A stretch of 64,000 bases of DNA, from contig NC_043019.1 of NCBI RefSeq assembly GCF_006345805.1, positions 1,612,001 through 1,676,000 of the forward strand. The letters run 5' to 3'. A model generated the notes under the pieces. The model saw only the letters and a list, made by a program, of their open reading frames with translations. It was not told where the DNA came from and ran no database searches. Positions 1 through 64,000 of this stretch are shown one piece after another. The stretch is from Octopus sinensis (Eukaryota). The translations under genes and the position numbers were made by a program. The first letter of the stretch is position 1, and the number at the start of each line of letters is the position of its first letter.

Positions 1-72
1 TTTTCACTCAAACACACACAATGCCCGGTCTAGGAATCGAAACCGCGAGTCCGCTGCCCTAAACACTGGGCT
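1..72 (-). mobile_element. SINE family A, 5' (tRNA-like head) fragment running off the window edge, small internal deletion
   Basis: Reverse complement matches the head of full copies at 8901 and 30873 (cccagtg.ttagggcagcggactcgcggtttcgattcc); deletion lies between two ccgcga repeats. Confidence 0.8.
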
Positions 73-832
73 TTGCACCTACACACACACACACACACAT
101 ACATATACGCATATATATATACTTATGTATGCAGTTGTTTATATATGTATATGTATATATATATGTGTGTATGCATATGTATATGTATGTTTATTTATGT
201 TTTTAATATGTATGTGTATGTGTCTTTGCGTATATATGTAGGTCTGTATGTTGATAGGTAGGTACACATGTGTGTACACATGTTTGTGTGTATACACATT
301 TTTTCTCTCTTATTCTTTTAATCCTTTACTTGTTTCAGTCATTTGGCTGCAGGCATGTATGCTTACAGTCCTATGTATATACACAGAGGATTCGTGCGCC
401 AGCAGCGTGGAAATATTTGTTTATTTCACTAATTTTTAATGCATTTATCAATAGAATATTTCTGGTTTCTGGACAAAACTTCATGATTCTGTTTTGTTTA
501 TTTCACCATAACTACGTTGAAGTATTACAACCTCCAGTGGTTGATAGACGAAAATGTCAGCTTCATACGGAAGACGATTTCATTTCCAATATCCTCGTAC
601 AAAGATATATGGCTTTGTGTCAGAAACCGTTATTCTCTTTTAGCATTTTAATCTTAAGTAATCACACTAACAGCATGAGTGAGGTCGTGACTACTGCTAC
701 CAATCATGATAACTTAGCATATTTTCTCGAAATATTAAAGTCCAGCCGTCTAGTGGTTTTGTTCCTGGTTAGCTAGAGATAGCAGCTAAATATCAAGAAT
801 ATAAATATTCTTTTACGCAATTCTTTCATATT

Positions 833-965
833 TGTTCCAGTCACCTGACTGCGGTCATGCTGTGGCCAGTAGTTGAAAGGCTTTTTGGTTGAATAAATCA
901 ACCCTGCCCCGACTTATTGTTTTGGCGACTAGTAGTTATTCTATTGGAAACCTTTGTAGAACCAC
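833..965 (-). mobile_element. SINE family C, degenerate 3' fragment
   Basis: ttgttccagtcacctgactgcggtcatgctg...gacttatt resembles the family C tail (cttgtttcagtcatttgactgcggccatgctgg) seen at 47061 and 62248. Confidence 0.55.
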
Positions 966-1587
966 CACCGATGGCGATGCAGTTTACTCCTAGGAGAGTT
1001 CTATTCTGGTTGGTCTGTATAACAAAAGTTAATCGACCAATGATCTCATATCTTTGCAGGCGTATTGCACTCAATTCTACAATTATTTAGTGTTTCTTTA
1101 TTCTTTATTCAACAGAATGTTGCTTGAGTAATACTTGATTGTTATTTCTGGCAGCTCATATGCAAGCGCTCATATGCATGCACCAATTTTGGCTCTTGTC
1201 AGTAATTTTCTAGTTTCGAAATAACATAATCTTCTGGTGAACAACTCATTCAAGGAAATAATTTAGTGAAATTCCAATGAATGTTTTCTATGGAAATGTA
1301 TTTCCTTAGTAATGCATGGAGCAGAAAGGAATAAGGAATAATAAGTTTCTTTCAAAGCTTTTAGCAAATGGTAAATACACAGTATCCATGTAAAGCAAAG
1401 AGATGGTGCGGCATTTAAACTATGGATTTTTATTGAAATTGTCTCAACAAGGCAGTACGCAGTAGAACCAATATTTATATAGTGCTCTGGGTGTACACTT
1501 TCTTATAGCAGAAACAGTAATTGATTACGTGACCAACAAATTGATTAGTTTTCATTGCCATTCATTGATTAATGTTATACTCAGTAC

Positions 1588-1745
1588 TAAGGCTGCGAGG
1601 TAGCAGAATCGTTAGCACACAGCGCAAAAAGCTTGGAGGCATTCAGTCCATCGTTACGTTCTTCTTGGAATTCCGACTTTTCATCCTTTCGAGGTCGATA
1701 TCATAACTGCCAATTGAGTAGCGTGGTCGATGTGAACTTGAACTT
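1588..1745 (+). mobile_element. SINE family B, degenerate copy
   Basis: aaggctgcgaggtagcagaatcgttagcac...tttcatcctttcgaggtcgata aligns to family B copies at 6898 and 7591. Confidence 0.6.
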
Positions 1746-1857
1746 GCTGGCCTTGTGCCGGTATTTGAAACCTATAATACACTCTGTATGTGCCTAACGG
1801 TTTCCTATAAAGCATATGTATATTGAGCTCTGACAACAGTTTATTAGTATTGCTATG

Positions 1858-1875
1858 CCTATATACGTACATACA

Positions 1876-1909
<34 letters not shown>

Positions 1910-1914
1910 CATAT

Positions 1915-1986
<72 letters not shown>
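1858..1986. repeat. (TACA)n/(TA)n compound microsatellite flanking the hammerhead array
   Basis: Direct reading of sequence. Confidence 0.95.
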
Positions 1987-1991
<5 letters not shown>

Positions 1992-2103
1992 TTGGCGCGC
2001 TGTTAGTTGGGGCATTTGAATTATAACGTCGGATGTAATCAATTGAACCACACGCGTATTTATCGTTATGGTAAAATCTAGCGTGTGATTGAGGGATTTC
2101 ATC

Positions 2104-2199
2104 CAGATAGTTTTGGCTGACGAGCTACAAGTGGATTTTTTTGTAAGTAAAATTACATTTAATTCATTAATAGCGAAACAATTGTCCCAAAATAATCTG
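2104..2199 (+). ncRNA. Type I hammerhead ribozyme, array unit 1; predicted GUC cleavage after 2186
   Basis: Stem I cagat-ag-ttttgg (2104-2116) / ccaaaa-ta-atctg (2187-2199); CUGACGA 2117-2123; stem II gcta/tagc extended by gtggatt/aattcat and tgtaa/ttaca; GAAA 2175-2178; C-AAUU-G; UC. Confidence 0.88.
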
Positions 2200-2632
2200 T
2201 ATTTTTGTTATTTTTTATTTGCCCTGTCCGTGTGAGCTAACAATTGTACTGACTTTCATGGGAACATGTATTTTTGTGGTTGAAACCTTTTGGATTACTG
2301 GTGCTAGAGTGAGCCATATAGTGACCACTCTCTTATATTTATTTTGTAAAAATATTATAATATATTATAAAATATTATAATAATCCAGGTTTCTCGGAGC
2401 ACTAGGCCACTTGGTGTTGAATAGATATACTATTAAATTAGTATCTAATTCTCTCACCCTTATTAATTAATTATAATTATGCTGCATTTATTTCTAAATG
2501 CTGTTTGTTTTCCGTGAAAGTTTGGCGCGCTGTTAGTTGGGGCATTTGAATTATAACGTCGGATGTAATCATTGAACCACACGCGTATTTATCGTTATGG
2601 TAAAATCTAGCGTGTGATTGAGGGATTTCATC

Positions 2633-2727
2633 CAGATAGTTTTGGCTGACGAGCTACAAGTGATTTTTTTGTAAGTAAAATTACATTTAATTCATTAATA
2701 GCGAAACAATTGTCCCAAAATAATCTG
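2633..2727 (+). ncRNA. Type I hammerhead ribozyme, array unit 2; predicted cleavage after 2714
   Basis: Same fold: CUGACGA 2646-2652, GAAAC-AAUU-GUC 2703-2714. Confidence 0.88.
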
Positions 2728-3162
2728 TATTTTTGTTATTTTTTATTTGCCCTGTCCGTGTGAGCTAACAATTGTACTGACTTTCATGGGAACATGTATT
2801 TTTGTGGTTGAAACCTTTTGGATTAACTGGTGCTAGAGTGAGCCATATAGTGACCACTCTCTTATATTTATTTTGTAAAAATATTATAATATATTATAAA
2901 ATATTATAATAATCCAGGTTTCTCGGAGCACTAGGCCACTGGTGTTGAATAGATATACTATTAAATTAGTATCTAATTCTCTCACCCTTATTAATTAATT
3001 ATAATTATGCTGCATTTATTTCTAAATGCTGTTTGTTTTCCGTGAAAGTTTGGCGCGCTGTTAGTTGGGGCATTTGAATTATAACGTCGGATGTAATCAA
3101 TTGAACCACACGCGTATTTATCGTTATGGTAAAATCTAGCGTGTGATTGAGTGGATTTCATC

Positions 3163-3258
3163 CAGATAGTTTTGGCTGACGAGCTACAAGTGGATTTTTT
3201 TGTAAGTAAAATTACATTTAATTCATTAATAGCGAAACAATTGTCCCAAAATAATCTG
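3163..3258 (+). ncRNA. Type I hammerhead ribozyme, array unit 3; predicted cleavage after 3245
   Basis: CUGACGA 3176-3182, GAAAC-AAUU-GUC 3234-3245, stem I intact. Confidence 0.88.
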
Positions 3259-3693
3259 TATTTTTGTTATTTTTTATTTGCCCTGTCCGTGTGAGCTAAC
3301 AATTGTACTGACTTTCATGGGAAACATGTATTTTTGTGGTTGAAACCTTTTGGATTAACTGGTGCTAGAGTGAGCCATATAGTGACCACTCTCTTATATT
3401 TATTTTGTAAAAATATATAATATATTATAAAATATTATAATAATCAGGTTTCTCGGAGCACTAGGCCACTTGGTGTGAATAGATATACTATTAATTAGTA
3501 TCTAATTCTCTCCACCCTTATTAATTAATTATATTATGCTGCATTTATTTCTAAATGCTGTATTTGTTTTCCGTGAAAGTTTGGCGCGCTGTTAGTTGGG
3601 GCATTTGAATTATAACGTCGGATGTAATCAATTGAACCACACGCGTATTTATCGTTATGGTAAAATCTAGCGTGTGATTGAGTGGATTTCATC

Positions 3694-3789
3694 CAGATAG
3701 TTTTGGCTGACGAGCTACAAGTGGATTTTTTTGTAAGTAAAATTACATTTAATTCATTAATAGCGAAACAATTGTCCCAAAATAATCTG
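3694..3789 (+). ncRNA. Type I hammerhead ribozyme, array unit 4; predicted cleavage after 3776
   Basis: CUGACGA 3707-3713, GAAAC-AAUU-GUC 3765-3776, stem I intact. Confidence 0.88.
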
Positions 3790-4214
3790 TATTTTTGTTA
3801 TTTTTTATTTGCCTGTCCGTGTGAGCTAACAATTGTACTGACTTTCATGGGAACATGTATTTTTGTGGTTGAAACCTTTTGGATTAACTGGTGCTAGAGT
3901 GAGCCATATAGTGACCACTCTCTTTATTATTTTGTAAAAATATTATAATATATTATAAAATATTATAATAATCCAGGTTTCTCGGAGCACTAGGCCACTG
4001 GTGTTGAATATATACTATTAAATTAGTATCTAATTCTCTCACCCTTATTATTAATTATAATTATGCTGCATTTTTTCTAATGCTGTTTGTTTTCCGTGAA
4101 AGTTTGGCGCGCTGTTAGTTGGGGCATTTGAATTATAACGTCGGATGTAATCATTGAACCACACGCGTATTTATCGTTATGGTAAAATCTAGCGTGTGAT
4201 TGAGTGATTTCATC

Positions 4215-4309
4215 CAGATAGTTTTGGCTGACGAGCTACAAGTGGATTTTTTTGTAAGTAAAATTACATTTAATTCATTAATAGCGAACAATTGTCCCAA
4301 AATAATCTG
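4215..4309 (+). ncRNA. Hammerhead of array unit 5 with GAAA reduced to GAA (inactive copy or consensus error)
   Basis: CUGACGA 4228-4234; tagcgaacaattgtc lacks one A relative to the other four units. Confidence 0.7.
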
Positions 4310-4603
4310 TATTTTTGTTATTTTTTATTGCCCTGTCCGTGTGAGCTAACATTGTACTGACTTTCATGGGAAACATGTATTTTTGTGGTTGAAACCTTTT
4401 GGATTAACTGGTGCTAGAGTGAGCCATATAGTGACCACTCTTATTTTATTTTGTAAAATATTATAATATATTATAAAATATTATAATAATCCAGGTTTCT
4501 CGGAGCACTAGGCCACTTGGTGTTGAATAGATATACACTATTAAATTAGTATCTAATTCTCTCACCCTTATTAATTAATTATATATATATATATATATAT
4601 ATA

Positions 4604-4793
4604 GGGAGAATTCACGAAAAAAATAAAAGACTAAGACAGGTGGCGTAGAAAACAAACAGATGTATTAGGTATAACGGTCGGGAATTGAAAAGGTCTACGT
4701 TTCGAGCCTACGCTCTTCCACAGAAAGGGACACAGAAGGAAACAAGGAGAGAAAAATATGTGTGCAGTGGCTAACGATCTATCATGGCGATTC

Positions 4794-4794
<1 letters not shown>
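4604..4794 (-). mobile_element. TA-flanked Penelope-pLTR-like element (family P1) with a variant hammerhead-like motif
   Basis: Shares acgtttcgagcctacgctc with 23830-24000 and (reverse complement) 60786-60905; minus strand reads CUGUGGA-A-GAGC-GUAG-GCUC-GAAACGUA. Confidence 0.6.
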
Positions 4795-4830
<36 letters not shown>

Positions 4831-5523
4831 TATCATATGAGAAAGAAAGAAAGAGAGAGAGAGAGAGAGTAAAGTGTACATAAAATATGTATTATAAAGC
4901 TCGATGATAGCCGTTAAAACACATTTGGAACAGGATTATCCAAACGGAACACGATTAGAATGTATTGTTTGGTTAGCTGATCTGATTGCAAACAATGCAG
5001 ATCCGAGTGCAATAATAGCATCTCGCACTGCAGCGTTTTATATTCCATATTTTTTCAGATTTCTATGATTTACGTTTCTAAAGAAATTTCTAAAATCAAT
5101 TTTCTTTGTTTCTATATTTTCTCCGCTTAAATCTAACCATAAATAATATATTCTTGTTTAGTTTTGCGATTGAAAATTTCCTATGTTCAAAACTTATATT
5201 TTAGAAGCATTTTAGGAAGAATGTAAAATGAGAAAATTGTTTCGCAGTTTGCATAATTCTAAACAGAAAATAGATGTTTGCGGAAAGTGAAAATGATGAA
5301 GGCGGTACAATTGCAGGGGATAATCAGGAGAATTTTATAACAGAGTCAGAATAAGCATCTCTTTAAGTGAAACAAATTGTTGAAACGAAAACGTTGGGTG
5401 CTTATTAGAGAAATCCGTCCAGAATAAATTATACTCTGCATAGTAATGTAAAAAGATATGTTGGTATGTTTTCTGAATTAAGCACATTATATGTAGATTA
5501 AATAGCTAAAATTAATTTTTGGA

Positions 5524-5956
5524 TCTTTTCGGTTTGAACGGTAGGTTTTTTTCTAGCGGTGTCATATGAAATTGTCACCCATAATTATTACCCTAGTATC
5601 GATCTATTGCATTTCAATCTTTTTTAGGATTAGGGTTAGGGTTAGGGTTAGGGTTAGGGTTAGGGGTTGGGGGAAGGGTATCTTTTTTCTTCACAAATGT
5701 AAATAAATCCAATCTGTTTCTTAAACGAGGGACATATTCATACTGCACAGAATGTTTTTTTACCTCAATAGACGTCAGTGATTGGTTGAAATTCCATAAA
5801 TTGAAGAAAAAACAACAAATATCTTACAAACTATAGAATTTTCTCAATAAAGCCAAGAGAAAAAGATGTTTTATAAACACATTCTACCAGTATACGAAGT
5901 TTAAAATTTTTTAGTTATCTAGAAATTGTTAAAAACTGCCGTTCAAGCAGAAAATA
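5524..5956. mobile_element. Non-autonomous DNA transposon (MITE-like) with imperfect TIRs and internal telomeric repeats
   Basis: Left tcttttcggtttgaacggtaggttttt vs right aaaaactgccgttcaagcagaaaata. Confidence 0.7.
5630..5665 (+). repeat. Interstitial telomeric repeat (TTAGGG)6
   Basis: Six perfect TTAGGG units preceded by TTAGGA. Confidence 0.95.
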
Positions 5957-5984
5957 ACATAATTTTTTTTATTATGGCGGAGTT

Positions 5985-6425
5985 CCCACCAGGGCCGCAA
6001 CAACAAAATCCACCCGCCACACTTCTCGATCCAGCATTACTGCCTCGCGGTCCTGGATACATTCCAGACCGGTGTCTGCAATCAATTTCTCGATGTGTGA
6101 CGACATTTTCCTTTTCTTACATCAAAGATGAAGTGAGTTCCACAAGACTAATTTGGATGATTCCAGCTCAGAGTGGCGCAGGCATTGACCAGATAGTCGT
6201 AGGCGTGGTTGCCTGATTTTCTCGCTATCTTTCGGCAGGTCTCCATATAGGCATTCGTTTGTCATGTGTTGCTGCCATTTCACATTTAGGGCCATTCGTA
6301 GCATCGTTGTGTAGCATCTATTTAGCCTTTTGACAATTTCTTTGTCAGTGTCCATGCTTCACTGCCATAATTCTACAGTTGCAATAAACAGCTTGAATTT
6401 GATTTTTCTGGGCAATAAAGAGTTC
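5985..6425 (-). pseudogene. RTE-clade LINE ORF2 C-terminal relic (post-RT region), frameshifted
   Basis: Translates LPRKIKFKLFIATVE..YGSEAWTLTK / KRLNRCYTTMLRMALNVKWQQHMTNECLYGDLP..RLRLSGQCLRH..SKLVLW / DTGL..MLDREVWR, motifs I recognise from RTE ORF2 C-termini. Confidence 0.85.
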
Positions 6426-6897
6426 CAGGTCAAGTTTAAAGAAACATAAGGATATTACAAAAGACTCATTACTTGAGCTATTGTAGCTCTTCACCGGGGT
6501 TCAAGGATGCTAGCAACGTTTACTTCTATCATTACCGAAAATACCAAATACCAAAATCCCGTTTTCATGAAGCCGTACGAAACAGAATCACACGAACCTT
6601 GATCGATTGATTAATCTTTTAAGGGTCACTTTGGTTGACCAAGTTCCTCAATATGCAGTGTTGCGCTTCCTACACAGCCGAACCCTCTTCCTTTGATCCA
6701 GACACTATGAAATCCTGCTTTTCTGCCCCGATACAAACGAAATTCGTTTTCTCTTCGAAATTATAGTAGCATCAAGAAATTCGATCATTGTGTACATACA
6801 CATACACACACGTACTCATACACACAAACACACACACAGACACATATATATACATATATATACATATATAAACACACACACAGACACATATATATAC

Positions 6898-7130
6898 AAG
6901 GCGGCGAGCTGGCAGAAACGTTAGCGCGCAGGGCGAAATGCTTAGCGGTATTTCGTCTGTCGTTACGTTCTGAGTTCAAATTCCGCCGAGGTTGACTTTG
7001 TCTTTCATCCTTTCGGGGTCGATAAATAAAGTACCAGTTTCGCACTGTGGTCGATGTAATCGACTTAATCCCTTTGTCTGTCCTTGTTTGTCCCCTCTAT
7101 GTTTAGCCCCTTGTGGGTAATAAAGAAATA
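6898..7130 (+). mobile_element. SINE family B, monomer
   Basis: Head ggcggcgagctggcagaaacgttagc, B-box-like gagttcaaattcc, central gccgaggt.gactttg.ctttcatcctttcggggtcgata, end aaagaaata. Confidence 0.9.
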
Positions 7131-7590
7131 TATATATATATATATTGTGTGTGGGTAGAAATATAGACAATACACCTCAATATTTATTATTGTTTCTAAA
7201 CATGCTTCTTTCAGCTGTCTAATATTCAGAGCTGTTATTTATTAATAATATATTCGCTTTCCAAGTGTGACTTCCAATTCTCCGTTATCTCATTTTACAA
7301 CATCACTTGCATCCGTCTCTCGTTCTCTGTGGCTCGGAGTCACTCTCCTCACTTTCTCTTTCTCCCTTTTCCTTTCTCTCTCTTTTCTCTCACTCCTCTC
7401 TCTCCGTCTTTCTCTCAAACAGTTTTCTGACACATTTTCTCTGTTTTGTAAGTAACGTTTCGTCTGTTAACGGACACTTCGCTCTGATTACTAATTGCCT
7501 CCCGATATATTTCAAAGAGAACCCAGAATGTTACGTACGGACATGAAGTAACATAGTCATTGTATAAGAAATAAACATTGAATAATATAT

Positions 7591-8008
7591 AAGGCGGGGT
7601 GAGCTGGCAGAATCGTTAGCACGCCGGGCGAAATGCTTAGCGGTATTTCGTCTGCCGTTACGTTCTGAGTTCAAATTCGACCGAGGTCATCTTTGTCTTT
7701 CATCCTTTCGGGGTCAATAAATTAAGTACCAGTTACGCACTGGGGTCGATGTAATCGACATAATCCGCTTGTCTGTCCTTGTTTGTCATCTCTGTGTTTA
7801 GACCCTTGTGTGTAGTAAAGAAATAGGTATTTCGTCTGCCGTTACGTTCTGAGTTCAAATTCCGCCGAGGTCGACTTTGCCTTTCATCCTTTCGGGGTCG
7901 ATAAATTAAGTACCAGTTACGCACTGGGGTCGATGTAATCGACTTAATCCGCTTGTCTGTCCTTGTTTGATCTCTCTGTGTTTAGCCCCTTGTGGTAGTA
8001 AAGAAATA
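7591..8008 (+). mobile_element. SINE family B, head plus two tandem ~180-bp units
   Basis: Second unit restarts at ggtatttcgtctg (7826) immediately after aaagaaata. Confidence 0.9.
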
Positions 8009-8103
8009 CGCATAATAAATAAACAAATTAAATAAGTACGTAAATAAATGCATAAATAAATATATGCGTCTGTGTGCCGTTTCCGTCTGTGTAAAAACAA
8101 ATG

Positions 8104-8490
8104 GGAGTGGCTGTGTGGTAAGTAGCTTCCTTAACCAACCACATGGTTCCGGGTTTACCTTGGCCAAGTGTTTTCTACTATAGCCTTGGGCCGAGCAAAG
8201 CATTGTTAGTGGATTTGGTAGACGGAAACTGAACGAAGCCCGTCGTATATATGTATATATGTATAAATATGTGTGTATGTGTGTGGTTGTGTGTGTGTGT
8301 GTGTATATGTGTGTGTGTTTGTTTGTGTTTGATGATGTGTTTACGTTCCTGTAACCAAGCGGTTCGGGAAAAATAACCGATAGAATAAGTACTAGGCTTA
8401 CAATAAATAAGCCGTGGGGTCGATTTGCTCGACTAAAGACGGTGCTGCAGCATAGGCGCAGTCAAATGACTGAAACAAATAAAAGAATAA
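8104..8490 (+). mobile_element. SINE family C (tRNA head, ccttgg.caagt CORE-like motif, internal TA/TG microsatellite)
   Basis: ggagtggctgtgtggtaagtagc...gcagtcaaatgactgaaacaaataaaaga; matches copies at 28694, 47061, 49607, 62248. Confidence 0.88.
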
Positions 8491-8900
8491 ATGAATACAT
8501 ATATGTGTCTATATATTGATATGTTTACGCGCGCGCAGACATCCAATGCGTGTATATACATATACACATATACACATATAAGAATGTAGCACGTATGTGT
8601 ATTTCAGTGCGTGAGCGCGCGCAGGAGTGTGTGCATAATTTCGGCTAAAAGCGAAAGAATTGTTAGCACTGTATTAGAGTTTAGAAAAAAAAGCACTGCT
8701 TCAACTTCGAGATGTGTCAAAAATACTTTCGTCCACGACTGCACCTTTATTTCAAGTAAATATATCATTTGATTATTCTCTTAAACTGAAATTCTACATA
8801 TGTGTTTATTCAGTCTTTTTTAGGGATATATACACATTTACAAAAATGTAGCAATGATGGGCACCTCATGCAGTTGGTGTTCACCTTCATTCTATTGATG

Positions 8901-9282
8901 TGGAGGTGCAATGGCCCAGTGGTTAGGGCAGCGGACTCGCGGTCGTAGGATCGCGGTTTCGATTCCCAGATCGGGCGTTGTGAGTATTTATTGAGCGAAA
9001 ACACCTAAAGCTCCACGAGGCTCCGGCATGTATGGTGGTGATCCCTGCTGTACTCTTTCACCACAACTTTCTCTCACTCTTACTTCCTGTTTCTGTTGTA
9101 CCTGTATTTCAAAGGGCCGGCCTTGTCACTCTCTGTGTCACGCTGAATATCCCCGAGAACTGCGTTAAGGGTACACGTGTCTGTGGAGTGCTCAGCCATT
9201 TACACGTTAATTTCACGAGCAGGATGTTCAGTTGATCGGATCAACCGGAACCCTCGTCGTCGTAACTGACGGAGTGCTTCCA
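8901..9282 (+). mobile_element. SINE family A, full length
   Basis: A-box tggcccagtgg, B-box gtttcgattcc, tail gtcgtcgtaac.gacggagtgcttcca; near-identical to 30873 and 54590 copies. Confidence 0.92.
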
Positions 9283-9757
9283 AACATAACAAGGATGTTA
9301 ACGATCAAATGTTGCCTGTGCCCGAAGAATTTATAAATGTTGATTTATAAGAATTTATAAAGAGTTTATAAATGCCTTACACAAATCAAGCCCATTTTAT
9401 AATCATAGAATGAATTTCTTCCAACTGACGAACTACTCTCCATCATTGAATGCAAAAGGATTCGAAGGTATTACGTTAGTGCTTTCCTTTTCCTATAAAG
9501 ATGTCCAAAAAACAAAATATGGGTCTTTCATTCACAGGTATCTTATAGGCATGGCTTCTACTGAGTCCATCCACCAGGATCTCTATTATCATACTTGATA
9601 GGGCTGCTGGTGTAGTCCCCGTCAGCCCAAACATATGGCCACCAGGTGGAATCAAAAGTATTTTTTCCATATTTCAAACTTTAATTCATAGCTCAAACAA
9701 CTTACATATGAAAGCGTTTATTAATCAAAAAAATATATATGTATATATATATATATA

Positions 9758-9806
9758 GTAGTAGTGGTGGTGGTGGTAGTGGTGGTAGTGGTGGTGGTGG
9801 TAGTAA

Positions 9807-9843
<37 letters not shown>

Positions 9844-10040
9844 TGAAGCAGCAGTAATAGTAGTAGTTGGTGTAGTAATAGTAGTAGCTGGTGTTGTAGT
9901 AGTAGAAGTAGCTGGTGTAGTGGTAATAGTAGTAGCTGATATCGTTATAGTAGTAGTAGTAATAGTAGTAATAGTAGTAGTAGCAGCAGCAGCAGCACTA
10001 GTAGTAGTAGTAGTAGTAGTAGCAGCAGCAGCAGTTGGTG
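9758..10040. repeat. Compound trinucleotide microsatellite (GTA/GTG/GCA)n
   Basis: Direct reading; explains the poly-V and poly-L ORFs. Confidence 0.9.
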
Positions 10041-10399
10041 GTGAGGAAATAGATGAGTCTGAAGCAAACCAACAACGAAGCGTAAGATAAAGGGGTTGAG
10101 GATGTGGACGACGATGAAGGCGATGTGAATGACATATCGATGACTGTGATCATTAGAACGATTATGAAGAATTCGATGAATAGGTGTCCGATGGTTATCA
10201 ATGCGAGGAGAATAGGAACCGAGTTTTTCGATTATGGTAATGGCGATAATGTCATAATAAATGACGTACAAATTTTAGTATCTTCCATATTTATGCTTCT
10301 TATCGATATCGATTATGGTTTTCTTTTTAAATTTTCACAACCTGCTTTTTTATACTGATGTTACCCCTATTTGCTGCTTAATATTCTAAACACGGGATA

Positions 10400-10518
10400 G
10401 GGCGACGAGATGGAGTATTGGTTAGCACGCCGGTCGAAATACGTTGCGGCATTTCGTCTGTTTTTGTGTTCCGAGTTCAAATTCTGCCGGGATTGACTTC
10501 ACCTTCCTTCCTTTCGAG
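10400..10518 (+). mobile_element. SINE family B, degenerate 5' part
   Basis: gttagcacgccggtcgaaat...atttcgtctg...gagttcaaattc...ccttcctttcgagg. Confidence 0.65.
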
Positions 10519-10520
10519 GA

Positions 10521-10806
10521 AAGAATCAGAAATGGTTGTAGGAGAAATTCTATGACTACACCAGCCCCACCAGACTTCAAATTCCCCCAAATTGTAATCC
10601 CACCGATTGCTGTGTGTGTGTGGGGGGGGGGGCAATGTTCAGAATGACACCAACCGTTCTGCCTTCAAATACCAAGGCAGAGCTTGTGGTCAACAGCGAA
10701 ATAGGTGTTTGAAGCTCTTCCCAGGGATACGATGAGGAGAATATGTCCCAGACTGCGGAGCCGTCTTGAGGCCTTGGTGGAATTTGAGGGCGGCCGCTTT
10801 GAATAA
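10521..10806 (+). pseudogene. Tc1/mariner-superfamily transposase C-terminal relic (resembles the maT/DD37D type)
   Basis: Frameshifted SQKWL..FYDYTSP..PPNCNP.D..VWG-like stretch followed by in-frame VFEALPRDTMRRICPRLRSRLEALVEFEGGRFE* (10705-10806). Confidence 0.78.
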
Positions 10807-10897
10807 ATTTTGATTTCCTAGACATAATCTAGTTCCTCTCTTGATTTTCTCTAAACACTTTTATTTTTAGATAGGATAAAAAATAAATTAACGTTTA

Positions 10898-11244
10898 TCT
10901 CTCTATATATAAACGGCAAAAATGTCTGTGTGTGTGTCCTTTATACAAATCCACAATTTTTCAGTTGGAGGGCTCGCACTTTCTATGGTCATTCCAAACC
11001 GTCCAAGGGTGTGGTTGTGCACATCTTTACATTTCCCCAGTCACCACGCAAAGCCATTAAAAAATCAATAGAAGTGACTTTTTGTTAACTTTTTAAATTC
11101 AAAACTCCATCAAAATGCCTGAAACTTGATACGCCAATTGAATACCAGCTAGCCGTATGTGATTGGTCGGAGATTTGGACAGTACTCGCGTCTATGTGCG
11201 CATGCACGCAGCTGTATATACATGCACTATCAGTATAGTGCTAG
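10898..11244 (+). mobile_element. Non-autonomous Helitron-like element
   Basis: Starts A|TC(tctctatatataaacgg), ends with hairpin cactat-cagt-atagtg then CTAG|T; no TSD. Confidence 0.6.
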
Positions 11245-11715
11245 TATTATATGAAGAAAGAAACAAAAAACAAAAGTTGTAGAAGTTAAGAACTGAAACT
11301 TTTCTGAAAAGACAAAGAGATTCTCCCTCCTTTGATAAATTCTTTCCCGCCAGGAGCGAACCATATAGTATTCTCTTTTCCTTTTAAGCAAACTGTCAAA
11401 TTTAGACTAATCACCTTGTAAACGGTGAGAGATTTGCATGACATGTGCACCTGCAGGTTTCAGTATCTCTATAGGAAATCGCTACAACTTATGACCAGTA
11501 AATGAAGTTAGAAAATGTAAAAATATATTTCTAGGAATCATAAAGTGAAGTAGATGCGCGATCACAAGATTACTCATACACATTATACAATACTTCACCC
11601 ATTTTAATTAACCTCCGACCAAAACATATTCAATATGGCAAATATATATTAAATTATAGCAGCAGGTTATGTATTCGGTGTGGGCTATAATCGATTAACT
11701 CGATCCTCAATATTC

Positions 11716-11920
11716 TTTTACTCTTTTATTTGTTTCAGTCATTTGAATGAAGCCATGCTGGAACATCACCTTAATGGAGTTTTGTGGTAGAAATCGACCG
11801 TAGGACTTATTTCTTGCCAACCTATTACTTATCCCGGTGTGTTTTGCCGAACTCCTAAGCTCCTAAGCACGCCAACATCGATTGTCAAGCGATGATGTGA
11901 GGACAAACGTAGACACAAAG
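11716..11920 (-). mobile_element. SINE family C, 3' half
   Basis: ttactcttttatttgtttcagtcatttga...gccatgctggaac...gacaaacgtagacac. Confidence 0.75.
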
Positions 11921-11937
11921 ACACATAAATTATATAT

Positions 11938-11999
<62 letters not shown>

Positions 12000-12002
<3 letters not shown>

Positions 12003-12302
12003 TAGAAAAAAGACACCTTTTATCAATTCAAAATGAACAACTAAATTACACCTACAAAATTAAAACTAAAATAACAATAAGATGTCAAAGATTAAGTAAA
12101 TTGCAAAAAGTAATTATTAAAACGTATATAATAGTTTTTTCTACCAATTATATTCGTTTTTATTAATATTATTTTTTGCAATTTACTTAATCTTTGACAT
12201 TTTATTGTTATTTTAATTTTGATTTTTCTATTATATGTAATTTTCTAAATGGTGTAATTTAATTGTTCATTTTGAATTGATAAAAAGTGTTTTTTTCTAA
12301 TT
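12000..12302. repeat. Near-complete foldback element abutting (TA)n
   Basis: aattagaaaaaagacaccttttatcaattcaaaatgaacaa.taaattacacc inverted at the right end; inner arm gatgtcaaagattaagtaaattgcaaaaa also inverted. Confidence 0.85.
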
Positions 12303-12502
12303 TTTTATGTATATATTATATTGTGTGAAATTTGATTTAGTATTTCTAAATTGAAGTTTTTCCTTGTAAGTTTGGATTTTATTCCCTCAAATAATAAATA
12401 TATATATATATATATATATGAACATATATATATATATATTAATAAATAAAACATATGCATATATATGTACATATATGTACGTACCTACCTCTACGTGTAT
12501 AT

Positions 12503-12730
12503 ATACACACATATATGAGTACAGGACACAAAAAAAAACGTCGAACACAATGAGAAACGAAAACATAGACAGAAACACAAGGAACTGGATATTTTTCTTA
12601 AACAACAAAAAAAGAGTACAGGACAAATAACACAGGGAAAAAAACCCTTCTTCAGTCGCCATGTTTTCATCTACTCTACGTTTCGAAGATGAAGGCGAGG
12701 CGTATCTTCGATAAGAAACTTTCCTTCCTG
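12503..12730 (-). mobile_element. TA-anchored interspersed repeat family P2 (Penelope-pLTR-like)
   Basis: Reverse complement aligns with 45120-45337 (gtgtcctgtactcatatata end; ctga.gaaggg and ttcgaaac motifs). Confidence 0.55.
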
Positions 12731-13185
12731 CGAAAAGCAAATCAAATAAAATTTGACATCTTTTTGCAAAGGGGTAAAATGGTAACAAAACCAGGACAGT
12801 AACGACAGTACAAAATATAAGCAGTAAAAGACAGGACAAGGAAAATAACAAGACAAGAAGGCTGTTAACGCCGAAAGAAAAAAGGCATGTAATTTAATTA
12901 TCAATAACACACAAATATTCACATTCCTGTAAGTATTAAAACTTCGTCAGGTTTTAAACTTAAGACATAAGTGTCCGGAAAACATTTTAAAGACATTAAT
13001 TAAAACGATAAATAATCCGGAGATTCTACTCACAGAATGTGAAAATTTTCATGGTAGATTATTTTCGAAATTCTACGACAGACAGTGAGATGTATGTATG
13101 TATGTATATATGTATGTATGTATGTATATATGCATGTATGTATGCATGCATGCATACATTTGCGCACATACACATACACTCGCAT

Positions 13186-13268
<83 letters not shown>

Positions 13269-14217
13269 AGTATACATTTTCAAGGCCAAATTTTAGTCGC
13301 TCGTGGGGGGAGTTTTGGGCTTCATAACTAACTTAGTTCTAAACCAAACTGAATGCGTTTTGTTTAGGGATGATTGTCAAGTCTTAAAACACATTTGGAA
13401 ATACAATGATTGTAATTTTGTTTACTAGGAAAAAGGTTAGGTTAAAATAAGAGGTCTAAAATGGGAGAGTAAGGCGATATTTGACTTTGAATCAAAATAT
13501 CTGCTATTTTTAAAGAAAAGCATTCATTAACTGGATTCATGAGAATGTATTCACTGGGAAAAATCTTATGGGGAAAATCTCGTTTGTAAAACATAATAAC
13601 TACAAAAAATATAGAGAGTCAAAAGTAATGCTAAGTAACCACCAGAACTGAATTTGAAAATTATTTCAGCTCTTGTAAATGAATCCTATACAATAGCTGT
13701 GATCAACTGAAACAGAAACATAAGTGGAATCTTGTGAAACTTTCGTCAAAAAATGTTAGCTATTAAAAGTGGTGTGAACGAATGTGACGAAAAAGTAGGT
13801 GATCATTTTGACAAATTAAAATGTTTTTGTCATTTTAAGATATTTAGTGTTATAAAATATATTATCCGATATCAACGATCATTTAGCTAAATGTTACATC
13901 ATACTAAGCCAAAATTTGTGTGGTTCAGATTTCGATTCTCTGTAAGACTTACTGGCTACATTATATTTCTTCCTTTCTGTAATGGTATTTAACCGGTTTT
14001 CTAAGCTGTTTTCACAACTATCCTGCTTTCGGGATTTTTCACTAAAATGTCAATGTTTGCTTGTAAAAGTATATATATTCAAATTGTCAAAAGGAGCCTA
14101 TTGTGTGTAAATGATATTGTTGTTGTGAGTGAACACTTTTTATCACTAATTACATGCTATAATGAATAGAGCTTTTTTTGTTCAAAAGAAAACCCAATCC
14201 AGTTTCTGGAAACATCA

Positions 14218-14720
14218 CATTACTTTTGGAGAAGAGAGTATCACCAAAGAGGATCTCCTTCTGCCACATAAGAAAATTTGGATGGATAAAGAACCGAATT
14301 CTGATGAATTTTCTGCAGGAAGAGTTTCAATAATTTACATAACAATATATTGCTTGCAGATTGCCATGTTCAGTTGAGGCTAGAGCCTCACTCTTTACAA
14401 TTTGGTCAGTCGTTTTCAAGCGCATTCATGCAGCAAAACTTTCTGGAGTATTCATGAAAAAGGTAAACGCATAAAAAAAATTTTGATTTGGCCTCTCTAA
14501 AGCTGAAAGAAGCTTCATTGCTGCAGAAAGTGTCAAATTAAGAAGAGATGGAAAAGGTATTAAAAAAGCTTTGTCAACTTCAAAGACCATCTCAAGAAGT
14601 TATCAATGATTACATTCTTTTCTGATTCTAATACGGTAGGCAAAAGTTGACTGTGAGAATATTGGACAAAACAAAATGATATTGACCAGATACACAACTA
14701 GCTACCAAACAAAAGCTGAT
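14218..14720 (+). pseudogene. Helitron/Helentron Rep (HUH endonuclease) relic
   Basis: HYFWRREYHQRGSP (14218-14259), IWMDKEP, LVSRFQAHSCSKT (to 14440), AKVDCENIGQ...RYTTSYQTKAD (14640-14720): colinear Rep motifs with frameshifts and stops. Confidence 0.8.
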
Positions 14721-15000
14721 GTAAATAAAGCTGAATGCGTTTGGCAAAATTTGGATGAAAACAAGTTTCGGAAATTATTCATCAAATGATGTATACACTT
14801 TGTTATTTTTTCTCATTTTTTTCCTACATTTAATAGCAGATTTGTGAAATATAAGTTAATATTTTTTATTAAAAATTTTTTTGTATTTAACTGAAATATT
14901 AGTCTTAATTTTCGCATTAGTAGAATTGAAAACATAACGGTAACTATAATTTATTATAATAATAGAAACGTTACCTAAGGAGAAAGTAAAGTAAAATTTT

Positions 15001-15407
15001 AAATGCGGGCGCAGACTACTAGAATATTCCTAAGTACTGAATCTGGAAAAGTACAGGGCAAACTGTAATTAAACCTGGATAAATACAGGAGAGGAAGGTA
15101 AAAAAATGCACAAAATATTGCTGATGATGATGTTAGGATATGAAAACTTAAATGGTAATAAATATATTTTCATATTTTTTTATTTTTATGATATCTATGA
15201 TTTAAAATACTTGGAAAATGAATTTAGTTAAGAAAATAAAATTTATAAAACAATACAATACAAAAAATAAAAGAAATTCTAACTTCAGCACCAGTATTTT
15301 AAGTTTTATTTTGTTGTTGCCACGTATGTATCTGGATTTAATTACCGCTCGCCCTGAATTTTCCAGGTGCAATACTTAAGAATATTCTAGCACGTACGCC
15401 CGTATTT
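15001..15407. mobile_element. MITE-like element with ~85-bp imperfect TIRs
   Basis: aaatgcgggcg...ctagaatattcctaagtactg...ctggaaaa...gtaattaaa (15001-15086) inverted at 15324-15407. Confidence 0.7.
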
Positions 15408-15429
15408 TTTATTATATATATATATATAT

Positions 15430-15602
15430 ATGCGGGCGTGTTTAAGATGGTCTTCCACACAATTTTCGGCTACCAAAATCTCGCACAGGGCAATTGTCTA
15501 GCAGGGGTTAAAGCACAAGACACTTTCCCGAAGTGTCATATAGTGTGATCGAACCTGTAACCACGTTGGTTTCATATATAGCTTCTTAATCACAGAAGCA
15601 TC
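15430..15602 (-). mobile_element. SINE family C, degenerate head
   Basis: ttttcggctaccaaaatc...aagacactttcccgaagtg...gaacctgtaaccacg aligns loosely to family C. Confidence 0.5.
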
Positions 15603-15751
15603 TCATTTTGTTTTCATTTGTCTTGTTTTGTATCCGTTATTACACTGCGACCATGCTGTGGCACCACCTCGATGGGTTTTTTTAATGTTGTTCCGTCTTC
15701 GGTCGACTCCGATTGAACATATTTATATTTAAAATCAATGCCGTTAGTTTT

Positions 15752-16058
15752 TATTTTTTTATTTATGCGCCCTTTTCAAGCCTAGCCAGACTCATGTGCC
15801 CGGTTTCCCTGTTTCTGTGGCGTATGTGTTCTCCCCAGCTGGACGGGACGCCAGTCCATCGCAAGAAACAGGAAGAAAGAATGAGAGAAAGTTGAGGCGA
15901 AAGAGTACAACAGATGTCGCCAGCACCCCCTGCCGGACCCTCGTAGAGCTTTAGGTGCTCTCGCTCAATAAACACACACAACGCCCGGTCTAGGAATCGA
16001 AACCGCGATCCTCCGACCGTGAGTTCGCTGCCCTAACCACTGGGCCATTGCGCCTCCT
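15752..16058 (-). mobile_element. Chimeric SINE: family A head and body plus M tail (gcgatggactggcgtcccgtccag..., Meta/V-domain-like)
   Basis: Switch at about 15864; 10-bp TSD cgttagtttt at 15742-15751 and 16059-16068. Confidence 0.8.
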
Positions 16059-17130
16059 CGTTAGTTTTCTTTCTGTACTGTACAACTACAATATCTAATA
16101 TTCTCACTTCTTCATACCGTAAGATGTAACTTGAATTTGATATCACTGCTATATTTAGCAGTTCTATCGACCGGGATCAGATTTACCTCTTGGCTAGTAT
16201 AAAAAAAACACGGACAATTGTCAAGTTGAGGCTTGATGGTAACACGTGATCAGGATTTATCGTTACCGTTTGACCTTGGGGCCTATTTAATACCGAGATT
16301 TGATGTGTCAAATATACTAATACAAATGCTTATTGGCCATTTATTATTTTGAAAACTATCCGACATATTCTCTCGGGGACTTTGTAATACTAATGCGAAG
16401 GTACAGCCACATACTGTGATGATTTAATATGTTTCTTGCGGTAAGATCTTTTTTATAACAACTGAGATTGTGATGAAAGTGTTTACAAGCCATTTCTTAC
16501 TAATACACTAAAATACCTCCGGAAAACTGCTTTATCTTAATCTAGAAATGATCAAAATACAGAATAAATCTCTTAACTAAAATGGCAACTTTCAGTAAAC
16601 AACTTCGCTTTTTCTTCGTTCAAATATGTACTTTTTCGATGTTTACTTCATTTTACATTTCAAGAAGATTTAGATAAAATAAATAAATATGCAGATATAT
16701 GAATAACTTACCTGGAGACAAAATGATCGAGAGTTGATAGGAAAGAAATATATAATAATTTGAGAGGTGAAGAAGTCTTTCAAAACCTAAAATTGAAACA
16801 TATGACTGTAGGCCTATATTACACGAACATAACCATATGCCTACATACATGCGCACAACACATACATACATACATACACACAAATGCACACACGCCATAT
16901 ATCTATATACAGTAATGCCTCGATATACGAGGTAATTTATTAGCAGAAATTGCTCAAAAAGCAAAAACTCGTAAAGTAGCGCATTAATTTCCCATAGTAG
17001 CAATGTTATAAATCGTAATTAGTTCCAAGAAAAATATTTTACCTGTAAAATTTATAATCCTCATAAATAAAGGGTAATACAATTTAAAGAATATAAATGA
17101 TAATAAAATGTAAAAAATTACGGAGATTCA

Positions 17131-17317
17131 CTTGCATAACAGGTGACCTAATCTGAGATCGTGTGCGGGAACGTGCAGCACGAAGTTTTGACAGTGAAAC
17201 AGGTCGCGGTCTCAAAGCGACGAAAATATTTTGACAAATTAAATTTAAATGTTGAAGTGAATCTAACGGATTTTGTGTGTTTCTTAAATGTCTTAAAAAC
17301 ACCTTCCACGCTGCAAT
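17131..17317 (+). mobile_element. Interspersed repeat family P3, copy 1
   Basis: Body tgcagcacg...caggtc.cggtctcaaagcgacgaaaatat.ttg.caaattaaatttaaatgttgaagtga shared with 57554-57696. Confidence 0.7.
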
Positions 17318-18420
17318 GTAAAAAGTATTTTGTGTAAAGTAAAAAGAATCTCAGGGTCATTTATAATATACAAATATTATTATTATAATCGTTTCCTGAA
17401 TCACTTTCACTCGCACTAGATTTTCGGACACCATCACTTGTAGAGGCGATCAGCGATTCACAAGCACTCGTAGACGCACTCGTAGATTTCATTTTAAAAA
17501 TCAAGGCTAGAATTCTTTGCTTAGAAGAAGCCTTTTCTCGCTCTATAAATTTCTCGGTCTCACGCAGAAGCTTTTGTTATGGATTATGAACTATTGTACT
17601 TCGTTCAAAATTTGGAAAAATACAACTAGTATAACACTGGGCTTCATAACGCGAGTTCTCGTAAAGTGAGGTATTTAGTAACACTTTCATTCAGCTCCGT
17701 GTTACTTAAACTTTCGTAGTCTTCTCAAATGAACTTCTCTTGTGAGCCCTGTAGAGCCTGAATGAGACGTGTTCAAGATGGCCTAAGAATGTTCGTCAGT
17801 TGCTTTTGAACGCAGAGTACATTTACCGCAATATAACACATAATATTACAAATTACTTAATAGATTATTCGAAATATGTTAGATTTAGTGCTGCATTCAT
17901 GTATATGTCAAGTATGAAAGAAACTTAAGAAACACAGAATTTATAGCAAGCAATGTTAATTCTGCTTTAGGGCCTACATTGAATATATTTACACAATATT
18001 ATGCTTAAACTCACACAAATATCTATGCTTATATTCACATGTCTATGAAAAGTTTCTTAAACTCACAGAACTGTCTAAGCCTATACTTACACGTCTATGA
18101 AAAGTTTCTGGTTTTAAGGATGTTATGAAAGGCCTGGCTTGAGCACAACCTTCCGAGGTCTTTTACAGGGCTTAGAAAAGCTGAACCATCGTTGCAGTGT
18201 GTGAATCTGAGAGGGGAATATGTTGAATAAAATCATAAAAGATCTTCCTGTATTTTCTCTTACCCAAGACCAAGAACTTTTCTGTCCCCTCTCGTATGTG
18301 GGTAACTGTCAAAGGATAAATAAATACAGTAACATCCACCCTTAGTGGTTAGCCACATTTAGATGGCAAATATACTTCATATTGTCGTGCAGTTACTGTT
18401 TATACCTCGTTCAGAGATAA

Positions 18421-18444
<24 letters not shown>

Positions 18445-18479
<35 letters not shown>

Positions 18480-20405
18480 CGTATTTTTTTCCAGCTGTGA
18501 CATAATAGAAATATAGAAGTTTTGCATTAAAAACTTGTACGAATTAAAATTCCAAAAATCGTTTTTTGAATCAATGTCTTTACATTATATATTTTTTGAA
18601 ACAGCTAAGCTTTAAGAGTGAGAGTATTTTAACATATTTATCTATAGATTATCAATGTAGATTACATATGAATAAGTATAGCTGTATGCTATAAAGCCAC
18701 TTAATATAATTCTATTTTTACCATTACATAAACAATTCGATTTCCTCTTACGATTCTTATGAATAACAATTTTCTGTGAAACAGTAAGTTAAATCGGATT
18801 TTTTTTTGCAGCTAATAGAAATATCGATAGTGCCACAGCTAAAAACGCTATGCATATGAATCAAGTAAATAAACGAATATATATTTTTTAATGTTATATT
18901 TTGATGTAAAATCTCTCTTAATTACAATGTGTAAGTACGTGTGTTAACAACTAAATATATTAAGCTATATCATTATAATGGCCATTACATTATCTATTCA
19001 AGCAAACAGCCAACGTGATATGATATAAGTTATATGATAATTTAAAACTAATTTTAAGCAGAAAAATAAACGCTCTTATTTGTAACAATTACAAATAGAA
19101 GATTTTAAATACTACTTATCAGGGCTTCTGTGACCATAAGATACAAACATAAGTGAATGTGTTTCGAACACGATACATTGATATTCGTTACGTAAGATGC
19201 ATAACATTCTCGGTAGAAAGATACTTCTCATCGTGATGTGTAAAAATTAATAGGAAAATAATTATTGAGTTGAGCTTCCCAGTTAACATGTTATTTTGTG
19301 CTTGATATAAAATGGTATTTTTCTAAGATATTTTCCTATTTGGTGATTATTACTAAATAGAATAATGTAGTAACTTAATCCCCTCCAACTGTAGATTATT
19401 TGCAAATGTATTTCTTCTATATATGTGTGTGTGTGTGTGTGTGTGTATGCGTATTTTTTTCCAGCTGTGACATAATAGAAATATAGAAGTTTTGCATTAA
19501 AAACTTGTACGAATTAAAATTCAAAAAATCGTTTTTTGAATCAATGTCTTTACATTATATATTTTTTGAAACAGCTAAGCTTTAAGAGTGAGAGTATTTT
19601 AACATATTTATCTATAGATTATCAATGTAGATTACATATGAATAAGTATAGCTGTATGCTATAAAGCCACTTAATATAATTCTATTTTTACCATTACATA
19701 AACAATTCGATTTCCTCTTACGATTCTTATGAATAACAATTTTCTGTGAAACAGTAAGTTAAATCGGATTTTTTTTTGCAGCTAATAAAAATATCGATAG
19801 TGCCACAGCTAAAAACGCTATGCATATGAATCAAGTAAATAAACGAATATATTTTTTAATGTTATATTTTGATGTAAAATCTCTCTTAATTACAATGTGT
19901 AAGTACGTGTGTTAACAACTAAATATATTTAAGCTATATCATTATAATGGCCATTACATTATCTATTCAAGCAAACAGCCAACGTGATGTGATATAAGTT
20001 ATATGATAATTTAAAACTAATTTTAAGCAGAAAAATAAACGCTCTTATTTGTAACAATTACAAATAGAAGATTTTAAATACTACATATCAGGGCTTCTGT
20101 GACCATAAAGATACAAACATAAGTGAATGTGTTTCGAACACGATACATTGATATTCGTTACGTAAGATGCATAACATTCTCGGTAGAAAGATACTTCTCA
20201 TCGTGATGTGTAAAAATTAATAGGAAAATAATTATTGAGTTGAGCTTCCCAGTTAACATGTTATTTTCTGCTTGATATAAAATGATATTTTTCTAAGATA
20301 TTTTCCTATTTGGTGATTATTACTAAATAGAATAATGTAGTAACTTAATCCCCTCCAACTGTAGATTATTTGCAAATGTATTTCTTCTATATATGTGTGT
20401 GTGTG
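18445..20405. repeat. Two-copy tandem duplication, period 970 bp, delimited by (TA)(TG)n tracts
   Basis: atgcgtatttttttccagctg at 18477 and 19447; tttcttctat ends at 19420 and 20390; about 6 substitutions and 3 small indels between copies. Confidence 0.92.
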
Positions 20406-20756
20406 TGTTTGTATGTGTGCGTGTTCAAATGTATCATAAACATACGATATATAAATGTCAGTTCATTGCAGCTGTTTCTTAAATATACACACGGTTGGTA
20501 TTCTTTGTGTACACAACCGAAATATCCTATCAGATATTTCGACTCTAAGCAACCATAAGCCGGAACCACAGAGATTATCCAACCCTACCTAGTGCTTACC
20601 TTTTCAAGTACCATAATCTATCTGAACCTTCATCTTGTGATATATACATAAGTATATATATATATATATGTGATATATATGCAAAAGCATACATACATGC
20701 GTGCATACATAAACACATGCATATACATACATATATACATACATGCTCACACACAC

Positions 20757-20807
<51 letters not shown>

Positions 20808-22011
20808 GATTTTATATATGGCTAAGTACAACGAAGATAGTTAAATATGCAACGTCTTCATTTCTGACGTTTAAGGATCTGCAGCGCAGAATTGCAGTCA
20901 GCGCTACTTGCTAAAAAGGAAGGCAATATTGGCAGTAGCATGGGGCTAACTCTGATACATGGAGTTATGCACATGTGCCAGTACGTGGTTGCTATTTTCA
21001 TTGTATGTGGATGTATTAATATGTATAGGATTGTGTATGCGTTCTGTAAATATGTGTGCATATGTGTGGTGTCGTGTAGTGGGATGAACGTGGGGAGAGA
21101 GAATGTAGTTTAGTAGGATGGGTTTATGTGATCAATCTTTATAGCTAAAGGAATGGAGCAGCCATGGATAAAGACAAAGACTGGCATATTTTGATGACGA
21201 GGTGCAGACATTTGTAGCGTCAAAATAATACCACAAACTCGAGAGATGAGTAATTGTGTGATCTCAAAGCGCACCTAACTTGTGATGTATATATGTGGTA
21301 GAATTACAATGTTGCAAGGAAATTTATACGAATAAATGTATGTAATTATTAACAATTCCAATACGCAACCACACACTGTCCACACACATAGGTACGCACG
21401 CGCTGATGCGCACATGCATACATATGCGGGAATAAGCTTACTTATTAGTGGTTCGGCAAAAAAGAACTATTGAATAATTATTACTATATATATATTATAT
21501 ATATATATATAATATATATATATAAATACGCAATGGGCTTAATTTGTTCGGTTGTTGAATTCAAGAAGGAGACCCAACATGGCCGCAGATCGACTACTAA
21601 AACAAATAAAAGATATTATGTAAAGATATACGAAAAACCACAAAGCAATTAAGCATTTTTGTCAGCATGCTAATGATTCCTCCACGTCGTTTATAATATA
21701 AAGTCATATTTATCTGTAACTAAAGATCAATTTATCATTATATGTATATATTCCCACAAGAAAACACACACACAAACACACACAGTCAAACATACATATG
21801 CAGTTACACACACTACACTAGCACATATGTACAAGTGTGCAAATGTATGTGTAAGTTTGTTTTCATGTTTGTGTGTGTGTGTGTGCTTTTCACTGTTTTT
21901 GTCACTTGATAAATATGATCTTGTGTACGAGTACGTGTTGTTTATAAAATTCTATTCGCAATTGCATATATATATATTATATATATATATATATTATATA
22001 TATATATATAT

Positions 22012-22085
22012 ATATAAACAAGAGGGTAGTAATAATTAGTTACTACCCTGGTAGTAACTAATTATTACTACCCTCTTGTTTATAT
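22012..22085. repeat. Perfect 36-bp-arm palindrome with a 2-nt spacer at the edge of (TA)n
   Basis: atataaacaagagggtagtaataattagttactacc-ct-ggtagtaactaattattactaccctcttgtttatat. Confidence 0.95.
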
Positions 22086-22249
22086 TCGCATATTACTTGA
22101 TGGATTTATTCGTAAAATTCTTCCCGGCATGCCCTATACTGCCGTGTAAGTTTTGCGTCTGCGCAGAGATTTGAAAAGTTAAGATCTGCTAGTAGTCGAG
22201 ATCAACACATGGTCTCACATCGCTGCAGACCTCGATTCAATTTAGGCGA

Positions 22250-22323
22250 CTCGTTGATGAAGCCAGCCTTAGCAAACATATTCTGTGTTTTGCTAGAAAG
22301 AGGCAGAAACTGATCAGTCCGAG
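22250..22323 (+). ncRNA. Type I hammerhead ribozyme with variant core (UUGAUGA); predicted GUC cleavage after 22319
   Basis: Stem I ctcg/cgag; TTGATGA 22254-22260; a-gcc...ggc-a with inner tagcaaa/tttgcta hairpin; GAAA 22306-22309; C-TGATCA-G palindrome; TC. Confidence 0.62.
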
Positions 22324-22421
22324 GTGTAAAGTTATCGGTAAACGTTTTTGATTTTCACTCTCGATAAATTCATCTCCCTTTTGTGTTCCCAGTACTCGGC
22401 ATCCTAATTTAAGAGCCCTTA

Positions 22422-22468
<47 letters not shown>

Positions 22469-23020
22469 CATAGGAAAGAATTCTTACACCCATGTATATT
22501 AAAATTTGCTTTCAGTTTAGCATCCTGGCGTAATATTTTTTTCCTTTCCTATCCTTTCTCCACGTGCGGTTAACACAACCCCACCATTTACTGACTTATA
22601 TATACATATATACATAAGAGAAAAATATATGGTTTCTAATTTTCTTTCCGTTTATTTTAGTTACTTTTCTAGATTTGTTTTTCTGCTTTCTTTTCCTTCT
22701 GTTTCTTCCTCTTCTTTTGCCTGATTCCATAGCTGAGAATTGAGAATTTAGAATCGATGAAATGAAATTATGTGATAATCTCTTGACGTTTCTTGGACTG
22801 GAAATATGTCATTACAGCGTTTTCCTGGCAGCATCACATGTACTTCTTAACAATTCATTCATTTTATGATGATCCCGTGGTTCTGTGTTTCATTCCATTA
22901 TTACGGCACATTTAACATGTGTTGACTAATGCCTTTTGAAGGAATTACTGTACAGAATGTGTGTGTTTATAAATGCGTGAATGAGTGTGTTTGTGTGTAT
23001 GTTTTTATGGGTATGAGTGA

Positions 23021-23075
23021 ATGTCCTCGATGTTAATAGCATATGTCCTCGATGTAAATAGCATATGTCCTCGAT
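23021..23075. repeat. 21-bp tandem repeat (atgtcctcgatgtwaatagcat-type), about 2.6 copies
   Basis: Direct reading. Confidence 0.8.
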
Positions 23076-23515
23076 TTAAGCAGCGCGTGTTTTCGTTGTA
23101 AGGTATAAAGGGAAGCGAGAAAACCAGTGAACTGGAAATTATGATCAGATCCACTTTGTGATTTGCTTCGTTGCGTCGTGCTGGCAATTTCATGTCATTG
23201 ATGCCCTTGTAAAATTAAATGCAGCAACTACTGTTTACAAAATACTACCATAAAAATAAAGAGGAACCTAAGAAATTTAGCAATTTGTGTTTTGGAAAAT
23301 ACTTGTGCAGCGTTATATCAAAAACCCACGTCGTTCATCGTTATTCAAATTCGACAGTTTACGTATTCTGCTATTCCATCGCTGTAACTATTTTTCTGTT
23401 TCACTGTTTCTCTTGTGGGTAAAATACAGAGGTCTCATTATGACATTCTGACTAATTGTAGCACACAATGCCAGAAATATTTGTTTTCCGATCGTACCAT
23501 TTTACAATTGCTGCT

Positions 23516-23628
<113 letters not shown>

Positions 23629-23829
23629 TTGAGTGAGAGAGCAGTGCATGCCATCAAAGTGACACTGGGAGTCTTGACCGACGGAGTGCCGCGACGAATA
23701 TTACTGAGTTGTAGCCTTCAGTTTTATGCTAAATGCAACATTAGTTAATTGGGTAGATTCCATAAGCATACTACACACACACACCCACACACACACATAT
23801 ATATATACATACATACATATATATATATA

Positions 23830-24000
23830 CAGTTAATCCAAACATGTAAGCACAAAAAAACACAACAACGCGAGGACGTGGAACAAGTATAGTATTATTG
23901 GACGCTCAGGAAAGAAGGAAAGAAGGAGGGTTTTACGTTTCGAGCCTACGCTCTTCAACAGAAAGATACACAGAAAAGAAACACGGGAAGAAACATACAC
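23830..24000 (-). mobile_element. Family P1-related Penelope-pLTR-like element
   Basis: cgctcagga...ttttacgtttcgagcctacgctcttcaacagaaaga; starts at a TA tract. Confidence 0.6.
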
Positions 24001-24242
24001 AAACGCATGCAGACACGCCCATACACACACATATATTTAGGAAGTTAGACGTTATGGCTAGTCAGCGAGTAACCAGTGGTTTCGCACCTACAAAACGCGT
24101 AGAAGTATAATTACTCTTAGCAATGTGAACAGTGAATTAAATTGTCTAAATCAACTTTACTTTAAAAACAAGCTTTTATGTCAAATGAAGGGAAGACTAT
24201 AATCAGTTTATTTATGTGGGGCAGCCATGATGTTTCTAATAT

Positions 24243-24595
24243 TTGATTGGTATTTTATTTTATCGGCCCTGGAGGGATCGAGGGCAAAATGGAGCCCGTC
24301 CCAATTTAAAATCAGAACATAAAACCACCGGCACAAGTAGTGCAAATCACTTTTTCCCACGTTCTCATTGTTCTACTACCGCGAACCTTCTGGAATCTGT
24401 GTTAATTTGTTCTACTGTATGCACAAGGAATGAAGTCTGAAATTTTAAGCGATAGGACCAGGTGATTATTTTCTCATCGTCGAAAGGATGAAAAGCAACA
24501 TCTACGTCGAAGTAATTTGATCTCAGAATGTAAAACCAGAAAAAATACCTCTAAGGAATTCGTCCGTCTTTTTCAGAATTTTCCAAGATCGATGC
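24243..24595 (-). mobile_element. Two old degenerate family B SINE fragments
   Basis: tcgaaaggatgaaaagcaacatctacgtcgaagtaatttgatctcagaatg resembles the reverse complement of the family B core. Confidence 0.5.
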
Positions 24596-25372
24596 CAAGA
24601 GGAAGCCACAATAAGGCATTGAAATACTTGTCAAGCAATACAGAATCATATTGCTTTACATGATTCCTCAAAACGATAATGATTTTGATATTATCACATT
24701 GTACAAGCGTATCTCATTCTTCGGATTCTGCAATATTCATATTCGAATTAATGTTTAAATAAGAGGACGTTATTATATGTGGGTCACAGGAACATTACTT
24801 GATGATGTAGTTTATCAAGAAAGCAACGCTCTATATAATTCACATTACAAAGAAGGGATCTCGGGGTAATTAATCAACATAGTCTTCGATTACACTGGTT
24901 ATTTTCATATGTTTTTTTAATCATGGAGACCTTCTGTCTGTAAGTGGATTTATATACTCGTCAACATAATGATCACTTATAAAGGTATTTAGAGATATCA
25001 CCTGCATCACCTGTATCTTTGCCAATATGTATTATAACGTTCCAAATATAATTTCTCAATAGTGATATCAAGGTTTCCAATTATCATATCCTTCATGGTT
25101 CTACGTGCATGAAATTGAATTCTTTCCCTGAATGATTTGGTTCGATGATAAATAATATTTCTCATTAAACATGTTGGTATCAGGATGAAAAATAGAGAAG
25201 ATTTGTTAGTTACATGTTAGCAATGAAATCTGGGCCATTTAAGATGGAAATTTTGATTGAAACAATATTTGAGCATACATGGAACTGATGATTTCATTAC
25301 CGTACAAAACAACCCAAAATAGAATACTTGACAAACAAATTTCATGTCAATAATTCACAGATTGGAACGATT

Positions 25373-25699
25373 CTCTTCCGTCATGAATGACCGTGGAATT
25401 GCACCTAGAAAGTTACCCTCCAAGGCAAAAGTCCGGGCATGGTTGTTTATGGAAGACCAGCAGTCGCCCATGCATACCAGCCTGCCCTCTCCACACCACC
25501 GATGTTATCCAGGGGAAAGACAAAGACCGATACAGCTTGGCACCTGTGACGTCGCAACTTGTTTTTTACAGCTAAGTGAACTGGAACAACGTAAAATAAA
25601 GTGTTTTTCTCAAGAATAAAACGCAAAGACCTGTCCAGGAATCGAACTCACAACTTCATGATTGTGAACCCGATGCTCAAACCACTGAGCCATGTGTCT
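25373..25699 (-). mobile_element. SINE family D (tRNA head; ttcttgagcaagacactttatttcacgttgctccagttc domain)
   Basis: Aligns end to end with 52389-52719. Confidence 0.88.
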
Positions 25700-25738
25700 T
25701 AGAAGATACATATGATTTTTAATATTTATGGTTGTATT

Positions 25739-25984
25739 AAGGCGGTGAGCTGGCAGAAACATTAGAAAGCCGGGGAAATGCGTAGCCGTATTAAGTCTGC
25801 CGTTACCTTCTGAGTTCAAATTCCGGCGAGGTCGAATTTGACTTTCATTCTTTCGGGGTCGATAAATTAAATACCAGCTACACACTGTGACGGACCGGCA
25901 TCCCGTCCAAGTGGGGAAGCTATACGCCAAGGAAACCGGGAAACCGGTCCTTATGAGCCAGGTGTGGCTCGAGAAGGAACAAAC
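25739..25984 (+). mobile_element. Chimeric SINE: family B head and core plus M tail
   Basis: Family B sequence up to cacactg (25887), then gacggaccggcatcccgtcc...ggaaaccgggaaacc...gagaaggaacaaac, as at 51936-52032. Confidence 0.8.
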
Positions 25985-26094
25985 TTAATAAGAAAACTAC
26001 TTCCACAACACTAGATTTCGTTATTCATTGTTGTTGATGTTTTTGCTGACTGCTCCATTTTGATATGTCCTTCTCGATGGTATTAGTATTTATG

Positions 26095-26489
26095 GTGAGA
26101 TACGGCGGCGAAATGCTTAGCAGCATTTCGTCTGCCGCTACGTTCTGAGTTCAAATTCCGCCGAGGTTGACTTTGCTTTTCATCCTTTCAGAGTCGATTA
26201 AATAAGTACCAGTTACGCACTGAGGTCGAAATAATCGACTTAATCCTTTTGTCTGTCTTTGTTTATTCCCTCTGTGTTTAGCCCCTTGTGGGTAGTAAAA
26301 AATGAGTATTTCGTCTGCCGCGACGTTCTGAGTTCAAATTCCGCCGAGGTCGACTTTGCCTTTCATCCTTTGGGGGTCGATTAAATAAGTACCAGTTACG
26401 CACTGGGGTCGATATAATCGACTTTATCCTTTTGTCTGTTCTTGTTTGTTCCCTCTGTGTTTAGCGCCTTGTGGGTAGTAAAGAAATAA
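26095..26489 (+). mobile_element. SINE family B dimer with internally deleted head; 15-bp TSD
   Basis: TSD gtattagtatttatg at 26080-26094 and 26490-26504; two tandem units. Confidence 0.9.
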
Positions 26490-28092
26490 GTATTAGTATT
26501 TATGTTGGGTTCAATGTAGTTTATTGCAAGATACCAGAATGGGGCGTGATATCAGTATTTCTGTCATAATTTAAACTGAAAACCATGGTGCTCTACAGGA
26601 TGGAGTCTATTGTTCTCTGGCGCATTCTTCCCTTTTCCTACGCTTTCCCAACCCTAAACAAGTACCACTGGGTATGTGACATCTTGCTTTGTCTACTTAT
26701 AGCAAATGTATATATTCCTCTATCTGTTTTGTTTCTGCGCCATTAACAGTGTAAAGCTACGAAACAACTTTGCGACTTTCATGTGCCTTGTGAGCCTGCA
26801 AGACGTTCCTAAGTCCTTCTAACCACACATTTCATCTCGTTGTCTTTACGCCGATACCGCTCCTGTTATAACACGAAGATACAACGAACTAGGGTTCAAC
26901 ACTATGGGTTTTCGCCTCTGAACATCACCTATACCTTTCTTAGAAACAACTGTTGGCTTACAAGTATGAGGTTGGTAATCTTGCAGTTTCAGTTTGTTAC
27001 ATTACTGCCAGGAGTTCTAAGCAAAAAGGGGGAAAAAAGCCTGAAGGATTTATCCCATGGGATACCGAGTATTTCTTTCCCATCGTTAGAGAATGCCTCC
27101 TTCAGCTTGCAAATGAAAAGCAACCCCATACTGGAGATGATCAATTATGTAGGATTCCTCCATACCTGTCGGTGAATACATTTTCAGACATGGAAAAGCC
27201 GTTTAGCTAAGCATAACTGTACCAGAACATTGATTTTTACAGCAGCTTTAGCTGTACGACTCTCATATCATTATGTTCTTCATAAACAACTTGGATGTTC
27301 GACACTTTAAGCGTGTGTGCAAATGTGATTTTAACAATTGATAAACAACTTCTAACGTCATACATGTAATTCATATTTTTTTTTAATTGAAATTAGTTTT
27401 ATTTTCTTATATACTAACGTGGGCGTACAATATTTTTTTCACATCTTTTGTGTATAACTTCTCTGTGGTGGTTTTCGATTTGATTTTTCTCTTTACAAGT
27501 TCATGTCTAGAAGTTTTGAAATCAATTTTTTTTATGAATTCACTGATAAAAAAAAACTGATTATATATTTAACAAAATACTTCAAGAGAAGACTTTCGAA
27601 AATCTTCGAAAAATTTCGTATGCGGATGTGTTTAAGAAAATATACAATATTTCATTTGGTTATTTAAGGCGGAGAGAGTTCTAAGCTTTAAGAAAAAAAA
27701 ATTATTTTAAAAATAGTTTCACAAGCTCAATAGCAAATAATAATAAGAAGAAGAAAAAAAGAAGAGAATGGGGGGAAATGGTGGAGGGGAGTGGAAAGAG
27801 GGGGAGAAGGAGTTAAGAGACATCAATATAATAGGTGCCCCCGTAATAAGTAACAGCTATAATATTCTGAACTGATCGTCAAATGAATTATAGCAAGATT
27901 ATAGCTGGGAAGAATAAAATTTGCATATGATATCGGTTTCAAACACTGGCATAAACCTATAATTTTCGGGGGCGGGGTAGGGAATTCGATTTCAGCATCT
28001 TTAGCATTCAGTTGGTACGTCTTTCATCAACTCCCAAAGGATAAAAGGCTAAGTCGAGCTTGGTGGCATCTGCAATCAGACCTTAAAAACAC

Positions 28093-28337
28093 ACGAAATA
28101 CCTATTTCTTTACTACCCACAAGGAGCTAAACACAGAGAGGACAAACAAGGACGGGCAAACGGATCAAGTCGATTGCATCAACCCCAGTGCGTAACTGGA
28201 ACTTAATTTATCGACCCCGAAAGAATGAAAGGCAAAGTCGACCTCGGCGGAATTTGAACTCAGAACGTAACGGCTGACGAAATACTGCTAAGCATTTCGC
28301 CCGGCGTGCTAACGTTTCTGCCAGCTCGCCGGCTTAA
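28093..28337 (-). mobile_element. SINE family B, one unit plus a stub of a second unit
   Basis: Ends with acgaaatacctatttc, the reverse complement of the dimer junction. Confidence 0.88.
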
Positions 28338-28693
28338 TTAGCATGTAAATATTAGGTTAAAACATTTGCAATAGAAACCGGCAAAGGTTGCATGTCGGAT
28401 GCGAATCCACATTATCTGTAAACAAGAAGTATACGAAGTACAATCTTCACTGCTAAGAATTCAGTTTCTAAAATGGTCAGACAGTTTGGAAGGATTGCTC
28501 TCCTCTGAAGGGATAATGCCTGTCATATTTACAAGAAATATCGGTTCCATTCTCTGGAGTAGCACTCCACATTTTTTTCCGCAAAATAATTTTAACCAAA
28601 TACTTATAGTTATTATCTATAGCATTATTTGATTCCAGACGTACTTTTGTCGGGTTCCGACCTTCCATATATTACTCGCTCTCTCTCTCTCTG

Positions 28694-28953
28694 TTACTTG
28701 TTTCAATCATTTGACTGCAGCCATGCTGGAGCACCACCTTTAGTCGAGCAAATCGACCCGAGGACTTATTCTTTGTAAGCCTAGTACATATTCTATCGGT
28801 CTCTTTTGCCGAACCGGTAGGTTACGGGGACTTAAACACACCAACATCGGTGGTCAAGCGAAGTGGGGCGGACAAACACAGGCACACAAACATATACACA
28901 CATACATACATATATATATATAATATATATATATAATAGATATATATATATAT

Positions 28954-29007
<54 letters not shown>

Positions 29008-29327
29008 GTGAGAAAATAGTAAAAGGTGAAAAAACTACAGAAGGCTTGTTTTGAAAGGTTAAAAAATATATTTACTATTTACTATTTTCTATATATTCAA
29101 CCACGTGCTTTCACAAACCAACTTTCTCATCTATATATATATATATTTATACATACATATATACGACGAGCTTCTTTCAGTTTCCGTCTACCAAATCCAA
29201 TCACAAGGATTTGGTCGGCCCGAGGCTATAGTAGAAGACACTTGCCCAAGGTCCCACGCAGTGGGACTGAACCCTGAACCATGAGGTTGGTAGGCAAGAT
29301 ACTTACCCCACAGCCACTCCTGCGCCT
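28694..29327 (-). mobile_element. SINE family C with an expanded internal microsatellite containing a secondary insert
   Basis: Tail 28694-28900 and head 29160-29327 are separated by (TA)n, (GA)n and a ~125-bp insert with the inverted repeat agaaaatagtaaa/tttactattttct. Confidence 0.8.
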
Positions 29328-29889
29328 ATATATTGTATATATATATACCGGGTGAATTTTCTATACGTTTTGTATTAAACCCTTGGTGTAAACATCATCT
29401 GATAACTTAGCTTTCTATATTTGTATTAATTTGTGGATATACGGTTGTAACGTACGATTCCTTGAATACTTATAAATGCAAACGCGTTCACATAATTTCT
29501 CATATATTGAAATTAATTATACACGAAGAAGGGTCGAAAGCGACTGCATACCTATGAATAGCCAAAGGTTTAATAAATCTCTCTTCAGCTGTTATACCTC
29601 CTGATATTTCTTTATATGTGCGTGCATGTATAATATGATATTCAAATATATAATTCTATATACAAGCAGGTATATATTATTACTTATGTGTGCGAGTAAT
29701 GTTATCAAAGATTTGCTATGCATTTCACCTGACATTTATAATGCCCTCCTAAATCAGTGCAACTCATAATCCCTCTTTTCTAAACCAAGGTAGCTTACCT
29801 ACGTTAAATAACATCCAAGTTTCAATAAAATTACATCCAATCCCTATATTTTAGGAAAGGGTACATTTGCTAACATAGTGACGCACACA

Positions 29890-29935
<46 letters not shown>

Positions 29936-29946
29936 TTGTGTGTATG

Positions 29947-29990
<44 letters not shown>

Positions 29991-29992
<2 letters not shown>

Positions 29993-30293
29993 GAGGCGCA
30001 ATGGCCCAGTAGCTAGGGCAGCGGACTCGCAGTTGTAGAATCGCGGTTTCGATTCCAGACCGGGTGTTGTGAGTGTTTATTGAGCGAAAGCACCCAAAAG
30101 CTCTACGAGGCTCCGGCACGGGGTTGGTGGCGATCCTGCTGTACTCTTTCGCCACGCCACAACTAGCTTTTTCTGTTCGTGGCGCTCTTCTGTTGGTCAT
30201 CTGAAGTGCGACAGTCATGAAGAGACGAAGCGCATTGTGACAGCGATGTGTAGCAACATCTGGTAGCCTGGTCAGTCACGGTGCTCACGATGA
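29991..30293 (+). mobile_element. Chimeric SINE: family A head plus a third tail type (gaagcgcattgtgacagcgatgtgtagcaacatctg...)
   Basis: Family A sequence to about 30163, then unrelated sequence ending in (TA)n. Confidence 0.7.
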
Positions 30294-30872
30294 TATATAT
30301 ATGTGTGTGAGCGTGTGTCTGTGTGTGTGTGTGTATGTGTGCGCGCGCGTGTGTGTGTGAGTGTCTGTGTGTGTGTGTTTATAAACAAGAGGACTGGATA
30401 AGATATGATCCGGGTGACATATGTTGGATAGGGAGCGGAACCTTAGAAGTGGTAAATATCCAACCGAGGTGTATATCGCAGGCTACTATCTCAGGCCAAG
30501 GATATCTTTATTGAATGTGAGGTTACGTTGTCGCAAGAAGGTGTACGTTAACACATGGAAGATCCTATCAGAAGGTGTAGATATCCCAGTAGCAGTGTAG
30601 GATATAAAGGTATAAATGTATTGAGAAATTAGGTTTAAAAGAAGGAAGAAGGAAAGAAAGAAAAAGACATGAGTGAGGAGAAAGAGGAATTTAAGCAAGG
30701 TCATTTGACCTGTAATATCCCAGGAATTATCAAGGGGAATGGTATTTGAAAATAAGATGATGTAGAGGAAAGAGGAATTTTTCAAATTTTCGAATTTTCC
30801 CCATCCTCATTCCTTCACATAGTTTTTTTAGATACCAGTCCTCTTTCCTTAAAGTCTGTGATACTACCGGCC

Positions 30873-31257
30873 GTGGAGGCGCAATGGCCCAGTGGTTAGG
30901 GCAGCGGACTCGCGGTCATAGGATCGCGGTTTCGAATCCCAGAAGGCGTTATGAGTGTTTATTGAGCGAAAACACCCTAAAAGTCCACGAGGCTCCGGCA
31001 GGGGATGGTGGTGATCCCTGCTGTACTCTTTCACCACAATTTATCTCACTCTTACTTCCTGTTTCTGTTGTACCTGTATTTCAAAGGGCCGGCCTTGTTA
31101 CTCTCTGTGTCACGCTGAATATCCCCGAGAACTATGTTAAGGGTACACGTGTCTGTGGAGTGCTCAGCCACTTACACGTTAATTTCACGAGCAGGCTGTT
31201 CCGTTGATTCGGATCAACCGGAACCCTCGTCGTCGTAACCGACGGAGTGCTTCCAGA
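30873..31257 (+). mobile_element. SINE family A, full length, 13-bp TSD
   Basis: TSD gatactaccggcc at 30860-30872 and 31258-31270. Confidence 0.95.
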
Positions 31258-31412
31258 GATACTACCGGCCAAATGACCTCGCTTAAAATTTCTCTTCCTT
31301 CCCACACCTTTGCTTTAGTTCTCGATTGAATTTTCCATTTGGTAACATGCAACTGGACGTATTTGGCACTATACCAGTTACCGTTACTTATAACTATTTT
31401 TTTAACTATTAC

Positions 31413-31593
31413 GTATCCCCAAACGAATCACTCTTACACCAAAACTTCACTGTTTCCGTCCCGTAACGTAAGTCGTTTCGGCATTCTGGAGGCTGTCTGA
31501 GAAATTCTCGCTTATTAGAAAGCGCAACAAACCACGTTTACACGAGGGAAACAGTGAAGTTTTGGGGGTAAGAGTCAGATGCTTTGGGGATAC
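31413..31593. mobile_element. Small MITE-like element with ~45-bp imperfect TIRs
   Basis: gtatccccaaa...ctcttacaccaaaacttcactgtttcc vs ggaaacagtgaagttttgggggtaagag...tttggggatac. Confidence 0.75.
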
Positions 31594-31661
31594 AACAAAA
31601 ATGATGTTTCAAAGGACAATTTAATGCTAAACTTGGCACGGGTAAGATTCTTCAGCATGAC

Positions 31662-31711
<50 letters not shown>

Positions 31712-31714
<3 letters not shown>

Positions 31715-31865
31715 AATAAATGAAAGAATGGAGTTGAACGACGATTTAACAAAATTCCTTTATTCTCGACATATGTTTCGAAGACTGCATATTCCTTGGC
31801 TTTCCTGATGAGAAAGCGGCATAATGCTCCCCTTATTCCTTCGAAATTAGGAATATGCAGTCTCC
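31712..31865 (-). mobile_element. TA-anchored Penelope-pLTR-like fragment retaining the 3' half of a hammerhead
   Basis: Minus strand: 16-bp stem ggagactgcatattcc/ggaatatgcagtcttc followed by GAAAC-AUAU-GUC; no CUGANGA upstream. Confidence 0.55.
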
Positions 31866-31959
31866 AATGGACGGTGCTGAGTTGTCAAATATTTAAACCA
31901 AATTTTCTCAAAATAACTTGTCCGACCGTAACCTAAATTTGAGACACCAGCAAAAGACG

Positions 31960-32150
31960 GATTTCGACTGATGAACTTGCGCATACTAATGCACATTCCC
32001 ACGATTTCATGGAATCGATTTTTGTAATTTTTCCAAGACCTATATACGCCCTGATACAGTCGGTATCTACATATCAAATTTGAGTGCAATCGGATGGACG
32101 ATGCCCGAGATCCTAAAAGACACACACACAGACAGACAGAACGGGTTTTA
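31960..32150 (+). mobile_element. Helentron/HINE-like non-autonomous element end
   Basis: ctacatatcaaatttgagtgcaatcggatggacg...cacacacacagacagacagaacgggttttatata end pattern; inverted partial copy at 33863-33924. Confidence 0.5.
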
Positions 32151-32329
32151 TATAATATATATATATATATATATATATTGCATGTATATATATTGTATGT
32201 ATATATATATATAATATATAATATATATATATAGGTATCTACATATGGTATTATATATATATTATATATATATGTATATATACATATGTATATATAAATA
32301 TATATGTATATATAATATAATATGTATAT

Positions 32330-32361
<32 letters not shown>

Positions 32362-32583
32362 CATATGTATATATATATATGTATATATATATGTATATAT
32401 ATATATATATATGTGTATATACATATATATATATATATATAATTATATATATATATGTGTATATATATATATAGTATGTTATATGTGTGTATATACATTA
32501 ATATATATATATGGTGTGTATGTATTATATATATATACATATATATATTGTCTGTTGTGTATATATAATATGTGTGTATATAC

Positions 32584-32639
<56 letters not shown>

Positions 32640-32670
32640 AATATATAATATATATATATATATATGTATA

Positions 32671-33441
32671 TATAACCCTGTCGTATGTATATGCATACGT
32701 AAGTACATTGAATTTCAAATTCAATTTCGCAAAGGTGTTCCTTCATAAAATATCTCAGCTGAGATTTTCCTAAAAGCTTCGAAAATTCGCTGTTGATGAT
32801 GGGGAAATGTGAAGGTTCAACATCCACTTTGAACTCGTAGAAACGTGTATTAAAGAAATGTCAATGGTTCTTTCCATACAATTTTCACGTTCGATGTATT
32901 AAGAAAAGTATGTAGTGATAAGGAGGCCGTCAAACATACATAGTTTACAATCAAAAGTCTCAAGTACGACGCGTCCTATTTTCTATGACTCCTTCCAGTA
33001 TAGAATCATATATACACTCCACTACACATCCCACCTCTTTACAATCTTTATGAGGTTTTCCTACATACCGTCTCTCTCTAATGTCCCTCTCGCCCACTCA
33101 CTTCATCTCTCTCTCTTTCTGTCTTTCAGCCTCTCTATCTCTATCTATCTTTTGTCAATCTATCATTCTTAATCTCTTTGTTATACGAGGCATATCACTA
33201 CATACTTTACTTAATACATCGAACGTGAAAATTGTATGGAAAGAACCATTGACATTTCTTTAATACACGTTTCTACGAGTTCAAAGTGGATGTTGAACCT
33301 TCACATTTCCCCATCATCAACAGCGAATTTTCGAAGCTTTTAGGAAAATCTCAGCTGAGATATTTTATGAAGGAACACCTTTGCGAAATTGAATTTGAAA
33401 TTCAATGTACTTACGTATGCATATACATACGACGAGTTATA
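32671..33441. repeat. Foldback with ~240-bp near-perfect arms and ~270-bp spacer, flanked by long (TA)n
   Basis: 32680-32920 is the reverse complement of 33194-33434 with one visible mismatch; the identical peptide appears in ORFs 32525..32827(-) and 33286..33474(+). Confidence 0.92.
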
Positions 33442-33653
33442 TATATATATATAATATATATATATATTATATAATATATATATATTATATGTATTATACA
33501 CATATATATATATACCACACAGACACATATATATATATGATATATATATAATATATACATACAATATATATATATATATGTATATACACACCTATATCAT
33601 AATATATTATATAACACACACACATATATATATATATATATATGTCTATACAC

Positions 33654-33684
<31 letters not shown>

Positions 33685-33963
33685 CATATGTATATATACA
33701 TATATATATATCTACATATGGTATATATATATAACATTGTATATACATATATATATATATATATACAGTTATATATATATATATATATATATGTAGATAC
33801 ACATATATATATATATATTACATACAATATATATACATGCAATATATATATATATATATTAATAAAACCCGTTTGTCTGTCTGTGTGTTGTGTCTTCTAG
33901 GATCTCGGGCATCCTCCATCCGATATTTAAAAGCAGCACAAATTTCTGCTGCTTTTAAATAAA

Positions 33964-34017
<54 letters not shown>

Positions 34018-34126
34018 AATTAGAGATAAAACCACTATTAGGCAACTAATATTAATTTGAGTTAATACTAAATCTAATTTTCCCTGTAAGTTTGGAGCCA
34101 TGCTTCCTAATATTATATATGTATAT

Positions 34127-34164
<38 letters not shown>

Positions 34165-34190
34165 CGATATCATATATCTATCTTTAAATA

Positions 34191-34229
<39 letters not shown>

Positions 34230-34296
34230 TATATAATATATATATCATATATATATATATATAAATATATGTATATATATATAGTTATATATATAG

Positions 34297-34346
<50 letters not shown>

Positions 34347-34360
34347 TGGATACAGTGTAC

Positions 34361-34839
34361 ATTTAAACACATAAGAGGCATCCATCATAGGACTCCATGT
34401 GTGTTAGAGAGAACAGTTAAGTTCTAAACCACTATTAGATATATAATTTCGAAGGGAATGAAAAATAAACATTTACCATCTCACTCCTGGACCAATGGTT
34501 TCAGAATTTTTTTAGCAAATAAAATAATTTGTTAGGCGAAGTCTCCTTCAGTATGTATACCTTAGATTAAATATATATATACACGAGGCAATCCAGTATA
34601 AGCACGGGGCATATACCGGATTGCCTCTTGTATATATATTTAATCAAATGTGTACATGCTGAAGAAGACTTCACCTTACAAATTATTTCATTTGCTAATA
34701 AAAAGAGTCTGAAACCATTGGTCCAGGAGTTGGATGGTAAATGTTTATTCTTCATTCCCTTCGAAATTTTATCCCTAATAGTGGTTTGTAATTTAACTGT
34801 TCTCTCTAGCGTGCAAGGATGCCTCTTATATGTTTAAAT
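34361..34839. repeat. ~480-bp foldback with diverged arms and a very small loop
   Basis: atttaaacacataagaggcatcc...aaaccactatta...ttcgaagggaatgaa.aataaacatttaccatc...gaggcaatcc mirrored on the right. Confidence 0.85.
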
Positions 34840-34928
34840 TTATATGAATAACATATAGTCTATTGACTAAATCGTTATACGCTATGCAACTGGTAATGGA
34901 AATTTCAAATATTTATGATTACCCTTTG

Positions 34929-34995
<67 letters not shown>

Positions 34996-37166
34996 TTTAT
35001 ACATAGAATTGAAAACGAATAAATGTCAGCCGAATAAATCCCTTTTAGACAGATTTATGACATCTGATTTACGAAATGGCTTTCTTTTGTATAACTTTGA
35101 ATGTATATTTATATGTAGGTGACTCACAATATTCGCTCCGTTTCGCCGTCGTTTATATTTCTTTTCATTTGGTTCTCCGTCAGTGTTGTCGTTGTAGATA
35201 GTGTTTATAAATAGGTGAAATTTGGAATAAACTCGTGTGACCAGCGTTGCCTGTGGTGGTGGTTGTGCGGGAACAGTTTTTTCCACTGAGTAGCAAAAAG
35301 AATCATTGGAACAGTTGATATTTAGTTTATACGTCTTAGAAATAGAAATGTAACTTTCAGGTCGTAACACTACTAACATGAGTGCAGATGTGGAACTTAT
35401 TTTAAATTTTAGTTATAAACGTTAATGAAAGGAGAACGGATAACATGACTGGGCACTTTTGAAGTACCTGTACATATTGAGCAGAAAGGGGAAGGATGTA
35501 ACCAAAATGAAAATCTGGCCTGAAAGCTTACCTGGATTAATATTTGCTAGCGCTACCGAATAGCTTGACGGTGGTGTTACCATGGACGACGACTGAAATC
35601 AACTACTCAAAGAAAATGATTCTTCCATGGTCGTACTTCGACACAGAATCCCTGTATTTAAATTTTCATCATACGTCATTCTTCGAATAGTGGTTAGCTT
35701 ACAAAAGACAAACATTTTTTGTTAAATGTACTACACGTCGAAGCCTTTCGTTGCGAAGCGAATTAATTGCCAAAAGGTTGTTTCTGCGAAGGACTTAGAG
35801 CATGACACACAATAACAACAACGATATAGAGTGCTCAACAACGATATAGAGTGCTTCGTTTGGTATTCGGTGAAGCTGAAGTGCCACCGACTCTGAAAGA
35901 TTGTTTGTGAATGACCGGTTTCTTAATGAAAAACTGTGGTATGTAACCAGACCAACGGAACAAACCTCACTAGATTCACATAGACAATTGTGTCCGCCTC
36001 CTCCACACTCGTATTCATTAATTTAATTAGAAATGCCAATCAATATATGTAATTATATATTTGAAAAGAAAATATCGTTCGAAGTAATCTTTCCAGAATA
36101 TATTGTTTCATTACGGCGTATATGTAAATTAAGACAATACAAAAATATATGAACAAATATATATATTTTAATTATATAGAGTGAGAAGACAGAAATTGAG
36201 AAAATTGTCGCGAGTTTTACAATATGAAAATAAGTATAAAATATCTAACAACATTTTTCCACTTCTCACTTTACCTTCAGTAAAATTACTTGAAATGTCA
36301 TAAGACATTTCTTGGACGAGAATATAGGAATATTATAAGCATTGAACCAAACATCACACAAAATTTACAAGAACAAACATACATAGATTTAGATACGAAA
36401 CATATATATGACTGCATCAGTTAATTATACATGAAGCTTAGCACACCTCCACACTATCAACGGTGAAATGGAAGAATCCTGTAGTTTAATTATTCGTTAA
36501 AATATATGATTTCAAATATATCCACGCTAATTAATCCCTTCAAGTCTAATAGAAACCTGTTCAAAGTTTAAATATTTCTCTAATATGATTAAACTTAAAA
36601 GTAATTAAGATCTAATTTAAAACTTTTTTAATATAATTAAACTTAAAACTAATTCACAACTTATTTAAAACTTTCTACTAAATGATTAACCTTAAAAGTA
36701 ATAACTTATGATTCTAAATTTATTCATTCACGAATTTTCGCTAATATCTTTTCTCTAAATATTTTATATATGATTTGTGGGTACGACCTTTCTGTGTAAG
36801 TTTTCCGTATGAAGTTTTGCTACCGCATTTTACTGCATGTTTCGTTATAGTATTGGGTTCTATGCGAGGCGTTTTGTGGGTATTCATTTAAAAAGAATCG
36901 TATGAGTATAGTGTGGAATGTAGTAAACTATGTACGTCTAATTTCTCATTTGTACAATAGACGTCAGCTTGCGATAATCTAAACAGAATGATAACAGTAT
37001 CCGTCACACGGAGCTTGGAGGGCCATAAGCATAGCCACTTACTCCAAAATCAGACAAAAATACATTTTAAAATGAGAAATAAATTATATGATTATTTAAT
37101 GTTAAAATTCTTTGGTGGATTTTGCCGCACGCACACACACACACAACACACCACACACACACACAC

Positions 37167-37210
<44 letters not shown>

Positions 37211-37212
<2 letters not shown>

Positions 37213-37408
37213 TTCTTTATTGCCCACAAGGACAGATGAACGGATTAAGTCGATTACATCAACTCCAGTACGTAACTGGTACTTAATTTATCGACCCCGA
37301 AAGGATGAAAGGCAAAGTCGACCTCGGCGGAATTTGAACTCACAACGTAATGGCAGAAGAAATACGGCTACGCATTTCGCCCGGCGTGCTAACGTTTCTG
37401 CCAGCTCG
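37211..37408 (-). mobile_element. SINE family B monomer with internal deletion
   Basis: Deletion between two acaagg repeats near the tail. Confidence 0.85.
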
Positions 37409-37783
37409 ATATATATGCGCGTATGTGTATGAGTGTGTTGTTGCTGCGTGTGTACATGCAGATGTATTTGCCTTTCTACTCAATATTTCATTCATGGGCG
37501 CCGTCTAATGACTGAAACAAGATTAAGGTAAAAGATAAGCGGTAAGTGATGAAAGGCTGCCCAAAGTGTATTTCCCTTAAATGAAAGGCGAAAATATACG
37601 GTTGGAATGATTTCGATGAAAAATCTGTTCAGTGAAGGATTTCTGAGAATGAGGACCTAAACTAACAACAGATGATTCCTATTTCCAGTTATGGCAGTTC
37701 TTCGTTTCCGAAGCCAATAAGGAACAGCGGCCGACTACATGTAGCGTTGTGGCTACCAATATTCATACCTTTCAGTGCCTATC

Positions 37784-38023
37784 TGTTTCTTTATTGCCCA
37801 CAAGGGGCTAAACACAGAGGGGACAAACAAGGACAGACAAATGGATTAAGTCGATTACATCGAACCCAGTGCGTAACTGGTACTTAATTTATCGACCCCG
37901 AAAGGATGAAAAGCAAAGTCGACCTCGGCGGAATTTGAACTCAGAACGCAACGACAGACGCAATACCGCTAAGCATTTCGCCCGCTGTGCTAACGTTTCT
38001 GCCAGCTCGCCGCCTTAATAGAC
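37784..38023 (-). mobile_element. SINE family B monomer, 17-bp TSD (1 mismatch)
   Basis: acctttcagtgcctatc 37767-37783 / acctttcagtgtctatc 38024-38040. Confidence 0.92.
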
Positions 38024-40689
38024 ACCTTTCAGTGTCTATCGTCTTCGTCTCTTCTCCGTCGCTGTCGTAGGAATTTTCTTTCTGTCAGCATTTAGTAGTT
38101 TTAAAGTGAGTCAGTCCGGGCTCCCACTCTTTAAAATTGAAGGTCTGAAAACAATGGCTCAGTGAACTAAAACGGATGGGGTGACTAACAAGCTGTAGCT
38201 TTCTCATTAAAATAACCTCCTTCAAGGTGAACTGCCTTACAGAGCTGGTACCACTGTCTATACTGGATTTTCAGCATATTCTCCTAATATGCACCCAATG
38301 GAAAAAATGTGGCCCTTTCACCCATTTACAAAACTATTTAGGGTGTTTGCTTAATTTATCGTTAAATTAGAGAAATGTAGTGTCAGAACTGCTTGTTTTC
38401 TCAGCGCGCGATATTTAGTGCTTTTTTTAATTATTTATTTAATCTTTGCTTGTCATTTTGTGGTGACAGTTGTCAATAACCCTCTTCACGTTTGTTTAAG
38501 CTAAATTTAGTTCTGTAACTACAGAAGTAAAAATCTAAGATTACACCAACCAGTTTTGTTTAACCGAAATCTAAATATCTCATGGAAATGCGTTCACGTC
38601 AACGGAAATGATATTTCATCGTGCTTAAAATATTCAAACAGCGCAAAATTGGAAGAAAGCAAATTCGAGTAGGAGAATTAAAAATATTAATAAATATACT
38701 GAACACAACATCAGATATCGTTCAAAAGAATTGCGCAATAATCCAAGGAGGGAATTTTATAGTCCACCCTTGGCTTGTTAGAAATAGCAGCCAAGTTACA
38801 TGCTGTCTTTTGCGAAAGCAATACATTAGATAATGTAGTGTTAGTTATACTATGTGTGAAAAAGAACTATGAATGTTGTATAACTAAATATAGAACTTCT
38901 GAGAAATAACACGTTGAATAATGTTGACTTAGCTATACTATATCGGAAATACGTTGGTTAGTCTTTGTTGGAACACCAATTTATCGTAACCTGTCTGGAA
39001 ATGAATTTAGTTCATCAGAAGAATCCTTATGTCTGAATATCCATCCGAACAATCCTTAATCCTGCGTGCTCCTTCTACAGGATTTGTTCTCAACCAAGGT
39101 CTATATGACCATTTGGGGTCCATTCTAAGTATTGTTGCTAAAATATGTACCATAAATCGGTTATAATTCCACAATGCACAAACTAGTTTAACTAGTGTTT
39201 AATACAATTTCATATATCTAATTCTTAAAATACTATGGGATATTTTGGACATCGAATGACTACGAGGGTCCATACGAATATTCCTCACCCATTCAAGTTT
39301 AATATCCTCTCTCTTTAATTAAAATGCTAATCCATTTACAGAGTGCTTTCTGTTTCATAGATATAGAATAATTTCATAAGTAGGGGAGAGGTTTGGGTGT
39401 TTGGAAAAAGATAATGCGGTGGTGGAGCAGGTGAGTGAGTGGAAACAGTCAGTCACCTGACCCCACCTGAATTTACCTGAAAACTTAGTAGTCCAAATCT
39501 TGTCATTTTATGATTTATCGCCCTAGCTTATCCTGAATGACACGTTATCTTGTCAAAAGTCGGTGACGATGATAGATTATAAGAATTAAAGAAAGAAAGA
39601 AAGATGTGTGTGCGAAGGCAAGGAGTTGGAAAAATCATTATTGCATCAGAGCAATGCCTTGCTGTACTTGTTACGGTCCCTTACATTGTGAGTTCAAACA
39701 CTAACGAAGACAACTTCGTTTTTCTTCCTTCTGAGTTCAATGAAATACCATGCCAGTCAAGTACTGGAGTCCATGGTATCGACTATCCAAACCCTCTATC
39801 TTAAAATTTTTGTCATTGTGCCTATGTTACCGACCATATCAGAGAGAAAGCTGGTGTACGTATCGATAACTGCTTGGTCCCAAAGAGGGTATTTTGTTCA
39901 ATCCTTTTACTTGTACATTTGGGCATGTGCATTTTAACATAGACCAAATAGTTTAAAGTAATATTCTCTGAACAGAATCTGTGAAAACACGTAGTGTAAA
40001 CATCAAATTCGAATGTTGGCTGGTAAAATTCAACCTTGATGTTTCTTGGAGTGACATTTGCGAAGTCTTTTCTGTTAAAAACAAATGGACTAGGGCACCC
40101 ACCTGAGAATAAATTTATCCTTTGTCCCACATAATATCTGAGTTACTGGATATAGTTATGAGTAATGCAAATAAATATATAGAAACACAGACACAGGAGT
40201 GCGGAATATATTCTGTTGCTAGTGCCTTCTGCAAATACGATAACTTAATAAAAATGCGGGAAGATTTCAACCGCAATAATCTGATAATTCAGATAAAGCA
40301 TACAAGGTATCATACATATTTATGTTCGATCTTGTATAGATTCATGAACATCTGAACAGATATAAACATCATTTCCTACAACTAAAAGAAAAATTTCATG
40401 ACACTACCTTCCGTAGAAAAACTAGTGCGTTCCCTTTGGGAAATCATATCAAATCATATCAGGTAAAAAAAGAGAAAATCCCAAACGCTATTTACAACTT
40501 TTCTTCTGTGGACACAGAAACCCTGCACATGAAATGAAGCTATATCTATGAAACAGAACGCGCTCTCTAACAGGATTAGCATTTTAATTAAGGAGAGTGG
40601 GTATTAATCTTAAGACAAATACATAAAAACATACATTCATGCACATGCACGCTAACACAAACACATACACACACGCACACTTGCACAGA

Positions 40690-40737
40690 CTCACATATAC
40701 ATACATATATATATATAACATATATATGTATATATAA

Positions 40738-40774
<37 letters not shown>

Positions 40775-40983
40775 ATATATACCATATATACCATATATAT
40801 AATATATATATATAACCATCTATATATATATATATATATATAATATATATATATACATATATATGTATATATAATAATATATATATGTATATTATATAGT
40901 ATAATATATATATATTATATATATGTATGTATATATATACGTATATTTCTATATGTATATGTATATATGTATGTATATTATAT

Positions 40984-41019
<36 letters not shown>

Positions 41020-41050
41020 ATGTATGTATGTATAAATATATATGAATTAT
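40690..41050. repeat. Long degenerate (TA)n tract; similar tracts at 32150-32670, 33441-33860, 41740-42070, 63450-63760
   Basis: Direct reading. Confidence 0.9.
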
Positions 41051-41137
41051 ATAATGAGGTCAGAAATTAATATTATTAAATAATATCAATTTAAACCAGT
41101 GGCCTAGCATACTTCAAAATATCCGAAGATTTTATAT

Positions 41138-41178
<41 letters not shown>

Positions 41179-41360
41179 TGAAATAGCCACCAAGGTGGAT
41201 TCCTACTATGCTAGAATAAGACGCTAATTCGCCTTACCACGAATATGTTCTCAAAAACTTAAGCAAACGCCAGAATGTATGCGAGAAAGACAAACGAAAT
41301 AGAGCAATTAACTCCTTACCTTAAGATTTTGATATCAATGATCACTAATATGATCTTCCG

Positions 41361-41510
41361 TAGATCTTCAGTGAAGTAGCTTCAAGATACATAATCCGCC
41401 GAACTTGATCCAAAACGTCCTCGCTACAGCGAACGTCCTCACTGCATTCATAAAGTTGCACCAATTATGTCTTAGTTTCTTATTTTTTAACTTCCATCAC
41501 TGAAGATCTA
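41361..41510. repeat. Imperfect inverted repeat
   Basis: tagatcttcagtga...aagatacataat vs attatgtctt...tcactgaagatcta. Confidence 0.6.
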
Positions 41511-41772
41511 AGGATACTCACAAATGTGAACGTTCATAGCGAAATCATAATGTATGGAGCTAAATGGTCTATTTTGTCTCCTTTCATTTGTCTTGCTCGC
41601 ATACCTTCTGGCGTTTGCTAAAGGTCTTCAGAATATATTCTTCGTGGTGAGGCAATTTGGTGCCTTTATCATATTAGGAATGCATGTTGGTGGCTATTCC
41701 TCTTATTCATATATATATATAGACACATACACATATAAATATATGTATATACAAATATATATATATACATTC

Positions 41773-41810
<38 letters not shown>

Positions 41811-41946
41811 TGTGTGTGTGTGTGTGTGTATATTTATTTATATGTAAATATATATATAATATATATATATAATATATATTTATATATATAAATACATATA
41901 TTTATGTGTAGAATATATATATATATGTACATATGTATATATATAT

Positions 41947-41979
<33 letters not shown>

Positions 41980-42072
41980 TATTATAATATATGTATATAT
42001 ATATATATATATATGTATTATATATATATATATATTATATATATATATAATATATATATATATAATATTATA

Positions 42073-42306
42073 TTCGAGAACAAAAAAACCACTATTTAAA
42101 ACCAAACAAGGAAAGACTTAATCAATACATAAAATTTTAATATACTTCAAAATTTGATACTGATTAGGAGATCGAAAATCCACCTGAAGATTGTCGGTAG
42201 CAGACATGAAACATTTGTAGTGGCGGTTTATTTAATTTATATTAAAATTTTATGTATTGATTAAGTCTTTCCTTGTTTGGTTTTAAAATAGTGGTTTTGT
42301 CTCGAA
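42073..42306. mobile_element. TA-flanked foldback (~70-bp arms) with a hammerhead in its loop
   Basis: Arms 42073-42144 / 42238-42306 nearly perfect. Confidence 0.85.
42180..42223 (+). ncRNA. Minimal type I hammerhead ribozyme; predicted GUA cleavage after 42219
   Basis: Stem I ccac/gtgg; CUGAAGA 42184-42190; u-tgtc/gaca-u; GAAA 42208-42211; C-AUUU-G; UA. Confidence 0.72.
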
Positions 42307-42396
42307 TTATATTATATAATATTTTACTATAAAATTGGATTTAACCCTAATATCTGATTTTTTTCCTGTAATTTTGGATTCATTCCCTATATTTAT

Positions 42397-42446
<50 letters not shown>

Positions 42447-42472
42447 CATTATACATATATCATTATATATAT

Positions 42473-42507
<35 letters not shown>

Positions 42508-42931
42508 CTGAAGACCATAATGAAGAGCGAAAACCTTTCAACGGCGCACTTGGAGTGAGCGTTAATTGTTCTGGCGCAAATAGGGCATATATGTTGGCTT
42601 TGGGCATTCTGACGATAAAACTTTTCTTCATAATCGTTTCTCATTCTTCACGGTTGCACTAGCCAACGTAAATTTGCATGCCGCGCTTTAGTGTAGTCTT
42701 GCCACTTCTTCCTCGGTGCTGCCACTCGCGGTCACTGCCACACTATTTGAAAAGGTGAGTGGGTTGCAAATTCGTAGTCACTATCAACCATTTACTCGTA
42801 AAAATGCAGTAAATATTTTCTTTAGTAAAAAAGGATTAATTCATCAGAAGCTGATCGAATTGTCTTATATACGTAGCGTCAAGCACACATACACATACAC
42901 TCACAAATACACACACATATACACACACTCA

Positions 42932-42983
<52 letters not shown>

Positions 42984-43093
42984 CTTATATATACATATAT
43001 ATGCATATATATATATATATATATCTATATATATATATATACATCTATATGCGTATATATATATACATATATATGCACATATATAGAGAGAAT

Positions 43094-43126
<33 letters not shown>

Positions 43127-43698
43127 TTACGTATATGTTCATATGCATATGAACATATATACAGATATATGTAGATATATGCGTGTATGAATACATATAT
43201 ATGTATATATACATACACATATATATATATATATACATACATATATATATACATATAAAGTGTGTGAGAGTGATATATTGGTGTGCTTATGTATCTGTCT
43301 GTGTGTTTGCGCACGCGTGCCCGCTTACGTGCGTGTGTGAAATTCTTCCTTCTCTAATACGCATTTGTATTAATTAAGATGCTAATCAACCTACAAATTG
43401 CATCCTCTTTAATAGATATAGAATTAATTCCCCTGTGATTGTTCAGTGTCCAGGTAAGAAAATTAGTAAATTCCTTTAGGAAATGTTCTTTTGTGAATCA
43501 TGTTTTGAACCGATTCCCCAAGGGGCACAAACTACTTTTATCATGAAAAGAAACTTCATGTTAAATTTCCTTTTTATTGATATAAAGTCTATTTTTTATC
43601 TGTTCAGAATGTTAACTAAGCAACAAGAGATCTAACTCGAACATACATATTATATTGAGATATTAAATGTTTTATAGTGCATTAGAATTTGGAAACGA

Positions 43699-44183
43699 CT
43701 TTGCAAATATAAGGACGCAGAAAATGTGTCGAAGCCGACAGAAAACGTCGATGTTTCCTTGGGCTAAATGGCGGTGGTGTAATTCCTTTACGGGACTGTC
43801 ACGTTGTGGTGACAGTATGCAACCACTGTATCGCTCCACCACCGCTCTTGTCTCTCTGAGAAATTTAGAAATTCAATATTTCTAATTTCGCTGATCAGTA
43901 AATAAATTTTACTGAAAATATGATATATTTGCGAAGAGATTGCAGTCATCTCAGCGAGCGAGACTGACTACCCTGGACTGATGACGAGCAATACACTCAG
44001 AAACATATGTCTTCAGGTGCTTAGTCCCAGCTGGCGGGGATGATTCCCCCCCCTTTGCAAATATAAGGACACGGAAAATGCGTCAAAGCCGACAGGAAAA
44101 GTCGATGTTTCCTAGGGCTAAATAGCGGTGTTGAAATTCCCGTACGGGACTGTCACGTTGAGTTGTCAGTATACAACCACTAT
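43699..44183 (+). repeat. Partial tandem repeat, period 354 bp (about 1.4 units), containing a hammerhead; ends in (TA)n
   Basis: ctttgcaaatataaggac...caaccact at 43699 and 44053; visibly diverged copies. Confidence 0.85.
43972..44017 (+). ncRNA. Minimal type I hammerhead ribozyme; predicted GUC cleavage after 44011
   Basis: Stem I cctgga/ttcagg (6 bp, one GU); CUGAUGA 43978-43984; c-gag/ctc-a; GAAA 44000-44003; C-AUAU-G palindrome; UC. Confidence 0.82.
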
Positions 44184-44199
44184 ATATATATAAAGAAAG

Positions 44200-44272
44200 A
44201 AAGATAGGTAGATAGATAGATAGATAGATAGATAGGTAGGTAGATAGATAGATAGATAGATAGATAGATATA
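44200..44272. repeat. (GATA)n microsatellite
   Basis: Direct reading. Confidence 0.9.
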
Positions 44273-45119
44273 CCTAAATGGATTCGAATGGGAACAGGTT
44301 TTTCTTTCTCGGGGATGCATTTCATCTAATCGTACACCAGTTTTGCTTTATATCATTTAATTGTACTGGAATTTGTTAATTTGTGTTAGCATTAGTGTTT
44401 TTGGTTCTTCGTACTTTACACATTCGAATTTCCATTTGTTGTTATAGATGTTTTCATCTGTCTGATATAGAAGAACAGAATTTCAATATTATAATATAAA
44501 GAAAGTCTATGAAAAAGAATGTCAAATCTCTCGATGAAAGGGGACAATTTTAAACATAATGTCGACTGTTATTACTTAACACTAAGTAAGGGAGGATATA
44601 AAGCAGAAATTAAAATATTATGGACTAAAGGAAAACATTAAATTGGTATTTACCCAAATGAGAGTTCAAATACAGGAAAATGAACATAAGGATAAAATGA
44701 TTACAAATGAAATTCGATATAAAATAGATAAAAATAGCAAAAACACTAAGAAACAAATAGAAAGACAACGCATATAACAAAGATAGAAACTGCGAGGATC
44801 TAATGAAATTTGTAAATAATGGAATAGAAAGAAGGCCAAAATAATAATGAAAATTGTGACTACTTAAATAAAAACATAAATAGGATAGGATTTAACAAAA
44901 AGGGTTGAAATTGAGAACCTAAACATTCCTAACAATTCTGTAACACAATACACTCCATGTATACATGTAATTAACCTCCAGAAAAATTACTCTATAAAAG
45001 AATTACTATGAAAATATTATAGTATGGTTCATAATACCATTTGCAAAACAAATTAGAACCAATATCGTAAAATTCGGGGGGAAAAATATAAGAAAATATC
45101 GTGAATTTTATTTAATTCT

Positions 45120-45337
45120 TTTGCAGGAAGGACTGCCTCGACCGGATAGTGTTCTGTCCTTACCTTCGAAACACGCATTGAGTCGAACCAGGGGCAGCTG
45201 ATGAAGGGTAATATTCCTTGTATTGTTTGTCTTGTACTCTGTTTTTCGTTGTTAAAAAAAGTCCGTTTCCTAGTTTGTTTTTATGTTTTCGTTTCTCGTT
45301 GTGTTCTACGTTTATTTGTGGTGTCCTGTACTCATAT
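45120..45337 (+). mobile_element. Family P2 copy
   Basis: Homologous to the reverse complement of 12503-12730; ends in (TA)n. Confidence 0.55.
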
Positions 45338-45619
45338 ATATATATATATATATTTAAATAATGAGGGAGATAAATTAACATTAATTTTAATATCAATTTA
45401 AAACCAGTAGTCCAGCATACAAACAATCTGAGAAGTCAGAGAAAATTCTAATATATGTGTATATTGGCAGGGCTTTATATAAATTTTCATCTGTCCTGCC
45501 CGCCAAATTTGGTTCTGGTGTTCGCTGAATTTTTCCTCTAGAGAATTCCTTTGTAGTTTGATCGTTGATGATCTGTTTCTAGCATACGGCCGACTTCCTA
45601 GCAGTCAAGCCCTGCCAAT

Positions 45620-45735
<116 letters not shown>

Positions 45736-45796
45736 TGTATATATACATATAGATGTAGGTACGTACATATATGTATGTATGTATGCATATATTTTA

Positions 45797-45827
<31 letters not shown>

Positions 45828-46074
45828 CCGAGAGAGAGAAAAAGAGAGGGATGACTATATACCAATTCACATACATGTAATTAATATTCAAACATATTCC
45901 TGAGAAGAGACGGAAAATTGACTGGTGAGATAAGAGAAGCGGAATTCATAACAGGAACGCGGATATATTTCTAATTTCCTTTGTTTACACAAACACACAC
46001 ACACCTGCTCTCTCTCTCACACACACACACGCATGTATGCATATACATATATTTACACGCGAACGATGCATTAT

Positions 46075-46302
46075 AGCTGTGGAGTAAGACGTTTGCTACC
46101 TACGCCTATGGCTATGGGTTCAGTCCACTGCGTGGCGTCTTGGTGAAGAGAGATTAGGCAGACAAAAATCTAAAAGAATACATACATATAGATAAACATG
46201 GTTTTGTTTTGTTCACGTTGCAGTAAACTAGCGCTTCAGCAAAGGAGGCTGATTGAAAATCTCTAAAGATAATCTCGGTTTAATGACTGAAACAAGTAAA
46301 AG

Positions 46303-46304
<2 letters not shown>
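46075..46304 (+). mobile_element. SINE family C, old internally deleted copy
   Basis: gggttcagtccactgcgtggc head and taatgactgaaacaagtaaaaga tail. Confidence 0.55.
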
Positions 46305-46337
<33 letters not shown>

Positions 46338-46420
46338 AATATAGAATGAATTTTGTTTTTCAGAAAAAAAATTTCAACAAGAATCAGTAGCATATTAAAA
46401 TACCGTTAAAGGTTAAAATT

Positions 46421-46632
46421 ATAAACAATTTATAAAACAAGGGCAAAAGAAAAATTATTTCCATGCCACAATTTAAAAAACAAAGTTCTGTTGACTAGCT
46501 TCCCCGATTTCAGCACCACGTATATTTATAATCAGTGTATAATTATATGTGGAGATTGACGACTTAAAGTCTGTTATCAGCATATTGGCATGGAAATAAT
46601 TTTTCTTTTGCCCTTGTTTATAAGTTGGTTAT
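46421..46632. repeat. Foldback, family P4 copy 1
   Basis: tataaaacaagggcaaaagaaaaattatttccatgcca inverted at 46586-46622. Confidence 0.8.
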
Positions 46633-47060
46633 ATATATGTATATATATATAGTCAATCAAAATATCCTTTGAGAATAAAGTGTACTGGATTTCACATAAG
46701 TGCTCTTGATATAAAAAATATCTAAAAGCCTAAGGTATTTAGAGATTCAATTTGAACGATTATATATTAAAGAGTAAAAGTAGGAAAAATAATATCATAA
46801 AAATCACTGTATAGATACGTCCATAATATAAACAATATTGTATTAATAAATAAATATATAAGGTATAACTATGATATTTTTTTTATATTTGAGAGATCTT
46901 ACTATTATTCCATGATTATACTACTTTTCGAAATGGATTCAAAGTTCTGAAAACTTATTGATTACATCCCTAAAAGGAAAGGAATTATGGTTCTTCTACT
47001 TACACACAGCCATTACGGATTCTTACAAAGCATTTTACCATGGAGTTACTCTTTTCTCCT

Positions 47061-47438
47061 TACTCTTTTACTCTTTTACCAGTTTCGGTCATTTGACTGC
47101 GGCCATGCTGGAGCACCGCCTTTAATCGAGCAACTCGACCCCGGGACTTATTCTTTTGTAAGCCCAGTACTTATTCTAACGGGGATATAAGCACACCAGC
47201 ATCGGTTGTCAAGCAATGCTAGAGGACAAACACAGACACACAAACACACATACGCATATATATATATGTATATACGACGGGCTTCTTTCAGTTTCCGTCT
47301 ACCAAATCCACTCACAAGGCATTGGTCGGCCCGGGGCTATAGCAGAAGACACTCGCCCAAGATGCCACGCAGTGGGACTGAACCTGGAACCATGTGGTTG
47401 GTTAGCAAGCTACTTACCACACACCCACTCCTGCGCCT
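47061..47438 (-). mobile_element. SINE family C, near full length
   Basis: Head ends ...cactcctgcgcct; tail tactcttttactctttt. Confidence 0.9.
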
Positions 47439-47869
47439 GTTATATTATTTTTTCAAAATTTTTTGCCCAAATTTATACTAGTACATTTTTATACCAATAA
47501 CGTTTTAAATACATACTATATGATTTTAAATAGCATCTATATCATTTGATTTACTACACTGAAATTAAACATTTTCTCTGACGAGTGGATATACTTCCTA
47601 ATTATGCTTATCAACTTTGGATCTCATTTCAAGTTATAGTTTAATCATGAAATGATCGTAAGATCTCTGAAATATTTTGTAAAAATCATAGTTGTATTTT
47701 ATGTTTATTTATTTATAACATATTGTTTATATTATAGACGTATCTCTACTGAGACTTTTGCGATACATTTTTTCCTAATTTTACTCTCTAATATATCTGT
47801 GTTTTTATGTACATAACTTTGCATACATTTTGTACGTGTGTCTTATGTATAAGTGTATGCGTGTTTGTG

Positions 47870-48630
47870 TGGGTTTTTGTGCGTGTGTGTATTTGTGTCT
47901 GTATGTGTTTTTGTGTGTGTTTGTGTGTATGTGTGTATTTGTGTGTATGTGTGTGTTTGTGTGTATGTGTGTGTTTGTGTGTATGTGTGTGTTTGTGTGT
48001 ATGTGTGTGTTTGTGTGTATGTGTGTGTTTGTGTGTATGTGTGTGTTTGTGTGTATGTGTGTGTTTGTGTGTATGTGTGTGTTTGTGTGTATGTGTGTGT
48101 TTGTGTGTATGCGTGTGTTTGTGTGTATGTGTGTGTTGTGTGTATGTGTGTGTTTGTGTGTATGTGTGTGTTTGTGTGTATGTGTGTGTTGTGTGTATGC
48201 GTGTGTTGTGTGTATGTGTGTGTTGTGTGTATGCGTGTGTTTGTGTGTATGTGTGTGTTTGTGTGTATGGTGTGTTTTGTGTGTATTGTGTGTTTGTGTG
48301 TATGTGTTGTGTTTTGTGTGTATGTGTGTATTTGTGTGTATGTGTGTGTTTGTGTGTATGTGTGTGTTTGTGTGTATGTGTGTGTTTGTGTGTATGTGTG
48401 TGTTTGTGTGTATGTGTGTGTTTGTGTGTATGCGTGTGTTTGTGTGTATGTGTGTGTTTTGTGTATGTGTGTGTTTGTGTGTATGTGTGTATTTGTGTGT
48501 ATGTGTGTGTTTGTGTGTATGTGTGTATTTGTGTTTTTGTGTGTGCTTGTGTGTATGTGTGTGTTTGTGTGTATGTGCCTGTATGTGTTTTTGTGTGTGT
48601 TTGTCTGTATGTGTGTGTTTGTGTGTGTGG
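47870..48630. repeat. 18-bp minisatellite (tgtgtgtttgtgtgtatg)n derived from TG repeats
   Basis: About 40 units with a long homogeneous run at about 47940-48130. Confidence 0.9.
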
Positions 48631-49606
48631 TTATGCTTGAATGTGTATGTTTGCGCGCGCGCTAAATTTTAAAAAAAGCGAATGTAAATATCCTTCGGAT
48701 AACAGTGCGTTGCAAAATTTAATTTGCACAAGTAAAGACAAAAGTGAGATAAAATAAAATTCACATGTAAGTCCATCACTTATTCACAACATAAATGATT
48801 CATTTTTAATGCCAGAAGTAACAAAAGCTGTAATTTTCAACGTCAACTTTGTAAAAACTAGTGATAGATAACGTAGGCAACGTAATTGTAAATTCTCGTT
48901 TGGAAACAATGTATGGTGTGGGATTTATATTTATGCTTTAAATTTTATCGTTTTGCTGGGATCTCTAGTGACAATATCAATATCATTTATCATTGTGCGT
49001 TATATCTTATACACGGTGAAATATTATCCAAGTGCAATCCATTAAACATTATCTTTACACCCCATCACTTTTTCGAGCACAAATCTAATCTCACACTTTT
49101 AATTATATATTATCTCTAATTATATGTTAACATAACCGCGAAGTTCCTAGGGAAACTTTCTTTAACCGTGATTCGAATGAAAATCAAGTCCTATTTCTGG
49201 GCGCCACATATATTGTGTGCGTACGAATTGAAGCGGTAGTTATTCAAAATGTTACCTATTTCTAAGTTAGGTTGATTACTACGCGTTTTCAGCGATCGCT
49301 TTCAGTATTTGACTGTTAATAATTTTTTTGATCCCAGCCGAGATGGAAGCTGAAATTTAAATAAAGGCATATGTTATGTTTCCCGAAGGAGGAAAATCTC
49401 ATACGATAGTTTTTCAAATCGTTTAACACTGATGAAATTCAATTTAATTTAATGATTGATCGAATACTGAAGCAACCATGATCCATAAGGCATCTACGCA
49501 CAATATCACCGCCAATGAGTACATTTCTATTAGGTCTGCAGACCTGCTATATATAGCAGCCTAGCTTATAAAAGTGACATTTTCTCACCTTATTTGAAAT
49601 TATTTA

Positions 49607-49989
49607 CTGTGGTGAGTAGCTTCCTTACAAACCACATGGTTCCAGGTTCACTCCCATAGTGTGGCGCCTTGGGCCAGTGTCTTCTACTATAGCCTCGGGC
49701 CGACCAGAGCCATCTGAGTGGATTTGGCAGACAGAAACTGAAAGAAGCCCGTCGTATATAAGTATATATATATGTGTCTGTATATATGTTTGTGTGCCTG
49801 TGTTTGTCCCCCACAACATCGCTTGACAACCGATGGTGGTGTGTTTACATCCCCGTAGCTTAGTGGTTCGGCAAAAGAGACCGATAGAATAAGTACTAGG
49901 CTCCAGCAAAAGAGACCGATAGAATAAGTACGGTGCTCCAGCATGTCCACAGTCACATGACTGAAACAAGTAAAAAAGTAAAAGAGTAA
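49607..49989 (+). mobile_element. SINE family C, 5'-clipped, with internal duplication of gcaaaagagaccgatagaataagtac
   Basis: Direct alignment to other family C copies. Confidence 0.88.
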
Positions 49990-51875
49990 TAATGTAACTA
50001 GAATGGTGATGATGAGGATGACTTCAAATAGATGTCTGGTTAAGGCCAAACAACGAAAGATAACTTCGTAGCCAATTATAATGCAAATTTCCTTTGAGAA
50101 CTTAATTCTTAAATTCTAAAAAGTATTTCCCCCTTTTCTTTGAGAAACTTCAAGAATTCTTGCCAGAGTTAGTATTCTTTCACCTACCAAGAACGAAAAT
50201 TCAATTAAGACTTGAAATTTCTTTTACTCGGTACTCAGTACGTTACATTTTATTACCACGAATTTTCGGAGCTAACACAACTAATCTCTTTGTTCCTTTA
50301 AAATTCATCCCTTCAATATATCTACATAAGCCAGCCAAAATTGATATTGATTTAAGATTTCAGAAATCACAAACTTCCATTCCTTTTAATTTTGCACTTT
50401 GAAAGTTATTTACAAGAAAATTACATTTACAAGTGAATGAAGAATAATTTCAAATATGTTAGATAGATTAACTGAATTCCTAAATAAATAGAATTGGTTA
50501 TAACTTGAAGGCACCTGATCACAGGTCTGTTCAAACAGGTCTCATCTGGGATGTGAAAAAGCAACACATCTGTTTGTAAATAATTCCGCAAGGCTTACAT
50601 CGTTATATCAAAAGAAGATGTGAACACTATGGTGGGATATCAGCCAACAATTTCATTCGGAATCGAAACGAACCACATGAATGTGATTCCAAAATAATAC
50701 GACAGATGCCGTAAATGATAAGCACAGCTAGTTCAATCTTCGAAGCAATTAAATATGTCCCTCTATTCTAGATTGGTGAGACCCATATGTATCTAATCAG
50801 AACAAATACCATCGTATGATGGCATGGTATATTGGTTCTAATAAGTAGGAAATCCATAAGTATCTGATCAAGGCCAAGTGGTCAGTAACTAAACCTGTCC
50901 ATAGTGGTATTTATCAGTGATGTGAGGTACCTTCTGAATAAACCGTACCCATACAGCGATGACACGATGGGGGTCAACTAGATTACTAATAATATAGCAA
51001 TTATGAAAACCGTTCGATGTTCATGAAGATTGGGGGAAAACATTGGTGCTCATAACACATGTGGTTATAACACAGAAGATGAATCTGGGAAACTTGATTT
51101 CACTTGAGAAAAATAATTTATTGTACAGAGGAAGTCCTTAAAGAATTAATCTCTGAGATCAGACTATATGTGACATAGAAAACAACATTTTCAAATTATT
51201 CGATTAAAGTAGTTTTGAATAGTCATACAAGCACATAATGGAAACAACTAGGGCGCTTCTATTATCAAGTGTGCTTTATCAGTTATCAACTGAAGTGAAA
51301 CCTGAACAGCAATAACTGAAACACGTGTAGTTCATTCATATTTAATTAATTTAGTGTTAACTAAAGAAGGAGATAATTAAGAAAGTATAGTATATACCCT
51401 GCTGTTATAATGGTTAGATCCTTTAAGTATTATTTCGTGATGTGCAAATGGATACCATGAGTTTACTTTCAGATATACTCATAAGGTTAATTTTTGCGTA
51501 TTATCTGAAATAGAATAACCGCATATGAATCCCCCAAACTGAATCATTATTGACTTTTATTAGATACTCTGTATATTTCTAGATAATTATATAAATATAT
51601 GATAAATAAGATCCCAAGGTACGATATACAGATGCATGTAATACTGAAGGGTTGTACCTGAAAATTTGGAAATTCGTTTTCCCAAATTATTTAAATATAT
51701 ATATATATAAGGTCAATCTATGCCAAGTGGTGTTACTCTGCTTGATTTAGCGTGGTTACTATGGCAACAGCGTATTAATCAGTGCTCGCATGAGGGGGAC
51801 GGAAAATGGATTTAGCAGGAATCTTTATTCAGCACAACAATTGTTTTGACCCATCCTGCATTCTGTCCCTTACCT

Positions 51876-52032
51876 CTGCTGACACTTTCGCCCCAACTTT
51901 CTCTCTCTTTCCTCCTGCATCTTGCAGCTCACCTGCGACGGACCGGCGTTCCGTCTAGGTGGGAATCCTATACGCCAAGGAAACCGGGAAACTGGCCCTT
52001 ATGAGCCAGACATGGCTCGAGAAGGAACAAAC
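51876..52032 (+). mobile_element. 5'-truncated SINE: family A-like body plus M tail
   Basis: ctttcgccccaactttctctc...gcgacggaccggcgttccgtc...gagaaggaacaaac. Confidence 0.7.
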
Positions 52033-52388
52033 ATCCATTCAAAAGAACAGCAATAACGACTAGGTAACTAAAATATATTCTAAGACAAATAAGGAATATT
52101 CTACCTCAGCTCCCTATGTTATATCAACGCAATTTCTCCACCTGAACACATAATTCGTAGAAAATCTAGTTTAACGTCTCCTGGGTATATAAAAATACAA
52201 ATACTTGTACTAGGGCTACAAATCCAAAATTTTATATTTTATAACCAACAAATGATGGAAAGTTAAAGCATAAAAATACTTATCGCAGTGCTCCAGCATG
52301 ACCCCAGCTACTTGACTGAAAAACATAAAAGAATAAAAGAATACTTAACAATTACTCATAAATGTACTCATATAGATTAAATGCTGAG

Positions 52389-52719
52389 ACCCCCTTCGGT
52401 CATGACTGACCATCGGATTGCACCTAAAAACTTCCCCTCCGAGGCACAAGACCGGACAACGTTGTTTACCGAAGACCAGCAGTCGACCATGCATACCAAC
52501 CTCCTCTCTCCACACCACTGATGTTATACAAGGGAAAGGCAAAGGGGCCGATACAGCTTGGCACCAGTGACGTCGCAACTCATTTCTACAGCTGAGTAAA
52601 CTGGAGCAACGTGAAATAAAGTGTCTTGCTCAAGAACACAACACGCAGCTCGGTCCGGGATTAGAATTCACAACCTCACGATCGTAAGCTCGACGCTCTA
52701 ACCACTGAGCCATGCGCCT
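52389..52719 (-). mobile_element. SINE family D, full length
   Basis: Minus-strand head aggcgcatggctcagtggttagagcgtcgagcttacgatc; aligns with the 25373 copy. Confidence 0.9.
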
Positions 52720-52776
52720 TCTCATACATTAGATACCAATACAGAAAACGTAAGTAATCTATATATGACCAATGAT

Positions 52777-52955
52777 TTCGTCTGTCGTTACATTCTGAGT
52801 TCAAATTCTACCGAGGTCGACTTTGCCTTTCATCCTTTCGGAGTCGATAAATTAAATACCAGTTTCGCACTGGGGTCGATGTAATCGACTTAATCCCTTT
52901 GTCTGTCTTTGTTTGTCCCCTCTATGTTTAGCCCCTTGTGGGTAGTAAAGAAATA
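52777..52955 (+). mobile_element. Headless family B unit with 17-bp TSD
   Basis: TSD tatatatgaccaatgat at 52760-52776 and 52956-52972; starts at (a)tttcgtctg. Confidence 0.9.
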
Positions 52956-53825
52956 TATATATGACCAATGATCCTCTGTCTGGGCCTTTCGCGGTATGAA
53001 GCGTAAATAAATATTCTTCGAAACGAAAGACCCGGAGGAAAATATGGCGTGAAATAGGAAATGGGTATCACTGAACAATTAGCGGCAGAGAGAGAAGGAA
53101 CCATGTGGAAAACATTTTATGCGACATAGCATACATCAACTAGCTCATTAAACCCTTTTGCTCGAAATATTGGACATAGTTTATAATTAATTTTGATCTC
53201 ATCTGCAACTTAATAGTAGTCGTGTAATTATTCTAAATTGAATACATTATTGCGTAAATCACAGTTATAATTGAATTGCTAAATTAATATTCATGCATTA
53301 TAATCTTGCCTAATCTGGTGCCTTATACGATTAACATCTCCTAATAAATTATATCTAATATCTTTCTATTAACATCTTAACTCTTGTAAGCCCGGTACGT
53401 TTCATCTTAATCTGATAGGCGTGCAGCTATCGCAGACCGCACATGGGTTGCATTAAATTTAAACACAGGAATCTTATTGTTCTTAATCATAGCTACTACA
53501 CAAACCACAAATACAACATGCAGATAATTAATCTTATTTACACATACCGTTTCACAAATCTTTCCAATCCCAACAATACATCTTATATAAGAAATTCTAA
53601 TACAAAACGACTATTTGGAGCGAAAATATATGCTCTAAAAACCCAAAAATGAGTTACCTAACCAATAGTAACACAGTCCTTTTTTCCATAAAGCACAAAG
53701 GAAGCTCAAAATAGTATAAGACAGTTAAAAGAGGACTAGATTTAACATATGGAGATGACTAACTTGTCTTATAAACCTTGTCTGCAAGCGAAACTTATGA
53801 ATTGTCTATAACAAAAATAATACCT

Positions 53826-54247
53826 ATTCCTTTGCTACTCACCAGGGGCTAAACATAGAGGAGACAAACAAGGACAGACAAATGGAGTAAGTCGATTATA
53901 TCGACGCCAGTGCTTAACTGGTACTTATTTAATCGACCCCGAAAGGATGAAAGGCAAAGTCGACCTCGGCGGAATTTGAACTCAGAACGTAGCGGCAGAC
54001 GAAATACCTATTTCTTTATTACCCACAAGGGGCTAAACATAGAGTGGACAAACAGGGAGAGACATAGGTATTAAGTCGATTACATCGACCACAGTGTGAA
54101 ACTGGTGCTTAATTTATCGACCCCGAAAGGATGAAAGGCAAAGTCGACCTCGGCGGAATTTGAACTCACAACGTAGCGGCAGACGAAATACCGCTAAGCA
54201 TTTCGCCCGGCGCGCTGAAGTTTCTGCCAGTTCGCCGCTATTCTACT
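53826..54247 (-). mobile_element. SINE family B dimer, 15-bp TSD
   Basis: TSD acaaaaataatacct at 53811-53825 and 54248-54262. Confidence 0.92.
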
Positions 54248-54589
54248 ACAAAAATAATACCTTTAATTCAAAGTAATGTTCTCTCAAATTGTAATTGATA
54301 TGTACTTAAATATATTTCCATACTACTAATCCAATATTCTAAATAATAATACCTTCATTAGCTGTTTTAATCTTAATCTGTATACGACGTAGAAATATCA
54401 TACGCATGCATCGTCCTCAGTATCTTCCAAATATTCTTCTGTAGACTGACAATAAACTAACACTTGATTAATGTCTTTGAAATGACAAAATTAAATATTA
54501 TAATCAAAACTAATGCTAACTTAACTAAACTTATTATGTGTATATTCATACTAATTTTTTATAAATTTTTTTTTTTTTGCTTCAGCAGT

Positions 54590-54976
54590 GTGGAAGCACT
54601 ACGTCGGTTACGACGACGAGGGTTCCGGTTGATCCGAATCAATGGAACAGCCTGCTCGTGAAATTAACGTGTAAGTGGCTGAGCACACCACAGACACGTG
54701 TACCCTTAACGTTGTTCTCGGGGATATTCATCGTGACACAGAGAGTGACAAGGCCGGCCCTTTGAAATAAAGGTACAACAGAAACAGGAAGTAAGAGTGA
54801 GAGAAAGTTGTGGTGAAAGAGTACAGCAGGGATCACCACCATCCCCTGCCGGAGCCTCGTGGAGCTTTAGGTGTTTTCGCTCAATAAACACTCACAACGC
54901 CCGGTCTGGGAATCGAAACCGCGATCCTATGACCGCGAGTCCGCTGCCCTAACCACTGGGACATTGCGCCTCCACG
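54590..54976 (-). mobile_element. SINE family A, full length, 12-bp TSD
   Basis: TSD tgcttcagcagt at 54578-54589 and 54977-54988. Confidence 0.95.
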
Positions 54977-55540
54977 TGCTTCAGCAGTAAACCTCATTCT
55001 ATGAATTATTTCATATAACTTATATATCAAAAATAGTTGCCGAATGCAACTGTTCTTTTCCTCTTTTTATCCGTCATTTAACACCCCTACTTTAAGCCTT
55101 AATCTATGTAAGTTTTTTTATGCTATATTACAAAAGATATAATCCAATATTAATCTTAATTGTTTTGTTAATACAACCACATTTCTTACATAATGAACCT
55201 GTTGCTTTATCCGCCGACATTGTCGTATATTCTTCATCAATCTCACTTCGTCTAAGTAATTTAGATAAAAGAACGAGCAATCTCGGACCTTATGTGTTTA
55301 TATATATATATATATATATATATAAACACATAAGGTATCCACTTATAGGAATTCAACACGCTAGAAAGAACAGCTAGGTTCCATAACCACAAAAATTAGG
55401 GATGAAATTCGACAGGAACGATTTGAAAAATTGAAAAACATGTTACCATCTAGTTTTTGGACCAATTGGTTTCTGATTTTAGTTTAGCGCTTCAAAGAAC
55501 TTGATAGGTGTAATCTTCTTCATCAGGACCACCTAGGGTT

Positions 55541-55773
55541 AAACGTATACACACGGGACGATCAAATCTACTTGCCCTGTGTTTATACGTCCTAACCTTT
55601 TCAAAATCTACTGCGCAGCCGCAGTCCTTCGCCGGCAATAAAAAAACCGCCAACTTTTAAAACCGATTTTTTTTATTGCTAGCGTAGGATTGCGGCTGCG
55701 CAGTAGATTTTGAAAAGGTTAGGACGTATAAACACAGGGCAAGAAGTTTTGATCGTCCCGTGCTTATACGTTT
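55541..55773. repeat. ~230-bp foldback with ~105-bp arms
   Basis: aaacgtata...ccctgtgtttatacgtcctaaccttttcaaaatctactgcgcagccgca...gcaataaaaaaa mirrored. Confidence 0.88.
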
Positions 55774-55902
55774 GTATGTATAACATATACGTGTATATGT
55801 TATATTTGTTCTTCACTCATTTAGTATTTCTCTTATTTTTATCTTATGTCCATAATCTGCCAATCGTTCGTCACGAAACAAGATGAAACACGTAGGTTGA
55901 AG

Positions 55903-55947
55903 TGTTGCTGACGAAGTCACAGATGTGTGATGAAAGGTCTCCAGACA
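55903..55947 (+). ncRNA. Degenerate type I hammerhead-like motif
   Basis: CUGACGA 55908-55914; a-g-tcaca/tgtga-t; GAAA 55932-55935; G-GU-C-UC; weak stem I tgttg/ca(g)aca. Confidence 0.42.
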
Positions 55948-56566
55948 ATTGACATGAAATTAAATAAAAATACTAATTAGAGAAGAACGAATAAATAGTG
56001 CGTGTGTTCAATTGGGAAGACGAAAAAGATATATATTGTTTTACCACCCTTATTCCTTGTTCCACAGCTCTATTGCACCATTTCAATCGACTTTCCTTCC
56101 AACCGCAAATGATGTCTATATTTTTCACATAGTCTCATTATTTAGGTCCAAATGGTACAAATATTCTCTTATCTAATATTTTCTCAGAGTTTGCCCATTT
56201 CATTTAACCTCGCCTATCATTTAGTCAATAACGTGTATTCCCCACACTTTAAGCTTTTATGTTTCTCGAAATGTTAGTTGATATGCGACACGTGCTCAGG
56301 ATATCACTTTTTCAATACCTATTGTTTGTTGACTTTATATCAGAGTCGTTCGAGTAAGCACTACACCTGACATTATCTACAATATATTACATATAAAACT
56401 GAGTTATAATTCTTCATCTATAATGTACTTCTTTCTAGTAAGATTATGTTTAAGGGCTTTATTGTATATCAATAATTTATAACACATAATCTAGTAGCAT
56501 GAAATCTTCCTACCACATAACAGTATTCATTCTTATACATTTATGCATTTCCCTTTATTATTTCAG

Positions 56567-56591
56567 ATTTCAGTGAGCTTTATCTTGTCAG
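56567..56591 (+). other. Candidate 25-nt (or 18-nt) micro-exon
   Basis: Pyrimidine tract + tttcag acceptor and CAG|GTGAGT consensus donor; no other exon support. Confidence 0.25.
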
Positions 56592-57553
56592 GTGAGTAGT
56601 ATATATTTTACGAATATTTATATTTGCATCGTAACATGTTTATCACTTACTCCATCTGACGTTAAATACCTTCACAAAGTCATTGACCGTTTTCTTTCTT
56701 TTTTTTTTTTTTGCTTTCAGTCTTTTAAAGTGTTATTCACGTTGATCAGATCTACAAGTTACACGAATAAACTCAGTTAATGCACGTTTTGTTACTCTCT
56801 CTCTCTCTTACATATCAGAAACCTTACTGCATTTGCGCAGAAAAAAGTAACGCTCAACAAGAAAAATATAGTATATTCCAATTAATATTTCATGCCTTTA
56901 AATATTTTTTCCTATTATTTCTCAAATCTTCCAAATATTAAAGCCTTTTGAAATCTGGGATTTGTTCTATATTTAGACTAGAATAACATCTGATTTGAAA
57001 TATTGTTAACACAATCCTCAGAAAAATTCTGGTGAAAGCTACGATGTATTTACGTCTGAGGCGACGAGCTTGTGCTTCATACTCCGGATTTATATGGCAA
57101 TTTTTCAACACAGCCATGAAGATATGTAAATAAAGAATAATAAAAAAAGAATCTATATATATATTTTAACATTTATACTACTTTCTGTCACTACTGTCAA
57201 TATTAGCTTTTGTTGATTCTCTTGCCATAGTGACAGCAACTACAAACATTTAATGATAATAAAAAAAATTGAAATTGTATTACTAGGAGTGTATTATCGA
57301 ATTGCTGTGCATCTCTCTTGAAGCCAATGACAGAATTTAAGCGAGTTTTAACCAACCCTTTCAGCACATTGTGCAGAAACGTAATCGCTCTCTCGTTGTT
57401 TGCATATTGGTAATATGATGTAGTAAATGGAATATTTCTTTTATTAGTAAATCTTGCTGAATATAACATATATATATATATTATATATATATATATAATA
57501 TATATATATATTATATATATATATATATGCACTGAATATAACATATATATATA

Positions 57554-57744
57554 TGCAGCACGGAATTTTGTTAGTGAACAGGTCACGGTCTCAAAGCGAC
57601 GAAAATATCTTGGCAAATTAAATTTAAATGTTGAAGTGAGTCTAAACGTGTTTGTGAGTTTCTTAAAGGCCTTCTAATCACCTTCCAAGCTGCAATTGTT
57701 TTCGTTCCAGCACACGGTCTCAGATAAGTCACTTGCTATGCAAG
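57554..57744 (+). mobile_element. Family P3 copy 2, TA-flanked
   Basis: Body matches 17174-17317; 57703-57744 is the reverse complement of 17131-17173. Confidence 0.7.
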
Positions 57745-57911
57745 TAATATATATATATATATATTATATATATATATATTATATATATATATATATATAT
57801 AATATATATATATAGATATATATATAACTAATGTAGGATAAAAATTTTTTCGAAAAAAAATGTTATCAATGGCCAGCATATCAAAAATACCTTTAAAGGT
57901 TAAAATTATAA

Positions 57912-58355
57912 ATAACTTATAAAATAAGTGCAAAAGAAAAATTCTAATTCCAAATATACCGAAAAAAGACACAAGCCAATAGAAATTTCTAAAAAGTTCC
58001 GTTATTAACGTATTGGTTCCAAGTTCGTATCACACGTGTCTCGAGATGTGCTGAGGATTTTCTATTTTGGATATATTTGGGGTACTTAGGTCTGCTCTGC
58101 TCAGGACTCATTGCTTGCTTTTTCCATGGGTATGAGTAAGTATTTCATTTATGTCTTACGTATTTATCGCTGAGGAGGGGAAAGTTCTTTTAAATTAACC
58201 CCGAAATTGGGATCAATACGGTAATAACGGAATTTTTTAGAAATTTCTATCGGCTTGTTTCGAGACGCATAAATTATAAGGGTTATTGAGAATTTTGTCT
58301 TTTTTCGGCATATTTGGCATTAGAATTTTTCTTTTGCCCTTATTTTATAAGTTAT
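57912..58355. repeat. Foldback, family P4 copy 2
   Basis: ataacttataaaataag.gcaaaagaaaaattctaat...ttccgttatta.cgtattg mirrored; right arm has about 40 extra nt; shares upstream aaaatacc.ttaaaggttaaaattataaa with 46400. Confidence 0.82.
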
Positions 58356-58366
58356 GTATATATATC

Positions 58367-58398
<32 letters not shown>

Positions 58399-59025
58399 TG
58401 TATGTATGTATGTATGTATGTATATATTCTTTCGTTCAACGCGTATATATGTTCCCAGGTCTCTGACAATTATTGGCACTACTACCACATTTTTCAGCGA
58501 CCACAGCTGCTTAAACTCCCAAGCTAACCTCTCATATCTATCGACATTTCTTCCTTCCTTATCGCATAACTTATTAGCTGGGCATGCTATATCTATGATA
58601 CAGCACTGTTTGCGTTCTTCTCAATTAACACAATGTCAGGCTTCCCATTCTGTATCTCATAGTCGCACTGAATCATAAGATCCCAAAAGATATTTGCATT
58701 AGCATTTTCGATTATGTCTTCGGGTTTATGTAACAATAATAATATAACAAACAGTTAATGATGTCAATTAACAAATATCTTTAAGTTCTGAATATAAATA
58801 ATTTCAGAGGATTCCTAACAATTGAACTAAAAACGACGAAACCATGTAAACCGCAAGCTAATTGATTAAAATATTTGCGGGATCTATGCCAGTAATATCG
58901 GTACGCCCGACAAAAAATAAGGTTTAAGCTGCATCCGGAATGGTCAAAACTGTATTATAAAAATTCAGCTCGTTGGAGCCTTCTAAGGAGAGCAAACAGG
59001 AAGACAGGAACAAGTCAGACAGTTG

Positions 59026-59068
<43 letters not shown>

Positions 59069-59085
59069 AAATAGATAAATAGATA

Positions 59086-59122
<37 letters not shown>

Positions 59123-59250
59123 CAGATAGATTAAACTTATTTGGAAAAGGACGCATCGCGTTCGATCATATAATAATATAAATAACATATGCATATATGC
59201 ATATAATTATATGTATATATGTATATATATATATGTATATTTTGACAGCC

Positions 59251-59301
59251 AGCTTCCTGAAGATTTCATCTGAATGAAACAGTTCTAGTCCTGTAGAAGC
59301 T
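59251..59301 (+). ncRNA. Type I hammerhead ribozyme; predicted GUA cleavage after 59295
   Basis: Stem I agcttc/gaagct (6 bp); CUGAAGA 59257-59263; u-ttc/gaa-u; GAAA; stem III ACAG/CUGU; located in a ~145-bp TA-flanked element. Confidence 0.75.
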
Positions 59302-59386
59302 CCTTCTATAAAATAAATTACTTTACTCTGCTATGTATTGAGTACCTTATTTACTGTGGTTAACCCCGACTCAACCCGGGACCTAC

Positions 59387-59420
<34 letters not shown>

Positions 59421-59750
59421 TGTGTGTACATATATATATATATTTATAACAGATAAATACGTACAATATGGTGTGATGTGTTCATATTCATATTTAGATT
59501 TATGATGTATTTATATTTGTTGAAACAATCGTAGTGAAGAAATTAATATAATACAAATCCTCCATCCTCCCAATCATTCTTTCTCTCTCTCTCTCTCTCC
59601 CTCTCTCTCTCTCTCTCTTACTCAGTATATATCTGTGTGTGTTTGTGTGTGCGTGTATGTAAACGCGTGAGTGTGTGAACCTGTGTGTCAGTGTAAATGT
59701 GTAGTTTTGTTCTCTCTTTCTCTCTATGTATATAATATATATATGTATAT

Positions 59751-59810
<60 letters not shown>

Positions 59811-59859
59811 TATATATAGAGAGAGAGAGGAGAGAGAGGAGAGAGAGAGAGAGAGAGAG

Positions 59860-59909
<50 letters not shown>

Positions 59910-60520
59910 CGGGAGTAATACTTAGAAGAGATCAGAGAATAACAAATACAAATTTATATTTTGCTAGTCGCTTATATTTCTGATTATGTCTTTAATGGCG
60001 ACAAATCTGTCCGATACTTCGGTAGATAACATCACTTAATTGGACAGGATGAAAGCAACGAAAGTAGTCATTTTGATTGTTAAATATCGTAGCACAGTGT
60101 TGAATATATATATCTATATATAAATGTAGAATTATATTTTAGTATCTACGTGGGAATGAGTTTGTAAGTTAACCGATGTAATATTCGTTCTTTATATAAA
60201 AGTTATTTGAGGTTGCAGAGTGTTGATATTAGTTATGGAAGGGTCTTCGTAAGAAAATTCTTGTTTTTAATAACAAAGTTATATTTAATGTTTATCTTTT
60301 ATCTTCCATCTTTTGTCTTTTACTGTGACGCCGGATTGATGAGTTTTTGGTCAAATGAATCGACCCCAGTTTATTTCAAGCCTGGTTTTTATTCCATAGT
60401 TTTATTTTGTTGAAGCTCTAAGTTACGGCGTATGTAAACACAGCCACACGGTTTGTGAAGTGGTAGCGCTGGAGACAAACACAGATACGTACACATATAC
60501 ACACAGACACACACATACAC

Positions 60521-60786
60521 AGGCGTGTAGCTGAGTGGTTGGGGTATTCGGGTAACGATTCTAACGTCGTGAGTTCAATTCCCACGCGTTATGTCCTTAA
60601 ACAAGACATTTTATTTCACGTTGCTCCAGTTCAGTCAGTTGGGAAAAATGAGTAGTACCTTTATTCCAAAGGACCAGCCTTGAAGCCCTCTGATTCACAT
60701 TCAATCTCCCTCAGGACTACGTTATAAGTATACGTGTCTGTAGAGTGCTCAGCCTCATGCACGTTAATTTCACGAGCGGGATGTTG
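60521..60786 (+). mobile_element. Old chimeric SINE: family D head plus family A tail
   Basis: Family D domain aagacattttatttcacgttgctccagttcagtcag, then family A tail gtacct.tattccaaagg.ccagccttg...gagtgctcagcc...acgttaatttcacgagc. Confidence 0.65.
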
Positions 60787-60903
60787 AGCGTAGGCTCGAA
60801 ACGTAAAAGACTTTTTCTATTCCTGAGCGCTATACTAATACATATGTTTGTATGTACACCACCTGCCTTCGTCTTTTGTTTATTTTCGTAAACTTTCCTT
60901 TTT

Positions 60904-60905
<2 letters not shown>
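60786..60905 (+). mobile_element. Family P1 fragment ending in (TA)n
   Basis: Reverse complement aligns with 4604-4715. Confidence 0.65.
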
Positions 60906-60948
<43 letters not shown>

Positions 60949-61144
60949 GGCAATAAGAGAATGGAGGGGTTCAAGAGGTAGTATTCATCAACGTCTAGAT
61001 ATTGCATTATGTAATTGCTATGCAATGAAAAAAAACTTGTGTATTAATAATTGAGTATTCTACCAGTAGTATATATATATATTATCCCTTAGTTGGTTGA
61101 ATTCACAACCTCTAACTCTCTTGGTGTTATTATATGTGTGTATG

Positions 61145-61210
<66 letters not shown>

Positions 61211-61423
61211 ATATATATATCAGTGCTCAAAGTACAATACTTAAAAGAAAGTCAAGTAAAAGGACTGGAAATCGTTTTTTTTTTTTTTTTTTTTCGTAAA
61301 GGATATGAGGAAATAACAAATTATATATATTCGAATTCTAAATACATAAAATTCTATCCAACAACTCACATCTCAAAATGTTTGAAGCATGACATTAAAA
61401 TGGTTAAATATATAATGTATGAA

Positions 61424-61630
61424 TGAGGGGATGCTTTAGGTTATGAAAATTACTGGCGCTAGGTTAAGAAAATACAGGAAGATCAGTTAATCATGATTTT
61501 ATTCAACATATTACCTTCTTAGATCCAAATACTTATGGCAGCTGGGAAAGAACTCGGCAATTTGGATTTCTCACCAGGCCTTTTCCGATAACTTTAAATC
61601 CAGGAACTTTTCAGCACTCTCTTATAAAAT
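61424..61630. mobile_element. Degenerate mariner-type non-autonomous element
   Basis: ccaggaacttttcagcactc resembles a mariner TIR; tgattttattcaacatatt subterminal motif. Confidence 0.5.
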
Positions 61631-62247
61631 ACGATTAGACGTAGACCATATGTAAAATTATTTACAGTTCGTATATCAATCAGTCTGTCAAAAGTACAAG
61701 GGACAATAGGAAAGAAACTAGTTATGATGGTTTTAATTTCATAACAAACAAGCCGAAAATCACAGATACGTGTCAAAACATCGGAATTATGCTACAAGTT
61801 CTAGCCCTAAAATTCTGATATCACTCACATGTCTCATTGTCTTAAAGTCATAAGCAATCCCAAATCATACTTGCCAGTTCAGTAAAAACAAGAATATGTG
61901 CCTGTAGTAAATACATTTAAAGATGCAATTAACACCAAAGCAAGAAAGTGAAGCTTCACACTTTGTAATAACGTTACGTTAGTCAATACACTGTTTGAAA
62001 ACCATCGGCAAAAGCAAAAACGCATTTAGAAAAGCTAGTCATAGATTTGTCAGCTTCGATTTCCACTAAGTATCAGGACTACATTTTATATCATTTTTAC
62101 ATATGTATGTGTATATATGAGTATGAATAAGATCGTTATTACTATAGGTTTCTGATTTATGTGTGTATGCATGCATAAATGTGTTTCTATGCATATATTC
62201 ATATACATGTGTGTGTGTGTATTTAAGTATATTTCAATGTGTGTGTA

Positions 62248-62452
62248 CTCTCTTTACTTGTTTCAGTCATTTGACTGTGGCCATGCTGGAGCACCACCTT
62301 TAGTCGAGCAAATCGACCCCAGGACTTATTCTTTGTAAGCCTAGTACTTATTCTAACGATCTCTTTTTGCCGAACCTCTGCGCTACGGGGACGTAAACAC
62401 ACCAACATCGGTTGTCATGCGATGTTGGGGGGGACAAAACCAGAGGCACAAA

Positions 62453-62499
<47 letters not shown>

Positions 62500-62663
62500 C
62501 GACGGGCTTCTTTCAGTTTCCGGCTACCAAATCCACTCACAAGGCTTTGGTCGGCCTGAGGCTATGGTAGAAGACACTTGCCCAAGGTGCCACGCAGCGG
62601 GACTGAACCTGGAACCATGTGGTTAGTAAGCAAACTACTTACCACACAGCCACTCCGACGCCT
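62248..62663 (-). mobile_element. SINE family C, full length
   Basis: Aligns end to end with 47061-47438. Confidence 0.9.
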
Positions 62664-62678
62664 ATGGATTTTTCAAAA

Positions 62679-63251
62679 ATTGGTTCTCAACCGGGGTCGA
62701 CATTGTTCTTGGAGTTCCATTTAAAATTGTGCTGTTAAAATTTATCTGCAATCATTGGCTAGACTTCTATAATAATCTACATATGTTAACACATATTTTA
62801 CACAAATCATAATAATATCTGTTTCTGTATTGCCCACAGGGAGGCGAAACATAGAGGATACAAACAAGGACAGACAAATGGCAGACGAAATACCTATTTC
62901 TTTACTAGCCACAAGGGGCTAAACACAGAGAGGACAAACAAGGACAGACAAACGGATTAAGTTGATCATATCGACACCAGTGCGTAACTGGTACTTACTT
63001 AATCGACCCTGAAAGGATTAAAGACAAAGTCGATCTCGATGGAATTTTATCTCAGAACGTAGTGGCACACGAAATACCGCTAAGAATTTCGCCCTGAGTG
63101 CTAATGATTCTGACAGCTAGCTGCCCTAATTCCTAATAGTATTTAATTATGGAAATATAATGGGACTTTTTTAAACCTTAAAATGGCTGTTGGGGACCAT
63201 CCGATTGAAATAAAGGGTTCAACAGAACAAAGAAATGGTTCAGAATCTCTG
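62679..63251. mobile_element. Possible hAT-type MITE interrupted by a family B SINE
   Basis: tggttctcaaccgggg left end and ggttcagaatctctg right end (imperfect inverted match). Confidence 0.4.
62822..63129 (-). mobile_element. SINE family B dimer, second unit internally deleted
   Basis: Junction gaaatacctatttc present; deletion between cagac repeats. Confidence 0.85.
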
Positions 63252-63706
63252 ATCTAAATCTTTAGAAAATTTTCTTGTTCCAAGCGCAATAAGATACTCC
63301 TTAAAGCAGTCATTTCTACAATTCGAGCTACTTTGCAAGTATGCACTTACACAGACATTGCCTTCCATCAGGTTTATGTTAATCTGTTTTTCGTTTTTTT
63401 TTCTTTATATCACAAATAATCTTTGACTTATGAAAATATATTTTTTTACATATCTCCGAATGTATGGGTATGTAATTGCATATGCATATGCGTATTCATA
63501 CGTGTATATATATATATGTATATGTATGTATATATCTGTATGTATGTATGTATATATATATATATATATCTCTCTATATATATATATATATATGTGTATA
63601 TATATGTATGTATATATACATATATGTATATATGTATATATATATATATATGTATATATATGTATATATATATATATACATATATGTATATATATGAATG
63701 TATATA

Positions 63707-63750
<44 letters not shown>

Positions 63751-64000
63751 GATACATGTACATATGTATTTTGTTTTATATATCTAATATACACACACAT
63801 ACACACCCTCACACGCACGCACACACTCACACATATAATGTCATACATTTTAATTAGTTCGCCACTGTCTCAGAAGCAACAAAGGCAATCCAACATATAT
63901 TATAAAAGTTTATTTGTCGTGCCTGACAATTCCATATCATTAAATATATATCCTCAATGAAGATACAAAAATAAAAGAAATCAATCAGAGAAGAATAATA

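Follow-up and report, generated by a model that had tools for sequence, protein, structure and literature searches.

A tandem array in a (TA)n tract

In the 64-kb window (the whole stretch of DNA that was analyzed), positions 1987 to 4582 of the + strand contain 4.9 head-to-tail copies of a ~531-bp unit, with a total length of 2.6 kb. The unit starts are marked by the anchor AAAGTTTGGCGCGCTG at positions 1987, 2517, 3045, 3576, and 4099, giving units at 1987 to 2516, 2517 to 3044, 3045 to 3575, 3576 to 4098, and 4099 to 4582 with sizes of 530, 528, 531, 523, and 484 bp, respectively. The anchors, together with pairwise BLAST identities of 97.4 to 99.2% between units, confirm the tandem array of ~530-bp units that had been proposed in a preliminary description of this DNA. 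By majority consensus, the unit has 531 bp and a GC content of 32% and is non-coding. The array was absent from the TRF output because its period exceeds 500, the longest period that TRF covered.

The array is bordered on both sides by microsatellite DNA, with a (TACA)n/(TA)n tract at 1860 to 1986 adjoining the first unit and a (TA)n tract at 4583 to 4603 on the right. The last unit terminates at ...ATTAATTAATTATA, ~45 nt less than a full unit, and the origin of up to 4 nt (TATA) at the right boundary, from element or target, is ambiguous. The chance that both array ends lie in (TA)n is 0.3 to 0.4% in this window. Neither end coincides with the ribozyme cut site described below.

Differences between the units consist of 28 small indels and no more than 1 to 2 substitutions, so that the array is either very young or the product of one event, and the near-identity of the copies supports the earlier suggestion of a young family insofar as the array is recent. 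The unit-to-unit differences, including an apparent defect in unit 5, look like long-read indel or assembly errors. One variant is block-like, with GAGGGATT in units 1 and 2 and GAGTG(G)ATT in units 3 to 5. This pattern is more readily reconciled with duplication of the DNA itself than with one rolling-circle copy of a single template, and it is expected from stepwise duplication if the array is a local hammerhead minisatellite. Under that explanation, a single pseudo-LTR (pLTR) of a Penelope-like element (PLE) or a solo retrozyme monomer in (TA)n was later multiplied as DNA, through unequal crossover or replication slippage; the array would then not have arisen by rolling-circle reverse transcription, and present-day mobility would not be required. 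A route from pLTR to tandem repeat has been proposed (10.64898/2026.07.22.740005), and BLAST detected no other copies of the unit within the 64-kb window, leaving a single locus. However, near-zero substitutions among five units demand very recent duplications throughout, and the strong, + strand-specific self-pairing of the monomer (see below) is left unexplained. We therefore regard local amplification as unlikely; it bears only on how this array was built, and the element would stay in the same family.

The hammerhead motif

Every unit carries a type I hammerhead motif on the + strand, which is complete in units 1 to 4 and lacks one A of the core in unit 5. From 5' to 3', a 13-nt strand of helix I leads into CUGACGA, which is followed by a helix II hairpin of 51 nt, the GAAA element, and helix III, where 2 bp enclose a palindromic AAUU tetraloop and GUC forms the end. 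In units 1 to 4, all 11 of the 11 conserved core positions, the G10.1-C11.1 and A15.1-U16.1 pairs, and the GUC site are present. Helix I is open-ended and consists of 7 bp, an A.A mismatch, and 5 bp, while helix II has 4 bp, a 2x2 internal loop, and an extended hairpin (-12.6 kcal/mol for the hairpin).

Hammerhead 1 spans 2104 to 2199 (fold z score of -4.63), with the two strands of helix I at 2104 to 2116 and 2187 to 2199, the CUGACGA core at 2117 to 2123, the helix II hairpin at 2124 to 2174, GAAA at 2175 to 2178, helix III (ACAAUUGU) at 2178 to 2185, and C17 at 2186. Hammerheads 3 (3163 to 3258) and 4 (3694 to 3789) have the same sequence as hammerhead 1, and hammerhead 2 (2633 to 2727) has a helix II hairpin that is one G shorter. 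The CTGACGA element starts at 2117, 2646, 3176, 3707, and 4228 in the five units, and GCGAAACAATTGTC ends at 2186, 2714, 3245, and 3776 in the first four. Cleavage is predicted after these last four positions, and the arithmetic of the preliminary description, with monomers of 528, 531, 531, and 520 nt, is correct. In hammerhead 5 (4215 to 4309; 22.4 bits against Rfam model RF00163), GAAA is read as GAA (GAAC), with one A absent at 4286 to 4288, and the variant GCGAACAATTGTC ends at 4296, after which the cut would fall if the core were intact. This GAAC, in the unit that the preliminary description took to need repair, is one of the 28 single-base indels, and the missing A is probably an assembly error and not a real defect.

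A descriptor consisting of CUGANGA, helix II of at least 3 bp, GAAA, helix III of at least 2 bp, UH, and helix I of at least 5 bp matched units 1 to 4, and 100 dinucleotide-shuffled versions of the whole window, scanned on both strands, gave no match. The Rfam model RF00163 (Hammerhead_1) aligned over its full length (model positions 1 to 45) to 2111 to 2192 of the + strand, with a score of 30.0 bits. The search space was 126 nt, for which the E value is 4.4e-6, corresponding to ~2e-3 for the entire window; a match of this strength by itself would not be significant at the scale of a multi-gigabase genome. The score falls 4 bits short of the gathering threshold (34 bits), a deficit caused by the long helix II, whose 39-nt loop II insertion is penalized; the Rfam comparison thus bears out the earlier assignment in its end-to-end alignment but not in its score. 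No hammerhead was reported when Rfam was run on the whole window at gathering thresholds or on 2.8 kb at an E value of ≤10, because of the speed filters in these larger scans. We found no ribozyme on the - strand of the unit with the descriptor, no other Rfam family in the unit, and no match to a PLE-type minimal hammerhead in a scan of the window.

These results make it very improbable that the motif is a catalytically inactive look-alike that arose by chance within an ordinary AT-rich minisatellite. The Rfam score under gathering is what such a look-alike might give, and the five copies amount to one independent occurrence of the motif; the in-window copies are identical in their helices, so this one locus is one independent sequence and gives no covariation signal. 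The minimum-free-energy fold also disrupts the core and helix III. On the other hand, a look-alike would have to account for a complete core, three helices in the correct order, a helix III palindrome typical of metazoan hammerheads, the absence of descriptor matches in the shuffles, and a full-length Rfam alignment whose score was lost mainly through the loop II insertion. The setting, a non-coding tandem repeat of low GC content, is also a known habitat of such ribozymes. The core and three helices found by both the descriptor and RF00163 substantiate the claim of one type I hammerhead per unit.

RNA folding, coding capacity, and search for relatives

When the consensus monomer was folded as a circle, the + strand had an energy of -142.2 kcal/mol (z score of -6.55) with 67% of positions paired, and the - strand had an energy of -104.1 kcal/mol (z score of -4.35). 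The z score of the linear monomer fold was -5.95. In the minimum-free-energy fold, the core GACGA is paired with UUGUC (-27.3 kcal/mol, versus -21.7 kcal/mol for the hammerhead secondary structure). The preliminary description had also held that minimal type I hammerheads with a palindromic loop III act as dimers. A weak palindromic helix III permits double hammerheads (Forster et al. 1988, as cited in PMC4209133). An explicit energy comparison leaves dimer action plausible for the array, but it is not required, since a helix III of 2 bp with a tetraloop, the usual invertebrate form, often cleaves as a monomer (PMC7229834). By RNAcofold alone, the double hammerhead was not favored over alternative folds. 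The ACAAUUGU palindrome recurs 62 nt downstream; this second copy was considered as a stand-in in cis for a second hammerhead and was rejected because the bases 3' of it cannot pair with the 5' strand of helix I.

The longest stop-free frame in the unit is 86 amino acids. The units are uniform, with no LTRs, no terminal repeats, and no purine run of at least 8 nt and hence no polypurine tract (PPT), and the sole tRNA-end-like string in the unit is the 8-nt TGGCGCGC. HMMER comparison of the + strand frame that covers the hammerhead with 1.84 billion representative proteins yielded no relative, a word-indexed protein search yielded none for the - strand frame, and look-up of two open reading frames (ORFs) inside the unit gave no exact match. 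No outside copies turned up when metagenome contigs were scanned for exact 28-mers and 22-mers and viral contigs for a 19-mer, and ARAGORN detected 0 tRNA genes. A SINE-like sequence lies upstream of the array. Transcription by Pol III from this sequence was judged unlikely, and Pol II likely, because each unit contains four runs of at least five Ts.

No Pfam domain was detected in the ten longest frames of the window, so there is no remnant of a reverse transcriptase (RT) or GIY-YIG coding region in those frames. This result argues against the array being the tandem remnant of an autonomous PLE, in which pLTRs in partial tandem persist after deletion of the coding part. PLEs do build partial tandems, their pLTRs carry type I hammerheads (PMC8557442, PMC4209133), and retrozymes are a phylogenetic sister to the pLTRs (10.64898/2026.07.22.740005). 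Yet no such coding remnant was seen in or beside the array among the frames scanned, the five ~531-bp units are alike and follow one another directly, with no intervening internal region, and helix III is canonical and not of the minimal PLE form. We consider it highly unlikely that the array is such a remnant.

A probable retrozyme and its proposed life cycle

We conclude that the locus is probably a genomic copy of a non-autonomous, metazoan-type non-LTR retrozyme with one type I hammerhead per ~531-nt + strand unit. The metazoan non-LTR retrozyme class and its model of circular RNA (circRNA), RtcB ligation, and reverse transcription were defined by Cervera and de la Peña (2020, PMC7229834). 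Metazoan retrozymes from the mussel Mytilus galloprovincialis, the coral Acropora millepora, and the axolotl share with the array one type I hammerhead per unit, multimers, one polarity, low GC content (<45 to 50%, compared to 32% here), a highly self-paired monomer, and no ORF, LTR, primer-binding site (PBS), or PPT. A 2-bp helix III closed by a tetraloop is also common to the array, invertebrate retrozymes, and the axolotl hammerhead HHR_Amex2. By these sequence features and the near-identity of its copies, the retrozyme-like reading of the preliminary description appears sound, and the element looks like an ordinary member of an already known animal class, the picture of which would be unchanged.

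There are also differences from described retrozymes. The 531-bp unit is longer than the 170 to 400 nt of PMC7229834, but the claim that it is longer than usual does not hold, since consensus lengths of non-LTR retrozymes range from 51 to 972 bp, with a mean of 650 bp in ray-finned fishes (10.64898/2026.07.22.740005). In the same survey, 75% of retrozyme families have ≤7 units, and an origin from PLE pLTRs is proposed. The 51-nt extended hairpin of helix II contrasts with ~4 bp plus a loop in metazoan retrozymes. Unlike the retrozymes of PMC7229834, the array has both ends in a (TA)n microsatellite. Besides the Rfam score under gathering, the single independent sequence, and the block-like variant, points against the retrozyme reading are this unusually long helix II, the preference of the fold energies for the GACGA/UUGUC pairing, the lack of an RT or GIY-YIG remnant in the ten longest frames, and the absence of a PLE-type minimal hammerhead from the window.

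Other hammerhead systems are less similar. PLE pLTR hammerheads have the type I topology, tandem arrangement, and microsatellite insertion bias in common with the array, but PLEs have an RT/GIY-YIG ORF, which the array lacks, and their hammerheads are mostly minimal, without a helix III loop (helix III architecture and dimers are treated in PMC4209133), whereas helix III is looped here. The LTR retrozymes of plants, which have a circRNA intermediate of 600 to 1,000 nt (Cervera et al. 2016, PMC4918200), are likewise non-autonomous and hammerhead bearing, and a circRNA intermediate is postulated for the array as well; their type III hammerheads in LTRs, PBS, PPT, GC content of >55%, and 4-bp target site duplications are all absent from the array. 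Newt satellite 2 (~330 bp) is likewise a tandem repeat of several hundred base pairs that gives rise to self-cleaving monomers with a weak palindromic helix III. A hammerhead satellite of the cave cricket, pDo500, which Rojas et al. reportedly described in 2000, is said to be about 500 bp long. Both satellites form high-copy, long arrays, in contrast to the 4.9 units at one locus in this window.

We infer self-cleavage, circRNA production, and mobility from the life cycle described in the literature for such elements, as follows. A multimeric + strand transcript, more likely made by Pol II than by Pol III, would self-cleave after each GUC (C17), either by single hammerheads or by double hammerheads of neighboring units formed via the palindrome ACAAUUGU. 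The products would be ~531-nt monomers, bearing a 5'-OH at one end and a 2',3'-cyclic phosphate at the other, which a host RtcB-type tRNA ligase could close into circles. The expected circle junction joins ...CAAUUGUC to CCAAAAUAAUCUG, that is, ...GAAACAAUUGUC/CCAAAAUAAUCUG... within one unit. The RT that copies the circle would come from an autonomous non-LTR element, with a PLE as the likeliest source (PLEs are the proposed RT donors of animal retrozymes), and priming would occur at a nick in the (TA)n target. Several rounds on the circle would yield a tandem cDNA with a non-integer number of units and ends out of phase with the cut site, so the proposed repeated copying would account for both of these features of the array.

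The (TA)n insertion would imply a more specific reading, in which this is the first retrozyme family from a cephalopod and is mobilized by a (TA)n-targeting PLE such as the Naiads. The (TA)n-targeting PLE clades include Naiad and Neptune (Craig et al. 2021, PMC8557442), and Naiads, which are without canonical hammerheads, are reported in Octopus spp. (PMC8557442). We consider this more specific reading unlikely. In the literature searched, we found no link of hammerheads or retrozymes with cephalopods.

If the retrozyme reading is true and the species attribution holds, a cephalopod lineage would join the taxa with ribozyme-processed circRNA retroelements. The locus would also offer a clean, young multimer, with junctions that fall within (TA)n, for studies of what RT and endonuclease mobilize animal retrozymes and of whether their arrays arise by rolling-circle reverse transcription. 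Mobilization by Naiads, if true, would mean that hammerhead circRNA elements parasitize the PLE machinery regardless of whether the autonomous partner has a ribozyme, as Craig et al. have speculated (PMC8557442).

Array layout, insertion site, and sequence quality

By direct reading of positions 1500-5200, we found that the array (1987-4582, + strand) lies immediately 3' of a (TACA)n/(TA)n microsatellite (1860-1986) and is limited on its own 3' side by a (TA)n tract (4583-4603). The anchor AAAGTTTGGCGCGCTG recurs at 1987, 2517, 3045, 3576, and 4099, giving unit lengths of 530, 528, 531, 523, and 484 bp, and the units are 97.4 to 99.2% identical to unit 2 when it is used as the BLAST reference. 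A periodicity of 518 to 532 bp was also detected by a gapless repeat finder, while the array is absent from the Tandem Repeats Finder listing, which has a maximum period of 500. Unit 5 is about 45 nt short of complete, so the array comprises 4.9 units, and both of its ends are out of register with the predicted cleavage position of the ribozyme. BLAST detected no further copies of the unit within the 64-kb window.

Pure (TA)n adjoins the array at both ends, an arrangement found for 0.3 to 0.4% of random 2.6-kb segments of this window, in which 5.4% of positions touch a pure (TA)n tract. The window holds 92 pure (TA)>=6 tracts, amounting to 4.5% of its length. The 3' junction is ambiguous by up to 4 nt (TATA), which could be element or target sequence, and no target-site duplication is definable because the insertion lies inside a microsatellite. 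Craig et al. reported the same difficulty for Naiad Penelope-like elements (PLEs), which have a (TA)n bias and are present in Octopus spp. without canonical hammerheads, as well as a microsatellite bias for Neptune PLEs (PMC8557442).

Compared to their majority consensus, the units carry 28 indel events (21 deletions and 7 insertions), 20 of which are homopolymer-length changes. Almost all unit differences are 1-nt indels, and the eight apparent substitutions, nearly all beside indels, are alignment artefacts. A ratio of about 28 indels to 1 or 2 substitutions looks like uncorrected long-read consensus rather than divergence, so the units are probably identical in reality. This pattern points to a long-read assembly that was not fully polished as the source of the window, and small frameshifts or "defects" elsewhere in it should be read with this in mind. 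The apparent GAA-for-GAAA defect of unit 5 is probably not real, and the array is either very young or the product of a single event.

Hammerhead motif and predicted RNA folds

The unit motif consists, in order, of CAGAUAGUUUUGG, CUGACGA, a 51-nt hairpin closed by GCUA...UAGC, GAAA, CAAUUG, U, C, and CCAAAAUAAUCUG, and positions C3-A9, G12-A14, the pairs A15.1-U16.1 and G10.1-C11.1, and C17 of the hammerhead numbering are all accounted for. Helix I has 7 bp, an A.A mismatch, and 5 bp; helix II has 4 bp, a 2x2 internal loop, and an extended hairpin (-12.6 kcal/mol); and helix III has two pairs with an AAUU cap, which makes a perfect palindrome of ACAAUUGU. The cuts predicted in the preliminary description, after 2186, 2714, 3245, and 3776 (4296 in unit 5), are correctly positioned, as are the resulting monomer sizes of 528, 531, 531, and 520 nt.

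A search of both window strands with our own hammerhead descriptor returned units 1 to 4 and nothing in 100 dinucleotide-preserving shuffles of the window. Rfam searches gave no hammerhead match at gathering thresholds in the whole window or at an E value of <=10 in 2.8 kb. With a 126-nt query, chosen to make the filters lax, the whole of Hammerhead_1 (RF00163) aligned to 2111-2192 (+), scoring 30.0 bits with an E value of 4.4e-6, or about 2e-3 when scaled to the window. This Rfam score is 4 bits below the gathering score of 34; the main cost in the alignment is a 39-nt insertion in loop II. Unit 5, with GAA in place of GAAA, scored 22.4 bits. Neither the descriptor nor Rfam identified a ribozyme, or another Rfam family, on the - strand or in the rest of the unit. 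The five copies count as one independent observation, a 30-bit match by itself is not significant at the scale of a whole animal genome, and a chance look-alike motif is a minor rival explanation; the case for a hammerhead comes from the complete core, from pairing outside what the model covers, and from the motif's place in a tandem repeat.

Each unit contains three copies of CAATTG (consensus positions 54, 193, and 255; e.g., 2040-2045, 2179-2184, and 2241-2246), and the 8-nt palindrome ACAATTGT occurs twice, in helix III of the hammerhead and 62 nt downstream in GAGCTAACAATTGTAC. Completion of a hammerhead in cis by this second copy was ruled out; one possible role for it is to pair with helix III in the circle or to mask it.

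Helices I and II form as expected in the predicted fold of the 106-nt hammerhead region (z, -4.63). In the minimum-free-energy structure, the core GACGA is paired with UUGUC (-27.3 kcal/mol, versus -21.7 kcal/mol for the hammerhead with helix III), and this predicted core-disrupting fold is a caveat on the hammerhead reading. Tertiary contacts in the hammerhead core are outside the scope of nearest-neighbor energy models. When helices I and III are built between two units, as in a Forster-type double hammerhead, the predicted energy is -54.6 kcal/mol, compared to -43.4 kcal/mol for two single hammerheads, which makes the dimer action proposed earlier plausible. In invertebrates, helix III usually has 2 bp and a tetraloop, and a single retrozyme hammerhead is generally enough for efficient cleavage, while dimer dependence is found for the 1-bp amphibian type (PMC7229834; PMC4209133), so dimer action is not required. 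As a circle, the 531-nt consensus monomer has a predicted energy of -142.2 kcal/mol on the + strand (67% paired; z, -6.55) and -104.1 kcal/mol on the - strand (z, -4.35), while the linear unit fold has a z of -5.95. The stronger predicted + strand fold is consistent with a functional RNA on that strand.

Other repeats in the window

A 526-bp element at 57827-58352 (58-kb element), located between (TA)n and (TATG)n tracts, has an almost perfect rod fold (-191 kcal/mol; z, -14.3). At 58164-58224 (+), it contains a second type I hammerhead-like motif, unrelated to that of the array (UUAUCG CUGAGGA GGGG..CCCC GAAA UUGG-GAUC?-CAAU A|CGGUAA), in which helix III has 4 bp and helix I has 6 bp, an internal loop, and 3 bp. 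This motif was found by the descriptor (no matches in 100 shuffles) and had no Rfam hammerhead match, even with a 200-nt search. Possible identities of the 58-kb element are a solo retrozyme or PLE-derived inverted-repeat insertion and a foldback element whose motif arose by chance. A shorter relative at 46334-46630, flanked on both sides by (TA)n tracts, has about 125 nt (82%) at the 5' end and about 35 nt at the 3' end in common with it, and both have a subterminal inverted repeat. Since the ends are common and the hammerhead-like segment is missing from the shorter relative, it is the termini that define this family, for which (TA)n also appears to be the target.

Directly 3' of the array, a 190-bp sequence (4604-4793) likewise lies between two (TA)n tracts; with partial relatives at 60786-60898 (-), beside (TA)n at 60903-60947, and at 23934-23997, it represents a further small family of repeats found with TA microsatellites. 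A SINE-like element of about 184 bp forms exact 2.0-copy tandem dimers at 7642-8008, 26125-26494, and 53819-54192, with halves matching at 87 to 94% and both orientations represented; single degraded copies occur at about 1590-1740 and elsewhere, one being about 250 bp upstream of the array. The window also contains an interstitial telomere-type repeat, (TTAGGG)7, at 5624-5665, a (TAG)89 microsatellite at 9756-10022, and a GT-rich minisatellite (18-bp unit, 43 copies) at 47853-48626.

Probable retrozyme class and relation to known families

Metazoan non-LTR retrozymes have a type I hammerhead, head-to-tail multimers, low GC, no open reading frame (ORF), LTR, primer-binding site, or polypurine tract, and a highly self-paired monomer (PMC7229834). 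We found each of these in the array, the self-pairing as a prediction. In a consensus trimer, stop-free frames reach 86 amino acids at most, purine runs of at least 8 nt are absent, and each unit has four runs of at least five T's. No relatives of the frames across the unit turned up among 1.84 billion representative proteins or in a word-indexed protein search. ARAGORN detected no tRNA genes. A GC-rich octamer, TGGCGCGC, at 1993-2000 has equivalents in every unit, the rest of which is AT-rich; it sits 6 nt from the 5' boundary of the array and is complementary to a tRNA-like 3' end, ...GCGCGCCA, a match too short for a primer-binding site. Thus, the array is most likely a metazoan non-LTR retrozyme, in agreement with the retrozyme-like tandem repeat of the preliminary description.

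A decayed autonomous PLE is a minor alternative. The window contains no ORFs above 280 amino acids (the longest are microsatellite translations), no Pfam domains in its ten longest non-repetitive frames, and no PLE-type minimal hammerhead, and no autonomous partner was found in the 64 kb, with those ten frames as the coding scan.

What the locus itself establishes is DNA architecture; every RNA step of the retrozyme life cycle is inferred by analogy. The + strand would be transcribed, probably by Pol II, and the transcript would self-cleave after each GUC. An RtcB-type ligase would circularize the ~531-nt monomer, and a PLE-type enzyme would reverse-transcribe the circle in several rounds, target-primed at a nicked (TA)n tract, yielding tandem cDNA of non-integer unit number and arbitrary phase. 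The main rival is that a single inserted PLE pseudo-LTR or monomer was amplified locally at the DNA level, a route proposed in a 2026 preprint (10.64898/2026.07.22.740005). One block-like variant, GAGGGATT in units 1 and 2 versus GAGTG(G)ATT in units 3 to 5, looks genuine, unlike the other unit differences, and lends mild support to some duplication at the DNA level or to more than one template. Under local amplification, the element would stay in the same family and the origin of the array would be explained differently.

The pDo500 hammerhead satellite of cave crickets is reportedly about 500 bp. The array unit had been described as unusually long for a retrozyme, which is contradicted by published non-LTR retrozyme consensus lengths: these range from 51 to 972 bp and average 650 bp among ray-finned fishes, and 75% of the families have seven or fewer repeats (10.64898/2026.07.22.740005). 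Compared to known retrozymes, the array stands out by its long helix II hairpin and clean (TA)n insertion, and these are variations within the known kind. Molluscs are already among the retrozyme carriers, with the mussel retrozymes (PMC7229834). The searchable literature links hammerheads or retrozymes with cephalopods by nothing beyond passing mention, so a cephalopod retrozyme family would be a new record.
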